Origin: Bifidobacterium breve
Lineage (GTDB): Bacteria > Actinomycetota > Actinomycetes > S36-B12
Assembly (NCBI GenBank): GCA_945900705.1
Contig: CAMDKJ010000001.1
Span: forward strand, 1-62,692
Reading direction: 5' to 3'
DNA length: 62,692 nt
Of this stretch, positions 1-62,692 are shown one piece after another. Numbering within the stretch: the first letter of the stretch is position 1; every line of letters begins with the position of its first letter. Both the position numbers and the translations under genes were made by a program. The notes beneath the pieces were generated by a model. That model was not told the origin of the DNA, searched no databases, and worked only from the letters and a program-made list of their open reading frames with translations.

Positions 1-448
1 CGGTGATACCGATGACCACGAAGTCATAGATCGAGATCGGCCAGACCCGGCCGGCAAACTCGATACCGGAGTTATTAAATGGCTGCGGAAATGCCTGACT
101 GCCACCCGGCCAAATCATGCCCGCCGCAGCCTGTAAGGCGATGAGTACGCCAAACGTTGCGATGATCGCACCGGATGTGTCATTTCTTTTCACGGGGCGA
201 AGTACTAGGTATTGGACAATCACCCCAAGTACCGCGCCGGCGGCCAGAGCCCCGATTAAAGCGATATACCAAGATCCTGTCCAGGTCTGAATAGAAAGCG
301 CGATGAAGGTCGTGAACATCGCCTGCCCAACCTGCGCAAAGTTGACCACGCGCGTTGATCGCCAAATGAGGACCAAGGCGAGTGCCATCAGCGCGATGAT
401 CGCGCCCGACCCGAGGCCACCTAGGACGTAGTCAATGAATGTTGTCAT
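1..448 (-). CDS. Branched-chain amino acid ABC transporter permease (LivH-like), 3' end cut by window edge
   Basis: My own minus-strand translation from the ATG at 448-446 gives MTTFIDYVLGGLGSGAIIALMALALVLIWRSTRVVNFAQ..., a hydrophobic, LivH-like N-terminus. It lies directly downstream of livG/livF. It is missing from the ORF track because there is no stop codon inside the window. Confidence 0.75.
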   Translation of the reverse strand, partial: MTTFIDYVLGGLGSGAIIALMALALVLIWRSTRVVNFAQVGQAMFTTFIALSIQTWTGSWYIALIGALAAGAVLGVIVQYLVLRPVKRNDTSGAIIATFGVLIALQAAAGMIWPGGSQAFPQPFNNSGIEFAGRVWPISIYDFVVIGIT

Positions 449-458
449 GTGTCACCTC

Positions 459-1163
459 CTAGTAGCCCAAATAGGCATGTCGAAGTTGTTCATCTGCCGC
501 GATTTCTGCACCACTGCCGACCATCACTACATTTCCGAGGTTTAGGACGACACCCGTAGTTGCAACGCGTAAGGCGGTAACGGCGTTTTGCTCAACGAGC
601 AGTACAGCTAGGTCTGATTCACTAGCGAGTCGACTCACAAGTTCGAGAATCTGCGTGACGATGAGTGGTGCTAGGCCAAGTGATGGTTCATCAAGTAGTA
701 GCACCCGTGGATCCGACATTAGGGCCCGGCCAATTGCAAGTTGCTGACGTTCACCGCCACTTAGCGTGTCGGCTCGCATCTTGCGCCGCTGCGCGAGCAC
801 CGGGAATAGGTCAAAAACCTGCGCATGTGTTGAGTTGCGCCCTGCTTTGTCACGCCATAGGCCGCCAAGTCGCAGATTTTCTTCGACGGTTAACTCAGGA
901 ATGGTGGACCGGCCTTCGGGTACGAGAGAGACGCCAAGGCGGACGATGTCTTCGGGTTTGCGGCCGGTGATTGTGACGCCACCAACAGTTGCACCGCCGG
1001 ATCCTGGTCGAACAAGGCCCGACAGGGTGCGCATGAGAGTTGACTTGCCGGCCCCATTGGCACCGATAACGGCGGTGACCTCACCCTTTGGTACTTCAAT
1101 GGAAACATTGGACAGGGCCTGCACGGCACCGTAGTTAACTGACAGATCGGTGATGGTTAGCAT
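459..1163 (-). CDS. livF: Branched-chain amino acid ABC transporter ATP-binding protein LivF
   Basis: Walker A GANGAGKST, signature LSGGERQQ and Walker B LLLDEP. The MLTITDLSVNYG... N-terminus is typical of LivF. The start codon overlaps the livG stop. Confidence 0.9.
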   Translation of the reverse strand: MLTITDLSVNYGAVQALSNVSIEVPKGEVTAVIGANGAGKSTLMRTLSGLVRPGSGGATVGGVTITGRKPEDIVRLGVSLVPEGRSTIPELTVEENLRLGGLWRDKAGRNSTHAQVFDLFPVLAQRRKMRADTLSGGERQQLAIGRALMSDPRVLLLDEPSLGLAPLIVTQILELVSRLASESDLAVLLVEQNAVTALRVATTGVVLNLGNVVMVGSGAEIAADEQLRHAYLGY

Positions 1164-1966
1164 CAGGTGGCTCCGTCTTCACCGAGATAGGCAGCCAGTA
1201 CGGCCGGGTCTCGACGGACTTCATCAGGGGTGCCGGCGGCAATTACTTTGCCGGCGTCAAGAACCCAAATGAGGTCGCAGACTTCCATGACTAATTCCAT
1301 GTGGTGTTCAACGAGTAGAACTGTGCGCTTAGGTACCCAACTTCGAATTAGCTCTGCCAACTCAGAAATATCTGCCGCACTAATACCACCGGCGGGCTCG
1401 TCCAGCAGTAATACCTGTGGGTCACTAACTAGGGCTCGCGCGAGTGCGACGCGCTTTTGGATGGGGTAGGGCAGTTCACCGGGCAACCTATTAGCCGCGT
1501 CAGCGATATTGAGCTCACCAAGTACTGCCATGGATTGCGCACGCAATCGGTTCTGCTCCACGTCGGTCCAAGGCATGGCCAGTGCTTGCGCGATGATCCC
1601 GCTGCGCACCTGCGATGAGCCGCCGATCATGACATTTTCGAGGGCACTCATGGTCGGGAAGAGTCCGACTCCCTGCAAGGTGCGGGCGATGCCCTTCTTT
1701 GTGAGGTGATGGGGGTGCACATGTTTTTGCTTCTTACCATCAACCTTGATGGTGCCTGAGTCGGCGAGCACGAAACCGCTGATTACATTAAAAACGGTGG
1801 TCTTGCCCGCGCCATTGGGTCCGATTAAGCCGGTCACGGTGCCCTGCGGCACCCCGATGCTGACGGCGTCGAGGATTTGCAGCCCACTAAGTTTCAGGCT
1901 GATCTCGCAGAGTTCCAAAATCGGGTCGGTCAGCGGCAGAAAGTACTTCACCAGCCCCCTGTCCAA
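1163..1966 (-). CDS. livG: Branched-chain amino acid ABC transporter ATP-binding protein LivG
   Basis: Walker A GPNGAGKTT followed by the LivG-type FNVISG, Walker B LLLDEPAGG, and the C-terminal AYLG tail. Confidence 0.9.
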   Translation of the reverse strand: MDRGLVKYFLPLTDPILELCEISLKLSGLQILDAVSIGVPQGTVTGLIGPNGAGKTTVFNVISGFVLADSGTIKVDGKKQKHVHPHHLTKKGIARTLQGVGLFPTMSALENVMIGGSSQVRSGIIAQALAMPWTDVEQNRLRAQSMAVLGELNIADAANRLPGELPYPIQKRVALARALVSDPQVLLLDEPAGGISAADISELAELIRSWVPKRTVLLVEHHMELVMEVCDLIWVLDAGKVIAAGTPDEVRRDPAVLAAYLGEDGAT

Positions 1967-2033
1967 AGAGTTTCAGCCACCATACCCGCGCGGCCCGGGC
2001 TATGGTGCACAGTTGCGGCAGGTTCTGCAGATT

Positions 2034-2636
2034 TTAAAGACGCAGCACGCTGACGGCGAAGTCTGCGTCAAGGCGCCAGGGGCGTAGATCCCAGGTGGCG
2101 AAGCGGTGTTCGAGTGCGAATCCGGCCCCGGCTAGGTGCTTATCGAATTCGCCCATCTCGTATCTATCGGTATGGAATCCAACAACCGTAAAACTATCCG
2201 GCTTCAAATGCTTCGCAATGCGGGTAAGTACGAGCTGCTCGGTGCCGGGTGCCACGAAGGCCATCACATTACCGGCCATGACGGCTGCATCGAATGGCGC
2301 AATTTGGCCCTGGTTTGCAAGGTCAAGTTCACTTAGGTCAGCAACTAACCAAGTGGGGCCGACGTGATCAGCGCGGGCAGCGGCAATTAGCTCAGGATCG
2401 ACGTCGACCCCGACAACCTCGTGCCCGCACGCATGCAGGACGGCACCAACCCGACCGGGGCCGCAACCCGCATCCAAAATGCGCGAACCGCGCGGCACCA
2501 TCGCATCGATCAAACGGGCTTCACCGCCGAGATCATCGCCGTCGGCGGCCAATGAACGCAAGCGTTCGATGTAACACTGGGAATGATCGTCATCTGTGTC
2601 GGTGAACCAACGCGGCGCAGGTGTGGTGGTAGCCAT
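2034..2636 (-). CDS. Class I SAM-dependent methyltransferase
   Basis: SAM-binding motif I ILDAGCGPGRVG followed by an acidic VGVDVD loop. Length is 200 aa. Confidence 0.8.
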   Translation of the reverse strand: MATTTPAPRWFTDTDDDHSQCYIERLRSLAADGDDLGGEARLIDAMVPRGSRILDAGCGPGRVGAVLHACGHEVVGVDVDPELIAAARADHVGPTWLVADLSELDLANQGQIAPFDAAVMAGNVMAFVAPGTEQLVLTRIAKHLKPDSFTVVGFHTDRYEMGEFDKHLAGAGFALEHRFATWDLRPWRLDADFAVSVLRL

Positions 2637-2644
2637 TTGTCCAC

Positions 2645-3100
2645 CTAGCTATTGCGACTGGCGAAAATGAAGGCGGCCAGTCCGAGTACGACCGCCCCGG
2701 CCCCGGCCCCGACGTACAAGATATCGCTCGGGTCGGTGAGGTCAACGAGAATCCCGAGGAAAACCACCGCGATGATTGCGACAACCACGCCGATTAGCTT
2801 GTTCTTCAGGTCATCAAGTGAGCGAATCTCCAACCAAACCGGTAGCTGCACCGAACTGTCAACGAATAACTCGTAGAGCCCGTATCCGATCACCAGGAGC
2901 ACGGTGGCCAGCAGCAAAATGTCCACCGCCGTCAAAATCCCAACAACTGATTGCTTGATGGAAATCGATTGATTGAAGAGGTTGACAATCGATCCCCCGA
3001 TCTCCCAGACGCCGATGATCATCAAGACAAAGGATCCGATGATGGAGCCGATAGCGGGCACGGCAACCACGTACCGGGAAACTTCAATAAGGCGACGCAT
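2645..3100 (-). CDS. YqhA/UPF0114-family integral membrane protein
   Basis: 151 aa with about four hydrophobic helices. The RY..AVP N-terminus and the central LDDLKNKLIGVVVAI segment resemble E. coli YqhA as I recall it. Confidence 0.6.
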   Translation of the reverse strand: MRRLIEVSRYVVAVPAIGSIIGSFVLMIIGVWEIGGSIVNLFNQSISIKQSVVGILTAVDILLLATVLLVIGYGLYELFVDSSVQLPVWLEIRSLDDLKNKLIGVVVAIIAVVFLGILVDLTDPSDILYVGAGAGAVVLGLAAFIFASRNS

Positions 3101-3193
3101 GGGTCAACGTTAGCCGCTGCCCTGCGGGGCGCTGGACCCGACTAGCATCTTGGGTACCTAAAACAATCCGGGCCTACCTTGGAGCTCTGCGAG

Positions 3194-4621
3194 ATGTCAA
3201 CGATCACTACACCCGCCCTGACTACCCACTGGCCACCACCTGACCCAGCCACCTGGCGAAGTGTGCCAACTAGTGCATCACTACCGGTCGACCCGGCTCG
3301 TGTACAGGTGTTACTTGACAGTGAGTGGGAGAGATTCGCCGCGACCACCGGTGGCTCAGCGGCTCACCATGTTCGCGCCACCGGGTCGTTGCCACTCGGG
3401 GTGCCGTCCTCATTCCAACACTGGGATCCCTATCCGATCTCGATCGAATCAGCAAAAGGTGCTTGGTTAAAAGATGTTGACGGACGACCACTACTTGATC
3501 TTTCAATGGGTTTTGGCGCCATGTTGGTTGGGCACCTAAACCCAAGCGTTGTTGCCGCCGTCACCCTGGCCCTTGAAACAGGTACTTTGTTTGTGACCCC
3601 TTCGCCATCTGCCACCGAGGTTGCTGAGCGGTTCCAGCGCCGGTTCGGGCTTGACCTAGTGCGCTTCACCAACTCAGGCACCGAGGCCACCATGTATGCC
3701 GTGCGCACTGCGCGGGCCTACACCCATCGCCATGCAATTGTGAAGATCGAGGGCGGGTACCACGGTGGGTATGACGGGCTGGCTGTGTCCGTCAAACCTG
3801 CTGTTGCCGAAGCTGGCCCGGAAGGCTTTCCAATTCCGGTCGTGCCATTTGATGTCGAGGCCGGCACTGTTCACGTAGTGCCTTATAACAACCTTGAGCG
3901 ACTTGTTGAAATCTTGAGCGCCCACAGTGACCAGATTGCAGCCGTGGTGATGGAGCCGGTGCTCGAAAATATTTCGATTGTGGTTCCAGACGCCGGGTAC
4001 CTTGCCGGGGTACGTGCGGCCTGTGACGCGCACGGTGTCCTGTTGGTTTTCGACGAAGTGAAGACCGGGCTCACCGCCGGTTACGGTGGGGCTTCGCAGC
4101 GTCTTGGAGTCACACCAGATTTAGTCTGCCTCGCAAAGAGCATTGGCGGCGGGTTACCGCTGGCGGCTTTTGGCGGTCGGGCCGAAGTGATGGCGGCGGT
4201 TACCGATGGCCGGATGCCGCACTTCGGCACTTACAACGGTAACCCACTCGTGATGGCTGCTGCCGCTGCCGTTGATGATATTTGCACCGCGGAGGCCCTC
4301 GCGGCGGCCGAATTAGTAAATGAAGGTGCGCTGCGCGCCGTTGACGAAATTATCTTGCGCCACGAGCTACCCGCACATACCGTGGGCTTCGGTGTCAAGG
4401 GTGCGATCACTTGGTCAACGACCCCGGTACGCACCTACCGTGACTACAAGCGCACCGATTTTGGGGCCGCTGAACTGAGCTGGCTGTGGGGGGTCAATCG
4501 CGGTATTTTGACCCCGCCCGGCCTTGACGAGCAGTGGTTGGTATCGCTCGCACACACCGCTGCAGACATGCAATTGATGGTTGATGGCTTTGATGAACTA
4601 GCGCAGGCTCTGCGGGCTTAA
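3194..4621 (+). CDS. Class-III PLP aminotransferase, glutamate-1-semialdehyde 2,1-aminomutase-like paralogue
   Basis: The PLP-lysine context DLVCLAKSIGGGLPLAAFGG matches the HemL-type GKxIGGG motif, and NSGTEA is present. The ORF opens at a TTG at 3179. The ATG at 3194 has a GGAG 9 nt upstream, so I prefer it as the start. Confidence 0.8.
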   Translation: MSTITTPALTTHWPPPDPATWRSVPTSASLPVDPARVQVLLDSEWERFAATTGGSAAHHVRATGSLPLGVPSSFQHWDPYPISIESAKGAWLKDVDGRPLLDLSMGFGAMLVGHLNPSVVAAVTLALETGTLFVTPSPSATEVAERFQRRFGLDLVRFTNSGTEATMYAVRTARAYTHRHAIVKIEGGYHGGYDGLAVSVKPAVAEAGPEGFPIPVVPFDVEAGTVHVVPYNNLERLVEILSAHSDQIAAVVMEPVLENISIVVPDAGYLAGVRAACDAHGVLLVFDEVKTGLTAGYGGASQRLGVTPDLVCLAKSIGGGLPLAAFGGRAEVMAAVTDGRMPHFGTYNGNPLVMAAAAAVDDICTAEALAAAELVNEGALRAVDEIILRHELPAHTVGFGVKGAITWSTTPVRTYRDYKRTDFGAAELSWLWGVNRGILTPPGLDEQWLVSLAHTAADMQLMVDGFDELAQALRA

Positions 4622-4637
4622 GAACTGTAGGTGCATC

Positions 4638-6662
4638 GTGGGCAACCGGTTAAGTGATTCGACGAGTCCGTATCTGCTTCAGCATGCCGACAACCCGGTT
4701 GACTGGTGGGAGTGGTCCGACGCAGCATTCGACGAGGCGCGTCTCCGCGATGTACCAATTTTCCTGTCGATCGGCTATTCCGCTTGCCACTGGTGTCATG
4801 TCATGGCCCACGAATCATTTGAAGATGAGGCCACCGCGGAATACTTGAATGCGAACTTCGTTTCTATCAAGGTTGATCGCGAGGAGCGCCCGGATATCGA
4901 CTCGGTTTATATGGGCGTCACGGTGGCGATGACCGGCCATGGAGGCTGGCCGATGACGGTGATCTTGGACCATGAAGCCCACCCGTTCTATGCGGGCACT
5001 TATTTTCCACCGACTCCACGTCATGGGATGCCCTCGTTCCCGCAACTACTTTCGGCGATTACTGATTCTTGGACACAGCGCCGCGGTGAGGTATTGGCGG
5101 CGGGACAGCGCATCATCACCGCTATTAATGAAAGAACTATGCCATTGCAAGACGACGGGCCACCCGATGCCGCAGACCTTCGTGCGGCAGTGGCAGCCAC
5201 CGAGCGCGAGTTCGATTCGGCGCAGGGAGGTTTTGGTGGCGCACCGAAGTTTCCGCCGTCCATGCTCCTTGAGTTTCTCCTGCGTGAGGCGGCACGAACT
5301 GATGATGCATTCGCCCTAGCGATGGCGGAAAGAACGCTATCGGCGATGGCGCGTGGTGGGCTTTTTGATCAACTGGGTGGCGGTTTTGCTCGTTACTCGG
5401 TGGACGCGAACTGGGTGGTGCCACATTTTGAAAAGATGCTTTATGACAATGCCCTCTTGCTACGTGTTTATGCACATTGGTGGCGCTTGACTGGATCGGC
5501 GCTGGCTGAGCGGGTGGTGCATCAGACTGCAGAGTTTCTGTTGCGTGAAATGACAACCCCGGAAGGTGCCTTCGCTTCCGCACTAGATGCCGATAGTGAA
5601 GGTGTTGAAGGTTTGTTCTACGCCTGGTCGCCCGAGCAGCTCATTGAGGTGCTGGGCGTTGAAGATGGCGAATGGGCCGCGGGGTTACTTGTGGTAACCG
5701 AGCCGGGCACCTTTGAGCATGGGCTTTCAACCCTGCAGCTGCCAGATGAGCCCGAGGATTTACCCCGGTGGGAGCAAGTGCGCTCGGCTCTGCTTGCGGC
5801 CAGGGCCGAACGGGTGCGCCCGGGTCGCGATGACAAAGTGGTGGCGGCCTGGAATGGGCTCGCCATTGCTGCCCTGGCTGAAGCAGGTGCGCTGTTCGCT
5901 GAACCGGAGTGGATTGAAGCCGCCTTGGGGGCTGCCGACCTATTGCTCGCGGTGCATTTGGGTGCCCATGATGATGACCGGCTGTGCCGCACGTCGCGCG
6001 ATGGTAGGGCCGGCACCAATAATGGTGTGCTGGATGACTACGGCAGTGTGGCCGAGGGTTTTCTAGCTCTTTATCAAGTCACGGGCGCTGATGAATGGCT
6101 AGTTCTAGCCGGCATGCTGCTTGATATTGCAATTCAGCATTTCGCTGATGGTGACGGTGGTTTCTTTGATACGGCCGACGACGCCCCGGCGTTGGTGCGT
6201 CGTCCGCGTGACGCGTCAGACAATGCGGAACCGTCCGGTTGGTTTGCTACCGCCAATGCGTGTATTACCTTTTCGGCGCTGACCGGGCTCGGCGAGTATC
6301 GAGCGATAGCAGAGCGCGCATTAGGTGCGGCAAAAGTTCTGGCGCTGCGCTCACCAAGGGCAGCCGGTTGGGGTTTAGCGGGGGCATCTGCATTACTCGC
6401 CGGCCCGTTGGAGATTGCGATAATCGGTACGCCTTCAGACCCCACCGCCGCCACCTTGCATCATGTCGCGCTGATGTCAGTTTCACCGGGAGCGGTTACC
6501 GCGCTGGGTGTTGCCGGTGAACTTTCTAGCGTGCCGCTGCTGCGCGAAAGACCGGCTCTGGACGAATTGCCCACCGCCTATGTGTGTCTGGGGTTCACCT
6601 GTCAGCGCCCGACGACTTCAGCGGTCGAGTTAGCGAAACAGGTCGCGTCGCTTAGGGAATGA
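4638..6662 (+). CDS. Thioredoxin-domain protein of the DUF255/YyaL family
   Basis: The N-terminus SPYLLQHADNPVDWWEW...GYSACHWCHVM is the DUF255 signature. A long alpha/alpha-toroid-like C-terminus follows. Length is 674 aa. Confidence 0.85.
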   Translation: MGNRLSDSTSPYLLQHADNPVDWWEWSDAAFDEARLRDVPIFLSIGYSACHWCHVMAHESFEDEATAEYLNANFVSIKVDREERPDIDSVYMGVTVAMTGHGGWPMTVILDHEAHPFYAGTYFPPTPRHGMPSFPQLLSAITDSWTQRRGEVLAAGQRIITAINERTMPLQDDGPPDAADLRAAVAATEREFDSAQGGFGGAPKFPPSMLLEFLLREAARTDDAFALAMAERTLSAMARGGLFDQLGGGFARYSVDANWVVPHFEKMLYDNALLLRVYAHWWRLTGSALAERVVHQTAEFLLREMTTPEGAFASALDADSEGVEGLFYAWSPEQLIEVLGVEDGEWAAGLLVVTEPGTFEHGLSTLQLPDEPEDLPRWEQVRSALLAARAERVRPGRDDKVVAAWNGLAIAALAEAGALFAEPEWIEAALGAADLLLAVHLGAHDDDRLCRTSRDGRAGTNNGVLDDYGSVAEGFLALYQVTGADEWLVLAGMLLDIAIQHFADGDGGFFDTADDAPALVRRPRDASDNAEPSGWFATANACITFSALTGLGEYRAIAERALGAAKVLALRSPRAAGWGLAGASALLAGPLEIAIIGTPSDPTAATLHHVALMSVSPGAVTALGVAGELSSVPLLRERPALDELPTAYVCLGFTCQRPTTSAVELAKQVASLRE

Positions 6663-6778
6663 AATACCTCGGGTTTACGGGCTTTCTGCGACATATTGCC
6701 CCGTGTCGCGGTAGCAACGTGCAGCCCGCTGGAGCGATAAGTCGCACTTCTATAGATCGAGCGGAGTAGCCTGCCCTC

Positions 6779-7540
6779 GTGGGTCTTCGAAATCTTCTAT
6801 ATGGCGTCTATGAACGCAATCTCCTGGGGCAGATTCCGCCGGCTGATCGACCGCGGCATATCGGGGTAATTCTCGACGGCAACCGGCGCTGGGCAACCGC
6901 GCAGGGCTCATCATCCTCGGCCGGCCACCGCGCTGGGGCCGCGAAGATCGTCGATTTCTTGGGTTGGTGCGATCAGGTAGACGTCGAAGTGGTTACTTTG
7001 TGGCTGCTATCTACCGACAATCTAGGCCGTCCCGAGCCTGAGCTCGGTGCACTCCTTGAGATCATCGAAGAGACTGTGACCGGCCTGGTTACCCAAGGCC
7101 GGTGGCGGCTCCACCCGGTCGGGTCCTTGGATTTATTGCCAGACCGCACCGCTCGGATGCTGAAAGAGGCACAGGAGGCAACAGCCGATGTCGCTGGGTC
7201 ACTTGTCAACATCGCGGTGGGTTACGGCGGGCGCCGTGAAGTCGTCGATGCCGTACGCGCGCTACTTCAGGAGCAAGCCAGCCAGGGCACGAGCATTGAT
7301 GAGCTCGCCCAAATAATTGATGTCGAGCACATCACTGAGCATCTCTATACAAAAGGTCAGCCAGATCCTGATCTTGTCATCCGAACATCGGGTGAACAGA
7401 GGCTTTCTGGATTTCTCCTCTGGCAAAGTGCGCACTCGGAGTTTTACTTCTGCGAGGCCTATTGGCCTGATTTTCGGCATGTTGACTTCCTGCGCGCCCT
7501 GCGCGCCTATGCCGATCGGCAGCGCCGGTTCGGCATTTAG
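6779..7540 (+). CDS. uppS: Isoprenyl transferase (undecaprenyl/decaprenyl diphosphate synthase family)
   Basis: [26 protein letters not shown] and [24 protein letters not shown] are canonical cis-prenyltransferase motifs. Confidence 0.9.
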
Positions 7541-7655
7541 TTACCGGCGTGTCACCGCGCTATGTCGCCTTTGTCCCTTTAGCGTCAGACTCGCGGGTTC
7601 GCAAGCCGCGGACCCGTTTCCGCGCCAGGCCGCTTGCGGCCGCACAGGAGGCTTC

Positions 7656-8969
7656 GTGACCTCACCAAAGTCCAGCCCCGCTCGCCGCACTTACGTCCTT
7701 GATACTTCGGTTTTATTGTCTGACCCCCGAGCGATGTTGCGTTTTGATGAGCATGACGTTGTCATACCGGTGGTGGTGATCATCGAGCTAGAGGCGAAGC
7801 GCAGCCACCCAGAACTTGGGTACTTCGCGCGTAACGCACTTCGGCTACTCGATGATCTTCGCATTTCACATGGTCGACTCGATGCCCCGATGTCGGTTGG
7901 TGAGTTGGGCGGCACCTTGCGAGTTGAGCTCAACCACATTGATACTTCGGTACTGCCGACCGGTTTCCAACTAGGTGATAACGACACTCGCATTTTGGCA
8001 GTGGCGCGTAGTTTGTCCAATGAAGGTAGTGATGTTGTCCTTGTCAGTAAGGACCTTCCAATGCGGGTAAAAGCCTCAGCCGTTGGCCTGATGGCCGAGG
8101 AGTATCGCGCGGAGTTGGTTGTTGAGACCGGCTTCACCGGAATGGCCGAGATTGACGTAGCAGCCGCAGACATCGATCAACTTTATGAAGATTCGGTCAT
8201 TGATCTTGATGTCGCGCGCGACTTGGCTTGCCATACGGGTTTGGTGTTGATCTCTGACCGCGGTAGCGCACTTGGCCGAGTAACCGCCGATAAGCGCGTT
8301 CGCCTCGTTCGTGGTGATCGCGAAGCTTTCGGATTACATGGCCGTAGCGCTGAGCAGCGCATAGCCTTGGATCTATTGCTTGATCCAGATATTGGGATCA
8401 TCTCCCTGGGCGGGCGAGCCGGCACCGGTAAGAGTGCATTGGCACTATGCGCCGGGCTCGAGGCGGTACTTGAGCGCCGTCAGCATCGCAAAGTGATCGT
8501 GTTCCGGCCGCTATTTGCAGTCGGCGGCCAAGAGCTTGGCTACCTACCGGGTAATGAGCAGGAGAAAATGTCACCTTGGGGGCAAGCGGTCTTTGACACT
8601 CTGGGCGCTGTGACGACCCAAGAAGTCGTCGAAGAGATTGTCGATCGGGGCATGCTTGAAGTATTACCGCTAACCCATATCCGTGGTCGGTCGCTACATG
8701 ATGCTTTCGTGATTGTCGACGAGGCTCAATCACTTGAGCGAAATGTGCTGTTGACCGTGCTTTCACGGATCGGCCGTGATAGCCGGGTCATTCTTACTCA
8801 CGATGTTGCGCAGCGCGACAATCTGCGGGTGGGCCGCCACGATGGGGTAGTTGCGGTTGTCGAGAAACTTAAGGGGCATCCGTTATTTGCCCATGTGACG
8901 CTAACTCGATCTGAGCGGTCACCCATTGCGGCTTTGGTAACCGAAATGCTCGAGAGTATTGACCTTTAA
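7656..8969 (+). CDS. PhoH2-type PIN-domain / PhoH ATPase fusion protein
   Basis: The PIN N-terminus is [12 protein letters not shown]...[12 protein letters not shown]. The PhoH Walker A is [13 protein letters not shown], and VIVDEAQ is present. An in-frame GTG at 7656 has an AGGAG 6 nt upstream. The upstream part of the 7317 ORF overlaps uppS and is not credible. Confidence 0.85.
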
Positions 8970-9239
8970 CCTGCTCTGAGCTCTGGTACCCGGCTTCGTA
9001 CAGTGGTTTGGTGGTGGTAGCCCCCAGATCTGTACTGTCGATGGGTTGTGGGTATCAGTGTGATCCCGATCACACAAAAACGGCGTCTAGCGCAGTAAAT
9101 ATGTGACGGAATTAAACCTATGGCCGATTTATACCAATTTGTGCGTGACATCAACCACTCAGGCGAAAGGTGACACGGCGGCGGACTCAAGGCACGGTAG
9201 AGCCTAGAAATGCTGGCGAAAGACGATTGGCGGGTGGGT

Positions 9240-9788
9240 ATGCAAGGCGGCCGGATCAAGGTGACGGGCATTGCACTTATCACCGCACTTGCGTTATTGG
9301 CAACTGGGCCGGCGGCGGTGGCGGACGAGTTGTCGCCTGGTGATTCCCAACCACCGGCCGCGGCAAGTGACCTGAAACAAATCGAACTTGCCCTCGCCCG
9401 GGGCGACTTCAAAGCCGGTGACCGCCACGGAGTGATGGTTAGTCTGTACCAGGGCAAATGGTTCATGCCCAAGCGCGAGAAGGTGCGCCGCTGCATCGCG
9501 AAACGTGAGAGTGGCGCCAACTACCGGGCGGTCAGCGCCGGCGGCCGCTACCGCGGCGCGTACCAGATGAGTCGCCGGCTAGCTGTTGGCGCGTCGTGGA
9601 TGATGCAGCGCGAAGTCCGCAAAGGACTTGGTGCCGAGGCCGAGAAAATTGTTATCGCCTTACGAAAGAAGCCCACCCAGCAGTGGAACCGTTACTGGCA
9701 AGATCGAGCTTTTTGGACCATATGGCGAGGCGGCAAGGGCAAGAGTCACTGGCGCGGAGGCGCCCATGGTTGCATGAATCGCCGGTAA
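9240..9788 (+). CDS. Secreted protein with a transglycosylase-like (Rpf/IsaA-type) domain
   Basis: Signal-peptide-like stretch IKVTGIALITALALLATGPAAVA. The motif CIAKRESGANYRAVSAGGRYRGAYQM resembles the C..ESG.NY...GAYQ transglycosylase-like motif. The start could be 9210 or 9240. Confidence 0.6.
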   Translation: MQGGRIKVTGIALITALALLATGPAAVADELSPGDSQPPAAASDLKQIELALARGDFKAGDRHGVMVSLYQGKWFMPKREKVRRCIAKRESGANYRAVSAGGRYRGAYQMSRRLAVGASWMMQREVRKGLGAEAEKIVIALRKKPTQQWNRYWQDRAFWTIWRGGKGKSHWRGGAHGCMNRR

Positions 9789-11450
9789 TTACTTCGGGGG
9801 CCCGACCGGGATACGCGCCGAAATGGGCCGCATGGTCTCGGCGAAGAAGTCATTACCTTTATCGTCGACAACAACAAAGGCGGGGAAGTCAACAACCTCG
9901 ATCCGCCATACGGCTTCCATGCCAAGCTCTGGGAAGTCGAGTACTTCAACCTTGGTGATGTTGTCCTGTGCTAGGCGCGCGGCCGGCCCACCAATTGACC
10001 CGAGATAAAACCCTCCGTTGGCCTTGCAGGCTTCGGTAACGGCTTTACTTCTATTGCCCTTCGCAAGCATGACGAATGAGCCACCAGCTTTTTGGAAAAG
10101 GTCGACGTAACCATCCATGCGGCCGGCAGTTGTTGGCCCGAATGAACCAGATACGTAACCTGCGGGAGTCTTTGCGGGGCCCGCGTAGTAGACCGCGTGA
10201 TGTCTGAAATAGTCAGGTAGTGGTTCGCCGCGATCCAGCATTGCCTTAATCCGCGCATGTGCTAAATCGCGCGCCACAATCAAGGAGCCGGTGAGCGATA
10301 CCCGAGTTTTGACCGGGAGTGCATGTAGTTGCGCCCGTAATTCATCCATTGGCACATCAAGATTAATTCGCACGACTTCGTTGTCGAGCGCCTTCTCCTC
10401 GATTTCTGGTAGGTAATGCGCTGGCTCACGTTCAAGCTCCTCAAGGAACACGCCCTCGGGGGTAATCTTTGCCAGTGCTTGGCGGTCGGCTGAACAGGAA
10501 ACAGCAATTGCGACCGGGCACGAAGCACCATGTCGGGGCAGACGAATAACTCTGACGTCATGACAGAAATACTTACCGCCGAATTGCGCCCCGATCCCGA
10601 ACTCCTGGGTCATCTTCCAGATCTCCTGCTCCATCGCAAGATCACGGAAACCATGGCCGGTAGGTGAACCGTGGACGGGCAGGGAGTCGTAGTAGCGGGC
10701 GCTCGCATACTTCGCGGTCTTGACCGCAAACTCTGCGCTAGTGCCACCGACAACAACCGCCAGGTGATACGGCGGGCAGGCGGCGGTGCCGATACTGCGG
10801 AGTTTCTCATCGAGGAAAGTTGCAAAGGACTCTGGATTTAATAAGGCGGCCGTTTCTTGATACAGAAAACTCTTATTCGCGCTACCGCCACCTTTGGCCA
10901 TGAAAAGAAACTCGTAGGAGGTTTCGTGGCCGGCATGATCATTTGTATAAATCTCGATTTGGGCGGGGAGATTGTTTCCTGTATTGCGTTCTTCCCACAT
11001 GGTTATTGGTGCCAGTTGGGAATAGCGCAAGTTCAGTTTTTGGAAAGCGTCGAAGATGCCAGCCGAGAGGTGCTCTGCATCCTCGCCGGTGGTTAAAACG
11101 TTTTTGCCACGCTTACCCATGACAATCGCGGTGCCGGTGTCCTGACACATTGGTAGTACTCCGCCGGCTGAGATATTCGCATTTTTGAGGAGATCCAAGG
11201 CGACGAAACGGTCATTGGGGCTGGCTTCTGGGTCCTTCAAAATCGACGCAAGTTGCTCGAGGTGCCCGGGGCGGAGCAGGTGCGAAATATCCTTTATGGC
11301 TTCATAAGCCAAGAGTCGAAGGGCTCCAGGGTCAACTTGCAAGAAGGTACGACCGTCGGCCGACACGCTAGAAACGCCTTCGGAAGTGATTAGCCGGTAT
11401 TTGGTGGTGTCTTCGCCGATGGGCAAGAGGTCTTGGTACTGAAAGTCCAT
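9789..11450 (-). CDS. Class I (Fe-S) fumarate hydratase
   Basis: Length is about 553 aa from [31 protein letters not shown] and GGPAARLA motifs are present. The longer track ORF (to 11594) would overlap glpX and is rejected. Confidence 0.9.
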
Positions 11451-11454
11451 GCCC

Positions 11455-12456
11455 TCAGAGTAGACCTTTGCTCCTTGGAGGTTTGGGGTGCTCACACTGT
11501 AATTCGCGGATGGTGCCGCTCTTGCTGCGCATGACGATCGAATGGGTGGTGGGGCCGTCTGGGCCGAAGTGGACGCCGCGGAGTAGATCGCCATCAGTGA
11601 TGCCCGTTGCGCAGAAGAAGATGTTGTCTCCGGTTACCAGATCATCGGTGGTTAAAACCCGGTCAAGATCGTGGCCGGCATCAAGGGCCTTGCGGCGCTC
11701 AGCGTCATCGCGCGGCCAAAGGCGAGCCTGAATTGTGCCGCCGAGGCACGCCATTGCGCAGGCCGCGATGATTCCTTCGGGAGTGCCACCTATCCCGGCG
11801 AGCAGATCAACACCGGTACCTGGTCGAGCGGCCATAATGGCGCCGGCTACGTCACCGTCGGTAATGAATTTGATTCGGGCACCCGCCTTGCGGACATCGT
11901 CCACAAGTTTTTCGTGCCTCGGGCGATCAAGTATGCAAACGGTCAAGTCTGCGACGCTCTCACCTTTGCGCTTTGCTAACTGTTCTAGGTTCCAGGCGAT
12001 GGGAGCGGTGATGTCGATTACATCGCCGCATTGGGGGCCGACCACGAGCTTGTCCATATAGAAGACCGCACTTGGGTCAAACATGGCCCCGCGCTCTGCC
12101 ACGGCGATAACCGCGATGGCATTGGGCATCCCTTTCGCCGCCAATGTGGTGCCATCGATCGGGTCAACCGCAACATCGGCTTCTGGGCCGGTGCCATCGC
12201 CCACGCGCTCACCGTTGAAAAGCATCGGGGCATCATCTTTTTCGCCTTCGCCGATGACGACGACGCCGTTCATCGACACACTTCCGATCAAAGAGCGCAT
12301 AGCGTTGACAGCGGCTGCATCGGCGCCATTTTTATCTCCTCGACCGACCCACCTGGCGGCGGCTATAGCAGCGGTTTCGGTAACGCGAACCAATTCCAAT
12401 GCAAGGTTGCGGTCAGGGACTTCGCCGCTGGTGACCAAGGCGCTCGGACCGCTCAT
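11455..12456 (-). CDS. glpX: Class II fructose-1,6-bisphosphatase GlpX
   Basis: [51 protein letters not shown] and DPIDGTT are GlpX hallmarks. The ATG at 12456 has a GGAG upstream. An alternative GTG lies at 12468. Confidence 0.9.
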
Positions 12457-12531
12457 ATGGGGCTCCACGCGGTGAGCCTAGCGGTTTGGCACGGTGCGTT
12501 CGCGCCTGAACTCTGAATGCAGCATCATTAA

Positions 12532-13080
12532 GTGGTGACCACCCCTAAGCCAACCGGGCGACCCAATGCACGGATGCGCCAAACCGTGGGAGACATGGTT
12601 CGGTCGATGGGTTTGGTGCTGGCCCTGATCGCGGTAATTTTGCTGGTAACGCTCCGGCCGCAACCGGATGCGGTCAAAGTGGTGGACCCGACCCAGGTGC
12701 TGATCGCCGCCAAGGCACTGGCGCCCTTTGCTGTCGAGATTCCCGAGGGCCTAGCGGGTTATCAGGTGACCAGTGCGAGGTGGCAGGAGACTTCGGCGTC
12801 GGCTGGTGATCTAGTACTGCACCTCGGTTACGTGACCCCGGGTACTGAGTATGTGCAATTTAGCCAATCTGCAGCTGGCAACCTGAAATTCATTGATGAG
12901 CAAACATCCGGTGGAATCGCGACTGATCAAGTCACGCTGGCCGGCCAGACCTGGCAGCATTACGAATCCCCTGAACGTCGGTCATTGGTGCGCACGGTAA
13001 ACGGGGTAACCACGGTAATCAGTGGCACCACCACCCAAGGTGAACTTGAGCGAGTTGCGAGCTCGTTGACCGCTGGCTAG
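12532..13080 (+). CDS. DUF4245-like membrane-anchored protein
   Basis: It has a basic N-terminus and one TM helix. Its position divergent from glpX matches the conserved actinobacterial arrangement. Confidence 0.65.
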   Translation: MVTTPKPTGRPNARMRQTVGDMVRSMGLVLALIAVILLVTLRPQPDAVKVVDPTQVLIAAKALAPFAVEIPEGLAGYQVTSARWQETSASAGDLVLHLGYVTPGTEYVQFSQSAAGNLKFIDEQTSGGIATDQVTLAGQTWQHYESPERRSLVRTVNGVTTVISGTTTQGELERVASSLTAG

Positions 13081-13289
13081 TCGGGAGCCTTGGCCTGTTC
13101 GAGTCGGGCGCGAGTGGTGTCGAGCCAGCCTTGACACACAGCTGCCAGCGCTTCGCCGCGTTCCCAGAGTGCTAATGACTCTTCCAGGGTGAGCCCCCCG
13201 GCCTCGAGTTGCTGCACAATTTTCGCGAGTTCATCACGTGAGGCTTCAAAACTTGGGATTTGGGCTTCATCTGACTTCTTTGCGGTCAT
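13077..13289 (-). CDS. xseB: Exodeoxyribonuclease VII small subunit
   Basis: 70 aa. FEASRDELAKIVQQLEAGGLTLEESLALWERGEAL is the XseB helical hairpin. The start overlaps the xseA stop. Confidence 0.85.
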   Translation of the reverse strand: MTAKKSDEAQIPSFEASRDELAKIVQQLEAGGLTLEESLALWERGEALAAVCQGWLDTTRARLEQAKAPD

Positions 13290-14434
13290 CGGGTCTCCTT
13301 AATTCGAGTTGCGGCAAAGCGCCCCTTGGCTAAACGGATGTCGACGATTTGCTCGTCCTTTACTTGCGATTCATCACGAACAATCGAACCGTCACCGGCA
13401 AGGACGATTGCGTAGCCGCGATCAAGGGTTGCCGCCGGTGATAGTGAACGAACCTGTGCGGCTAGATGCGCTATCCGAGTTGCCGATCGTTCAACTATAT
13501 GGCTGATCACCGTTGTCATCCGGCGGCGGTGATCGCGAATTTGCGTGGCTTCGCGCTCGAATTGATTTGCCACCGACACTCTTGCGCGATTGCGCAGACC
13601 ATTAACTATCGACTCCTGCTCAACGAGTGAGGGTACTACCCGTTTGGCGGCATCGGTTGGGGTTGATGCGCGTAGGTCTGCGACGAAATCCAAGAGTGGA
13701 GCGTCTTGCTCGTGGCCGATGGCGCTGACAATTGGTGAGCGGCAATTGCTGACCGCGCGAACTAGGCTCTCATTGCTGAATGGGAGCAGGTCCTCGACGC
13801 TGCCACCACCGCGAGTGATGATGATTACGTCAACCTCTGCAATTGCTTCAAGTTCTTGTAGCGCGCCGATCACCTCGGGTACGCATTGCATACCTTGCAC
13901 CGCGACTTCGCGGATCTCGAACTCGATGCCGGGCCAACGTTCGGAGGCATTAACTGTGACATCGTGCATCGCCGCGCTTCCGCGCCCGCAAATTAGTCCA
14001 ATTTTACGGGGCAGGAACGGCAGCGGTTTCTTCCGCTCTGCCGCGAACAACCCTTCGGCGGCGAGCAAGGCGCGCAGGCGCTCGAGTTGGGCTAGGAGGT
14101 CTCCGATCCCGACGGCGCGAATTTGTTTGGCCCGAAACTGCAGGCTCCCTTTGCCGGTATAGAACTCCGGCTGCGCGAACACGATGATCCGTTGCCCGGC
14201 TGCTACCGGTGGCTCCACGGCTCCGAGCACTTTCGCGTCGGCCACGATGGTGATCGACATCTCGACGTCGGGGTCACGTAATGTCAAATAGAACTGCCGG
14301 GCTCCTGGGCGCGGGCGGTACTCGGCGACCTGGCCATCGATCCAGATTGCCCCTAGGCGCCCAACCCACTCAGCAACCGCCCGCGAGACAGTGCGGACGG
14401 CCGCCGGTTCCTCCGGGGTGGTCTGCAGTGCCAT
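13286..14434 (-). CDS. xseA: Exodeoxyribonuclease VII large subunit
   Basis: OB-fold N-terminus (WIDGQVAEYR), RGGGSVEDLLPFN and SAIGHEQD motifs. Confidence 0.9.
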   Translation of the reverse strand: MALQTTPEEPAAVRTVSRAVAEWVGRLGAIWIDGQVAEYRPRPGARQFYLTLRDPDVEMSITIVADAKVLGAVEPPVAAGQRIIVFAQPEFYTGKGSLQFRAKQIRAVGIGDLLAQLERLRALLAAEGLFAAERKKPLPFLPRKIGLICGRGSAAMHDVTVNASERWPGIEFEIREVAVQGMQCVPEVIGALQELEAIAEVDVIIITRGGGSVEDLLPFSNESLVRAVSNCRSPIVSAIGHEQDAPLLDFVADLRASTPTDAAKRVVPSLVEQESIVNGLRNRARVSVANQFEREATQIRDHRRRMTTVISHIVERSATRIAHLAAQVRSLSPAATLDRGYAIVLAGDGSIVRDESQVKDEQIVDIRLAKGRFAATRIKETR

Positions 14435-14495
14435 TTGGCCTCCTTTACCAGCAGCAGCCTAAGCAGGGTTAGCCTCGGCCTCGTACGATGGAGGG

Positions 14496-15467
14496 GTGGA
14501 TAACCCGACTAAGAAGATTCTGCTGGCATCCCCACGCGGCTATTGCGCCGGTGTCGACCGCGCGGTGGTTACCGTCGAAAAGGCGCTTGAACTTTATGGC
14601 CCCCCGGTTTATGTGCGTAAGGAGATCGTTCACAACAAGCATGTTGTCCAAGATCTGCAAGGGCGCGGTGCCATTTTCGTTGATGAGTTGGATGAAGTGC
14701 CCGAGGGCTCAACCGTGGTTTTTTCGGCGCACGGGGTAGCACCGAGTGTGCATGTAGAAGCCGCTGAGCGGGGTTTGAAAGCCATCGATGCCACCTGCCC
14801 ACTTGTTACGAAGGTGCATGCAGAAGTCAAGCGGTTCGCCAGCGAAGGTTTTCAAATCCTGCTAGTCGGACATAATGATCACGAGGAGGTCGTGGGTACG
14901 GCCGGTGAAGCCCCCGACGTCATCACGGTGGTGCAAGACGCTAACGAGGCAGCCACAGTTGAGGTGGCTGATTCATCGAAACTGATTTGGCTTTCGCAAA
15001 CAACATTATCTGTTGACGAAGCCATGGCGACCGTCGATGTTTTGAAGTCAAGGTTTCCGAATTTACTTAGCCCACCGAGTGACGATATTTGCTACGCCAC
15101 CCAAAATCGTCAGCTAGCCGTAAAAGCTATGGCTGAACAATGTGATGTTGTCATTGTTGTTGGCTCTGTGAACTCTTCGAATTCGGTGCGCCTGGTCGAG
15201 GTCGCCTTGGACGCAGGTGCCAAGAATTCGTATCGGGTTGATGATGCATCCGAGTTGCAGGAGGAGTGGTTCACCGCAACAAGTACCGTCGGAGTTACCA
15301 GCGGTGCTTCGGTACCTGAGCAACTTGTGGAAGAAGTACTGGTCTGGCTGGCCGCTCGCGGGTACGGGTCGGTTGAAGTCGTGAAAACCGCCGAAGAGAC
15401 ATTAATCTTCTCGTTGCCGCCGGAGTTGCGCCGCGATATTAAGGCGGCTCAGCAAGCAAAAGCTTGA
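14496..15467 (+). CDS. ispH: 4-hydroxy-3-methylbut-2-enyl diphosphate reductase
   Basis: [28 protein letters not shown] and the Q..LS... motifs. A GGAGGGG Shine-Dalgarno (SD) lies before the GTG start. Confidence 0.95.
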
Positions 15468-15475
15468 TAAGTAGA

Positions 15476-16225
15476 TCAGCGGCGCTGTGCGCGCACGATC
15501 ACGATGGCCAGGGCTATCAGGGTTGAGACAATAACCCAGAGCCAGTTATCAGCCAGGGTGAAGAACACTGTTACGCCGCGGCCGATGAGCGCGCCTCCGG
15601 TGATGGTGACACCGATTTGGCCAATGGTGATTGCAGCGATGAAGAATGCAATCGGCGGTGCGATAACGGCTACGGCTAGATCACCGGTGCGGACGGTCAA
15701 TGCTGCAAATGCACTTGAGATCAGCAGACCCAGCCCGGTAACCAGACCTAGGCCGGCGCCACCCACGAATATATCTACGAGGCTAAATAGCAAGGTCGCC
15801 CCGATGACCACCGCGTAAACACCGACCGGCCGAAGCCCGCGAGCACGTGGTGCGGAATCTGAGTTGCGGAAACTGCGGCGGGCTTTGCGCCCGTTCGGTT
15901 CATCGAGCACTTTGACGGCTGGTGTTTGCGCGTCGGGAGTTATTGCAATGACAACTGGTGCCACGCGGGTGGAGGTTGGTGGTAGCAGCCCAGCAAGGGG
16001 TGCGGGTGCATTCGAAAATGGCGGTACCTCACTGCTGCTGACCTGCAGGGTGCGCAACTTGGACACTTGATCTGTACCAAGTGCCACAATCGCCACCGCC
16101 GAACTCTCGGACCGGTTGGTTCGAAAGAGTCGGCCGGTGTCAACCGGTGCCGACGGCACGCTATCAACCGGTCGGAACAAGGCGCGGTAAGCCTCGTCCT
16201 CGGCTGGGTTCATGTCGTCGCTCAC
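15476..16225 (-). CDS. Hypothetical membrane protein (disordered N-terminal half, about 4 TM helices)
   Basis: The ORF has a Pro/Ser-rich N-terminal half and a hydrophobic C-terminal half. It sits between ispH and rmuC, as conserved actinobacterial membrane proteins do. No family assignment is possible from the sequence alone. Confidence 0.55.
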   Translation of the reverse strand: MSDDMNPAEDEAYRALFRPVDSVPSAPVDTGRLFRTNRSESSAVAIVALGTDQVSKLRTLQVSSSEVPPFSNAPAPLAGLLPPTSTRVAPVVIAITPDAQTPAVKVLDEPNGRKARRSFRNSDSAPRARGLRPVGVYAVVIGATLLFSLVDIFVGGAGLGLVTGLGLLISSAFAALTVRTGDLAVAVIAPPIAFFIAAITIGQIGVTITGGALIGRGVTVFFTLADNWLWVIVSTLIALAIVIVRAQRR

Positions 16226-16238
16226 GGATGTACGGTAC

Positions 16239-17357
16239 TCAACTAGCCAGGTGATTTGTGGTCACCGGGTCGCCGATGAACTCGCGCGCCGTTAAGGAGC
16301 GTGCTTGCTGGGTGATGGTGGCGACTTCGGGGAGCTCGTCATCGCTCACCCCATACTCATTAAAGGCTCTGGCGGTGACCAGCACGCGGGTTTCGAGTGA
16401 AGCCACGGCCTTGTTGTAGTGCCCGACAGCGGAGTCAAGGGCGGTGCCAACTTTGGCGAAATGCTGGGCCAAGGTGGTGATGCGCGAGTGCAGGTCGCGC
16501 CCGAGCTGGGAGATCTCCTCGGCATTTTTGGCCAGCCGCTCTTGGCGCCAGGTCAGTGCAACGGTGCGCATGAGCGCGAACATCGTGGTTGGTGTGGCCG
16601 GCACGATATCGCGACTAAATGCATAGTCGAGGAGATCGGGACGCATCTGTAGTGCTATTTCAAGGAGTGACTCTGATGGGAGAAACAGGACCACGAACTC
16701 CGCGTTCTGTGGCACGTGCCGGCGGTAATCCTTGCCATGGAGTGAGTCGATGTGGCGGATTACGTCAGCGGCATGCTGGCGCAGGTGCTGTTCAACGGTG
16801 GCCTCATCTGTTGCCTGTTCTGCTTCGAGAAATGCGGCAAGGGGCACCTTGGCGTCTACCACGATGGAGCGATCGCCGGCAAGTCGAATTACCATGTCGG
16901 GGCGTAGTGCACCGTCGTCGCCTCGGTGGGTGGACTGCTCATCGAAGTCAACTCTTTCGAGCATCCCGGCGGCTTCAACAAGGCGCCGCAACTGCATCTC
17001 ACCCCAGCGCCCACGCGCCCCGGTGCGCCCGAGAACTGCAGCGAGCCGCGAGGCTTCGCGCCGCACCTCCTCGGTGGAGCGCTGCAGCGTCAGCACGTGC
17101 TGGCTTAGTTGTGTAGTGAGTTCAGTGCGCAAGGCGACTTGGCCGGTAGTGGCTTGTCGTTCTTGCCGAGCGACCTGTTCGGCGAGGGCCCCGAGCGAGG
17201 CGGTGACCGGGGCCAGGGCCGACTGCCATTCGGCGGTAGCCGGGCCCGAGCGCCGGGCCATGCGGCTGGCGGCTGCGGCGCCAACGGCAATGCCCAGGGC
17301 AAGGATGAGCCCGATGGTGATGATGACTGCTGCGAGTGCGGGAAGTGAGTTAGTCAT
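16239..17357 (-). CDS. rmuC: DNA recombination protein RmuC
   Basis: N-terminal TM helix, long coiled coil, and an RmuC nuclease-like C-terminus (RPDMVIRL...VVDAKVPL...EFVVLFLPSE). Confidence 0.85.
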   Translation of the reverse strand: MTNSLPALAAVIITIGLILALGIAVGAAAASRMARRSGPATAEWQSALAPVTASLGALAEQVARQERQATTGQVALRTELTTQLSQHVLTLQRSTEEVRREASRLAAVLGRTGARGRWGEMQLRRLVEAAGMLERVDFDEQSTHRGDDGALRPDMVIRLAGDRSIVVDAKVPLAAFLEAEQATDEATVEQHLRQHAADVIRHIDSLHGKDYRRHVPQNAEFVVLFLPSESLLEIALQMRPDLLDYAFSRDIVPATPTTMFALMRTVALTWRQERLAKNAEEISQLGRDLHSRITTLAQHFAKVGTALDSAVGHYNKAVASLETRVLVTARAFNEYGVSDDELPEVATITQQARSLTAREFIGDPVTTNHLAS

Positions 17358-17478
17358 GATTTAAGGGTCCCAGCAGGGTCTGACATTCCTTGGTTTCGAC
17401 ACCTTTACCTTCGCTTTTCAGCAGATTCCATGGGCCATGGGAAGTGGCCCCGGTGCCCGGCGCATAGGGTGACCGACT

Positions 17479-18552
17479 GTGGCTTTAACCATTGGCATCG
17501 TCGGACTCCCAAATGTTGGCAAATCGACGCTCTTCAACGCGCTGACCAAAAACGACGTGCTGGCCGCCAATTACCCATTCGCGACCATTGAGCCGAACAC
17601 GGGTGTCGTGGGTGTGCCCGATCCGCGCCTTGGCGTCCTAGCCAAGATCTTCGGCTCTGAACGCGAGTTGCCAGCAGCCGTGACTTTCGTCGACATCGCC
17701 GGCATCGTCAAAGGAGCGAGTGAAGGCGCTGGCCTCGGCAACAAGTTCCTGGCCAATATCCGCGAGTCAGAAGCTATCTGCCAGGTGCTCCGGGCATTTC
17801 ACGACGATGACGTGGTGCACGTCGAAGGTCGGGTGTCTCCCGAAGAGGATATGGAGACCATCAATACCGAATTAATCTTGGCTGATATACAAACACTCGA
17901 CAAAGCCATCCCGCGGTTGGAAAAAGAAGCCCGTACCGATAAATCGAAAGCAGCCAATCTTGCTGCCGCTCAAGAGGCGCGGGCACTACTGGATGGCGGC
18001 ACCACTATTTTTGCATCGGGTATCGATAGCGCGCCGCTGCGCGAGTTGTTCTTGCTGACCGCTAAGCCATTTCTTTACGTAATAAATGTTGATGAAGAAG
18101 AACTTGCAGACGTTGCTTTTCAGCAGAGGATGCGTGACCTAGTTGCGCCGGCGGAGGCCGTCTTCCTTGACGCCAAGCTCGAAGCGGAACTTGTTGAACT
18201 GCCAGATGATGAAGCACTTGAGTTGTTGCAGTCTGTCGGTCAGGTTGAATCAGGATTACATGCGTTAGCGCGCGTAGGGTTTGCCACCTTGGGTCTGCAG
18301 ACTTACCTGACCGCCGGACCGAAAGAGGCCCGCGCCTGGACGATCCCGGTGGGTGCAACGGCGCCAGAAGCAGCCGGCGTGATCCACACCGACTTCCAGA
18401 AGGGCTTCATCAAGGCTGAAGTTGTCTCCTTCGATGACCTAGTGGCAACTGGTTCGATGGCTGAAGCCAAGGCCAAGGGCAAAGTTCGCATCGAAGGCAA
18501 GGAATATGTCATGGCCGATGGTGACGTGGTCGAGTTTCGCTTCAATGTCTAG
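17479..18552 (+). CDS. ychF: Redox-regulated ATPase YchF
   Basis: GIVGLPNVGKSTLFNALT, DIAGIVKGAS and the TGS C-terminus (IHTDFQKGFIKAEV). Length is 357 aa. Confidence 0.95.
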   Translation: MALTIGIVGLPNVGKSTLFNALTKNDVLAANYPFATIEPNTGVVGVPDPRLGVLAKIFGSERELPAAVTFVDIAGIVKGASEGAGLGNKFLANIRESEAICQVLRAFHDDDVVHVEGRVSPEEDMETINTELILADIQTLDKAIPRLEKEARTDKSKAANLAAAQEARALLDGGTTIFASGIDSAPLRELFLLTAKPFLYVINVDEEELADVAFQQRMRDLVAPAEAVFLDAKLEAELVELPDDEALELLQSVGQVESGLHALARVGFATLGLQTYLTAGPKEARAWTIPVGATAPEAAGVIHTDFQKGFIKAEVVSFDDLVATGSMAEAKAKGKVRIEGKEYVMADGDVVEFRFNV

Positions 18553-18961
18553 CCCGACGACACGGTTACACGGAGTCACTGTCCTCGTTGATGACTATGA
18601 CGAGGCGATAGCGCACTTCGTCGGTGATCTGGGATTCCACCTCGTCGAGGACACGAACTTGGGAGGCGGAAAGCGCTGGGTCCGGGTCGCACCGGATCCC
18701 GAAGGCGGACCTGCGCTGCTACTGGCCGTTGCGTCGACAGCTGAGCAGCGCGCCGCCATCGGCAGGCAGGCAGGTGGACTCGTTGGCTTCTTTATTCACA
18801 CGACCGACTTCGCGGCTCAGTACGCCCGCCTAGTTGAGCGTGGCGTTTGCATGACCGAAGAGCCCCGCCTCGAGCCCTACGGCACCGTGGTCGTATTTGA
18901 AGACCGCTATGGCAACCGCTGGGATCTCATCCAACCTGTCGGCGGTCATGGCGGTCGGTGA
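18545..18961 (+). CDS. VOC (glyoxalase/bleomycin-resistance) family protein
   Basis: HGVTVLVDDYDEAIAHFVGDLGF...FEDRYGNRWDL is a typical beta-alpha-beta-beta-beta module. The ATG at 18545 overlaps the ychF stop. Confidence 0.75.
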   Translation: MSSPTTRLHGVTVLVDDYDEAIAHFVGDLGFHLVEDTNLGGGKRWVRVAPDPEGGPALLLAVASTAEQRAAIGRQAGGLVGFFIHTTDFAAQYARLVERGVCMTEEPRLEPYGTVVVFEDRYGNRWDLIQPVGGHGGR

Positions 18962-19055
18962 AGCGACGTCGTCGAGTTCTACTGATATCAGTTTGACTTC
19001 AGATTCTTCAAAGCCTAATTACGTGAAAATTTCCGCACCAGTTCGGCAAGCAACC

Positions 19056-19083
19056 GGCCCCGGACCAACAGCGGTCAGGGGCC
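19056..19083. terminator. GC-rich hairpin between convergent genes (possible bidirectional terminator, no U-tract)
   Basis: ggccccggacc / ggtcaggggcc form an 11-bp stem with one mismatch and a 6-nt loop. The hairpin sits between the VOC gene end and the small minus-strand ORF. Confidence 0.25.
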
Positions 19084-19126
19084 GGCGACAGGGTTTAAAC
19101 ACCCCACCTAGTGGTAGGGAACGGTT

Positions 19127-19297
19127 CTACTCTTCATTACCCTCAAAGCAATAGCCTATGATTTTAGAGTTCACCATAGGGGCGATACCGAGTAGGGTGC
19201 CGCCGATACCGGCCACACCGGGCCGCACCCAACCAACACCGAGTGCGAGCCGATCAGTTGGCGCTGAACTTACTGGTGTAGCAATATTAATATTTGG
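19127..19297 (-). CDS. Hypothetical 56-aa glycine-rich peptide
   Basis: MPNINIATPVSSAPTDRLALGVGWVRPGVAGIGGTLLGIAPMVNSKIIGYCFEGNEE. A GGAG lies 6 nt upstream of the ATG. It sits in an AT-richer spacer. I recognise no family. Confidence 0.25.
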   Translation of the reverse strand, partial: PNINIATPVSSAPTDRLALGVGWVRPGVAGIGGTLLGIAPMVNSKIIGYCFEGNEE

Positions 19298-19492
19298 CAT
19301 TTCATGCTCCATTGGGTCAACGGGCCAGTAATCAAGCGAGCACCTGTGAATAATGGTGAAACTCGGCTGCCCTAAAACCAAGGGATTAGCGAGATTTTCT
19401 GCCCGGCGCCTCTATGCCAAGACCTATCCCAAGTAAGCGCCCCCAATTCCTGTGGAATGAAATAAGTGGCTAATCAGCTAAGGACCTCGTCG

Positions 19493-21079
19493 CTATCTTT
19501 CGGTTGCCTCGGTGAAATGCGGGTCGGGAAGCCTCCACACTGTATTGCGTACTTCGGGTGAAGAATCCAAAGTAAGCCCGCGCAGTGAAGATCCTCGAAG
19601 GCGGTAATCATTAGCTGCCAGGGTACGGGAAATTGACGCGAGTGATTTCGCGCTACTGAGGTCGTAGTAGTCGGCGGCTGCGGGGCCGGCATGATTCATC
19701 ACGGTGCTGATGATGGCAATCTCGGGTGTTTGCCGGTCACTGACCCGAAGGAACTCGATAACTCGCCCCTGCTGCGGCCAATCGATGAGCGAAGACGTAG
19801 TGATCTCCCAGAAGCCATGTGAGCCCTCTTGGTGCCACAGGGCAGCGTGATGGTGCACGTGACCTGCGAGCCAAGCAATCACATTGTTATGTGAGTGCAG
19901 GATGCCCATGAGTTCTGCGCTGAGAACACGGGGTGGTTCGTTCATGGGAGCGAAGGCATTTGTAAGACAAGGCGATGGGTGATGGGAAGCAATGACAATA
20001 TAACGATCACGATTGCGTTCAAGTTGTCTAACGAGCCAGGCGCATTGATCCGAATCAATAGACCCCTGCCAACCTCCGTGCGGATTAACCGTGTCCAACG
20101 TGATCAGCACTAGTTCGCCAATTTCGGAGGTGTAGTAGTTGCGTTCATGCATACTCGTTGACTTAAAGAGACGCGTGGTACGGGCGAACTCGGCAGGCCC
20201 TACGAAATCACGATCCGCATCAGCAGTTATTGACACAACGGGTGATGTCATGTCATGCGGGTAAGTGGCCGGCCCATTGGGTGCGACCGAGGATTTGATA
20301 TCGAAATCGGCTGGGGTGCGCCCATGCGGCAACCCGGTGATGCGCGCCGAGCCCATCGAAAGCTCACGCAATGCCGGTGTTGGCGCTACCGTGCCCTGGA
20401 GTAGTGCATCGTGATTTCCGTGCACGCTGAACCACGGAAGAGCTAGGCCCGGGGAGGCAATCTCTTGGCGGGCGGCCTCTATTAGGCCGGGGACCATTGG
20501 GTACCCGTAGATGCCCGACGGGCGGTCTGGTGGCAATCCGGCTGGTGGGCCATCGGGGTGCCAATATCGATCATCCCAAGTGGTTTCGTCACAAACTCCC
20601 ACCCAGGAGCTGCGGTCGCGATCACCAGATTTGGACGCGATTACCCCGCCCTCTAGCAGGGTTTCGTACCAGTGCAGTTCGTTCTTCTGGGCGTTATCGG
20701 TGAGGTCACCGGTAATCAGCACCGCATCGATAGTTGCACCCGAAACCGGGGCGATCTTGGTGGCATTGACGGTTTCAATCATGGCCAGTGCCACATGGAT
20801 GGTCAAGATCTCCTGCGGCCGGTAGGTGCCGATGTCACCGAGCTCCTCCCGAAACTCCGAATCGGGGTCGCTATATCTATCGATGTACTCGAGTCTGGAG
20901 GGCGATTCTGCGTCACAGATGTGTAGGTCGCTTAGGTGCCATAGGCACCCTAGGACTTCACCCGTTGTCGGAGTAGCGGTGTAGTCCTCACCTGGCGCAT
21001 TGCGCAACTCGCACCAGCCCTGTTCGTTTGCATCACCGCGCGCGATGACAGTTTGGATCGTAGTGTCGTCCATGCTCAT
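19493..21079 (-). CDS. Calcineurin-like metallophosphoesterase (large, insert-containing; resembles the actinobacterial TIGR03767-type family)
   Basis: All five metallophosphoesterase motifs can be read: HLSDLHICD, ITGDLTDN, VHGNHD, ASHHP and AGHVHHH. There is no N-terminal signal or Tat motif. The start overlaps the stop of the upstream ABC ATPase. Confidence 0.8.
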   Translation of the reverse strand: MSMDDTTIQTVIARGDANEQGWCELRNAPGEDYTATPTTGEVLGCLWHLSDLHICDAESPSRLEYIDRYSDPDSEFREELGDIGTYRPQEILTIHVALAMIETVNATKIAPVSGATIDAVLITGDLTDNAQKNELHWYETLLEGGVIASKSGDRDRSSWVGVCDETTWDDRYWHPDGPPAGLPPDRPSGIYGYPMVPGLIEAARQEIASPGLALPWFSVHGNHDALLQGTVAPTPALRELSMGSARITGLPHGRTPADFDIKSSVAPNGPATYPHDMTSPVVSITADADRDFVGPAEFARTTRLFKSTSMHERNYYTSEIGELVLITLDTVNPHGGWQGSIDSDQCAWLVRQLERNRDRYIVIASHHPSPCLTNAFAPMNEPPRVLSAELMGILHSHNNVIAWLAGHVHHHAALWHQEGSHGFWEITTSSLIDWPQQGRVIEFLRVSDRQTPEIAIISTVMNHAGPAAADYYDLSSAKSLASISRTLAANDYRLRGSSLRGLTLDSSPEVRNTVWRLPDPHFTEATER

Positions 21080-22125
21080 GCCACATCCACTCCAAAGAGA
21101 ACTACCTCGGTCACGTCATCGCGTATGCGGATAGCAACTCGATCACCAATTCTTAATCGAGCAGCATCTGCGCTGATCAAATCAGCCACGATATGTCCGT
21201 GAGTTGGGTCGGCGACTATCACTCTTGATATCGCACCCAGGAACGAGATGGTAAGAATTGTGCCGTCGCCATCATCGCGAACATCTAGGGCGATCTGCTC
21301 GGGGCGGATTACGGCGCGGGCCACGGCACCATTCGCGGGAGCGATTATCGAATTGAGTTGCTTACTAAGAACTTCCCACTTGTTGTCGGGGCGCCGCTGT
21401 GCACTGAAGGTGTTGGTAGTCCCTATGAATTCAGCAATGAAGGAGTTTGCGGGAGCCTCGTAGAGCTCACGCGGTGACGCCAACTGCTCGAGCCGGCCAT
21501 TGCTCATTACGCCAACTCGATCGGCAATTGCTAGTGCCTCGTATTGATCGTGCGTCACGAAGATAGTCGTCACACCGATTTCGAGTTGCAGTCGTCGGAT
21601 CTCATCTCGCAGCGATTCGCGTACTTTTGCATCGAGAGCCGACAGCGGCTCGTCTAGAAGAAGCACTCGGGGGGAGATGGCGATCGCACGAGCTAGGGCG
21701 ACTCGTTGTTTCTGCCCGCCGGACATCTGATGCGGGAACTTGTCAGCATGTTCTTCAAGTCTGGTGATATCGATCATGCGGTCTACGGTTTCTTTGCGAC
21801 TAGCACCGCCTATTTTTTGCATGCGCAGACCGAATTCGATGTTCTGGCGGGCAGTCATATTAGGAAACAGGCTGTACTCTTGGAAAACCATTCCGAATCC
21901 ACGCTTTTCTGGGGGCAGGTCGGAAATATCCTTGCTATCTATGAGCATCGTGCCGCTATCGGCCCGCTCGAACCCAGCCAAAATTCGTAATGCGGTCGTT
22001 TTACCGCAACCACTCGGGCCGAGTAGGCAGATCAATTCACCTGAACGAATATCGATGGTGAAATCCGCGAGCGCCACGGATGAACCGAATGACTTGGCTA
22101 TACCTTTCATGCTGACGATTGTCAT
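21076..22125 (-). CDS. ABC importer ATP-binding protein (PotA/FbpC-like)
   Basis: GPSGCGKTT, MSGGQKQR, LLLDEPLSALD and a C-terminal TOBE-like domain. The ATG at 22125 has a GGAG upstream. Confidence 0.9.
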   Translation of the reverse strand: MTIVSMKGIAKSFGSSVALADFTIDIRSGELICLLGPSGCGKTTALRILAGFERADSGTMLIDSKDISDLPPEKRGFGMVFQEYSLFPNMTARQNIEFGLRMQKIGGASRKETVDRMIDITRLEEHADKFPHQMSGGQKQRVALARAIAISPRVLLLDEPLSALDAKVRESLRDEIRRLQLEIGVTTIFVTHDQYEALAIADRVGVMSNGRLEQLASPRELYEAPANSFIAEFIGTTNTFSAQRRPDNKWEVLSKQLNSIIAPANGAVARAVIRPEQIALDVRDDGDGTILTISFLGAISRVIVADPTHGHIVADLISADAARLRIGDRVAIRIRDDVTEVVLFGVDVA

Positions 22126-22132
22126 TTGACTC

Positions 22133-22963
22133 CTAGACCCCACTCGCATGGAAGGTGAGGCCACGTCGTCGCATTGCGCGCACCACGAGGCCGAGTATCA
22201 CAGCGGTAAACACCATTACGAAAAGAGCCAGCGCGAGTCCGCCCCTCGGATCGCTTCGCTCGAAAGTGACCATCTCGGTCGGCAGGGTTGACTTAAGCAG
22301 AAGCGAAGCGAACGCGAACTCACCTAGGACAAGAGCGGTAGTTAGTGCTGCCGACGCGATCATTGACGATCGCATATTGGGCAAGATCACCCTAAGCATT
22401 ACCGCAGGGAAGGACGCTCCCATTCCCCTTGCTGCTTCGTAGAGAGTTCGTGCATTGATCGCTCGCAATCCGGCATCAAGCAGCCGATAGGTGAACGGCA
22501 TTGCCCACAGGGCATAGAAAGGGACGAGGCTCAAATTGCTAGCGAGAAACCACGGTGCTGCAATGCGAAATGTTGCAGCGACTCCGACGACAAGGGCAAT
22601 AGGAGGAATGACCCAAGGCAGGAGGGTAAGTGCGGTGATGATGGGACGAAGTGCAGGGTTACGTACCTCTGTCACAATCGCCAGCGGTACCAAGATGACG
22701 AGATTTAGGATGATGCTCAGCACAACAATTTGAATACTGGTCCAGGTGGCACTGATGATTTGCGGGTCAGTGAGGGCAGTCTGTAGACCAGCAGCCGACC
22801 ACCCGGTGAGTAGCTTCTCCGGTGTCAGTAGTGCCATAGGCACGTTCTGAAAAGCGAATCTGGCCATGGCGAGCAGCGGCAGAGCGAAATAGCCTGCAAT
22901 CAGGATCAGGAAAGCTGCCCGAAATATATGGCTCCTCTTTTGGGCTGCGGCCTGGCTTGTCAT
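22133..22963 (-). CDS. ABC importer permease
   Basis: Multi-TM protein with the EAA loop YEAARGMGASFPAVMLRVILPNM. An ATGA start/stop overlap links it to the upstream permease. Confidence 0.85.
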   Translation of the reverse strand: MTSQAAAQKRSHIFRAAFLILIAGYFALPLLAMARFAFQNVPMALLTPEKLLTGWSAAGLQTALTDPQIISATWTSIQIVVLSIILNLVILVPLAIVTEVRNPALRPIITALTLLPWVIPPIALVVGVAATFRIAAPWFLASNLSLVPFYALWAMPFTYRLLDAGLRAINARTLYEAARGMGASFPAVMLRVILPNMRSSMIASAALTTALVLGEFAFASLLLKSTLPTEMVTFERSDPRGGLALALFVMVFTAVILGLVVRAMRRRGLTFHASGV

Positions 22964-23817
22964 GAGCGCGTCCAACGAAGTGCGCGGCGCTGCAACAATG
23001 TCACGAGGAGAAGTGTCAGGAGCAGCAGAATGATTACCCAAGTGACGATGGCATTTGCTAGATCTTCTTCTCCAGTAATGACATTTCCTTGCAGGAGAAA
23101 CCTAATTTGTAGCGGGACAATATTTAGACTTGCATTTAGTACGGCTGCCGTGGAGTAAGCGGTGAAGGCATTTACGAAGAGGAGAAGGATTCCGCCGAGG
23201 GTGGCCGGGAGAAGTAGTGGGAGCCCCACCGAACGCCAGTATTGAAGTGGTGAGGCACCGAGGATTAGAGCGGCTTCACGCCAGGTTTCGCGCAGGCCAT
23301 GTACCGCCGGTGTCATCACCAAGAACATGAGCGGGATCTGAAAGTAGAGATATACGAATACCAATCCCCAAAATCCGCTGATGCTAAGACCGAAGTTGGC
23401 GGGGTCTACGCCGAGCTGCATCAGGAGCTTGGTTAGCAGGCCCTGAGTGCCTATCGTCGCGATGAACGCGAAGGCAAGTGGTACCCCACCGAGCTGGGAC
23501 GCGACAGCTGACCACGAATCGAGGATGGTGTGCAGCCAGCGTGGCCGAGTCATCCCTTTGACGGCCAGAGCGAGGGCTAGGCCAATGGCGCCGCCGATAA
23601 CCGCTGAAGCAAGTGACAACCACGCTGAATTGATGAATCCGCTTCGGTAGGTGCCGCTGAGGGCGCGCGTCATCGCAGAAAGCCCGAAGGCGCCGCCGGG
23701 TGTGAGCGCTTTGAAGAGCACCACGAGGGATGGATAGATCAAGAAAAGGCCGATAAATGCGCTGAATGGGACAGCAACTATTAAGCCAAGTCGGTTGCCG
23801 CGTAAAAACGCTCCCAC
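22960..23817 (-). CDS. ABC importer permease
   Basis: Multi-TM protein with the EAA loop WREAALILGASPLQYWRSVGLPLLLP. Confidence 0.85.
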   Translation of the reverse strand: MGAFLRGNRLGLIVAVPFSAFIGLFLIYPSLVVLFKALTPGGAFGLSAMTRALSGTYRSGFINSAWLSLASAVIGGAIGLALALAVKGMTRPRWLHTILDSWSAVASQLGGVPLAFAFIATIGTQGLLTKLLMQLGVDPANFGLSISGFWGLVFVYLYFQIPLMFLVMTPAVHGLRETWREAALILGASPLQYWRSVGLPLLLPATLGGILLLFVNAFTAYSTAAVLNASLNIVPLQIRFLLQGNVITGEEDLANAIVTWVIILLLLTLLLVTLLQRRALRWTRS

Positions 23818-23880
23818 GATTATCGCCCAGACCTCTCAATGTAATTTATGCGAACCTAAACCTAGGCGCAGACTGGCCTT

Positions 23881-23924
23881 AATGCTGATAGGCGCCAACC
23901 ATCAGGTTGGCGCCTATCAGCATT
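23881..23924 (-). terminator. Perfect 20-bp stem / 4-nt loop hairpin just after the SBP gene, inside the operon (mRNA stabiliser or partial attenuator)
   Basis: aatgctgataggcgccaacc-atca-ggttggcgcctatcagcatt. It begins 7 nt after the SBP stop. No U-tract follows on the minus strand. Confidence 0.6.
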
Positions 23925-23931
23925 TTGTGAT

Positions 23932-25119
23932 TTATGCGTCGGCGACTTTCGGGCCCCATTGCTCGGTGAGCTGAGCCTTCAGTAGTTCAACCTGTTCCAT
24001 CGTCGGGAAGGTGATCTGAGCGAGCTGCTCCTCCGTAGGGAGGTTCTTTGCGAGTTCAGGGGTGATCAAGCCGGCAGCTTGCATTGCCCCGAGTCGCGCT
24101 GGGACAGCGCCACCTGTGATGTAACCGAGTGCGCCATCGTTACCGGTGATGTGCTCCATCCAAAGGCGGGCTGCGCACGGGTGCACCGTGTCGGAGACGA
24201 TTCCTTGGGCGTAGTAACCACCGTATAGACCATCGGTTGGGATGGAGATGTTCAGATCGAAGCCGGCCTCTTTCATCACTGGCACGATCGCCGGGAAGTT
24301 GTAGGTCCAGTCAAGTGCGATCGGAACATCACCTGAAAGTAGGGCAGCTGGAGTCACGTCAACCGTTTGGAGGTTGCCCAACTTCTTCAATTCGGCGAAG
24401 TATTCGATACCCGGGGTTAGGTCGTCGTAGGAACCGCCATTAGCAAGCGATGCGGCAACAACCGCCGCGAACGCGGCGCCAGCCTCACGTGGATCGCCAT
24501 TTAGCGTGACCATGCCCTTGTATTCAGGCTTTAGCAGATCGGCGTAAGACTTTGGCGGATTCTTCACCAAAGTGCTATTGGAGGCGATAGACATAATTCC
24601 GTAGTACGAGCCGACCCAATTACCTGCTGGATCCTTGAGATTGTCGGGGATTTCAGACCAATTGGTGGTTTGGTACTGAGCCGACATTCCTTCGTTCACG
24701 AACTGCTCCAGGAATGACGGTCCGATGTCGACGCTGTCAGGCTTGGATGGCTGGCCCGCCAGGGTCGCGATGGCGGTGAGTTCATCGGCCGAGGATGCAT
24801 CCGGGTTGGCTACAACCGGGGTGATGCCGTAGTTGTCGGCGAAAGATTGCAAGATGCCCTTGTAGTTCGCCCATGAATCAGGTAGCGCGATGAGGTTCAA
24901 CCCTCCTTCAGCCTGGGCTGCCGCGGCAATTTCCTCGACGGTGGTACCACACTGTGGGTCAGCCGGTGCACTCTCAGCTGGCGCGCTAACGGTTGGCTCG
25001 GCCGAAGCTTCAACTGTTGCGGCGGCACTTGATGATTCAGTTGAGGTGGTGGTGGATGAACATGCTGAAATAAGTGCAACAGCAAGTAAGACCGGCACTG
25101 CGAGCAGTGACTTGCGCAT
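23932..25119 (-). CDS. ABC importer substrate-binding lipoprotein (PotD/family-1-like)
   Basis: Lipobox LLAVALISAC followed by a Ser/Thr/Ala-rich linker. Length is 395 aa. It is the first gene of the SBP-permease-permease-ATPase-phosphoesterase operon. Confidence 0.85.
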   Translation of the reverse strand: MRKSLLAVPVLLAVALISACSSTTTSTESSSAAATVEASAEPTVSAPAESAPADPQCGTTVEEIAAAAQAEGGLNLIALPDSWANYKGILQSFADNYGITPVVANPDASSADELTAIATLAGQPSKPDSVDIGPSFLEQFVNEGMSAQYQTTNWSEIPDNLKDPAGNWVGSYYGIMSIASNSTLVKNPPKSYADLLKPEYKGMVTLNGDPREAGAAFAAVVAASLANGGSYDDLTPGIEYFAELKKLGNLQTVDVTPAALLSGDVPIALDWTYNFPAIVPVMKEAGFDLNISIPTDGLYGGYYAQGIVSDTVHPCAARLWMEHITGNDGALGYITGGAVPARLGAMQAAGLITPELAKNLPTEEQLAQITFPTMEQVELLKAQLTEQWGPKVADA

Positions 25120-25317
25120 TTCGCGTTCCTCTCATTGGTTGGTTAACAAGCGGAGACTATGAGGGTGAAATGTCTTGAATGCGCATCGAAAGTGAGCGGC
25201 ATATGAATGGTCAGTTGCGGATGGAGGAAAAATTCGCCAAAGGTAACTAATAGGGGTGGACTTGTCTGAAATTGAGTAGTACACGATATGTACCCCCGGT
25301 GCGGACCACATAGTTGC

Positions 25318-25386
25318 TGAGTGCGCGCGTTTTTGTCGTTAAATCACCGGAATTTGGCTTTTTCACGACAAAAACGTGCGCGCTCA
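25318..25386 (+). promoter_or_regulatory. Long hairpin in the typA 5' leader (22-bp stem, 25-nt loop)
   Basis: Positions 25318-25339 pair with 25365-25386. Twenty pairs are Watson-Crick and two are G.U, and the G.U pairs exist only in the plus-strand RNA. The hairpin ends 56 nt before the typA start. Confidence 0.5.
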
Positions 25387-25442
25387 CGCAGTTGCTCAAT
25401 GTCAGCGTTTTCACTGATCGGCTCTGCACCACATAGGCTGCC

Positions 25443-27314
25443 GTGGTGACCCTCCGCGAAGATCTTCGAAATGTTGCCATTATTGCCCACGTCGATCACG
25501 GCAAAACCACTCTTGTTGACGCCATGCTGTGGCAATCGGGGGCCTTTCGCGAGAATCAGGACGTCAATGACCGAGTCATGGATTCCATGGATCTTGAGCG
25601 CGAAAAGGGCATCACGATCTTGGCGAAGAACACCTCGGTGCACTACACCGGCGCGGGAGCCCCGGAGGGTGGTGTCACCTTCAACATCATCGATACCCCC
25701 GGCCACGCCGACTTCGGCGGTGAGGTCGAGCGCGGCCTAGAGATGGTCGACGGCGTTGTGCTGCTCGTGGATGCATCTGAAGGCCCGCTGCCACAGACCC
25801 GCTTCGTGCTGCGCAAGGCCCTGCAGAAGAACCTGCCGGTTGTCCTGGTTATCAACAAAGTTGACCGCCCCGACGCACGCATCGGCGAGGTCGTTGATGA
25901 GACCTACGAGCTGTTCTTGGATTTAGACGCCACGGAGAAGCAAATTGACTTCCCGATTGTTTACACAAGTGCCAAGGCCGGCCGCGCATCACTGACGCGC
26001 ACCGCTGACGGTGGCATGCCCGAGGAAGAAAGCCTCGAACCGCTGTTCACGACATTACTCAAGACGGTACCGGCTCCCTCATATGACGAGGCCAAGCCTT
26101 TGCAAGCGCACGTCACCAACCTTGATGCCTCGCCTTACCTCGGTCGCCTTGCACTTTGTCGCGTGCACCAGGGCTACATAAAAAAGGGCCAGCAGGTGGC
26201 CTGGATGAAAGCCGATGGCACCGTCGAACGTGCCAAGGTAGTTGAACTACTCATCACCAAAGCCCTAACCCGGGTGCCCGCTGATAGTGCAGGCCCCGGT
26301 GACATCATCGCGGTTGCCGGCATCCCAGAGATCACCATCGGTGAGACCCTCGCTGATATCGATAATCCGGTAGCGCTTCCGGTGATCACCGTTGATGAGC
26401 CGTCCATCTCGATGACATTCGGCATCAACACTGCACCCCTTGCGGGCAAGAGCGGCAAGAAGCTCACCGCCAGCATGGTTAAGGCGCGGCTGGAGCAAGA
26501 GCTCGTCGGCAATGTGTCGATTCGAATGAACCAGACCGAGCGCCCCGACACCTGGGAGATCCAAGGCCGCGGTGAACTCCAGTTGGCGATCCTCGTTGAG
26601 ATGATGCGACGTGAGGACTTCGAGCTCACCGTCGGTAAGCCGCAGGTCGTTACGCGCATCATTGACGGCAAAATCAATGAGCCGATGGAGCGCCTGAGCG
26701 TCGACATCCCCGAGGACTACCTCGGCGTCGTGACCCAACTAATGGCGCTACGCAAAGGCCGCATGGAGCAGATGGTCAACCACGGCACCGGCTGGGTCCG
26801 CATGGACTACATCGTCCCGGCCCGTGGCCTGATCGGCTTTCGCACCGAGTTCCTCACTGAGACTCGCGGAACCGGCCTATTGCACCACGTCTTCGAGCGC
26901 TACGAGCCCTGGCATGGCGAGCTGCGCACCCGCCCGACCGGCTCACTCGTGGCCGATCGCACTGGTCCAACAACCGGCTTTGCGTTGGCGAACCTCCAAG
27001 ATCGCGGCACCATGTTCGTCGGTCCTGGCACCGAGGTATACGAAGGCATGATCGTCGGTGAGAATTCAAGGTCTGATGACATGGACGTCAACCCGACCAA
27101 GGAGAAAAAACTCACCAATATGCGCCAGTCCTCAGGCGATATCTTGGTGCCCCTCATCCCGCATAAGCAGCTTTCGCTAGAGCAGGCCCTCGAGTTCTGC
27201 CGTGAGGACGAATGCGTCGAGGTGACCCCGGCAACGGTACGGATCCGCAAGGTGCTGCTGATGGCCGCCGACCGTTCGAAAGCAGGGCGTAAGCCCAAAG
27301 CCCAATCCCAGTAG
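25443..27314 (+). CDS. typA: Translational GTPase TypA/BipA
   Basis: [33 protein letters not shown] and NKVDR, with an EF-G-like domain order. Length is 623 aa. Confidence 0.95.
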
Positions 27315-27444
27315 TTCGCTCTTTGGCACAACTAGGTCACAATCTCACCCTTTTGTCCGGTACGGGCTTGCCGGGTTGTTACTGAGGAGTAACATCGAGG
27401 GATGTATTTAGCTCGGTCGATGGGCTTAAAAAAAGGGGGGTGGG

Positions 27445-28431
27445 TTGACGAAAAAGCTAGCGGTTACCGACACCCCTGCGGCCTTAGCCGACGTTGAATT
27501 TGCCAGCCGATCCCTTAGACAAATTGTTTGGACGCGCCTGCGCCGCGACAAATTGGCAATGGTCTGTCTCATAATTTTAATGGGTCTATATCTGACCGCG
27601 ATTTTCGCGCCCGTTATCTGTGGATTATTGGGCGTTGACCCATACTCATTCGACAAAGAATCAATCAGTGATAGCGGCGGCGGCCCGGTCGGCACCTGGG
27701 GCGGTATCAGCACCGAACACCCGCTCGGAGTTGAGTGGGGTACCGGGCGCGATATTTTCGCGCAATTGCTTTACGGCCTCCGAATCTCGCTACTGATTGC
27801 AACCACCGCGACCATTCTCACCGTCTTTTTCGGAACGGTATTAGGAATTATCTCCGGTTACGCCGGCGGCAAGACCGATGCCGTGATCGGGCGCACCATG
27901 GATCTCATTCTTGCCTTCCCGTTCCTGCTCATCATCTTGGCAATGTCGGGAGTGTTGACCCAGCGTCTTACTGATCTTGGGGTGCCAGACGGTAATCCTT
28001 CACGCATCTTGTATCTAATAATCGTATTAAGTATTTTTGGTTGGCCTTATTTGGCGCGCATTGTTCGTGGCCAAGTTTTGAGTGTGCGGGAACGTGAGTT
28101 CGTTGAAGCCTCAATCGCGATGGGGGCTAGCCGGTATCGCATCTTATTTAAGGAAATCCTGCCAAATCTCTGGGCACCTATTCTCGTCTATGCAACTTTG
28201 ACACTGCCAACATATGTTGGCACCGAGGCGGCGCTGTCATTCCTTGGAGTCGGGGTGCTGCCGCCGGACACTTCATTCGGTGGCATGTTGGGTAATTCGG
28301 TCAGCTACTTCAGCGTGGTTCCGTCCTATTTATTTATTCCAGGCACCGTCCTGGTGATTCTTGTTGTCACGTTTAACCTCGTCGGGGACGCTGTCCGCGA
28401 CGCCCTAGATCCCCGCGCCGGACGGGTGTGA
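27445..28431 (+). CDS. Oligopeptide/dipeptide ABC transporter permease (OppC/DppC-like)
   Basis: OppC-type N-terminus and the EAA loop EFVEASIAMGASRYRILFKEILPN. The start is TTG, preceded by a G-rich SD. Confidence 0.85.
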   Translation: MTKKLAVTDTPAALADVEFASRSLRQIVWTRLRRDKLAMVCLIILMGLYLTAIFAPVICGLLGVDPYSFDKESISDSGGGPVGTWGGISTEHPLGVEWGTGRDIFAQLLYGLRISLLIATTATILTVFFGTVLGIISGYAGGKTDAVIGRTMDLILAFPFLLIILAMSGVLTQRLTDLGVPDGNPSRILYLIIVLSIFGWPYLARIVRGQVLSVREREFVEASIAMGASRYRILFKEILPNLWAPILVYATLTLPTYVGTEAALSFLGVGVLPPDTSFGGMLGNSVSYFSVVPSYLFIPGTVLVILVVTFNLVGDAVRDALDPRAGRV

Positions 28432-28545
28432 GCCAAATGCCCACGCTTTCGGTACCGAAGAAGATCGGTAACCTGGCTGCAATCAGGCCACGGGGACGCG
28501 ATGTCGTGGACCAAGGCAACTTGGTCCGATTTATTGGGAGGAAAC

Positions 28546-30291
28546 ATGGGCAAGGCTAATAAGGGCCTGCGCTTAGCGGCGGTAGGCGCAGTTGCTGCAC
28601 TTGCACTCGCCGCTTGCGGCGGGGGCAGTAGTTCGAGTGGATCAGGTGGTGGAGAGCCGACAAAGGGCGGCACCCTTTACTACCTGACAAATGCCGAGCA
28701 GTTCGATCAAATCGATCCGCAACGCATCTACACGGGTGAGGATCTGGCCTTCTTCAATGGCACGATTTACCGCACCCTGACCGCTTACAAGTTCTCAGCC
28801 GATCCCACAGAAGGCACATCGATAGTGGGTGATCTTGCAACTGACACCGGCACTGTGACCAATGGTGGTAAGACTTGGGCGTTCACCATTCGCGATGGCG
28901 CTACCTTCCAAGATGGCTCACCCGTTACTTGCGCTGACGTTGCCTACGGCACCTCACGTACGTTCGCAACCGATGTCATCACCGGCGGCCCGACTTATGC
29001 CATCTCAATGCTTGACATCCCAACCTTGGAAGATGGTTCATCGGCGTATAAGGGCCCTTACACCGGCGAAGGTCAGGAGCTATTCGATAAGGCGGTTACT
29101 TGCTCGGCCGATGGCAAAACCATCACGTTTAATCTCAGTCGCCCGGTCCCGGACTTCAACTACGCGGTGACCCTGACCGCCTTCGCGCCAGTGCCCAAGG
29201 CATCGGATACCGGTGAAAAGTACGGCGATGCGCCAGTTTCATCGGGCCCGTACAAGATCGAGTCGAATAAGAACGGTAAGGGCGGCAAGATGGTGCTGGT
29301 CCGCAACGATAAGTGGGATCCAGCCAGCGATGACTACCGCAAGGCTTACCCAGATACTTGGGAAGTTGACTACGGCCTTGATGTAAAGGTAATTGACCAA
29401 CGCCTAATCACCAGTTCCGGCAATGACGCCACGGCACTCGCCAATGGCGTTGAGCCAGAGCAACTGGGTGTTATTTACAAGAGCCCCACCGAGGTCAATC
29501 CGGAGTTCGCGGGCCGGGCGATCAGTGAACTCGATCCATATGTTCGCTACCTAGCGATCAACGTTCAAAAGGTGCCGAACCTTAAGATCCGCCAGGCAAT
29601 TGCGGTGGCCCTTGATCGTGACGCGCTGCGGAAGAACGCTGGTGGCGATTTCGCCGGTGACTACGCGGATGGCGTCATCAAGCCGAACATGGGTGTTGAC
29701 TACGCGCCATCTGGCATGTGGGAAACCTTACTCGGCGAGAAGATTGCAGACGGAGGTAATCCGGAGCTGGCGAAGAAGTTGATCGCTGCATCGGGTGAAG
29801 CTGCGCCGACGATCACCTTCGATTACCCGCAGTCTCCAACCGCTGATAAAGCGGCGGCAATTGTGGTGGACTCACTCGGCAAGGCGGGCATCACCGCCAA
29901 GCCGAACCCGATTGAGCCAGGTCAGTACTACGGCGTGGTCTTCGATCCGGAGAAGGCGCATGAATTGATCAACGCAGGTTGGGGCCCTGACTGGCCGAAC
30001 GCATCGACCATCATCCCTGAGCTGTTCACGCCAACGGGTGGGTTCAACCTTTCGCAGTACGACAACGCGGAGTTCAACGCCGCTGTCGAGGCCGCAAAGA
30101 TTGAGCCTGACCGCGCAAAGCAGGCCAAGATGTGGCAGGACCTCAACACCAAGGCCATGGCCGACGTCGTTGTGATCCCGACCCGCTTTGGTCGCGAGCA
30201 GCGTGTTGTTGGTAAGCAGATTGGCCCCGTGTACTTGTGGCCCGCCTATGGCTCCTGGCCGTATGGCGAGATGTACGCGGTACAGCAGTAG
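28546..30291 (+). CDS. Peptide ABC transporter substrate-binding lipoprotein (family 5)
   Basis: The ATG at 28546 has a GGGAGG upstream. The lipobox is ALALAAC, followed by a Gly/Ser linker. Length is about 580 aa, typical of OppA/DppA. Confidence 0.9.
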   Translation: MGKANKGLRLAAVGAVAALALAACGGGSSSSGSGGGEPTKGGTLYYLTNAEQFDQIDPQRIYTGEDLAFFNGTIYRTLTAYKFSADPTEGTSIVGDLATDTGTVTNGGKTWAFTIRDGATFQDGSPVTCADVAYGTSRTFATDVITGGPTYAISMLDIPTLEDGSSAYKGPYTGEGQELFDKAVTCSADGKTITFNLSRPVPDFNYAVTLTAFAPVPKASDTGEKYGDAPVSSGPYKIESNKNGKGGKMVLVRNDKWDPASDDYRKAYPDTWEVDYGLDVKVIDQRLITSSGNDATALANGVEPEQLGVIYKSPTEVNPEFAGRAISELDPYVRYLAINVQKVPNLKIRQAIAVALDRDALRKNAGGDFAGDYADGVIKPNMGVDYAPSGMWETLLGEKIADGGNPELAKKLIAASGEAAPTITFDYPQSPTADKAAAIVVDSLGKAGITAKPNPIEPGQYYGVVFDPEKAHELINAGWGPDWPNASTIIPELFTPTGGFNLSQYDNAEFNAAVEAAKIEPDRAKQAKMWQDLNTKAMADVVVIPTRFGREQRVVGKQIGPVYLWPAYGSWPYGEMYAVQQ

Positions 30292-30295
30292 TTAA

Positions 30296-30330
30296 ATTGG
30301 AGGGCGGGTGCTCAGCACCCGCCCTCCAAT
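30296..30330 (+). terminator. Perfect 16-bp stem / 3-nt loop hairpin after the SBP gene
   Basis: attggagggcgggtgc-tca-gcacccgccctccaat. It starts 5 nt after the stop. A T6 run lies 15 nt downstream. Confidence 0.55.
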
Positions 30331-30395
30331 ACTGTCCTTGTTAATTTTTTCGTCTCTCGCGTAAGCAGCCACCGAACCGATAGGAATTCAAGTTA

Positions 30396-31388
30396 ATGAG
30401 TGCGTATGTAGTACGACGAGTGATCAGCATGATCATTTTGTTGCTGCTGCTCACCCTCGTAGTTTTCATACTTTTCAGCTTGCTCCCTACCGACCCAGCT
30501 CGCCTAACCTGCGGCAAAGGCTGCACCCCAGAAGTTCTGATAGCCAATAGGCACCGGCTCGGGCTCGATTTGCCGGTCGTACAGCAGTATTGGGAATTCA
30601 TGAAGGGCCTATTCGTCGGTCGGATTTACGCTGTAGATTCACCGAGCCCGGTGGTTTGTAACGCCCCGTGCCTGGGCTACTCCTTCAAGCGGGGTGAGGA
30701 AGTCCTCGTTCTAATCAAAGATCGTTTGCCGGCAACAATTTGGTTGGCTCTCGGGGCCTTCATTTTGTGGTTGGCGGCAGGTATTTCGTTTGGAATTTAC
30801 GCTGCGCTGCGCCGTGGTAGGTGGCAGGACAAAACCGTTATGGGTATTTCGCTGGCGGGGTATTCGCTGCCGTCATTCTTCTTGGGATTGATGGCTATAT
30901 TTTTCATCATAATTCGGCTCCAACTATTGCCCTATCCGTCTTATGTGTCACCTTTTGAAAATCCAATACAGTTTTTTCAGACGATGCTGTTGCCGTGGAT
31001 TGTGCTCGCCATTCTTTATGCAGCTTTCTACATGCGATTAACTCGAAATCAAATGCTAGAAGTGTTAGGTGAGGATTACATTCGCACCGCGCGGGCCAAG
31101 GGCCTGCCTGAGCGTATTGTCATTAGAAAGCATGCCTTGCGCGCCGGACTAACGCCAATTGTCACCGCGGCGGGCCTTGATCTGGCTGGCTTGCTTGGTG
31201 GTGCGATCATCACCGAAAGTATTTTCAGTTTGCCGGGCCTTGGGTCACTCGCGGTCAACTCGGTCAATGATGCTGATTTGCCGGTGATTGTTGGCATCAC
31301 CTTGGTTACGGCAACCTTCATTATTGTCGCCAATCTCATCGTTGATTTACTTTATGCGGTAATCGACCCTAGGGTCAGGTTGGTGTGA
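30396..31388 (+). CDS. Oligopeptide ABC transporter permease (OppB/DppB-like)
   Basis: MSAYVVRRVISMIILLL is the OppB-type start. The EAA loop is DYIRTARAKGLPERIVIRKHALR. Confidence 0.85.
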   Translation: MSAYVVRRVISMIILLLLLTLVVFILFSLLPTDPARLTCGKGCTPEVLIANRHRLGLDLPVVQQYWEFMKGLFVGRIYAVDSPSPVVCNAPCLGYSFKRGEEVLVLIKDRLPATIWLALGAFILWLAAGISFGIYAALRRGRWQDKTVMGISLAGYSLPSFFLGLMAIFFIIIRLQLLPYPSYVSPFENPIQFFQTMLLPWIVLAILYAAFYMRLTRNQMLEVLGEDYIRTARAKGLPERIVIRKHALRAGLTPIVTAAGLDLAGLLGGAIITESIFSLPGLGSLAVNSVNDADLPVIVGITLVTATFIIVANLIVDLLYAVIDPRVRLV

Positions 31389-32443
31389 TGGCCGATACCG
31401 CGAATTCGCAGCGACCCTTCTTAGAGGTCTCGAATCTTTCGGTGCAGTTCCCGACCGAGGACGGCATTGTGCGAGCCGTTGATGGCGTCAGTTTCACGAT
31501 TGAACGCGGTAAAACACTGGCCATCGTGGGGGAGTCTGGTTCAGGCAAAAGTGTTACGGCGCAAGCGGTAATGGGCCTTATCAACAAACGTAATGCCGAT
31601 GTCAGTGGCGAAGTGATTTTTGACGGTGAAGACCTCGTCGCGATGTCAGATGAAGGGTTGCGCAAGTTGCGCGGCAACAAGATGGCGATGATTTTCCAAG
31701 ACCCAATGTCTAGCCTTCATCCGTTTTATCGAATTGGCGATCAATTGACCGAAGCGGTCAACGCCCATGAAAAGGTATCGAAGGCGAGTGCACGTGATCG
31801 CGCCATTGAGATGCTGCATAAGGTTGGCATCCCAGCTCCGGCTAAGCGCTTTGACGACTACCCCCATCAGTTTTCGGGCGGGATGCGCCAGCGGGTGATG
31901 ATAGCCATGGCGTTAATCAACTCTCCAGCGCTGCTTATCGCCGACGAACCAACAACTGCGCTGGATGTCACGGTGCAGGCGCAGATAATCGAGCTGATTT
32001 CCCAGCTGCAGCGTGAGTTCGACACCGCGGTCATTCTCATCACTCACGATCTGGGAATCGTCGCCGATGTGGCTGACGAAGTAGCTGTGATGTATGGGGC
32101 ACGCGTAGTCGAGTCTGGAAATGTCGACGATATTTTCTATCACCCGCAGATGCCATATACGCTCGGACTGCTGGCCTCGATACCACGTTTGAATCAGGTG
32201 CATAGTGATCGCCTTGACCCGATCCCTGGCAACCCGCCATCGCCCCTTCGATTACCCGCCGGGTGCGTTTTTAATCCACGGTGTGTGTACCAGGATCGGG
32301 TAACCGGCGAGTTGTGCCAAACCCAGCGGCCGATACTTGAAGATGTTGGGGCTGGGCACCAAGTGCGGTGCCATCTGCCAGCAACCGAACGGCAGGCGGT
32401 GGCCGAAGTGGTCCTTAGTGCGCTTGGGAGGTCAGGTGCATGA
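31385..32443 (+). CDS. Oligopeptide ABC transporter ATP-binding protein (OppD-like)
   Basis: GESGSGKS, FSGGMRQR, LIADEPTTALD and the C-terminal oligopeptide domain (NPPSPLRLPAGCVFNPRC). Confidence 0.9.
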   Translation: MMADTANSQRPFLEVSNLSVQFPTEDGIVRAVDGVSFTIERGKTLAIVGESGSGKSVTAQAVMGLINKRNADVSGEVIFDGEDLVAMSDEGLRKLRGNKMAMIFQDPMSSLHPFYRIGDQLTEAVNAHEKVSKASARDRAIEMLHKVGIPAPAKRFDDYPHQFSGGMRQRVMIAMALINSPALLIADEPTTALDVTVQAQIIELISQLQREFDTAVILITHDLGIVADVADEVAVMYGARVVESGNVDDIFYHPQMPYTLGLLASIPRLNQVHSDRLDPIPGNPPSPLRLPAGCVFNPRCVYQDRVTGELCQTQRPILEDVGAGHQVRCHLPATERQAVAEVVLSALGRSGA

Positions 32444-33612
32444 GTGAGCTAACTGAGCCGGCCCTGTCTGGGGAGCCAGCTTTGCGGGTAACCGATTTGC
32501 GAACCTACTTCCCGGTGCGCTCCAAAGGCCTATTTCCCAAGACAGTCGGCCAGGTGAAGGCGGTTGACGGGGTTAGTTTCTCGGTTAACCCCGGCCAGAC
32601 TTTGGGTTTGGTTGGCGAGAGCGGGTGCGGTAAATCTACGACCGGGCGCAGTGTCTTGCGTTTGGTCGAACCTACAAATGGGCGCATTGAGTTTGATGGC
32701 GTCGATGTTACGGAAATGTCTAGCAAAGAAATGGTGCCAATTCGCCGTAAGGCTGCGATGATTTTTCAAGATCCTTACAACGCACTGAATCCACGGCAGA
32801 CAGTTGGTGCCATCATTGGGGCACCATTCGCGGTACAGGGCGTCAAGCCGCCCGGTGGAGTTCGAAAAGCCGTCCAAGAATTGATGGAGCGAGTCGGGCT
32901 GAACCCTGAGCATTACAACAGGTATCCGGCAGAATTTTCCGGCGGCCAGCGGCAGCGCATTGGTATTGCTCGAGCAGTAGCGCTGAAGCCTAAGTTCATC
33001 GTTTGCGATGAGCCAGTATCCGCCCTCGATGTATCGATTCAAGCACAGGTAATCAACTTGCTTCGAGACTTACAAGAAGAATTTGGACTCGCCTACCTAT
33101 TTATTGCTCACGATTTAGCGGTGGTTCGCCAAATCGCACATCAGGTTGCCGTTATGTATTTAGGGCAAGTCATGGAACTAGCAACACGTGAAGAGCTTTA
33201 CTCGAGGCCACTGCACCCGTACACCCACGCCCTGCTTTCAGCTATTCCGATCCCAGACCCACGCGCCCAAAAGCAGCGTGAGCACATCATGTTGTCGGGT
33301 GACTTACCAAGTCCGGCAGCACCGCCCTCCGGATGTGTATTTCACACCCGTTGTTTTCAGGCCCAAGATATTTGCGGGTTAGAAAAGCCCGAACTTACAG
33401 AGTTTGAGCCGGGCCATAAAGTGGCGTGCCATTTCCCGATCGTGGAGTTCTTGGGCACCGCACCGATTACGGGGCCAGACCCGGGTCTAACGAAACAAAC
33501 TGGCGAGGCAGGTGAAGATCACGGGTCGAATGATTTGATCCGCGAAATCGGCACCGACTACGGGGCGGCCCCAAATACCCCGATTGATCCGGGTCCAGCC
33601 ATTTGGAGATGA
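32440..33612 (+). CDS. Oligopeptide ABC transporter ATP-binding protein (OppF-like) with a low-complexity C-terminal tail
   Basis: GESGCGKST, FSGGQRQR, FIVCDEPVSALD and PSGCVFHTRC. An ATGA overlap links it to oppD. The last roughly 55 aa are Gly/Pro-rich. Confidence 0.9.
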   Translation: MSELTEPALSGEPALRVTDLRTYFPVRSKGLFPKTVGQVKAVDGVSFSVNPGQTLGLVGESGCGKSTTGRSVLRLVEPTNGRIEFDGVDVTEMSSKEMVPIRRKAAMIFQDPYNALNPRQTVGAIIGAPFAVQGVKPPGGVRKAVQELMERVGLNPEHYNRYPAEFSGGQRQRIGIARAVALKPKFIVCDEPVSALDVSIQAQVINLLRDLQEEFGLAYLFIAHDLAVVRQIAHQVAVMYLGQVMELATREELYSRPLHPYTHALLSAIPIPDPRAQKQREHIMLSGDLPSPAAPPSGCVFHTRCFQAQDICGLEKPELTEFEPGHKVACHFPIVEFLGTAPITGPDPGLTKQTGEAGEDHGSNDLIREIGTDYGAAPNTPIDPGPAIWR

Positions 33613-35705
33613 GTTCGGAAGAAGTCGACTTCGGCATTCAGTAAATTCTCGGCTACGACCTCCTGGGGTGTCATGTGGGTGACACCACTTAATGGCAGCA
33701 CCGAATGTATTTTGCCGGCGGCAAGTAGCGCACTGGAAAACTGCAAGGTATGCGCGGCGAGCACATTGTCATCCGCCAAGCCATGGATTAGCAGGAGTGG
33801 CCGTTGCAGTTTTTCGGCCCGCGTTAATAATGATGATTGGTCATAAACCTCAGGTGATTTATTCGGATCCCCAAGGTAGCGCTCGGTGTAGGCGGTGTCA
33901 TAAAGCCGCCATTCGGTCACCGGTGCCCCGGCAACGGCACAGTGGAAAATATCTGGGCGTTCTAGTACGGCAAGGGCGGCCAAGTAACCACCAAATGACC
34001 AGCCAACGATGCCGACCCGGTCAAGATCAAGGTCGGGTAATAGCACGCCGAGCGCCTCTAGCGCCGTGACTTGATCACCCAAGATGCCAATCGCCAGATC
34101 ATTCTTGATCAAGCGCTCCCAGGCCGGCCCGCGCCCTGGCGTGCCGCGTCCGTCGACGACGACAACGGCGAAACCTTGGTCAGCGAGCCATTGATCGGAT
34201 GCGTGACCGCCCGCGATATGGGTGACCATTTGGGCATGTGGGCCGCCATAGGGCGACATGATGACCGGGACTTTCTTAGAGCCCGGCACGTGACCGGTGG
34301 GCCAAAAAACGCAGGTGCGTAAATGTGTTGCGCCAACCGAGCTGAAGTTCGTTTTAATGGTGACGTTCGGGGTTTCTGCATGCGAAGTAATTGCGTGCAC
34401 GCCCGAAGGGTGCACGACATTGAAGTCGACGCGCGGTGAAATTGAGTTAGCAGTTGCCAGTATAAAGGTGGAACCGTCGGCTACGGCGTTAGTCCAGCTT
34501 TCACCCGAGGTAAGGGCGGTCGCGGTGCCGTCATTACTGATTTGGTACAGATGTTGTTCCATCGGATCAGGTGAGGCAAGTACAAGTAACCCTTCGGCGG
34601 AAGAGTCGACAACTCCATTCACCTGCAACCCGGCCGGAGAGATGAAAACCCCGTCACGGGTGATGCGGTTCGTATCAGTCGTTGCATCAGAAATAATTTC
34701 AATAAGTGCTCCATCAGTGGCAAGACAGGGCAGTTCGCCATGGACATCAATCCACGCTGGGTCAGTGCGTACCGCTATTTCAACTAGTTGGCCATTTGCG
34801 ATGTCAATTCGATTGATGCTGGCGGTTCTTTGATTACGCGTCAGTACACTCATAACGGTGCCAGCGTCGGTGACGTTAACCGTTGCTAAATATGGGTATT
34901 TGGCCAAGTCCCAGATTAATTGTTTATGCGCTCCAGCCAGGGGGATCAGCCAGAGTTCGACGGTGGGATTAGGTTCGCCGGCGGCGGGATAGCGGTGGGC
35001 AACCGGCTCATTAGCTGGTTGGGCGGGGTCACTTATCCAGCGGATCCCAACGGGTGCATTGTCTGCGCGTTCAACAATTAGCCCGGAGCCATCAGCGAGC
35101 CACCAGAACCCGCGGAGACGATCAAGTTCTTCGGCTGCAATGAAATCAGCCAAGCCCCAAGTTTCAGTGTCACCTGTGGATTGGCAAAGTAGTTGCGGTT
35201 GCGCGTCCAGCTTGTGGGAATCTATTACCCAAAGTGAGCCGTCAATCACGAAGGCAACATGCCGGCCATCCGGGCTTACTCGGGGATCAATGACAGCGCC
35301 CGGGGTGGTCAACTCCCTGGTGTGAACGGTGCTGCCGAGCACAGTCACATAGGCAATACCCGAGATCGCAAAAGCAATTACCGTTCCGGATTTATCAGTG
35401 GTGAAGTGAGTCATACCTGAAGTGACTTCGCGCATGCGCTCGCGTCGTGCCAGCTCGGCAGCGGGGAGTTCGCCGGTCGTCAGTAAAGCGGCGGCATCAA
35501 CCAAGCACTGCTCGACGGGTGGGTGAACCCCCAGATCAAGTTGCCAAAGACTGCCGGCCGGATCAAGCCCGCTACTACTGCGGATGAAAAGCACGCGCTC
35601 ACCAACGACTTTCAAGCCGCGGGGTCTGCCAAGCTGAAACCCTCGGGTGCGCGCCTTTTGCCTTGGGAAGGATTCTGATGAAGTCACCTGCGCATCGTGC
35701 CGCAT
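33558..35705 (-). CDS. S9-family serine peptidase (dipeptidyl aminopeptidase / prolyl oligopeptidase-like)
   Basis: A beta-propeller N-terminal half, then an alpha/beta hydrolase half with the nucleophile GWSFGGY, and later D..V and H (GVTHM). Confidence 0.85.
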   Translation of the reverse strand: MRHDAQVTSSESFPRQKARTRGFQLGRPRGLKVVGERVLFIRSSSGLDPAGSLWQLDLGVHPPVEQCLVDAAALLTTGELPAAELARRERMREVTSGMTHFTTDKSGTVIAFAISGIAYVTVLGSTVHTRELTTPGAVIDPRVSPDGRHVAFVIDGSLWVIDSHKLDAQPQLLCQSTGDTETWGLADFIAAEELDRLRGFWWLADGSGLIVERADNAPVGIRWISDPAQPANEPVAHRYPAAGEPNPTVELWLIPLAGAHKQLIWDLAKYPYLATVNVTDAGTVMSVLTRNQRTASINRIDIANGQLVEIAVRTDPAWIDVHGELPCLATDGALIEIISDATTDTNRITRDGVFISPAGLQVNGVVDSSAEGLLVLASPDPMEQHLYQISNDGTATALTSGESWTNAVADGSTFILATANSISPRVDFNVVHPSGVHAITSHAETPNVTIKTNFSSVGATHLRTCVFWPTGHVPGSKKVPVIMSPYGGPHAQMVTHIAGGHASDQWLADQGFAVVVVDGRGTPGRGPAWERLIKNDLAIGILGDQVTALEALGVLLPDLDLDRVGIVGWSFGGYLAALAVLERPDIFHCAVAGAPVTEWRLYDTAYTERYLGDPNKSPEVYDQSSLLTRAEKLQRPLLLIHGLADDNVLAAHTLQFSSALLAAGKIHSVLPLSGVTHMTPQEVVAENLLNAEVDFFRTHLQMAGPGSIGVFGAAP

Positions 35706-35731
35706 CGGGTATGGGCCACTAATCTTCGGGC

Positions 35732-36613
35732 ATGAGTAGACGCTTAATGCTGGTCCACGCCCATCCAGATGACGAGACCATCGGCACCGGGGTGACCATG
35801 GCCAAATACGTGGCAGCGGGTGCCGAAGTCACCTTGGTTACCTGCACTTTGGGTGAGGAGGGTGAGATCTTGTTGGAGGAGTTCGCCCATTTGGCGGCCG
35901 ACCAGGACGACTTATTAGGGGCTCATCGGCAAACTGAGCTAGGTGCCGCGATGGCTGAACTTGGAGTAACTGATTGGCGGCTCCTTGGGGGCCCCGGGCG
36001 CTTTCGTGATTCGGGCATGGTGGGCACCGCGAGCAATGACAACCCCGACTGCTTTTGGCGCACCGACTTATTGGTCTCGGCAACAGAGTTGGTGCGCGTA
36101 ATCCGCGAGGTGCGGCCACAAGTAGTTGTTACCTATGACGACTTTGGTGGCTACGGCCACCCAGATCACATCCAGGCGCACCGCGTGACGCATTACGCGG
36201 TCATGCTGGCCGCCAGTTCGACTTTTGATCCAGAGCTTGGGGCGCCTTGGCAGGTGACAAAGGTTTATTGGACGGCGTTCCCTAAAAGTGTTATCCGGGC
36301 CGGTATTGAGGCGATGCGGGCGCCCGGTTCTGAACACGGTGATTCGGAGTTTGCGGCTATGGATCCAGATGACATCCCTTTCGCCTGTGATGACGATTTA
36401 GTCACCACGATGATTGTCGCCCCAGAGTTCTTGCCGGCCAAGATGGCGGCACTGCGCGCCCATGGCACGCAGGTTGATGTAAGTGGGGGTTTCTTCGCCC
36501 TCGCTGACAATGTCGGCGCCGAAGCTTTCGGCACTGAGTATTACAGGCTGGCAATGGGCCCGACGCCGTCCGCCCAGCCCGAAACCGACCTATTTGCGGG
36601 TATCACTACGTGA
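35732..36613 (+). CDS. mshB: LmbE-family deacetylase, probably mycothiol biosynthesis MshB
   Basis: LMLVHAHPDDETIGTG and HPDH motifs. It is followed by the small membrane protein that normally trails mshB, and fdxA-dapC lie nearby. Confidence 0.8.
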   Translation: MSRRLMLVHAHPDDETIGTGVTMAKYVAAGAEVTLVTCTLGEEGEILLEEFAHLAADQDDLLGAHRQTELGAAMAELGVTDWRLLGGPGRFRDSGMVGTASNDNPDCFWRTDLLVSATELVRVIREVRPQVVVTYDDFGGYGHPDHIQAHRVTHYAVMLAASSTFDPELGAPWQVTKVYWTAFPKSVIRAGIEAMRAPGSEHGDSEFAAMDPDDIPFACDDDLVTTMIVAPEFLPAKMAALRAHGTQVDVSGGFFALADNVGAEAFGTEYYRLAMGPTPSAQPETDLFAGITT

Positions 36614-36990
36614 CCCGGGCGCTCCTGCTCGTTGCTCTGCTCATGCTCGGGTTGGCTACTGGCCTGCTCGGAGCGTACGAGCAGGTCGGTAGGTGGGTCA
36701 CGGCCTGGCCGTGGGGCCAAATAGTAATTCCGTGGGGAATGGCCTTAATGCTGCTTCTATTGGTCCTTTTCATTAGGGGTGGCGCTTGGCTGGTGCGAAC
36801 CCGGATCGGAGGCTGGGTGGTGCTAGCAGGATGGCTTGCGGGCACCATCTACCTGACAACCGAATCACCATCAGGTGACTTGGTGCTCGCAGGTGGAACT
36901 CGCCAGTGGGTCTACGTACTGGCAGGGGTAGTTCTCGGCTCGGTGGCGGCAACTTTTCCAGTAACCGAATCGCAATCGCGCTTGCGTTGA
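36610..36990 (+). CDS. Small 4-TM membrane protein (DUF6113-like, mshB-associated)
   Basis: 126 aa and hydrophobic. The start overlaps the mshB stop. Confidence 0.6.
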   Translation: MTRALLLVALLMLGLATGLLGAYEQVGRWVTAWPWGQIVIPWGMALMLLLLVLFIRGGAWLVRTRIGGWVVLAGWLAGTIYLTTESPSGDLVLAGGTRQWVYVLAGVVLGSVAATFPVTESQSRLR

Positions 36991-37067
36991 TTTTCAAGGA
37001 ATGTCGCTTACCATCAAGGTCACGTCTACTATGCAGTTCAAACTTGGGTCGGTAAGGGGTTGCCCGC

Positions 37068-38882
37068 GTGGCTGAGCATGAGCGTCAGGCTTCAGCCTGG
37101 CAGGCCTCGCGTCGGGCCTTATTCATCATCATGGGCACTGTGGTTGCCGTAGCCGCCCTTTATCTGGGCGCCATCGTGCTCGCCGGCGATGGATTTCGCT
37201 CCGGCACCATGGTCTCAGGCGTTGATATCAGCGGTCTAAGCAATCCCGAAGCAATAGAGAAACTCAATTCAACAATCGGTGCGGTGGCCCGCAAGCCACT
37301 AAGAGTGCGCACTGTTGACCACCTTTTCGTCATTGACCCGCAGGCCGCGGGGCTGAAATTTGATGCTGAGGCGACAATCGCTCAGGCCACAGGTCGCACC
37401 TGGAACCCGATCACACTCATCAGCGATTTTATGACCCAACGCGAGCTCGAGCCGATCACCTCAATTGACCAAAGTGCCTTGGATGACCAACTTGCTGGGG
37501 TCGCAACCGCAATTGATCAACCCGCGGTCGAGCCCACCTTGATAATGATTCAACGCAAGCCGGTACTGAATCCGGGTGTCGATGGTTTGGCACTTGATCA
37601 AACCGCGACCGGCGACGCGATGAAAGTCGCTTTCATGCAAAAGCGCGAGCCGATTACCGCGGTGTTGGCAGATGTACCCCCGGCGGTGTCGGAGGCCGTG
37701 GCTCTGCAAGCAAAGGCCCTAGCGCGCACCGCGATAGCTAATCCAGTCAACGTTACGGCGGGTGTCATAACCGCGACCATTGATTCGGTCGACATTGCTG
37801 ATGCCTTAACTTTCACCCAAGAAGGTGGCCAACTGGTGCCGATTCTTGACGGCGCGATTTTACATGAATCAATTGCCGGCGATCTCGAGGCCGTCGAGAC
37901 CCCGGGCCGTGACGCCACCTTCGAAATCGTTCGAAGGCAGCCGGTAGTGGTGCCATCACAGGTCGGTGCCGGTATCTCGGACGATGAGTTAGCACTGCAG
38001 GTAGCCACGGTAATTGGTAATCAACCACCGGACCGATCCGTTACCGTATCGATGGGCACCAGGGATCCAATGCTGACAACCGAGCAAGCGCAGCAGCTTG
38101 GTATCACCCAGAAGATCTCAAGCTTTACACAGCAGTTTCCTTATGCTGCTTATCGGGTACAAAATATTGGTGAAGCAGCTCGGCGCATCAATGGAACTTT
38201 ACTGATGCCGGGTGAAACTTTTTCGATGAATGACACCATCAAGGAGCGAACTGTCGCAAATGGCTACACCGTTGGTTTCGTAATCGGCGCAGGCGGAGTT
38301 TTCGCCGAAGAACTTGGTGGCGGTGTGTCGGCGGCGACAACAACAATGTGGACCGCGGCGTTTTTCGCGGGCATGGAACGCACATTCACTCAAGCTCACT
38401 CAATCTATATCTCCAGATATCAAACTGGCCTCGAGGCCACCGTTGCCTGGGGGAGTTTCGATATGAAGTTCACCAACGACACCCCGAATGCAGTTTTCAT
38501 CACCACGAAGATGACTAACACCTCAATGAATGCGACTTTTTGGGGTACCCCAACGTACGACGAAGTCAAGGCAGAGTTTGGCCCAAAGTATGATATACGC
38601 CCGTATCCGACCATCTACGACAAGACCAAGAAGTGTCTTGGGCAAGGCGGCATGGAAGGTTTCATCATCGATGTTGACCGGGTTTTCTACAAGGATGGCG
38701 CGGAGGTCAATCGCGAGACCATCACGACAAGCTACCGCGCTTCCCCGAAAGTCATCTGCGGCAAGGACCCTGACAAGGATCCAGGCAAGCCGATAAATCC
38801 TGGTAAGCCAGGTGCCACTCCGAGTGTGTCACCTTCACCGGCACCCTCGGGCGATCAGGCTGCGCCGGCGCCCGAAAGTTAG
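37068..38882 (+). CDS. VanW-domain protein with N-terminal TM anchor and Pro-rich C-terminus
   Basis: The VanW core reads LLMPGETFSMNDTIKERTVANGYTVGFVI. The tail reads KDPDKDPGKPINPGKPGATPSVSPSPAPS. Confidence 0.75.
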   Translation: MAEHERQASAWQASRRALFIIMGTVVAVAALYLGAIVLAGDGFRSGTMVSGVDISGLSNPEAIEKLNSTIGAVARKPLRVRTVDHLFVIDPQAAGLKFDAEATIAQATGRTWNPITLISDFMTQRELEPITSIDQSALDDQLAGVATAIDQPAVEPTLIMIQRKPVLNPGVDGLALDQTATGDAMKVAFMQKREPITAVLADVPPAVSEAVALQAKALARTAIANPVNVTAGVITATIDSVDIADALTFTQEGGQLVPILDGAILHESIAGDLEAVETPGRDATFEIVRRQPVVVPSQVGAGISDDELALQVATVIGNQPPDRSVTVSMGTRDPMLTTEQAQQLGITQKISSFTQQFPYAAYRVQNIGEAARRINGTLLMPGETFSMNDTIKERTVANGYTVGFVIGAGGVFAEELGGGVSAATTTMWTAAFFAGMERTFTQAHSIYISRYQTGLEATVAWGSFDMKFTNDTPNAVFITTKMTNTSMNATFWGTPTYDEVKAEFGPKYDIRPYPTIYDKTKKCLGQGGMEGFIIDVDRVFYKDGAEVNRETITTSYRASPKVICGKDPDKDPGKPINPGKPGATPSVSPSPAPSGDQAAPAPES

Positions 38883-38908
38883 CTGAGCCGTTAGGTGGCA
38901 CGGCGCCA

Positions 38909-40318
38909 TTAACCAATCTGTTGGCCGTCGGCGGTGTCAACAACCACCACACCGAGTTCAGCTAGCGCGTCGCGCAACCGGTCACTGCCTGCCCAATCCT
39001 TGTTGGCACGCGCAGCTGCTCGTTCGGCAAGTAGCCCCTCGACTTCGAGTGAGGTAGGGGCCGGGGGTCGGCCGACATCGCGGGTGAGATCCAGGCCGAA
39101 AAGTCGATCAACGTGGGCGAAAGTCTCAAATTTAGCGCCGTCACTTAAATTGGCATCGCGCTCGACCGCGCGCAATTGCTGCAGAGCAAGGGGGGTGTCT
39201 AGGTCTTCGTTAAAAGCCTCGACAATCAACCGCACCGCGTCAGTCGCTAAAGGTGCTGAGGGCGCATTCGCCCACTGCGCAACGCGGGCTCGCCACCTGG
39301 TCAGGGTGGTTTGCGCACCTTCGATAACTTCCCAGGTGAGGTTCATTTGCTGGCGGTATCGATGCTGCAGGAAGGCGAGTCGCAAACTAAGTGGATCCAG
39401 CCCACGCGCGGCTAAATCGCTAACGAGCACGACATTGCCGCTGGATTTACTCATCTTGCGGCCCTCGAAGAGCAGGTGCTCGGCGTGTACCCAGTGGCGA
39501 ACCACCTCGTGTCCGGCTATCGAATTGCTTTGGGCCCGCTCATCTTCATGATGGGGGAATCGCAGATCGATACCGCCGGTATGGATATCAATCTCGTTAC
39601 CGAGGATGGCAAGGCTCATGGCACTGCATTCGGTATGCCAACCGGGGAAGCCAAGGCCCCACGGTGTCTGCCACACCAGCTGAGTTCGAGTTGGCCCAGA
39701 CTGTTTCCAAAGCGCCCAGTCGGCGTGAAAGCGTTTGGCTGGACCAACTTCGCTGGTGAAGCGATGCCCGGGTCGGAGTTGATCAAGTTTATTTCCACTT
39801 AATTCGCCGTAGGTGGAGAAAGTACGAGCATCGAAGAACACCGATCCGTCAGTGCCGATGTAGGCGTTGTTACTTTCGAGCAGTTTGCTTATTAGTTCGA
39901 TCATCAAGTCAATTGATTCACTGGCACGCGGGTATTCGTTTGCAGGGTAAATATTGAGTGCGGCCAAGTCACTGTGGAATCTATCTTCATAGTGGCGCGC
40001 AACCGCCAGGGCACCTTTACCTTCGGCAGCTGCCTGCTGCAACACTCGATCTTCGGTGTCACCTTGGCCTTCATCAACCCCGCCCAACCCGGTGTCGTCG
40101 GCCATATGGCCCACATCGGTGATGTTCTGGACCAGTCGAACTTGGATCTTGCTGAACTCAGCGGTTCGACGAATTATGTCGGTAAGCAAGAAGGTGCGCA
40201 TATTGCCTACGTGGGCATCGCGGTAGACGGTGGGCCCGCAGGCGTAAACCCGTAGCAGCCCGGGCTGGGCCGAGATGATCGGGACCACCGAGCGTTGCAT
40301 AGTGTCGTATAGGCGCAC
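38909..40318 (-). CDS. cysS: Cysteine--tRNA ligase (CysS-type; atypical HVGN motif)
   Basis: [14 protein letters not shown] start, [26 protein letters not shown] and KMSKSSGN. The C-terminus [25 protein letters not shown] is as in CysRS. The GTG at 40318 has a GGAGGG upstream. Confidence 0.75.
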
Positions 40319-40444
40319 AAACCCTCCGCTGCTTAGCCTATGGCGGCCCGAGGGGATGCGCGCGAGGTTCACCGTGGTGGTTGTGTAAGTTAGGCCCGTC
40401 CAGCAAGAATCGCAGGTTGTTTTAATCAGCTCTCGGAGGCTCGG

Positions 40445-40771
40445 GTGACCTACACCATCGCATTTCCATGCGTGGATCTCAAAGACAATGCGTGTATTGA
40501 GGAATGCCCGGTTGACTGCATCTACGAAGGTGGCCGGATGCTCTACATCCAGCCCGACGAGTGCGTTGACTGCGGCGCCTGCGAACCGGTCTGCCCGGTC
40601 GAAGCTATCTTCTATGAGGACGATGTCCCCGAGGAGTGGAAGGAGTACACCGCGGCGAATGCGGAGTTCTTCGTCGACTTGGGTTCACCAGGTGGCGCGG
40701 CCAAACTCGGTCCGCAGGATTTTGATGCACCGCTGATCGTTAGCGTGCCGCCACAGGTGCACGACCACTGA
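40445..40771 (+). CDS. fdxA: 7Fe ferredoxin (3Fe-4S + 4Fe-4S)
   Basis: MTYTIAFPCVDLKDNACIEECPVDCIY...CVDCGACEPVCPVEAI. Confidence 0.9.
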   Translation: MTYTIAFPCVDLKDNACIEECPVDCIYEGGRMLYIQPDECVDCGACEPVCPVEAIFYEDDVPEEWKEYTAANAEFFVDLGSPGGAAKLGPQDFDAPLIVSVPPQVHDH

Positions 40772-40791
40772 GCGGTTCACCGGCCGACCGG

Positions 40792-41862
40792 TTGCCGGAG
40801 TTTCCGTGGGATGTGCTTGCACCTTTTGCGGCTCGAGCCGCGCAGCATCCAAAAGGGGCCGTTGATTTATCCGTCGGCACACCCGTTGACCCAACTCCCG
40901 CGGTGATCCAAGCGGCCCTTGCAGCCGCGGCCAATGCACCCGGGTACCCAACGACCGCTGGCTCGCCGGCGGTTCGAGAAGCGGCCGCCGGGTGGATTAA
41001 TCGTCGCTTGGGCGCGACGGTGTCTGCAAGCTCGGTGCTACCTGCTATCGGCTCTAAAGAACTGGTGGCATGGATTCCGACTTTACTCGGCTTGGGCGTG
41101 GCAGATCGCGTGGTAATCCCAAAGATCGCCTACCCCACCTACGCCGTCGGCGCGGCCCTCGTGGGCGCTGAAATCATCGCTACCGATCGCCCTGAAGAAG
41201 TTGCGGCGCCCGCCTTGATCTGGATAAACACCCCGAGTAACCCAACCGGTGCGGTGCTTTCAGCTATCAGAATGGCCGAAATTGTTGCCTATGCGCGTTC
41301 AGTGTCGGCCTTGGTAGTCAGCGATGAGTGCTACCTGGAATTGGGCTGGGATGTCGACCCGGTCTCGGTCTTGCATCCGGATGTTTCGGGTGCAGATCAC
41401 ACCGGGGTGCTGGGGTTGTTCTCCCTTTCTAAGCGCTCGAACCTCGCCGGGTACCGATTTGGCTTCGCGGCCGGCGACCCAGAGGTGGTAGCGCAAGTAC
41501 TTGCGGTGCGCAAGCACTTAGGGATGATGGTGCCGACGCCAATCCAGGCGGCCGCGGCGGCAGCACTGGATGATGATGACCACGTTGCCGAGCAGCGCGG
41601 CCGCTACGGCGAGCGGCGCCGGCTAATTTGGGCGGCGTTGGTACAAGCTGGGTTCACCATCGACCACAGCGAGGCCGGGCTCTACCTATGGGTAACGCGT
41701 GGTGAGCCTTGCTGGAAAAGTGTTAGCTGGTTCGCCGATCGCGGCATCATCGTTACCCCCGGTGACTTCTATGGCGCCGCTGGCGCCGACCATGTGCGGG
41801 TTGCGTTGACGGCGACCGATGTCGATATTGCGCAATTTGTGCAGCGTCTTGGCGCCTCGTGA
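40792..41862 (+). CDS. dapC: Succinyldiaminopimelate transaminase (DapC-type class I aminotransferase)
   Basis: LPEFPWDVL start, NTPSNPTG, and SLSKRSNLAGYRFG (PLP lysine). Its position right after fdxA matches other actinobacteria. Confidence 0.8.
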   Translation: MPEFPWDVLAPFAARAAQHPKGAVDLSVGTPVDPTPAVIQAALAAAANAPGYPTTAGSPAVREAAAGWINRRLGATVSASSVLPAIGSKELVAWIPTLLGLGVADRVVIPKIAYPTYAVGAALVGAEIIATDRPEEVAAPALIWINTPSNPTGAVLSAIRMAEIVAYARSVSALVVSDECYLELGWDVDPVSVLHPDVSGADHTGVLGLFSLSKRSNLAGYRFGFAAGDPEVVAQVLAVRKHLGMMVPTPIQAAAAAALDDDDHVAEQRGRYGERRRLIWAALVQAGFTIDHSEAGLYLWVTRGEPCWKSVSWFADRGIIVTPGDFYGAAGADHVRVALTATDVDIAQFVQRLGAS

Positions 41863-41940
41863 CTCATGTCACCAGCAAGGTTTGGAGGCGGGGTCTTGGT
41901 GTGGCTCCACCATCGGTATTCTCAGGTCTAGGAGGATTAA

Positions 41941-43224
41941 GTGGCTGACGCCGTGTTGAAGTATTCAGGTGGAGAACTACCGCTCACCGAGGTTCCGGCG
42001 TCTGTTGGTGCCAGTGGTTTTAATATCGCTACGCTGTTGGCCACCACTGGCAATGTCACCCTTGACCACGGTTTCGTCAACACCGCAGCGTGTTCATCCG
42101 CGATCACCTACATCGATGGTGACGCCGGCATTTTGCGCTACCGCGGATACCCGATCGAACAACTTGCTGAGCAGTCCAGTTTCTTGGAGACCTCGTACCT
42201 TCTCATCTACGGGTACCTGCCATCGCAGCCTGAACTTGACGATTTCAAGACCAAAATCCGCAAGCACACAATGCTGCATGAGGAGTTGCGCCAATTCTTT
42301 GACGGCTTTCCGCGTGATGCCCATCCGATGCCGGTGCTTTCCTCGGCAGTGTCTGCGCTCTCGACTTTCTACCAAGACTCACTTGATCCCTTTGATCCGC
42401 ATCAGGTCGAAATCTCAACCATTCGATTGCTGGCAAAGGTGCCAACCATCGCGGCCTACGCATACAAGAAGTCCATCGGCCAGCCTTTCTTGTACCCGGA
42501 TAACTCACTTGGATTTGTTGACAATTTCTTACGTATGACATTTGGGGTTCCGGCCGAGGATTACGAAGTCAATCCGATTGTGTCCAGCGCGCTCAACCAA
42601 TTGTTCTTATTGCACGCTGACCATGAGCAGAACTGCTCAACCTCGACGGTCCGATTGGTCGGTTCGTCGCACGCCAATATGTTCGCTTCGGTATCAGCCG
42701 GCATCAACGCACTTTTTGGCCCACTTCACGGTGGCGCAAACCAGGCCGTACTTGAAATGCTGGAGAAAATCCACGCATCCGGTGGGGGCGTCAACACTTT
42801 CATCCGCCAGGTCAAGGATCGTCAAGATGGGGTCAAGCTCATGGGCTTTGGCCACCGGGTCTACAAGAGTTACGACCCGCGCGCGGCCATCGTGAAGAAG
42901 ACGGCGTATGAAGTATTCGAGGCAATGAACGTCAGTGATCCGTTACTCGACATTGCGCTGCGACTTGAAGAAGTTGCCTTAGCCGACGATTTCTTCATCT
43001 CACACAAGCTCTACCCCAATGTGGATTTCTACACGGGCCTGATCTACAAGGCAATGGGCTTCCCGCCTCGGATGTTCACCGTGTTGTTCGCGCTCGGCCG
43101 GTTGCCCGGGTGGATTGCCCAGTGGCGCGAGATGATCGAGGATCCCGCGACGAAGATCGGGCGTCCGCGCCAAGTTTACACCGGTGAAGACCTGCGTGAC
43201 TATGCGCCGATGGGCACCCGCTAG
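41941..43224 (+). CDS. gltA: Type II citrate synthase
   Basis: LRYRGYPIEQL, LLHADHEQNCSTST and GFGHRVYK motifs. Length is 427 aa. Confidence 0.95.
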   Translation: MADAVLKYSGGELPLTEVPASVGASGFNIATLLATTGNVTLDHGFVNTAACSSAITYIDGDAGILRYRGYPIEQLAEQSSFLETSYLLIYGYLPSQPELDDFKTKIRKHTMLHEELRQFFDGFPRDAHPMPVLSSAVSALSTFYQDSLDPFDPHQVEISTIRLLAKVPTIAAYAYKKSIGQPFLYPDNSLGFVDNFLRMTFGVPAEDYEVNPIVSSALNQLFLLHADHEQNCSTSTVRLVGSSHANMFASVSAGINALFGPLHGGANQAVLEMLEKIHASGGGVNTFIRQVKDRQDGVKLMGFGHRVYKSYDPRAAIVKKTAYEVFEAMNVSDPLLDIALRLEEVALADDFFISHKLYPNVDFYTGLIYKAMGFPPRMFTVLFALGRLPGWIAQWREMIEDPATKIGRPRQVYTGEDLRDYAPMGTR

Positions 43225-43424
43225 CCCAATTCGAGACGCAGTGCGCCAGGGAAAAGCCGCGGCTCCGCCGGCCTAGACCAAAACCCTCAGCAAGTGGCGG
43301 TTGACCTTGATCGGATGGTTAAAGCCCGTCTTGGCAGGTTTCGCCACCATAAAGCTGAAGTTCTCAGGGGTTTTACGGCTGCCTACCCCGGACGGTTTTA
43401 CCAACGGCGCGCTGGACCGATACC

Positions 43425-44060
43425 GTGGGGCAGGTGAGTGGAGTTGCACACCCGATGGGGCCGGAGCCCCCGTGGGTTTATTGGCTCCGCCGGGCAATCA
43501 TCCTTCTTGCCGTTCTAACCTTGCTGGTCGGCGTCTTCTGGCTCGTTACCGGCCGCGGGTCATCAAGAACCGGTTCAACTCCGGTGGCGGTGTCACCGTC
43601 GGCTGCGGCAACGGCAAGCTCCGCCGCTTCACCCACGTCAACGGCTTCGCCTGAACCGGCAACACCGACTGACTGCCTAGATAGCGCAATTGTGGTCGAA
43701 GCGAGTACCGATTCCAGCAAATATGTTGTTGGTGAAGCCCCGCAACTTACTTTGACCATTGGCAATATCGGCGAGGTTTCATGTCTGCGTGATGTTGGGC
43801 CCAAGGCTAATGAGTTGGAGATCACTTCGGGCGGGTATCATGTGTGGTCGAGCGATGACTGCAATGCGAGCAATAAGAGCAAGATTGCGGTCCTAAAGCC
43901 GGGCGAGAAAGTTGCCTCGAGTATCACCTGGGACGGCCAAACCACCCAAAAGGGCTGCCCGAGTGACGGTAAAGCAGCAAAGCAGGGGCGTTATGATCTC
44001 GTCGCGCGCAACAGTGACGTCAAGAGCGAAAAAGCCAAGTTCACACTAAGCAAGAAGTAA
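43425..44060 (+). CDS. Membrane-anchored extracytoplasmic protein with four Cys (DUF4232-like beta-sandwich?)
   Basis: One TM helix (AIILLAVLTLLVGVFWLV), a Ser/Ala/Pro/Thr linker, then a roughly 130-aa domain with C...LTIGNIGEVSCLRDVG...C...C. The start could be 43425 (GTG) or 43455 (ATG). Confidence 0.6.
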   Translation: MGQVSGVAHPMGPEPPWVYWLRRAIILLAVLTLLVGVFWLVTGRGSSRTGSTPVAVSPSAAATASSAASPTSTASPEPATPTDCLDSAIVVEASTDSSKYVVGEAPQLTLTIGNIGEVSCLRDVGPKANELEITSGGYHVWSSDDCNASNKSKIAVLKPGEKVASSITWDGQTTQKGCPSDGKAAKQGRYDLVARNSDVKSEKAKFTLSKK

Positions 44061-44082
44061 TGGATCGGTACCGGAGGCAAGG

Positions 44083-44304
44083 ATGAACAGCGGTTTATCT
44101 AAGTTGTCTTATCGATCAACGGACAGCGTGCTCTCGGCGTACTCAAAAAATTCGGTTCTTAGTATTGGCTCAATCGGATCAGTCTTGTCAATAGGCTCAA
44201 TCGGATCCGCGGTTTCGCTGCTTTCGGTAGGGTCATTTGCAAGCGTTGTTTCAATACTTTCCGGGGCCTCGAAATTTGCAATTATGAAGTGGCGCTCGAA
44301 CTAA
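44083..44304 (+). CDS. 73-aa (Ser-x-x)21 repeat microprotein, hypothetical
   Basis: A GGAGG lies 5 nt upstream of the ATG. Serine occupies residues 3, 6, ... 63 without interruption and no other position in that stretch. All six Ser codons are used. The ORF starts 22 nt after the preceding gene. Confidence 0.55.
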   Translation: MNSGLSKLSYRSTDSVLSAYSKNSVLSIGSIGSVLSIGSIGSAVSLLSVGSFASVVSILSGASKFAIMKWRSN

Positions 44305-45683
44305 CGCTTTGATTCGCTCGCAAGTTTGCGCGCCACCGCGAGCGCCTCACTCAGCGAGGCAACTTCATGCCCGCGAATAACAGGTGCATTCAAATCACTT
44401 TTTGCATCTCGGGGGATAATCGCATCGGTAAAACCAAGGCGCGCGGCTTCGGCTAGTCGGCGGGTCAGGGCCGTAACTTTACGAACATCGCCGGAGAGTC
44501 CGACCTCACCGATTGCAATTAGGCCGCTTGGAAGGGCAATATCGTTAACGCTACTGGCGATGGCAAGCGCGATAGCCAGGTCGGTCGCAGGTTCAAGCAG
44601 GCGTACTCCGCCCACCGTTGCCACGAAGCAATCGGAAGTAGCAAGTTTCAATCCAGAACGCCGCTCAAGTACTCCCAACATCATGGCAATACGCGCCGAG
44701 TCAAGGCCACTGGTTACTCGACGGGGCTGCGGCGCACTGGATGGCGCAATAAGTGCTTGCACTTCGGTGACAAGTGGGCGGCGACCTTCAACCGTGACGG
44801 TTACACAGGTGCCGGGCGCGGGTTCATGGCGATCACCGAGGAACAAGCCGCTTGGATCGGCGAGCCCGATAATGCCATCGTCAACAAGTTCAAAGCACCC
44901 AATTTCATCGGCGGGCCCGAAACGATTTTTTACGGCGCGCACTAAACGCAAGGTGCTGTGCCTGTCGCCCTCGAAGTAGAGCACAACATCAACAAGATGT
45001 TCAAGGGCACGCGGCCCGGCAACACTGCCGTCCTTTGTTACATGTCCGACGATTATTGCGGTCATGCCGCGGGATTTTGCGGTGGCGATAACTGAGGCGG
45101 CGACTTCACGCACTTGGGTAACTCCACCAGCAGCGCCGTCGATCTCGGCACTCGCGATGGTTTGCACGGAGTCAAGGATCAGCAAACTGGGTTCGAGCGA
45201 CTCAACGTGACCGAGCACGCTACCTAAGTCGGTCTCCGCGGCCAGATATAGATCGTCGGCAAGTGCCCCGATGCGTTCGGCGCGCATGCGCACCTGCGCG
45301 GTGGACTCCTCTCCGGTTACATAGAGGGTCAAGTTCCCGGCTTCGGCCCAACGCGAGGCGACGTCAAGTAGCAGTGTTGACTTTCCGACACCGGGTTCAC
45401 CGGCTAACAAGATCACCGCGCCGGGTACCAGCCCACCACCCAAGACCCGATCGAATTCACTAATGCCGGTAGCGGTGGCCTTTGCCGCGGTGAGATCTAC
45501 GGAGCCAATGGGTAGTGCGGGGGTGCCGGCTTTGGCGGCCGTGGTACCTCGAGTCCGAGTAGCACCTATTTCATCAACGGTGCCCCAGGCTTGGCACTCA
45601 CCGCAGCGTCCGGCCCATTTAACGCTGGTCCAACCGCAATCACTGCAGCGATAGGAGGGGGTCTTCGGTGCGGTGCGGGCCAC
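44301..45683 (-). CDS. radA: DNA repair protein RadA
   Basis: Zinc finger YRCSDCGWTSVKWAGRCGECQAWGT, Walker A GEPGVGKST, KNRFG, and a Lon-like C-terminus. Confidence 0.95.
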   Translation of the reverse strand: MARTAPKTPSYRCSDCGWTSVKWAGRCGECQAWGTVDEIGATRTRGTTAAKAGTPALPIGSVDLTAAKATATGISEFDRVLGGGLVPGAVILLAGEPGVGKSTLLLDVASRWAEAGNLTLYVTGEESTAQVRMRAERIGALADDLYLAAETDLGSVLGHVESLEPSLLILDSVQTIASAEIDGAAGGVTQVREVAASVIATAKSRGMTAIIVGHVTKDGSVAGPRALEHLVDVVLYFEGDRHSTLRLVRAVKNRFGPADEIGCFELVDDGIIGLADPSGLFLGDRHEPAPGTCVTVTVEGRRPLVTEVQALIAPSSAPQPRRVTSGLDSARIAMMLGVLERRSGLKLATSDCFVATVGGVRLLEPATDLAIALAIASSVNDIALPSGLIAIGEVGLSGDVRKVTALTRRLAEAARLGFTDAIIPRDAKSDLNAPVIRGHEVASLSEALAVARKLASESKR

Positions 45684-45700
45684 GGCGGTATCGGTAGTGG

Positions 45701-46471
45701 TTATCTAGACGTGACGGGCGGGTCGGCCGGGTGCGGGGTCAGGCCGGTGGTGTCGGTAATCGTTAACAGCAGTTTTTCGCGGGCTGCGCAAAGACGCGCC
45801 AACTCTGAGTAGGCCGGTAGGCCGATGAGCGCCACGATCTCATCACGCGATGATAGGTAGACAGCTTCGGTACCAACATGGGCCTCGGTATTGCTGCTGC
45901 AGTACCAATCCAGATCGTGGCCACCGGCCCCCCAGCCGCGGCGGTCATATTCACCAAGTACAACAACCACGCGCTCGACTTCGTCCTCGTATTTGCGGTT
46001 TTCGTAGGTCCGGCGAAGGGGCAACTGCCAACACACCTCGGGCTTGGTCTCGACGAAGGAGATGCCCTCACGAGCCGCCAGGTGGTGCAGCGCGCAGCCG
46101 TACCCGCCTTCAAAGTCCTTTTGGTTGTGGAAGATGCAGGCACCGTTATGAACCGCTGTTTTACGGGCCCCATCCTCCTTTTCGACCCAGCCTTTTTTCT
46201 TCCCGATATTGATGTTCTGCCACAGGTCGCCATCAAGTTTCTCGACCCAGCGAGCCACCCGCTTCTCATCCTTCTTCTCGGAGAAATGGGCTCCGAGCGT
46301 GCAGCACCCGGCATCTGGGGCATCCGCGTAGATACCTTTGCAGCCGCGGCCGAAAATACAGGTCCAGCGCGAGGTCAACCAGGTTAGGTCGGCGCGGATT
46401 AGCTGGTCGTCGTCAGCAGGATCAACAAACTCGACCCACTGGCGTGGAAAGTCTAGGGAAACTTCAGGCAT
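45701..46471 (-). CDS. Conserved actinobacterial Cys-rich protein (by position, equivalent to M. tuberculosis Rv0495c)
   Basis: The start MPEVSLDFPRQWVEFVDP is preferred. Cys-containing motifs include WTCIFGRGCKG, DAGCCTLGAHF, GACIFHN and GYGCALHH. It is divergent from ppx. Confidence 0.7.
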   Translation of the reverse strand: MPEVSLDFPRQWVEFVDPADDDQLIRADLTWLTSRWTCIFGRGCKGIYADAPDAGCCTLGAHFSEKKDEKRVARWVEKLDGDLWQNINIGKKKGWVEKEDGARKTAVHNGACIFHNQKDFEGGYGCALHHLAAREGISFVETKPEVCWQLPLRRTYENRKYEDEVERVVVVLGEYDRRGWGAGGHDLDWYCSSNTEAHVGTEAVYLSSRDEIVALIGLPAYSELARLCAAREKLLLTITDTTGLTPHPADPPVTSR

Positions 46472-46556
46472 GCGGCACACTCTAGGGGGGTGTGCATAAG
46501 GGGGCGCGCCCACGTCCATGTGCGCGATCGGTGGTGCCTGCCGGTACGGTCTCCCT

Positions 46557-47486
46557 ATGCGGCTGGGCGTGCTAGACATCGGGTCAAACACGGTGCACCT
46601 GTTACTTGTTGACGCGCACTACGGAGCAGCACCCATCCCGGCTTCGAAACTAAAAATGCCCCTTCGATTGGCTGAGCATCTGACCCCTGACGGGCGCATC
46701 GACGACTTGGCGGTTGATGAGCTCATTGGGTTCATTCGCGAGGGTCAGCAACTGTCCGAAGATAAAGGTGCCACCGAGGTAATGGTGTTTGCAACATCGG
46801 CCATCCGTGATGCCGGCAATGGCGAAGATGTGCTGCGCCGCGTACACGATGCCACCGGGATTTCAATTGACGTGCTAACCGGTGAAGCCGAGGCGCGAAT
46901 GACATTCCTCGCGGTACGTCGCTGGTTTGGTTGGTCGACCGGACGCTTACTCGTGGTCGATATCGGCGGTGGGTCACTTGAACTAGCTTCAGGGGTGGAC
47001 GAAGAACCAGACGTTGCCGTGTCTTTGCCACTCGGTGCCGGCCGGATGACTCGCGCGCACTTGGTCGGCGACCCTCCAACTTCGGATTCACTACGTGATC
47101 TACGTCGACATGTGCGTGCTGAAATTGCAGCGGTAACCGGGCGCATCTTGCGCGCCGGGGAGCCCAGCATTGCGGTGGCCACCTCAAAGACATTTAGGCA
47201 ATTGGCGCGCATCGCTGGCTCAGCACCTTCAACCGACGGCATGTATGCCCGGCGCTCCTTAAGTGTTACCGATCTTCAGTCATTGGTGAATAAATTGAGC
47301 GGCTTGACCGCGGCTGAACGCGCCAAACTGCCAGGAGTCTCGTCGGCGCGCGCGGGCCAGTTGGTCGCGGGTGCCGTGGTTGCTGAAGCCGTCATGGATT
47401 TACTCGACATTAAAGAGTTGGTGATTTGCCCGTGGGCCTTGCGGGAGGGCGTAATTCTTCATCGCATGGATCGCCTACCTACATGA
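46557..47486 (+). CDS. Ppx/GppA-family phosphatase (exopolyphosphatase-like)
   Basis: [19 protein letters not shown] and [11 protein letters not shown] are the ASKHA phosphate-binding motifs. Confidence 0.85.
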
Positions 47487-49798
47487 CGATGGTCGCTTCG
47501 GGGTTGACGAGCGCTGAAGTAGCTGAGCGGGTGGCTGCGGGTCGGGTAAACCATTCACCTGATGCAAACAGTCGAAGTATCAGCGACATCATCAAGGCCA
47601 ACACATTTACCTGGTTCAACGGTCTGATCGGGATCATGTGGGTAGTAATGCTGGTGATTGCTCCTATTCAGGATTCGCTCTTTGGTTTCGTAATTGTCGC
47701 GAATACCGGGATCGGCATTATTCAGGAGTATCGGGCATCCCGTGCGCTAGCCAAGCTGGCGGTCATTGGCGAAGCAAAACCAGTCGTCCGACGTGACGGT
47801 ATTGATGTTGCTGTCAGCGCACACGACGTAGTACTCGATGACGTCATCGTTTTGAAGACCGGTGATCAACTCGTTGTTGATGGAGTCGTCCTCCATGCCG
47901 ATGGACTTGAAATTGACGAGAGCCTGCTGACCGGTGAGGCTGACCCGGTTGATATGCAAATCGACGCGCAGGCGATGTCTGGGTCTTTCGTAGTTGCCGG
48001 TTCAGGTCTCTACCGAGCCACGCGCGTTGGCCGTGACTCATTCGCTGCCGGATTAACCGAGCAGGCCAAGAAGTTTCACCAAACCAACTCTGAGCTGCGT
48101 GACTCGATAAACAGGTTCATCCGGCTCCTGTCGTACCTGCTCCTACCTGTTGGGCTGTTGCTGTTCTTCTCGCAGTGGCTGCGCGCTGACCTGCCAATTA
48201 AAGAGGTCTTGCGCGGCACTATCGCTGGCATGGTGACGATGGTGCCTGAAGGTCTGGTGCTCCTGACAAGCATCGCGATGGCTGTCGCGGTCATCCGGCT
48301 CGCCGCGAAGAAAGTGTTAGTCCAGGATCTTCCGGCGGTAGAGGTACTAGCGCGGGTTGACACCATTTGTGTCGATAAGACGGGCACACTTACCGAGCCT
48401 GGTATGCAGGTGCGTGAGGTGCTGTCGTTGAGAGAAAACGTGAATATCAGTGAGGCGCTGGGTGCTTTGGCGGCTGTCGAATCCAGCCCAAATCCGACCC
48501 TGCAGGCCGTTGGTGCGCGGTACCCGAACCCATTGTGGACTGTTCAAACAAGTGTGCCTTTCTCAAGTTCTCGAAAATGGTCAGCCGCGACGTTTGCAGA
48601 CCATGGGTCGTGGGTTGTTGGTGCTCCTGAAATGCTGCTTGCCGATGGTGACCAAGTTCGAAGCCGGGCTGACGGCATTGCGGGCGATGGCGCACGGGTA
48701 CTGCTACTTGGTACCAGCGACATAAACCCAGATGCTGAACGTGGCCCAGGCCGCATCACCCCGGTGGCACTCGTAGTTATTGATCAAACCTTGCGGCCGG
48801 ATGCCGCCGAAACTGTTGCCTATTTCCTCGAGCAAGATGTTCGCGTCAAAGTTATTTCGGGCGACAATGCGGCAACTGTTGGTGCAATTGCGGTGCAGGC
48901 CGGAGTCCCAGGCGCTGAAAACCCTCTTGATGCTCGCACGTTGCCGGAAGACACGGCCGATATCGCGAAGGTACTGGAGACCGCTTCAGTTTTCGGTCGC
49001 GTAACACCAACGCAGAAGCAATCGATGGTTGAGGCACTGCACCTGCAAGGCTGCACGGTGGCGATGACCGGTGATGGCGTGAACGATGTGCTGGCGCTCA
49101 AGAGCGCCGATCTCGGCATTGCGATGGGCTCAGGCTCTGGGGCCACTCGCGCTGTTGCCCAACTAGTGCTCCTGGACGATAAGTGGTCGGTAATGCCAAG
49201 TGTGGTGGCTGAAGGCCGGCGCGTATTAGGGAATATCGAACGCGTTGCTGATGTGTTCTTAACCAAGTCGTTCTACGCAATCTTCATTTCCATTGCCACC
49301 GGAGTCTTTGCGGTTGCCTTCCCATTCTTGCCCAGACATCTTTCGCTACTCGGCGCACTGACGATTGGTATCCCTGGTTTCTTCTTGGCCTTGATGCCAA
49401 ACACCGAGCGCTTCCGCCCCGGGTTCTTCAAGCGAGTATTGGTGTTCGCGGCACCGGCCGGAGCTATCGCAGCGCTGGCCGCATTCACCAGTTATGGCCT
49501 GGCATTAAATATTGGCGAGCCATTACCTAGTGCGCAGTCAGCGGCGACCGTAACACTGTTCATGGTCGCCACGGCGGTCTTGGTGCAAAGTGCTCGACCA
49601 CTGAATCTAATTCGAATTGGGATTGTTGCCCTCATGATTTTGCTATTTCTTGGTGTGCTGTTCGTGCCATTCTTCTCAAAACTATTTGCGCTTTCCCTTG
49701 GCCCAGAGCGCTACAGCCTCGTCGCAATTGTGGTTGGACTAGTTGGTGCCGGATGTATTTGGGTGATGACAATCATCACCGATAGGTGGCGTCGGTAG
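47483..49798 (+). CDS. Cation-translocating P-type ATPase
   Basis: TGEADPV, the phosphorylation site [10 protein letters not shown], the hinge [22 protein letters not shown], and about 10 TM helices. An ATGA overlap links it to ppx. Confidence 0.9.
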
Positions 49799-50577
49799 TG
49801 AGTCCACTTATCGGCCTATCTACCTCGTCAGTTTATCCAGAAACCACAGCCGCCGCTTTCGAAATTGCCTCTTCGCTTGGCTACGACGGCGTCGAAGTAA
49901 TGGTTGGAACTGATTCAATAAGCCAAGATGTTGATGCACTGGCGGCTTTGGTTGACCACTATCAATTGCCGGTGCTGTCAATACATGCCCCGTGCCTGTT
50001 GGTCACTCAGCGCGTGTGGGGCACCGATTCATGGGCTAAATTGCGCAGGGCACAAGCCGCTGCTGAGCTACTCGGCGCGTCAACGGTGGTGGTGCACCCA
50101 CCATTTAGGTGGCAGCGTGAGTACGCGCGTACTTTCGTGGGCGGGCTGGAGGCCATGCGTAGTGAGACCGCCGTGCAATTTGCGGTAGAGAACATGTTCC
50201 CGTGGCGTGCGGTTTCGCAAAGGTTGCCAGCCTATTCACCGGGCTGGGATATCCGCGACGAGGATTACCCGCACACCACCCTTGATCTATCGCATACCTC
50301 CGTTTCCGGAAGCGATGCGCTGCAATTCGCTCGCGATCTTGGTGATCGACTCAGCCATCTGCACCTAGCCGATGGCAGTGGCTCAGTACGCGATGAGCAT
50401 TTGGTGCCCGGCCGAGGTAACCAACCTGCTGGTGCGGTACTCAGCTACTTAGCTACAACCGGCTTCGCCGGCTCGGTCATCGTCGAAGTAAGTACCCGGG
50501 GTGCGGGGTCACGTGAAATTCGCGAGAGTGATCTAACAGAGGCCCTTGCCTTTGCCAGGTTGCACCTGCGGCAATAG
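49786..50577 (+). CDS. Sugar phosphate isomerase/epimerase (xylose-isomerase-like TIM barrel)
   Basis: GYDGVEV, SIHAP, VVVHP and HLHLADG motifs. The start (GTG at 49786 or 49798) overlaps the ATPase stop. Confidence 0.8.
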
Positions 50578-50648
50578 CTTGTCACTGATCGCCCCCGAAG
50601 GCGCCACTGCGTTGCCGAAAATTGCGCAGGCGGGCAATTCGTAGTCCG

Positions 50649-50834
50649 CGCTGGGCCTGCTACCCGCTCGAACCTTCATCGCTGGGCCTTGTACCTGCTC
50701 GAACCGTCATCGCTGGGCCTTGTACCTGCTCGAACCGTCCGCGCTGGGCCCGGTACCTGCTCGAACCGTCATCGCTGGGCCCGGTACCTGCTCGAACCGT
50801 CATCGCTGGGCGCGCTACCTGCTCGAACCGTCAT
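50649..50834. repeat. Tandem direct repeat, 6 x 31 bp, consensus CGCTGGGCCYKGTACCTGCTCGAACCGTCAT
   Basis: Units read at 50649, 50680, 50711, 50742, 50773 and 50804, head to tail with no spacers. Variation is concentrated at unit positions 9-12. Confidence 0.9.
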
Positions 50835-50850
50835 TTATTGACGGTTTTTT
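50826..50850 (+). terminator. Intrinsic-terminator-like hairpin formed by the end of the last repeat unit
   Basis: aaccgtca-tttat-tgacggtt followed by tttt. Confidence 0.5.
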
Positions 50851-50875
50851 GACGGTTTCAGCAGGTTAAAGAATC

Positions 50876-50910
50876 GGGCACTTGCTGAGCGGCGGTCAGC
50901 ACCGGTGCCC
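50876..50910. promoter_or_regulatory. Nested imperfect inverted repeat just upstream of the TetR gene (candidate operator or leader hairpin)
   Basis: GGGCAC-tt-GCTGA-gcggcgg-TCAGC-accg-GTGCCC. The spacers between the inner and outer arms are asymmetric. Confidence 0.25.
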
Positions 50911-50919
50911 GGTACGGTG

Positions 50920-51528
50920 ATGGGCATGGCTGAGCCTGACTTCACCTCATCGATTTTGGGCGCTGCTCGGGCGGTACTGGGCGCTCGAGGCTATGCCAAC
51001 ACCACCATCAAGGCGGTGGCCGCGGCGGCCGGAGTTGCCCCAGGGGTTGTTCGATCGCTATACGCCAACAAGGAGCAATTACTGGCAGCGGCTATCCGGG
51101 TGCCATTTGATCCGTCCGGCAGCATCCCTAAATTAATTGCTCCGGGTCTTGATGGCATGGGTGAGCGTTTGGTGCGCCTAACGTTGCAACTTAGCGGCGA
51201 TGAGAAAGTGCGCAAGGACGCCACCAATTTGGTGCAGTCGGCACGCGAGTCTTCCGGAGTTGAGCAGCTGCGAGTTCTAACCGACTACCTGCAGGCCACC
51301 TTGCTTGATCGGGTGGTCGGGGCAATTGGCGTTCCAGATGCGCGCATGCGCGGCGCTTTAATTACCGCGTACTTAGCCGGGGTGGCTGCGACACGATCGA
51401 TATTGAACGTGGAGCCACTTGCTTCAGCCACTGACGAGCTTGTAGTGGCACTTGTTGCACCCGCTATCCAACGACTACTCGACCCAACACAGCCACTTGC
51501 TGCCAAGGATGCGGCCGGGGAGCCATAA
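50920..51528 (+). CDS. TetR/AcrR-family transcriptional regulator
   Basis: HTH region ILGAARAVLGARGYANTTIKAVAAAAGVAPGVVRSLYANKEQLL. The start is ambiguous among 50905 GTG, 50920 ATG and 50926 ATG. Confidence 0.8.
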   Translation: MGMAEPDFTSSILGAARAVLGARGYANTTIKAVAAAAGVAPGVVRSLYANKEQLLAAAIRVPFDPSGSIPKLIAPGLDGMGERLVRLTLQLSGDEKVRKDATNLVQSARESSGVEQLRVLTDYLQATLLDRVVGAIGVPDARMRGALITAYLAGVAATRSILNVEPLASATDELVVALVAPAIQRLLDPTQPLAAKDAAGEP

Positions 51529-51537
51529 GGTCATCTG

Positions 51538-52446
51538 GTGCCAATAGTTCGCAGTATCTTCGAGCAGATTGCCAAGAACGATGCCCTCGGGGCGTTCATA
51601 GCAGGTACGCCGGTTGGCCGCGAGTTCGTGCACCGGGTTGCCGGGGGTGAGCAAGTCGAAGATGTAATTGAAGCAGCGCAACTTTTGGCCGACTCTGGAC
51701 GCCTCATTAGTTTGGAGCGTGCGTTCCGCGGCGACATCGAAGAGTCAGAGAGCACCTTGGTCTTTGCCGACTACGCAATGGCCGTGAGCGCGCTAGCTTC
51801 AACATCCTTAGCGCGCATCTCCGAGGTGGCAATTCTCCCGGAGTTCGTACTTGGTGGACGTTCCAGAGTCGCGCCGCTGAGGCAATTGTGCGCACAGGCG
51901 CAGGCCAGTCAAGTAGGTGTGATGATTGGGATGGGTCCCGCTGATTTGGTTGATGAGACGATTGATCTAGTTGGTGGATTACGCTCAGATGGCTTCGACG
52001 TTGGAGTGACGTTGCAGTCAGTGCTAAGACGTACCGAAATAGATTGCGAAACCTTCGGGGGTCGGGTGCGCCTTGTTAAAGGGGCACATAGCTCTGGCTC
52101 ACTTGATCGATTCGGCCCGGCGATAGAAGTGGACAAGTCGTATATCCGCTGCGCCAAAGCCCTGTTGAGAGCAAATGCTGAATCTGGTTTTGCCACCCAT
52201 GACCCCCGCCTAATTGAGATCATCCAGACGGTCGCCGCTCGGCTTCATCATGAAAAAGGCAGTTACGAGTTCGCCATGTATTACGGCCGCAGTTCGGGGT
52301 TGCAGCAGCGGTTGGTCGACGCGGGTGAGGCGGTTCGGGTGTATATCCCGTTCGGCCCGCAGTGGTTCGGCCGCCTCGTGGGAGGCTTGGCCGAAAGACC
52401 GTCCGGTTTACTCCCGGCGATCAGGTCGCTGCTGCCAGGTGCCTGA
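51538..52446 (+). CDS. Proline dehydrogenase-family (PF01619-like) protein, divergent
   Basis: FIAG...EDVIEAA, GVTLQSVLRRTE, VRLVKGAH, FATHDPRLIE and YEFAMYYG...VRVYIPFGPQWFGRLVGGLAERP parallel monofunctional PRODH as I recall it. Confidence 0.7.
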   Translation: MPIVRSIFEQIAKNDALGAFIAGTPVGREFVHRVAGGEQVEDVIEAAQLLADSGRLISLERAFRGDIEESESTLVFADYAMAVSALASTSLARISEVAILPEFVLGGRSRVAPLRQLCAQAQASQVGVMIGMGPADLVDETIDLVGGLRSDGFDVGVTLQSVLRRTEIDCETFGGRVRLVKGAHSSGSLDRFGPAIEVDKSYIRCAKALLRANAESGFATHDPRLIEIIQTVAARLHHEKGSYEFAMYYGRSSGLQQRLVDAGEAVRVYIPFGPQWFGRLVGGLAERPSGLLPAIRSLLPGA

Positions 52447-52471
52447 TAACCGTTTATCGAAAGGAAATGAC

Positions 52472-53269
52472 GTGACACGAATCGCGGTCCTTGGCGGCGG
52501 GGTGATGGGCGAGGCGCTAATCGTTGGCCTACAACACCAAATGAACCCTTCTCCGATTATCGTGGTCGCCGAAAAACGACCGGATCGATCGGCTGAGCTA
52601 ATTGACCGGTTTGGTGTGACGATTGCTGCTCCGGCTGACGCCGTAATTGATGCCGACGTGGTAATCATCGTGGTTAAGCCGCAGGACATCCGCGCGGTAG
52701 TAAATGAGATTGCAACTGGCGTGGCCGACGGCGCCTTGGTTATTTCCATTGCTGCCGGCATCACTACTTCGTCAATTGAAGAAGTAATCCCGCAAGCTAA
52801 TGTGGTGCGGGCAATGCCAAATACGCCGGCGCGAATTGAACTTGGGGTCACCGGGATTAGTGCAGGTGCCAATTGCGCTGCATCGGCCGCGACCCAAGCT
52901 GCGGGGTTACTGGCATCAGTTGGTACCGTCATTTTGGTGCCCGAAGATTTACAAGACGCAATAACCGCAGTTTCCGGCAGTGGCCCGGCATATGTTTTCT
53001 ATTTAGCTGAGGCCCTGATGGCTGGTGCGCTGGAGGTGGGGCTAAGTGCGAAAGATGCTCGAACCGCGGTGGTGCACACCCTGCTCGGCGCAGCCCACCT
53101 ACTTGAGGTAAGCCACGAAGAGCCAGCGGTGCTGCGCGGCAAGGTCACCTCACCCGGTGGCACCACCGCGGCGGCCATAGCGGTGTTGCAAGAGCATGAC
53201 GTCCTGGACACTTTCGTAGCGGCGATCAAAGCCGCACGGGATCGAAGCCAGGAGTTAGCTAGATCGTGA
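52472..53269 (+). CDS. proC: Pyrroline-5-carboxylate reductase
   Basis: VTRIAVLGGGVMGEAL Rossmann motif, RAMPNTPA, and SPGGTTAAAI. The GTG at 52472 has an AAGGAAA upstream. The longer track ORF overlaps the previous gene. Confidence 0.9.
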   Translation: MTRIAVLGGGVMGEALIVGLQHQMNPSPIIVVAEKRPDRSAELIDRFGVTIAAPADAVIDADVVIIVVKPQDIRAVVNEIATGVADGALVISIAAGITTSSIEEVIPQANVVRAMPNTPARIELGVTGISAGANCAASAATQAAGLLASVGTVILVPEDLQDAITAVSGSGPAYVFYLAEALMAGALEVGLSAKDARTAVVHTLLGAAHLLEVSHEEPAVLRGKVTSPGGTTAAAIAVLQEHDVLDTFVAAIKAARDRSQELARS

Positions 53270-53715
53270 GCAGACGGTTAGCCGTGCTCAGGTGGGTCGC
53301 GGTCGGTGGGGGAGGCTAATAATGGCGAGATCACCTGCCGCGGGCCTGGCCCCAACTAATTACCAAAGCCAGCGGCCACCGAGTGGATCCGTAGGCTGAA
53401 CTCCCAAAGCTGAACTCCCCAAGGTGGGTCCGAATGGCGGATTGGGGCACCCGGTGGCCCAATTCTTTCGCGAAGGGTTATCGCCCAAGTGGTGCGGTGG
53501 ACTAGGAGATAAGAGATTCCAGATCCATCTTTTTCCTAATTTGGGGGTTGGCGGCCGAAGCCGATGGCTGGGTATCACGACCGGGTCGAAATGATTTCTT
53601 TAGCAATTTGGCAAACCACCTTTCCCTGTGGCCCCGGGTGCCACTAGTGTTCGGTTTCTGATCACGCATCGGCAGGGGAGCCGAAGCGGACTACCTGCAG
53701 AAAGTTCGGTGCAAA

Positions 53716-53922
53716 ATGACCAGTAACGTCGAGCGCGGCTTTGCCGAGGTTCGCTTCCTGACCGTTGCCGAGGTTGCCTCGGTAATGCGGGTTTCGAAGA
53801 TGACCGTTTATCGATTGGTGCACGGCGGTGAGCTCCCCGCGGTCCGCGTTGGCCGCTCCTTCCGGGTGCCAGAGCAGGCCGTCCACGACTACCTTCGGGA
53901 CTCCTTCGTGGAGACCGCCTGA
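53716..53922 (+). CDS. Small MerR/excisionase-type HTH DNA-binding protein (BldC / Rv0500A-like)
   Basis: 68 aa. FLTVAEVASVMRVSKMTVYRLVHGGELPAVRVGRSFRVPEQAV. Confidence 0.85.
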   Translation: MTSNVERGFAEVRFLTVAEVASVMRVSKMTVYRLVHGGELPAVRVGRSFRVPEQAVHDYLRDSFVETA

Positions 53923-53952
53923 GGCTCCAGATAGGCTGCAGGTTGCTGGTGC

Positions 53953-53981
53953 GCGTTCCTGGGATTCCTGAACGCATTTTT
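53953..53981 (+). terminator. Weak terminator-like hairpin plus T5
   Basis: gcgttc / gaacgc form a 6-bp stem with an 11-nt loop, followed by attttt. Confidence 0.3.
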
Positions 53982-54007
53982 CGAACGGCGAACGCGAGGA
54001 TTTTTTA

Positions 54008-54106
54008 ATGGGCTCAGTGGTAAAGAAGCGCCGCAAGCGGATGGCAAAGAAGAAGCACCGCAAACTGCTGCGCCGTACCCGAGTTCAGCGCCGCAACAAG
54101 GGCTAG
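54008..54106 (+). CDS. 30S ribosomal protein bS22 (32 aa)
   Basis: My own translation gives [40 protein letters not shown] lies upstream. It is too short for the ORF track. Its position after the BldC-like gene matches mycobacteria. Confidence 0.85.
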
Positions 54107-54155
54107 TCTGGCCCCGGTAACAAGTCACCGCGATCAGCCAGCTAGGGGGTCGGTA

Positions 54156-55115
54156 ATGGGGCGCATAGTCCTAGTCACCGGTGTCTCGCGTTATCTCGGT
54201 GGGCAAATTGCCCGAATCCTCGCTAAGGATCCGAGTATTGATCAGGTCATCGGTGTTGACGTAGTACCGCCGAAAGTTAAGTTGGCGCAGATGCAGTTCG
54301 TCCGCGCCGATATCCGAAACCCAGTTATTGCCAAAGTCCTTGGCGAGGCCGGCGTCGACACCGTGGTCCACATGGGGGTGATTGCTACCTCGAGGCAGGC
54401 CGGTGGTCGGGCGACCATGAAAGAAATCAACGTCATCGGCACGATGCAGTTACTCGCGGCCTGTCAGCGCACCCCTAGCGTCAAGGCATTAGTTGTGAAG
54501 TCGTCAGCTTCGGTATATGGAAGTGGGCCAAAGGACCCAGCGATGTTCACCGAAGAGATGCAGCCTCGGCATACCCCGCGGTCAGGGTGGGCGAAAGACT
54601 CGGTTGAGGTGGAGGGATTCGTACGCGGTTTTGCGCGCCGACGGCCAGATGTGGCCGTCACCACTTTGCGGTTCGCGAACATCATTGGCCCTGGTATCGA
54701 TACGGCGATGACCACCTATTTTTCGCTACCGGTGATACCGACGGTGTTGGGGTTTGATGCTCGGTTGCAATTCATTCATGAAGATGACGGCCTTGAGTTC
54801 GTTAAGCGTGCCGTGTTGGGTAGTTATGCCGGGACTTTCAATGTCGCGGGCAGCGGCATTTTGATGCTGTCTCAGGCGATCCGTCGAACAGGCCACAAAC
54901 GCGTTTCACTTCCGGAGTTTTTGTTCATGCCGGTCGGCCGCAGCATTAGCAGTGCTGGGCTAATTGATTTCACCACCGAACAGGTGCGTTACTTGACTTT
55001 TGGCAGGGTACTTGACACCTCTCTTGCCCAAACGACTTTTGGGCACACTCCGATGTATTCAACTCCGCAAGCATTCGCGAGTTTTCTTGCTCGACGCGAG
55101 GTGTCAGTTGCCTAA
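54156..55115 (+). CDS. NAD-dependent epimerase/dehydratase family protein
   Basis: The Rossmann motif is VLVTGVSRYLGGQIA. The fold is extended-SDR-like. Length is 319 aa. Confidence 0.85.
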   Translation: MGRIVLVTGVSRYLGGQIARILAKDPSIDQVIGVDVVPPKVKLAQMQFVRADIRNPVIAKVLGEAGVDTVVHMGVIATSRQAGGRATMKEINVIGTMQLLAACQRTPSVKALVVKSSASVYGSGPKDPAMFTEEMQPRHTPRSGWAKDSVEVEGFVRGFARRRPDVAVTTLRFANIIGPGIDTAMTTYFSLPVIPTVLGFDARLQFIHEDDGLEFVKRAVLGSYAGTFNVAGSGILMLSQAIRRTGHKRVSLPEFLFMPVGRSISSAGLIDFTTEQVRYLTFGRVLDTSLAQTTFGHTPMYSTPQAFASFLARREVSVA

Positions 55116-56019
55116 CGCAAAAATAATTCCGATTCACGGGGACGACCCGATCGTCCCGCGCCTTGTTGCAGACCTTGAGCCAGATGTAATGGCACGCCTG
55201 ATGGAGTTCTGGGAATTCTTGCAGCGCAGGCTAGCCGGAGATTATTCAGTTGACGATTTTGGTTTTGATCCGGAGTTCAACGACAAGGTACTGATGGCCT
55301 TGGTGCGTCCGATCTACAAGTCTTGGTTTCGCGTTGAAGCGTCTGGCCTCGAAAATGTACCGGACGAAACCGGGGCATTGGTGGTGGCGAATCATTCCGG
55401 TGTTATCGCCTTTGATGCGGTTATGACACAACTGGCACTCCTAGATGAGCATCCCGCCCATCGCCATCTACGCATGCTCGGATCAGACCTCGTGTTCCAG
55501 AGCCCGTTCCTGGGTGAGATCGCCCGAAAGGCAGGGCACACCTTGGCCTGCCATCCCGATGCGGAGCGCCTATTAGGTGATGGCGAGATTGTGGGCGTTT
55601 GGCCGGAGGGCTACAAGGGCATTGGCAAACCATTTGCTGAACGCTACAAACTGCAGCGTTTCGGCCGCGGCGGTTTTGTAGCAGCGGCACTTCGGACGAA
55701 GACCCCAATCATTCCGACCGCCATTGTAGGCGCCGAAGAAACGTACCCGATGATCGCGAATGCGACCGTAGTTGCTCGGCTACTTGGTTTGCCGTACTTC
55801 CCGATTACGCCGACTTTCCCACTACTTGGCCCACTTGGATTGATCCCACTGCCGAGTAAGTGGTTCATTCACTTTGGTGAACCAATTTACACCGACCAAT
55901 TTCCAGAAAATGCTGCTGACGACCCGATGCTGGTATTTGACTTGACCGATCAGGTTCGTGAGCAAATTCAGCAGACTCTTTATCGACTCCTGATGCAGCG
56001 CACTTCGGTTTTCGGCTAG
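55108..56019 (+). CDS. Lysophospholipid acyltransferase-family protein
   Basis: VVANHSGVIAFD, VWPEGYKG and IPTAIVGAEE blocks. The start is uncertain; I chose the TTG at 55108, which overlaps the upstream stop. Confidence 0.75.
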   Translation: MPNAKIIPIHGDDPIVPRLVADLEPDVMARLMEFWEFLQRRLAGDYSVDDFGFDPEFNDKVLMALVRPIYKSWFRVEASGLENVPDETGALVVANHSGVIAFDAVMTQLALLDEHPAHRHLRMLGSDLVFQSPFLGEIARKAGHTLACHPDAERLLGDGEIVGVWPEGYKGIGKPFAERYKLQRFGRGGFVAAALRTKTPIIPTAIVGAEETYPMIANATVVARLLGLPYFPITPTFPLLGPLGLIPLPSKWFIHFGEPIYTDQFPENAADDPMLVFDLTDQVREQIQQTLYRLLMQRTSVFG

Positions 56020-56912
56020 CGCTTGCGCCGGCCTATTGCGTAACCGATGGCCAAGCCGAACGCAATGCCACCCGCCACTGACAAACCTGGTGCGGAGTAC
56101 TCCTTGATCTGCGCGCGCCGGCGAAAATCCCGTATCACCCAATTATTTTCGCGAGCATGTGCCCGCAGGGTTGAGTCAGGATTAACAGCGACGGGATTGC
56201 CCACGGCTGAAAGCATTGGAATGTCATTTGATGAATCCGAGTATGCGGAGCAGGCGCTGAGGTCTAGGCCTTCGCGGGCTGCGAGAGATCTGATGGCTTC
56301 AGATTTTGCCAGGCCGTGCAGCGGGGGCCCGTTTAGCCGGCCGGTGTATATCCCGTTCTTGACTTCCGAAACCGTGCCTAGTGCACCGGTAAGACCTAAA
56401 CGTCGCGCCACCATGGTTGCCAGTTCAACCGGGGTCGCGGTTACGAGCCAGACTTGCTGCCCGGCATCAAGATGGGCTTGGGCAAGCGCCAGCGATCCGG
56501 GGATGAGTTTGTCGACCATGCTCTCGTCGAAGATCGCTTCGCCGAAAGCATTTAGTTCTTCGACACTTCGTCCTTGCACGAACGAGAGCGCGGCCTCGGT
56601 AACCGAAGCTATATCTTCGAGATCCTCGGACCCGCTGACCACAAACTTCACTTGCTTGACGGCGAAGCCAGCGATCTCCGGCATCGTGAAATATTTGCGT
56701 TTGGCTAAGCCGACGGCAAAGTGGAACACACTCGCCCCGCGGATGATCGTGTTATCGAGATCGAAGAAGGCAGCGCTGTGCGCCTGCCCGTGCGGGCTAG
56801 ACGACTCCTTCCCCGCTTTAGCCGAAGCCTCGCCGGCACGGCGATAGGCCGAGAGCACATCGAGGTTTCCGGTTTGGGTCGTGGGCGCTGCGGGCGGATC
56901 CGGTGCCGTCAT
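56016..56912 (-). CDS. HAD-IB family hydrolase (SerB-like) with a C-terminal TM segment
   Basis: AAFFDLDNTII (DxD), VTATP and AYSDSSNDIPML motifs. The C-terminus LSVAGGIAFGLAIGYAIG is hydrophobic. The start at MTAPDPP is preferred. Confidence 0.8.
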   Translation of the reverse strand: MTAPDPPAAPTTQTGNLDVLSAYRRAGEASAKAGKESSSPHGQAHSAAFFDLDNTIIRGASVFHFAVGLAKRKYFTMPEIAGFAVKQVKFVVSGSEDLEDIASVTEAALSFVQGRSVEELNAFGEAIFDESMVDKLIPGSLALAQAHLDAGQQVWLVTATPVELATMVARRLGLTGALGTVSEVKNGIYTGRLNGPPLHGLAKSEAIRSLAAREGLDLSACSAYSDSSNDIPMLSAVGNPVAVNPDSTLRAHARENNWVIRDFRRRAQIKEYSAPGLSVAGGIAFGLAIGYAIGRRKR

Positions 56913-56968
56913 AGGCTGAGCGTACCTAGGGGAGCGGCTCCTGCACAGGCATGGAGGGAGGAGTTGGC

Positions 56969-58492
56969 ATGACACCGAACTCCAACGTGGCTGAATTTGT
57001 CCGAAATTCGGCACGCAATTACCCAACCCAAGTTGCCGTCATTGATTCAGATCGGACCTTGACTTGGGCAGAACTTGATGCGCAGATTGATGCATTCGCG
57101 TGCGGTCTAATACAGCGCGGTTTGCACGCGGGTGAACGGGTAGCTGGTCTTCTTGGTAACTCAGCTGATTTTGTCGTTGCATATTTCGGTATCTTGCGCG
57201 CCGGCCTTGTTGCTGTTCCACTCAACCCGGCCTACACGGCGCCGGAGATCGCGCTACTAATAGCTGATTCGGGTGCGCGACTCTTGCTCGTAGACGAAGG
57301 CACTGCGGCTACCGCCAACGCGGCAACGGCATCACTTGCGGCATGCGAAGTGATTGTCTTGGGAAGCAGACCCTGGCTGGAAATCCTCGAAACTGGTTCG
57401 CAACTGGTACTCGCCGAGCAAGTCACCCCGACGAATGCACTAGCACTTCTGCTTTTTACCGCAGGCACCAGTGGGCGCCCAAAGGGGGCAATGCTCACTC
57501 ACGGCGCCCTACGTGCGAATGTCGAGATGATTAGGTCATTGCAGGATCCACCCGCGGTGCAGCACAGTGATGTAGTACTGCTCGTACTGCCAATGTTCCA
57601 CGTTTACGGGCTCAATGCCGCACTTGGCTTAGCGGCATCGGCCGGGGCAACTTGCGTAGTACTAGATCGCTTTGACCCGGTCGGTAGCCTTGAAGTCATC
57701 ACTAAGCACGGGGTCACTACCGTCGCTGGTGCACCCGGCATGTATCAGGCCTGGTGTCAGGTACCCGCTGCCCGCGAAGCCCTTGCCGGTGTTCGACTAT
57801 TCACCAGTGGTGGTTCACCGTTGCCACCTCGAGTATTCGAAGAGTTTGCCGCGACCACCGGCCAAGAAATCTTTGAAGGCTATGGCATGACCGAAACTGC
57901 CCCGGTCGTCGCGACAACTTTGGTCTCGGGCGTGCCCAAGCCCGGTTCAGTTGGTCGGCCGTTGCCCGGGGTGCAGGTGCGGTTGGTCCATGATGAAGGT
58001 TCTGACTCTGGGTCCGACGCCGAAGAAGGGGATCCGGGTGAGATGTGGGTTCGAGGTTCATCGGTATTTAGTGGCTATTGGCCGGATGGGGTTGGCGGGT
58101 CCGACTCTGACGGCTGGTTCCGTTCCGGTGACATCGCATTCTTCGACGCGGATGGGGACCTACATATTGTTGATCGCCGACGTGAAGTGATTTTGGTTAG
58201 CGGCTTCAATGTTTATCCACGTGAAATCGAAGTTGCCATTGATTCGATGGATGCGGTAGCTGAAGTTGCCGTGATCGGAGTGCCGGACGACGCGACCGGC
58301 GAGGCAGTTACGGCGCTCGTGGTTGCAGTTCCGGGCGTGGCACTTTCGGTAGGAGATGTGGCTGCGTATTGCGCCGAGCGGCTGGCGCGGTTTAAATGTC
58401 CATCGGTGATTCGAATTGTTGATGCGCTTCCACACTCGGCAACCGGCAAGGTGGCTAAAGGCCGACTTCGTGAGGTTTATGGAGATGAGTGA
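56969..58492 (+). CDS. AMP-dependent acyl-CoA synthetase/ligase (FadD-like)
   Basis: LLFTAGTSGRPKGAMLTH, EGYGMTE, SGDIAFFDADG and GKVAKGRLR. A GGAGGGAGGA SD lies upstream. Confidence 0.9.
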   Translation: MTPNSNVAEFVRNSARNYPTQVAVIDSDRTLTWAELDAQIDAFACGLIQRGLHAGERVAGLLGNSADFVVAYFGILRAGLVAVPLNPAYTAPEIALLIADSGARLLLVDEGTAATANAATASLAACEVIVLGSRPWLEILETGSQLVLAEQVTPTNALALLLFTAGTSGRPKGAMLTHGALRANVEMIRSLQDPPAVQHSDVVLLVLPMFHVYGLNAALGLAASAGATCVVLDRFDPVGSLEVITKHGVTTVAGAPGMYQAWCQVPAAREALAGVRLFTSGGSPLPPRVFEEFAATTGQEIFEGYGMTETAPVVATTLVSGVPKPGSVGRPLPGVQVRLVHDEGSDSGSDAEEGDPGEMWVRGSSVFSGYWPDGVGGSDSDGWFRSGDIAFFDADGDLHIVDRRREVILVSGFNVYPREIEVAIDSMDAVAEVAVIGVPDDATGEAVTALVVAVPGVALSVGDVAAYCAERLARFKCPSVIRIVDALPHSATGKVAKGRLREVYGDE

Positions 58493-58513
58493 CAAGTGCT
58501 CACTTGACCCTTC

Positions 58514-58747
58514 ATGAACGTCACAATTGTCGGCAAGCCGGGCTGTCACCTATGTGATGAGGCCCGGGTAATCGTTGAGCAGGTGTGCGCGGAGACCGGT
58601 GCGACCTGGGATGAAGTGTCAGTCTTGGAGGATGTCGCCCTCTTTGATTCTTATTGGGAGAAGATCCCGGTGTTGCTCATTGATGGGGCTGTTCACGATT
58701 TCTGGATAGTAGATCCGGACCGGTTACGCAGAGTTTTATCCCGATAA
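58514..58747 (+). CDS. Glutaredoxin-like small protein (DUF836-type)
   Basis: 77 aa with the CHLC redox motif near the N-terminus and IPVLLIDG. Confidence 0.75.
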   Translation: MNVTIVGKPGCHLCDEARVIVEQVCAETGATWDEVSVLEDVALFDSYWEKIPVLLIDGAVHDFWIVDPDRLRRVLSR

Positions 58748-58845
58748 TCGGACGCAAGTGTCCGCTCAACTTTGTGAAGTCGGGAACTAATGCCTACTCT
58801 TAGGGCACCTCGTCGAATGCGGCGGGGCTTCCCAGCAGGAGCAAC

Positions 58846-59556
58846 GTGTCAATCTCCCTCGGCAAAGGTCGGCCCCGTGAGGCCGGTCGTGGTATTCCAG
58901 ATGCCACGGTAGCCCGGCTACCGGTTTACCACCGCGTGTTGGTTTCCCTGAGCGAGGCCGGGGTGCAGACGGTTTCCTCCGAGGCACTGGCCGCTAAATG
59001 CGGGGTTAGCTCGGCTAAATTTCGCAAGGACCTTTCATATTTAGGCTCGTACGGCACCCGTGGGGTTGGCTACGACGTCTCGTACTTGACCTACCACATC
59101 AGCCGTGAGTTGGGCTCCGCGCAGCCTTGGGGCGTAGTAATCGTGGGCGTTGGCAATTTAGGTCGGGCGTTGATTTCCTATCGGGGATTTACTTCACGTG
59201 GTTTTGCCATCGTGGGCCTAGTCGATAATCATCCTGACGTAATAGGCGAAAGCATTACGACCAGTGAGCTCGGCAATCTCGTAGCATTGAAAGTTCGCCC
59301 CCTTGTCGAACTCGAGACCATCGTGGGCGCGACCAAAGCCCAAATCGGGGTGATTGCCACTCCGGCGGATTGTGCCCAAGGGGTATGTGACCGACTCGTG
59401 GCCTCCGGGATTCGCAGCATCTTGAATTTCGCGCCGGTGGTCCTCGAAGTCCCCAACACAGTTGAGGTACGCAAAGTTGATCTCGCGGTTGAATTGCAGA
59501 TTCTCGCATTCCACGAGCAACGCCGTGGCTATGAGCCGGAGGCGATGAACGCATGA
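58846..59556 (+). CDS. rex: Redox-sensing transcriptional repressor Rex
   Basis: IPDATVARLPVYHRVL, SSEALA...KFRKDLSYLGSYGTRGVGY, and the Rossmann motif VVIVGVGNLGRAL. Confidence 0.9.
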   Translation: MSISLGKGRPREAGRGIPDATVARLPVYHRVLVSLSEAGVQTVSSEALAAKCGVSSAKFRKDLSYLGSYGTRGVGYDVSYLTYHISRELGSAQPWGVVIVGVGNLGRALISYRGFTSRGFAIVGLVDNHPDVIGESITTSELGNLVALKVRPLVELETIVGATKAQIGVIATPADCAQGVCDRLVASGIRSILNFAPVVLEVPNTVEVRKVDLAVELQILAFHEQRRGYEPEAMNA

Positions 59557-61226
59557 CCAAGCCCAAAAATCCAGTAATACCAAATGAGCCAATCAGTACC
59601 AGCCCAGGAGACATTGTGAATACGACTACCAAGGCCCGCAAAAAGGTGAGCCTCGGTTCGGTTGCGCTTGTTGCAGCTGGCCCGGGTGATCCGGAGTTGC
59701 TGACACTCCGCTCGGCAGCACTTCTGCGCGACGCTGAAGTCGTCATTGTTGATGCTGAAGCCATTGACATAGCTAACGCCCACGCAAATGCCGGCGCCGA
59801 AATCATCATCGCTGTTGATCAAGAAGGTGCGCCCCTAGATCAGGTGGAGCGGGCCAAATTAATCGTGAATGCTGCGCGAGATGGCAAGCGCACCGTACGA
59901 CTCATCGCCGGCGACCCAGTGGTCGACGGCACGTTACTTCATGAGGCGGCGGCGCTACGTAAAGCCAAGGTGCCGTTTGAGGTTGCCCCGGGAGTCAGCG
60001 AAGTTACCGGAATCCCGGCATACGCCGGATTTGGATTAACCGGTGGCCGCACTCGGCAATTTCGCGTGGTCGACGCTGATGATGCCGACTTGGATTGGGC
60101 TGACCTTGTCAACCCGCGCATCACCCTAGTGGTACTCAATGGCGCAGACAAAGTTGCTGAAATTGCAGCGATGCTGGTGCAGGCCGGTGCCGATCCACAG
60201 ACCCATATCGCGGTAACCCGAAGGGGCACCACGGTTGATCAGCGAACAATTGCCAGCACCCTGTGTGAGATAGGCAATATTTCAAAGTTGATGAAACTCA
60301 CTGGTGTCGGCATTGTCGTTGTTGGTGATGTCGTGGCACAGCGCGAGAAATTGGATTGGTTCGAGGTTAAGTCGCTTTTCGGCTGGCGTGTGTTGATCCC
60401 ACGTACCCAAGACACCACCGGTTCGATCATGTCGCTGCTGCGCGGGCATGGGGCGGTACCCATGGAGGTGCCGACGATTTCGGTCGAGCCGCCGCGGACC
60501 CCGCAGCAAATTGACCGGGCAATCCACGGCCTGGTTTCCGGTCGTTACGAGTGGATTGGTTTTACTTCGGTAAACGCGGTACGAGCTATCCGCGAAAAAC
60601 TAGATGAGTACGGCCTTGATGCGCGGTCGTTCGCGGGCCTGAAAGTAGCGGCGGTTGGCGACAGCACGGTGGCCTCGCTAATCGAATTCGGCGTACGCCC
60701 GGATTTAGTCCCGGTCGGCGACCAGTCAACCAGGGCTTTGCTTGAAGACTGGCCGATATACGACTCATTGACCGATCCAATCAACCGGGTCTTCCTGCCC
60801 CGCGCCGATATTGCAACCGACACTTTGGCTGCTGGTTTGGCTGAACTTGGCTGGGAGGTCGAAGACATCACGGCTTATCGCACCGTGCGGGCAGCACCAC
60901 CGCCCGCCGAGGTGCGCGAAGCCATCAAAACCGGTGGTTTCGACGCCGTCCTATTCACCTCTAGCAGCACGGTGCGCAACCTCGTTGGCATCGCGGGCAA
61001 GCCACACCACACCACAATCGTGGCGTGCATCGGCCCGCAGACCGCTAAGGCTGCGCAGGAGCACGGCCTGCGGGTTGACGTACTCGCGGGCACCAGCACC
61101 TTGCACGGGTTGGTCGAGGCGGTTGCGGCTCATGGAGAGGTTCTGCGCGAAGCGGCTCTCGAATCCGGTGAAGGCAGTTGGCGCCCGAGTCGGCGTCGCA
61201 CCGCTGCACGCCGCAAAGTCACGTAA
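59553..61226 (+). CDS. hemD: Fusion of a tetrapyrrole (SUMT-like) methylase domain and uroporphyrinogen-III synthase (CobA/HemD)
   Basis: The N-terminal domain has VAAGPGDPELLTLRS and VAPGVSEVTGIPAYAG. The C-terminal HemD-like half has WRVLIPRTQD and VLFTSSSTV. An ATGA overlap links it to rex. Confidence 0.85.
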   Translation: MTKPKNPVIPNEPISTSPGDIVNTTTKARKKVSLGSVALVAAGPGDPELLTLRSAALLRDAEVVIVDAEAIDIANAHANAGAEIIIAVDQEGAPLDQVERAKLIVNAARDGKRTVRLIAGDPVVDGTLLHEAAALRKAKVPFEVAPGVSEVTGIPAYAGFGLTGGRTRQFRVVDADDADLDWADLVNPRITLVVLNGADKVAEIAAMLVQAGADPQTHIAVTRRGTTVDQRTIASTLCEIGNISKLMKLTGVGIVVVGDVVAQREKLDWFEVKSLFGWRVLIPRTQDTTGSIMSLLRGHGAVPMEVPTISVEPPRTPQQIDRAIHGLVSGRYEWIGFTSVNAVRAIREKLDEYGLDARSFAGLKVAAVGDSTVASLIEFGVRPDLVPVGDQSTRALLEDWPIYDSLTDPINRVFLPRADIATDTLAAGLAELGWEVEDITAYRTVRAAPPPAEVREAIKTGGFDAVLFTSSSTVRNLVGIAGKPHHTTIVACIGPQTAKAAQEHGLRVDVLAGTSTLHGLVEAVAAHGEVLREAALESGEGSWRPSRRRTAARRKVT

Positions 61227-61232
61227 CTTAGA

Positions 61233-61889
61233 GTGGCTCGTATGAGTGGTGATGAGCGAACTGTTGTACATCTGCTCCGGCATGGTGAGGTATACAACCC
61301 AGCAGGTGTCCTCTACGGGCGCCTTCCAGGTTATGTCCTTTCTGATCTTGGGCAGGTGATGGCAACACGAGCGGCAGCGGCCTTGGCCGACAACGACGTA
61401 ACCGCTGTTATCGCATCGCCGATGGAGCGGGCCCAGCAAACCGCGCAGCCCATTGCGGCAATACACGGATTAACTATTCAAACCGATCCGTTGCTGATTG
61501 AAGCCGACAATATCTTTGAGGGTCAGCGGGTTAGCGTCGGTGACGGAGTACTGAAGCAGCCAAAGACGTGGCGCCACCTCTGGAACCCACTTCGCCCATC
61601 CTGGGGTGAGCCATATGACGAAGTGGCCTCGCGCATGACCGCTGCGGTGCATGCGGCACGTGATCAAGTTCGCGGCCACGAAGCAGTTCTGGTCAGCCAT
61701 CAATTACCCATTTGGGTGGCACGCCTAGCCGCCGAAGACCGCCGGCTTTGGCATGACCCGCGTAGCCGGCAGTGCTCACTTGCTTCACTTACTTCACTGA
61801 CCTATGAAAATGACGATCTAGTAGCAATCACCTATACCGAGCCCTCACGTGACCTTCTGGCCAAGGCCAGCAAGGTCGCCGGCGCATAG
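61233..61889 (+). CDS. Histidine phosphatase (phosphoglycerate mutase-like) family protein
   Basis: VHLLRHGEVYNP (the RHG motif), and SPMERAQQTA. Confidence 0.85.
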   Translation: MARMSGDERTVVHLLRHGEVYNPAGVLYGRLPGYVLSDLGQVMATRAAAALADNDVTAVIASPMERAQQTAQPIAAIHGLTIQTDPLLIEADNIFEGQRVSVGDGVLKQPKTWRHLWNPLRPSWGEPYDEVASRMTAAVHAARDQVRGHEAVLVSHQLPIWVARLAAEDRRLWHDPRSRQCSLASLTSLTYENDDLVAITYTEPSRDLLAKASKVAGA

Positions 61890-61894
61890 CCGTC

Positions 61895-62488
61895 ATGATG
61901 CACCGCAGCACTCTCCGATTCGTGTTGCTGCTCATCGCCGGGAGCACGCTGTTCTTAATCACCGCATGCGGTAGTGGCGAGCCGGCTTCACCCGCCGGAG
62001 CTGATGCCGGGTTCGTGGCCGGCGATGGTTCGATCGTGGTTTTGCCCGTAGCGGGGCGGCAGCCGGCACCTGCTCTTATCGGCCCCACCCTCGAGGGCGG
62101 CACTTTTGACCTGGGCATGATTAAAGGTCAGGTGGTAGTACTAAATGTTTGGGCGTCATGGTGCGCACCATGTCGAGCCGAAGCCCCGGCCCTCGAAGCT
62201 GCCTGGTTGAAGTTTGCTGGCCAAGATGTGCAATTCATCGGGCTCAATACCCGGGATTCACCGAAGTCTGCAGAGGCATTCGTCAATCGGTTCAAGGTGA
62301 CGTATCCCAGCCTCATCGATACCGATGGGCAATTGCAATTGTTGTTCCGCGAAACCTTGCCACCGCAAGCGATTCCGTCGACCCTGATCATCGATAGGCA
62401 AGGCCGGGTGGCGGCGCGCGCGCTCGGCACGGTAAGTGAGTCATCCCTCCGCGCTCTGATCGAGCCACTCTTGGAAGAGCAGCCATGA
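61895..62488 (+). CDS. TlpA/ResA-family thiol-disulfide oxidoreductase lipoprotein
   Basis: Lipobox FLITAC and the redox motif WASWCAPC. Confidence 0.85.
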   Translation: MMHRSTLRFVLLLIAGSTLFLITACGSGEPASPAGADAGFVAGDGSIVVLPVAGRQPAPALIGPTLEGGTFDLGMIKGQVVVLNVWASWCAPCRAEAPALEAAWLKFAGQDVQFIGLNTRDSPKSAEAFVNRFKVTYPSLIDTDGQLQLLFRETLPPQAIPSTLIIDRQGRVAARALGTVSESSLRALIEPLLEEQP

Positions 62489-62692
62489 TCGGTGACCTGA
62501 TGGCGAGTGGGTCTCTCCTATTTGCTTTTCCGGTGGCTTTTGCCGCGGGCCTGATAGCTTTCCTTAGCCCCTGCGTACTGCCTTTGGCCCCGGGGTATGT
62601 GTCGTTTGTCACCGGCTTGACCGGGGCCGAAATTGCCGATGGACGCAAGAGTCGCATGCTGCTCGGCAGTGTGCTTTTCGTGCTCGGCTTTA
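62485..62692 (+). CDS. ccdA: Cytochrome c biogenesis protein CcdA, 3' end cut by window edge
   Basis: My own translation gives MIGDLMASGSLLFAFPVAFAAGLIAFLSPCVLPLAPGYVSFVTG..., containing the LSPCVLP motif. An ATGA overlap links it to the TlpA gene. Confidence 0.8.
   Translation, partial: MIGDLMASGSLLFAFPVAFAAGLIAFLSPCVLPLAPGYVSFVTGLTGAEIADGRKSRMLLGSVLFVLGF

Follow-up and report, generated by a model that had tools for sequence, protein, structure and literature searches.

Several described systems resemble, each in some respects, the microprotein reported here. The RTX β-roll (HemolysinCabind, GGxGxDxUx) likewise consists of tandem nonads; in the RTX fold, two nonads form one coil, and inward-facing equivalent residues of successive nonads pack across a narrow core. 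Snow-flea antifreeze protein is a protein of ~81 aa with a continuous tripeptide register, and it and polyglycine-II share with our microprotein a size of ~80 aa and the unbroken tripeptide register of a small residue. Collagen, with its Gly-X-Y repeat, and the TLP-3 pond glycofibrils have in common with it a tripeptide repeat in which one small residue is invariant. TLP-3 fibrils are triplexes of x-x-Ser repeats in which every third residue is Ser or Thr and the x residues are small; they are heavily O-glycosylated and of indefinite length (bioRxiv 10.1101/2025.09.30.679562). Gly/Ser-zipper transmembrane (TM) helices and small membrane toxins are likewise short, stand-alone, and hydrophobic, and contain many small residues between basic and aromatic flanks, and the His-Xaa-Ser repeat protein HxsA and RiPP precursors with three-residue motifs are likewise small and have a three-residue periodicity that includes Ser.

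The microprotein gene lies on the forward strand of the window, by which we mean the whole stretch of 62,692 nucleotides that was analyzed (Table 1). A preliminary description, made from the letters alone, had drawn attention to an ORF in which Ser occupies every third residue, and its account of the sequence was reproduced in full: the ORF translates to the 73 aa reported; Ser stands at residues 3, 6, and so on to 63, 21 times in succession and nowhere else in that span; the unit SVLSIGSIG occurs twice (residues 24–32 and 33–41); all six codons for Ser occur (TCA 8, TCG 6, AGC 3, TCT 2, TCC 2, and AGT 1); and the protein is free of Cys. Ser72, the sole Ser beyond residues 3–63, is also in register. 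The GGAGG before the ATG, the distance of 22 nt between the stop of the upstream ORF and the start of the microprotein, and the overlap of the microprotein stop with that of the convergent gene were likewise read as described; the TAA (44302–44304) shares bases with the radA stop. Over all six frames of the 62.7-kb window, period-3 runs of any other residue reach at most 7, which is also the maximum in 200 shuffles, compared with 21 in the microprotein. Tandem Repeats Finder reported no DNA tandem repeat; the sole repeat trace at the DNA level is a 14-nt direct repeat at 27-nt spacing. The label "DUF4232-like," which had been attached to the upstream ORF, found no support, as neither a Pfam nor an NCBIfam family matched it. 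The lineage of the window is close to a freshwater "acSTL" Actinomycetes MAG, whose RadA is 92% identical.

Table 1. Positions of the microprotein gene, its internal features, and its flanks within the window
Feature	Position	Strand	Support or remark
Microprotein gene, 73 codons plus TAA	44083–44304	+	Translation; purifying selection versus L088 and L001
Unbroken Ser-x-x register, residues 3–63, 21 triplets	44089–44271	+	
Three canonical nonads S-V-L-S-I-G-S-x-G, residues 15–41, most conserved portion	44125–44205	+	
Stretch without charge, residues 24–63, Lys/Arg on both flanks	44152–44271	+	
C-terminal aromatic/basic tail KFAIMKWRSN	44272–44301	+	Family consensus S-R-W-S-V-M-S-W-R-S-R-R
14-nt direct repeat GGCTCAATCGGATC, two copies (44167–44180, 44194–44207), spacing 27 nt = one nonad	44167–44207	+	
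Shine-Dalgarno-like GGAGG, 5 nt 5′ of ATG	44073–44077	+	
Upstream co-directional ORF, 211 aa, hydrophobic N-terminal segment, without a family	43425–44060	+	
radA, convergent, stop overlapping microprotein stop	44301–45683	−	TIGR00416, E = 2e-151

The window protein belongs to a sizable family. A single-sequence search returned 50 small "hypothetical" proteins that share the Ser register, and a profile search of 1.84 billion cluster representatives returned 1,246 at E ≤ 1e-3 and 577 at E ≤ 1e-10, from which we put the size of the family at no fewer than 1,246 clusters at 50% identity. With a word-indexed profile search, the count at 90% identity was 1,561 clusters. All members whose source is named come from Actinomycetota, and all are called "hypothetical" or "uncharacterized"; carriers include Streptomyces griseus, S. 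angustmyceticus, Kribbella pittospori, Nocardia uniformis, N. neocaledoniensis, and a Solirubrobacteraceae MAG, and the family is also present in freshwater and soil Actinomycetota MAGs. The exact sequence of the window protein is absent from a collection of 15 billion protein sequences.

The preliminary description knew of no named family, and our searches of Pfam, NCBIfam, the PDB, PHROGs, PADLOC, and the literature bear this out. For the window protein, Pfam gave no family at E ≤ 1, and the only NCBIfam match, HxsA4, was far under its cutoff (E = 0.18; 12.7 bits, cutoff 55). None of the listed homologues carries a precomputed Pfam domain. A profile search of the PDB retrieved nothing but synthetic (GST)n linkers and segments of low complexity, and literature searches with motif strings and with "tripeptide repeat" retrieved nothing on a family with Ser at every third residue. 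We also considered a phage or defense origin, which is excluded at the level tested: PHROGs and PADLOC each gave no family, tblastn against phage and plasmid sequences gave no match (in a search in which the BLAST low-complexity filter may mask the query), and a pattern-based scan of 2.9 million viral contigs yielded only 2 weak loci. The family is large, unnamed, and undescribed, and neither its fold nor its function matches anything described. In these searches, its sequence rule was without a described counterpart.

Members of the family are ~70–90 aa long. Between two variable flanks lies a core of fixed length in which the number of repeat units is invariant. This core comprises seven nonads of three S-x-x triplets each, with the consensus S-V-L-S-I-G-S-x-G; the seven span residues 6–68, with the canonical form occurring three times (residues 15–41) and degenerate forms four more times. 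In 86 sequences, Ser conservation is 84%–100% at every register position between residues 6 and 63, and the consensus extends the register to residue 69. Several x positions match the Ser positions in conservation. In the same 86 sequences, L17 and L26 are 100% conserved and L35 is 95% conserved, while G29, G32, G38, G41, and G50 are 97%–100% conserved; I19 and I28 are each conserved at ~84%. The register columns are all constrained about equally, which would fit an equivalent environment for every Ser.

The ends of the family consensus are aromatic and basic, S-R-W-S-L-W-S-E-D-S at the N terminus and S-R-W-S-V-M-S-W-R-S-R-R at the C terminus. Within the tail, M68, W70, and R71 are conserved at 78%, 72%, and 88%, respectively; the net charge averages +1.9 over its first 12 residues, and a median of 16 residues separates the W-R pair from the stop. 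Between flanks that contain Lys/Arg and Trp, ~39 consensus columns hold no Lys, Arg, Asp, or Glu. Some members are listed at 200–315 aa, and we considered whether their N-terminal extensions are fused domains. This was rejected, as the extensions are Arg/Pro/Ala-rich read-through from over-called starts and a conserved ATG lies beside the core.

Is the ORF a gene at all? Its GC content (46%, under the 57% of the window), the run of 63 open codons in the minus-strand continuation of the radA frame, and the absence of the exact sequence from the protein collection might each suggest a spurious ORF, the outcome of reading, by chance or in antisense, a non-coding element or the 3′ region of radA. 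However, the coding tests, for which the DNA of 86 family members was collected, render this extremely improbable. Among 25 close pairs, 24 were informative, and their dN/dS values (Nei-Gojobori) range from 0.03 to 0.34; for the window ORF, the values are 0.10 versus L088 and 0.03 versus L001. Differences between close pairs at codon positions 1, 2, and 3 stand at 140:70:553. Nearly every register column contains both TCN and AGY Ser codons (41 versus 34 in column 54), and the Ser columns also contain TGC (Cys), the expected intermediate between the two codon classes, such that Ser has been preserved through TCN/AGY switching. The purifying selection is specific to the microprotein frame, as each of the other five frames is broken by stops in 12 to 60 of the 86 homologues (open in 26–74). 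The antisense frame that reads on from radA was considered as the true product and rejected, since it is open in 56 of the 86 homologues and interrupted by stops in the other 30.

Other observations also speak against a spurious ORF. Rfam gave no match to an RNA element at the locus, more than 1,200 clusters of the family occur in unrelated genomic contexts, and the start-codon and −10 signals described below are conserved. We consider this reading already effectively refuted by the conservation of the register together with the selection tests. Judged from these sequence comparisons, the microprotein ORF is a genuine protein-coding gene under strong selection. The proposal that the periodicity is a trait of a selected translated product also held up: across homologues the register is kept while the codons vary, switches between TCN and AGY included, dN/dS stays between 0.03 and 0.34, and third-position changes dominate. 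None of the observations that the preliminary description had named as speaking against its reading (a syntenic ORF absent or interrupted in relatives, a missing translation signal, a Ser register lost in homologues) was made; the syntenic ORF is intact in the two closest relatives, L001 and L088.

These two relatives (85%–93% identical) are also the only ones that share the synteny of the window. It had been suggested that the microprotein might recur beside radA or beside the upstream ORF. This is the case in these very close relatives: the upstream ORF is syntenic in L088 and, among 80 radA loci examined, the microprotein lies beside radA only in L001, the closest relative. At the other 79 radA loci, there is no copy within 4 kb of radA. 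As it is confined to L001 and L088, the gene order shared with radA or the upstream ORF was rejected as a clue to function. Guilt by association more generally was also rejected, because no neighbor family recurs beyond a few closely related loci. When genes were called in 85 other family loci and the neighbors clustered all-against-all, no conserved neighbor emerged, and the largest cluster came from 5 closely related loci. The annotated contexts are mutually unrelated (TspO, GH3, a PLP decarboxylase, a BON-domain protein, a metallo-β-lactamase, an Rv2525c-like protein, and others), and LanB/C/M and radical-SAM genes are absent from the contexts that Pfam annotates. Of 68 downstream genes, 43 are convergent, often with an overlap of a few bases, and no locus contains tandem paralogues.

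How is the gene expressed? An in-frame ATG is found 2–14 codons before the core at 66 of 79 loci, compared with 12% of control windows. Shine-Dalgarno sequences are not enriched in the homologues (20 of 80, with 15 expected). A −10-like NANNNT hexamer that ends 6–7 nt before the ATG is present in 59% of 58 unique upstream regions, compared with ~2% per offset elsewhere. Because a −10-like hexamer just before the ATG is a hallmark of leaderless actinobacterial mRNAs, members of the family would normally be independent, leaderless transcription units, and most homologues look leaderless from their upstream regions. The lineage of the window is an exception, with the GGAGG Shine-Dalgarno sequence, which is the same in L088. 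As there is also no promoter-like or terminator-like site between the upstream ORF and the microprotein gene, the two are probably co-transcribed, in this lineage only.

The residues that replace Ser are informative. Among 1,889 register cells, Ser fills 1,784, and its replacements include Ala (52), Cys (35), Gly (8), Lys (3), Thr (1), and Pro (1). Single-step mutation from the observed codons would be expected to make 16% of the non-Ser outcomes Thr, 15% Pro, and 15% Ala. This spectrum points to a constraint for a small residue, with a hydroxyl preferred, which is a signature of packing. From the replacement pattern, we infer that the register Ser is a sterically restricted small-residue position that is probably hydrogen-bonding.

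One possibility raised in the preliminary description was a Ser-rich precursor for modification; as modifications of such a precursor or substrate, we considered dehydration (RiPP-like), radical-SAM crosslinking, O-glycosylation, and phosphorylation. Sites of phosphorylation, glycosylation, and dehydration usually accept Thr, whereas the register contains Thr in a single cell of 1,889, against the 16% expected, and accepts Ala, Cys, and Gly. Although some RiPP precursors carry three-residue periodic motifs and the below-threshold HxsA4 match weakly recalls them, there is no leader peptide, as the core begins 2–14 residues past the Met, and the repeat differs from that of HxsA in containing no His or aromatic residue, in scoring far under the cutoff, and in having no radical-SAM neighbor. 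The absence of an adjacent modifying enzyme, noted earlier for the window, extends to the family, since neither such an enzyme nor any other neighbor is conserved in the 85 loci. The TLP-3 glycofibril core, which is x-x-Ser(O-glycan), offers a precedent for glycosylation of such a register, but the microprotein has no secretion signal. Further, the x positions and the overall length are conserved like Ser, and the whole 65-residue core is under purifying selection. We regard a modified precursor as very improbable. Among the options that had been proposed for the protein, a solenoid and a membrane oligomer remain the best candidates, and the Ser-rich modification precursor is disfavored.

Hydropathy and structure prediction bear on whether the protein is a membrane helix. 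In 19-residue Kyte-Doolittle windows, the family mean is 1.1–1.5 (1.2–1.3 per half), and the best segment of the window protein reaches 1.8. AlphaFold2, run with 23 and with 102 aligned sequences, gave pLDDT values of 55–56; the shallower run produced a single long helix (residues 11–72), and the deeper run a helix at residues 43–72 with coil over the most conserved nonads. β structure was predicted in neither run.

It is possible, although we think it rather less likely than not, that the protein forms an α-helical TM hairpin or a C-terminal tail anchor. In such an arrangement, with Ser/Gly-rich helices at ~24–42 and 45–66, both termini would be cytoplasmic, and close helix packing or oligomerization through the small residues could follow, possibly to give a Ser-lined pore or a toxin-like membrane perturbant. 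Consistent with this are the ~39 charge-free residues between Lys/Arg and Trp, the tail net charge of +1.9, the hydropathy maximum of 1.8, and the stand-alone leaderless gene, which is like those of many small membrane proteins; moreover, a helix (43–72 or 11–72) is the only structured element that AlphaFold2 predicts, albeit at low confidence. However, each half of the charge-free stretch is estimated at +5.4 kcal/mol on an approximate translocon scale, and on this scale no 19-residue window in 185 sequences is at or below 0. The two halves are joined without a polar turn, and Val/Ile, Gly, and Ser are abundant. The equal constraint on the register Ser is also hard to reconcile with an α-helix, which would point these residues in six directions and aim some of them at lipid. 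Compared with Gly/Ser-zipper TM helices, the microprotein has a period of 3 rather than 4 or 7 and an unfavorable predicted insertion energy, and its core, at ~65 residues, exceeds typical type I toxins by far in both length and conservation.

In one subfamily (P0032, P0034, P0036, P0039, P0044, and P0046), the repeat domain is preceded by a TM helix followed by RRR. The N-terminal helix of this P0034 subfamily is estimated at −0.23 kcal/mol on the same approximate scale. This arrangement would link the repeat domain to the membrane on its cytoplasmic side.

Covariation, calculated as MI-APC on 185 non-redundant sequences, is concentrated at one separation. All of the top five covarying pairs, and 15 of the top 60, are nine residues apart; pairs at separations 3, 4, and 7 are rare, and the i + j = constant pattern of a hairpin was not seen in these sequences. 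This is coupling between i and i+9, not the i/i+3, i/i+4, i/i+7, or paired-hairpin coupling that TM helices would lead one to expect. Along the ladder 34-43-52-61-70, side-chain volume is compensated (V/A versus A/F, F/(A,G) versus A/W, and (A,G)/W versus F/(S,A)), and the charges at positions 13 and 22 tend to complement each other.

Another possibility is a bundle of helices with three residues per turn, such as polyproline-II, polyglycine-II-like, or 3-10 helices, in which Ser, Val/Ile, and Leu/Gly would form three straight stripes, by analogy with snow-flea antifreeze protein or a collagen-like trimer, and the hydroxyl stripe would be either the core or a face that binds ice, mineral, or glycan. 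The strict period of 3 and the equal constraint would suit a geometry that gives every Ser an equivalent place, the second x stripe (L-G-G-L-G-G) reads as a knobs-and-holes pattern, and snow-flea antifreeze protein and the TLP-3 glycofibrils are analogues with a tripeptide register. Nonetheless, we consider such a bundle improbable. Known polyproline-II bundles and triple helices require Gly, not Ser, at the buried position, and collagen and polyglycine-II have Gly at every third residue, with collagen needing it on the axis and being Pro-rich as well; the register here is 94% Ser and 0.4% Gly, the x residues are bulky aliphatics, and Pro is absent. An antiparallel polyproline-II arrangement predicts i + j = constant coupling, contrary to the covariation, and within a single helix of this kind i and i+9 would be 18–28 Å apart. 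A binding face outside the cell is at odds with the absence of a signal peptide. From snow-flea antifreeze protein, the microprotein differs in its Ser in place of Gly, bulky Val, Ile, and Leu, absence of disulfides and of a secretion signal, and lack of antiparallel covariation; from TLP-3 and collagen, it differs in its fixed length of 21–23 triplets, hydrophobic x residues, exclusion of Thr, and lack of an export signal.

The explanation that we prefer, tentatively and at somewhat less than even confidence, is that the protein is a stacked-repeat, Ser-seamed hydrophobic microprotein that is at the membrane or self-assembling and is no substrate for Ser modification. The nonads would stack as rungs of a compact, solenoid-like repeat structure with two sheets. 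The seam on the inside would be the ladder of Val, Ala, Phe, and Trp together with Ser, turns would fall at the invariant Gly residues, and the invariant Leu and Ile would point outward. As an aliphatic exterior makes for a greasy surface, the rod would have to be buried, either through self-association or in or on the cytoplasmic membrane, where the Trp/Arg-rich ends may sit at the interface. Its role could then be that of a structural or membrane-active microprotein. A link to the membrane is suggested by the charge-free core between Lys/Arg and Trp and by the subfamily with an N-terminal TM helix. In support of stacking are the i/i+9 covariation and the compensation of volume, for both of which the ancestry of the repeats is a confounder, as well as the charge complementarity of positions 13 and 22 and the weak homogenization at the DNA level. 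Coupling at the repeat period is known to arise in repeat proteins when units are converted or share a common ancestor. Across the family, equivalent nonad positions share codons slightly more often than expected (0.498 versus 0.468), which suggests that homogenization of the repeats at the DNA level is weak, although above zero.

Some counterpoints to stacking should be recorded. The AlphaFold2 models, with pLDDT 55–56, are helix or helix plus coil, with no β structure; codon sharing at separation 9 is slightly in excess; a rung of 9 residues (18 per coil) is unusual, and the RTX-type roll motif is absent; and the borderline hydropathy, with its best window of 1.8, is compatible with a helical membrane hairpin.

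Of the described folds, the RTX β-roll has the geometry that best fits an i/i+9 ladder with compensating volumes. The resemblance is geometric only. The microprotein has no GGxGxD and no Asp in its nonad consensus, Ser at every third residue, and a proposed aliphatic exterior; it has no more than seven nonads, and it is cytoplasmic, leaderless, and without a Pfam match. The hexapeptide repeat of the left-handed β-helix (PF00132, [LIV]-[GAED]-x2-[STAV]-x) also gave no Pfam match at E ≤ 1. It is possible, if less likely than not, that the sequence pattern reflects an architecture that has not been seen before: seven nonads, each with an internal three-fold S-x-x symmetry, would form a minimal solenoid-like rod with one continuous Ser ladder as its seam and an aliphatic outside, assembled in or on the actinobacterial membrane and expressed from leaderless mRNAs in several actinomycete genera.

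Small proteins are systematically missed or left unannotated, and the window protein is absent even from the 15-billion-sequence collection. The strictness of the rule that it follows is marked, with Ser at every third residue over ~65 residues, a fixed length, invariant Gly and Leu, and dN/dS around 0.1. The family can be tested in genetically tractable Streptomyces, and it lends itself well to testing how structure predictors handle short periodic sequences. If the stacked-nonad geometry or a three-fold geometry is correct, it would be a new way of building a protein from a hydroxyl ladder. If the architecture is indeed unseen, it would constitute a new structural class of bacterial microprotein, possibly with a general physiological role. 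Finally, if the protein is a membrane microprotein, it would be a conserved, probably abundant, and unstudied component of actinobacterial envelopes or stress physiology.

If the start signals of the family are considered first, a -10-like hexamer, NANNNT, ends 6–7 nt 5′ of the ATG in 59% of the upstream regions from L088–L167 (one of the two closest relatives of the window locus and the homologue loci), versus a background of ~2%. A Shine-Dalgarno sequence is absent upstream of the ATG in most homologues from the same loci. Together, these sequence features would imply that the mRNAs are leaderless in most homologues. The window copy differs, as it has a GGAGG and begins 22 nt downstream of a 211-aa ORF. 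The preliminary description called this ORF DUF4232-like, a label that is unsupported, as the ORF matches no family in Pfam or NCBIfam. Synteny of the ORF with the microprotein gene is confined to the two closest relatives, L001 and L088.

Features of the window gene, its neighbor and family members
Feature	Location	Strand	Description
Upstream 211-aa ORF	43425-44060	+	N-terminal hydrophobic segment, Ala/Ser/Thr/Pro linker, four Cys
14-nt direct repeat GGCTCAATCGGATC	44167-44180 and 44194-44207		Two copies exactly one nonad (three S-x-x triplets, 27 nt) apart
Separate subfamily (proteins P0032, P0033, P0034, P0036, P0039, P0044, P0046, P0048)	L087:8001-8342 (example)		
Viral-contig locus L170	IMGVR_UViG_645948410_000001		Weak family match on a 248-kb "viral" contig

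Among the 85 family loci (L081–L167), the downstream neighbor is convergent with the microprotein gene in 43 of the 68 that could be scored, and the microprotein gene often abuts or overlaps the 3′ end of this neighbor (0–60 nt), as it does radA in the window. This arrangement may mean no more than that a small gene was inserted in the intergenic space on the terminator side of its neighbor. On the minus strand, the radA reading frame, extended beyond its stop (44112–44300), stays open for 63 codons and encodes (D/E)-P-I-like triplets, a by-product of TCN serine codons on the plus strand. We rejected a radA read-through product, because the corresponding frame is broken in 30/86 homologues.

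The ORF (44083–44304) has a GC content of 46%, versus 57% for the window, and a GC3 of only 0.50. Since L001 and L088 hold the gene at the same place, the low GC probably stems from a composition rich in S, I, L, V, and G, not from foreign origin. The GGCTCAATCGGATC pair is a minor remnant of the duplication or conversion of a unit, in a repeat whose codons are otherwise diverse. Across the whole window (1–62,692), we found no tRNA or tmRNA genes and, at the gathering threshold, no Rfam family.

A search of 2.9 million viral contigs yielded only two family matches, both weak (L170 and L171); the contig carrying L170 may consist of bacterial or prophage sequence that was mis-binned.

Finally, we note that in the separate subfamily (P0034 and others) a genuine N-terminal transmembrane helix is followed by RRR and then by an S-x-x domain of ~19 triplets, which ends in DGGFLS[IV]GR. 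This architecture would tie the S-x-x repeat domain to the membrane.
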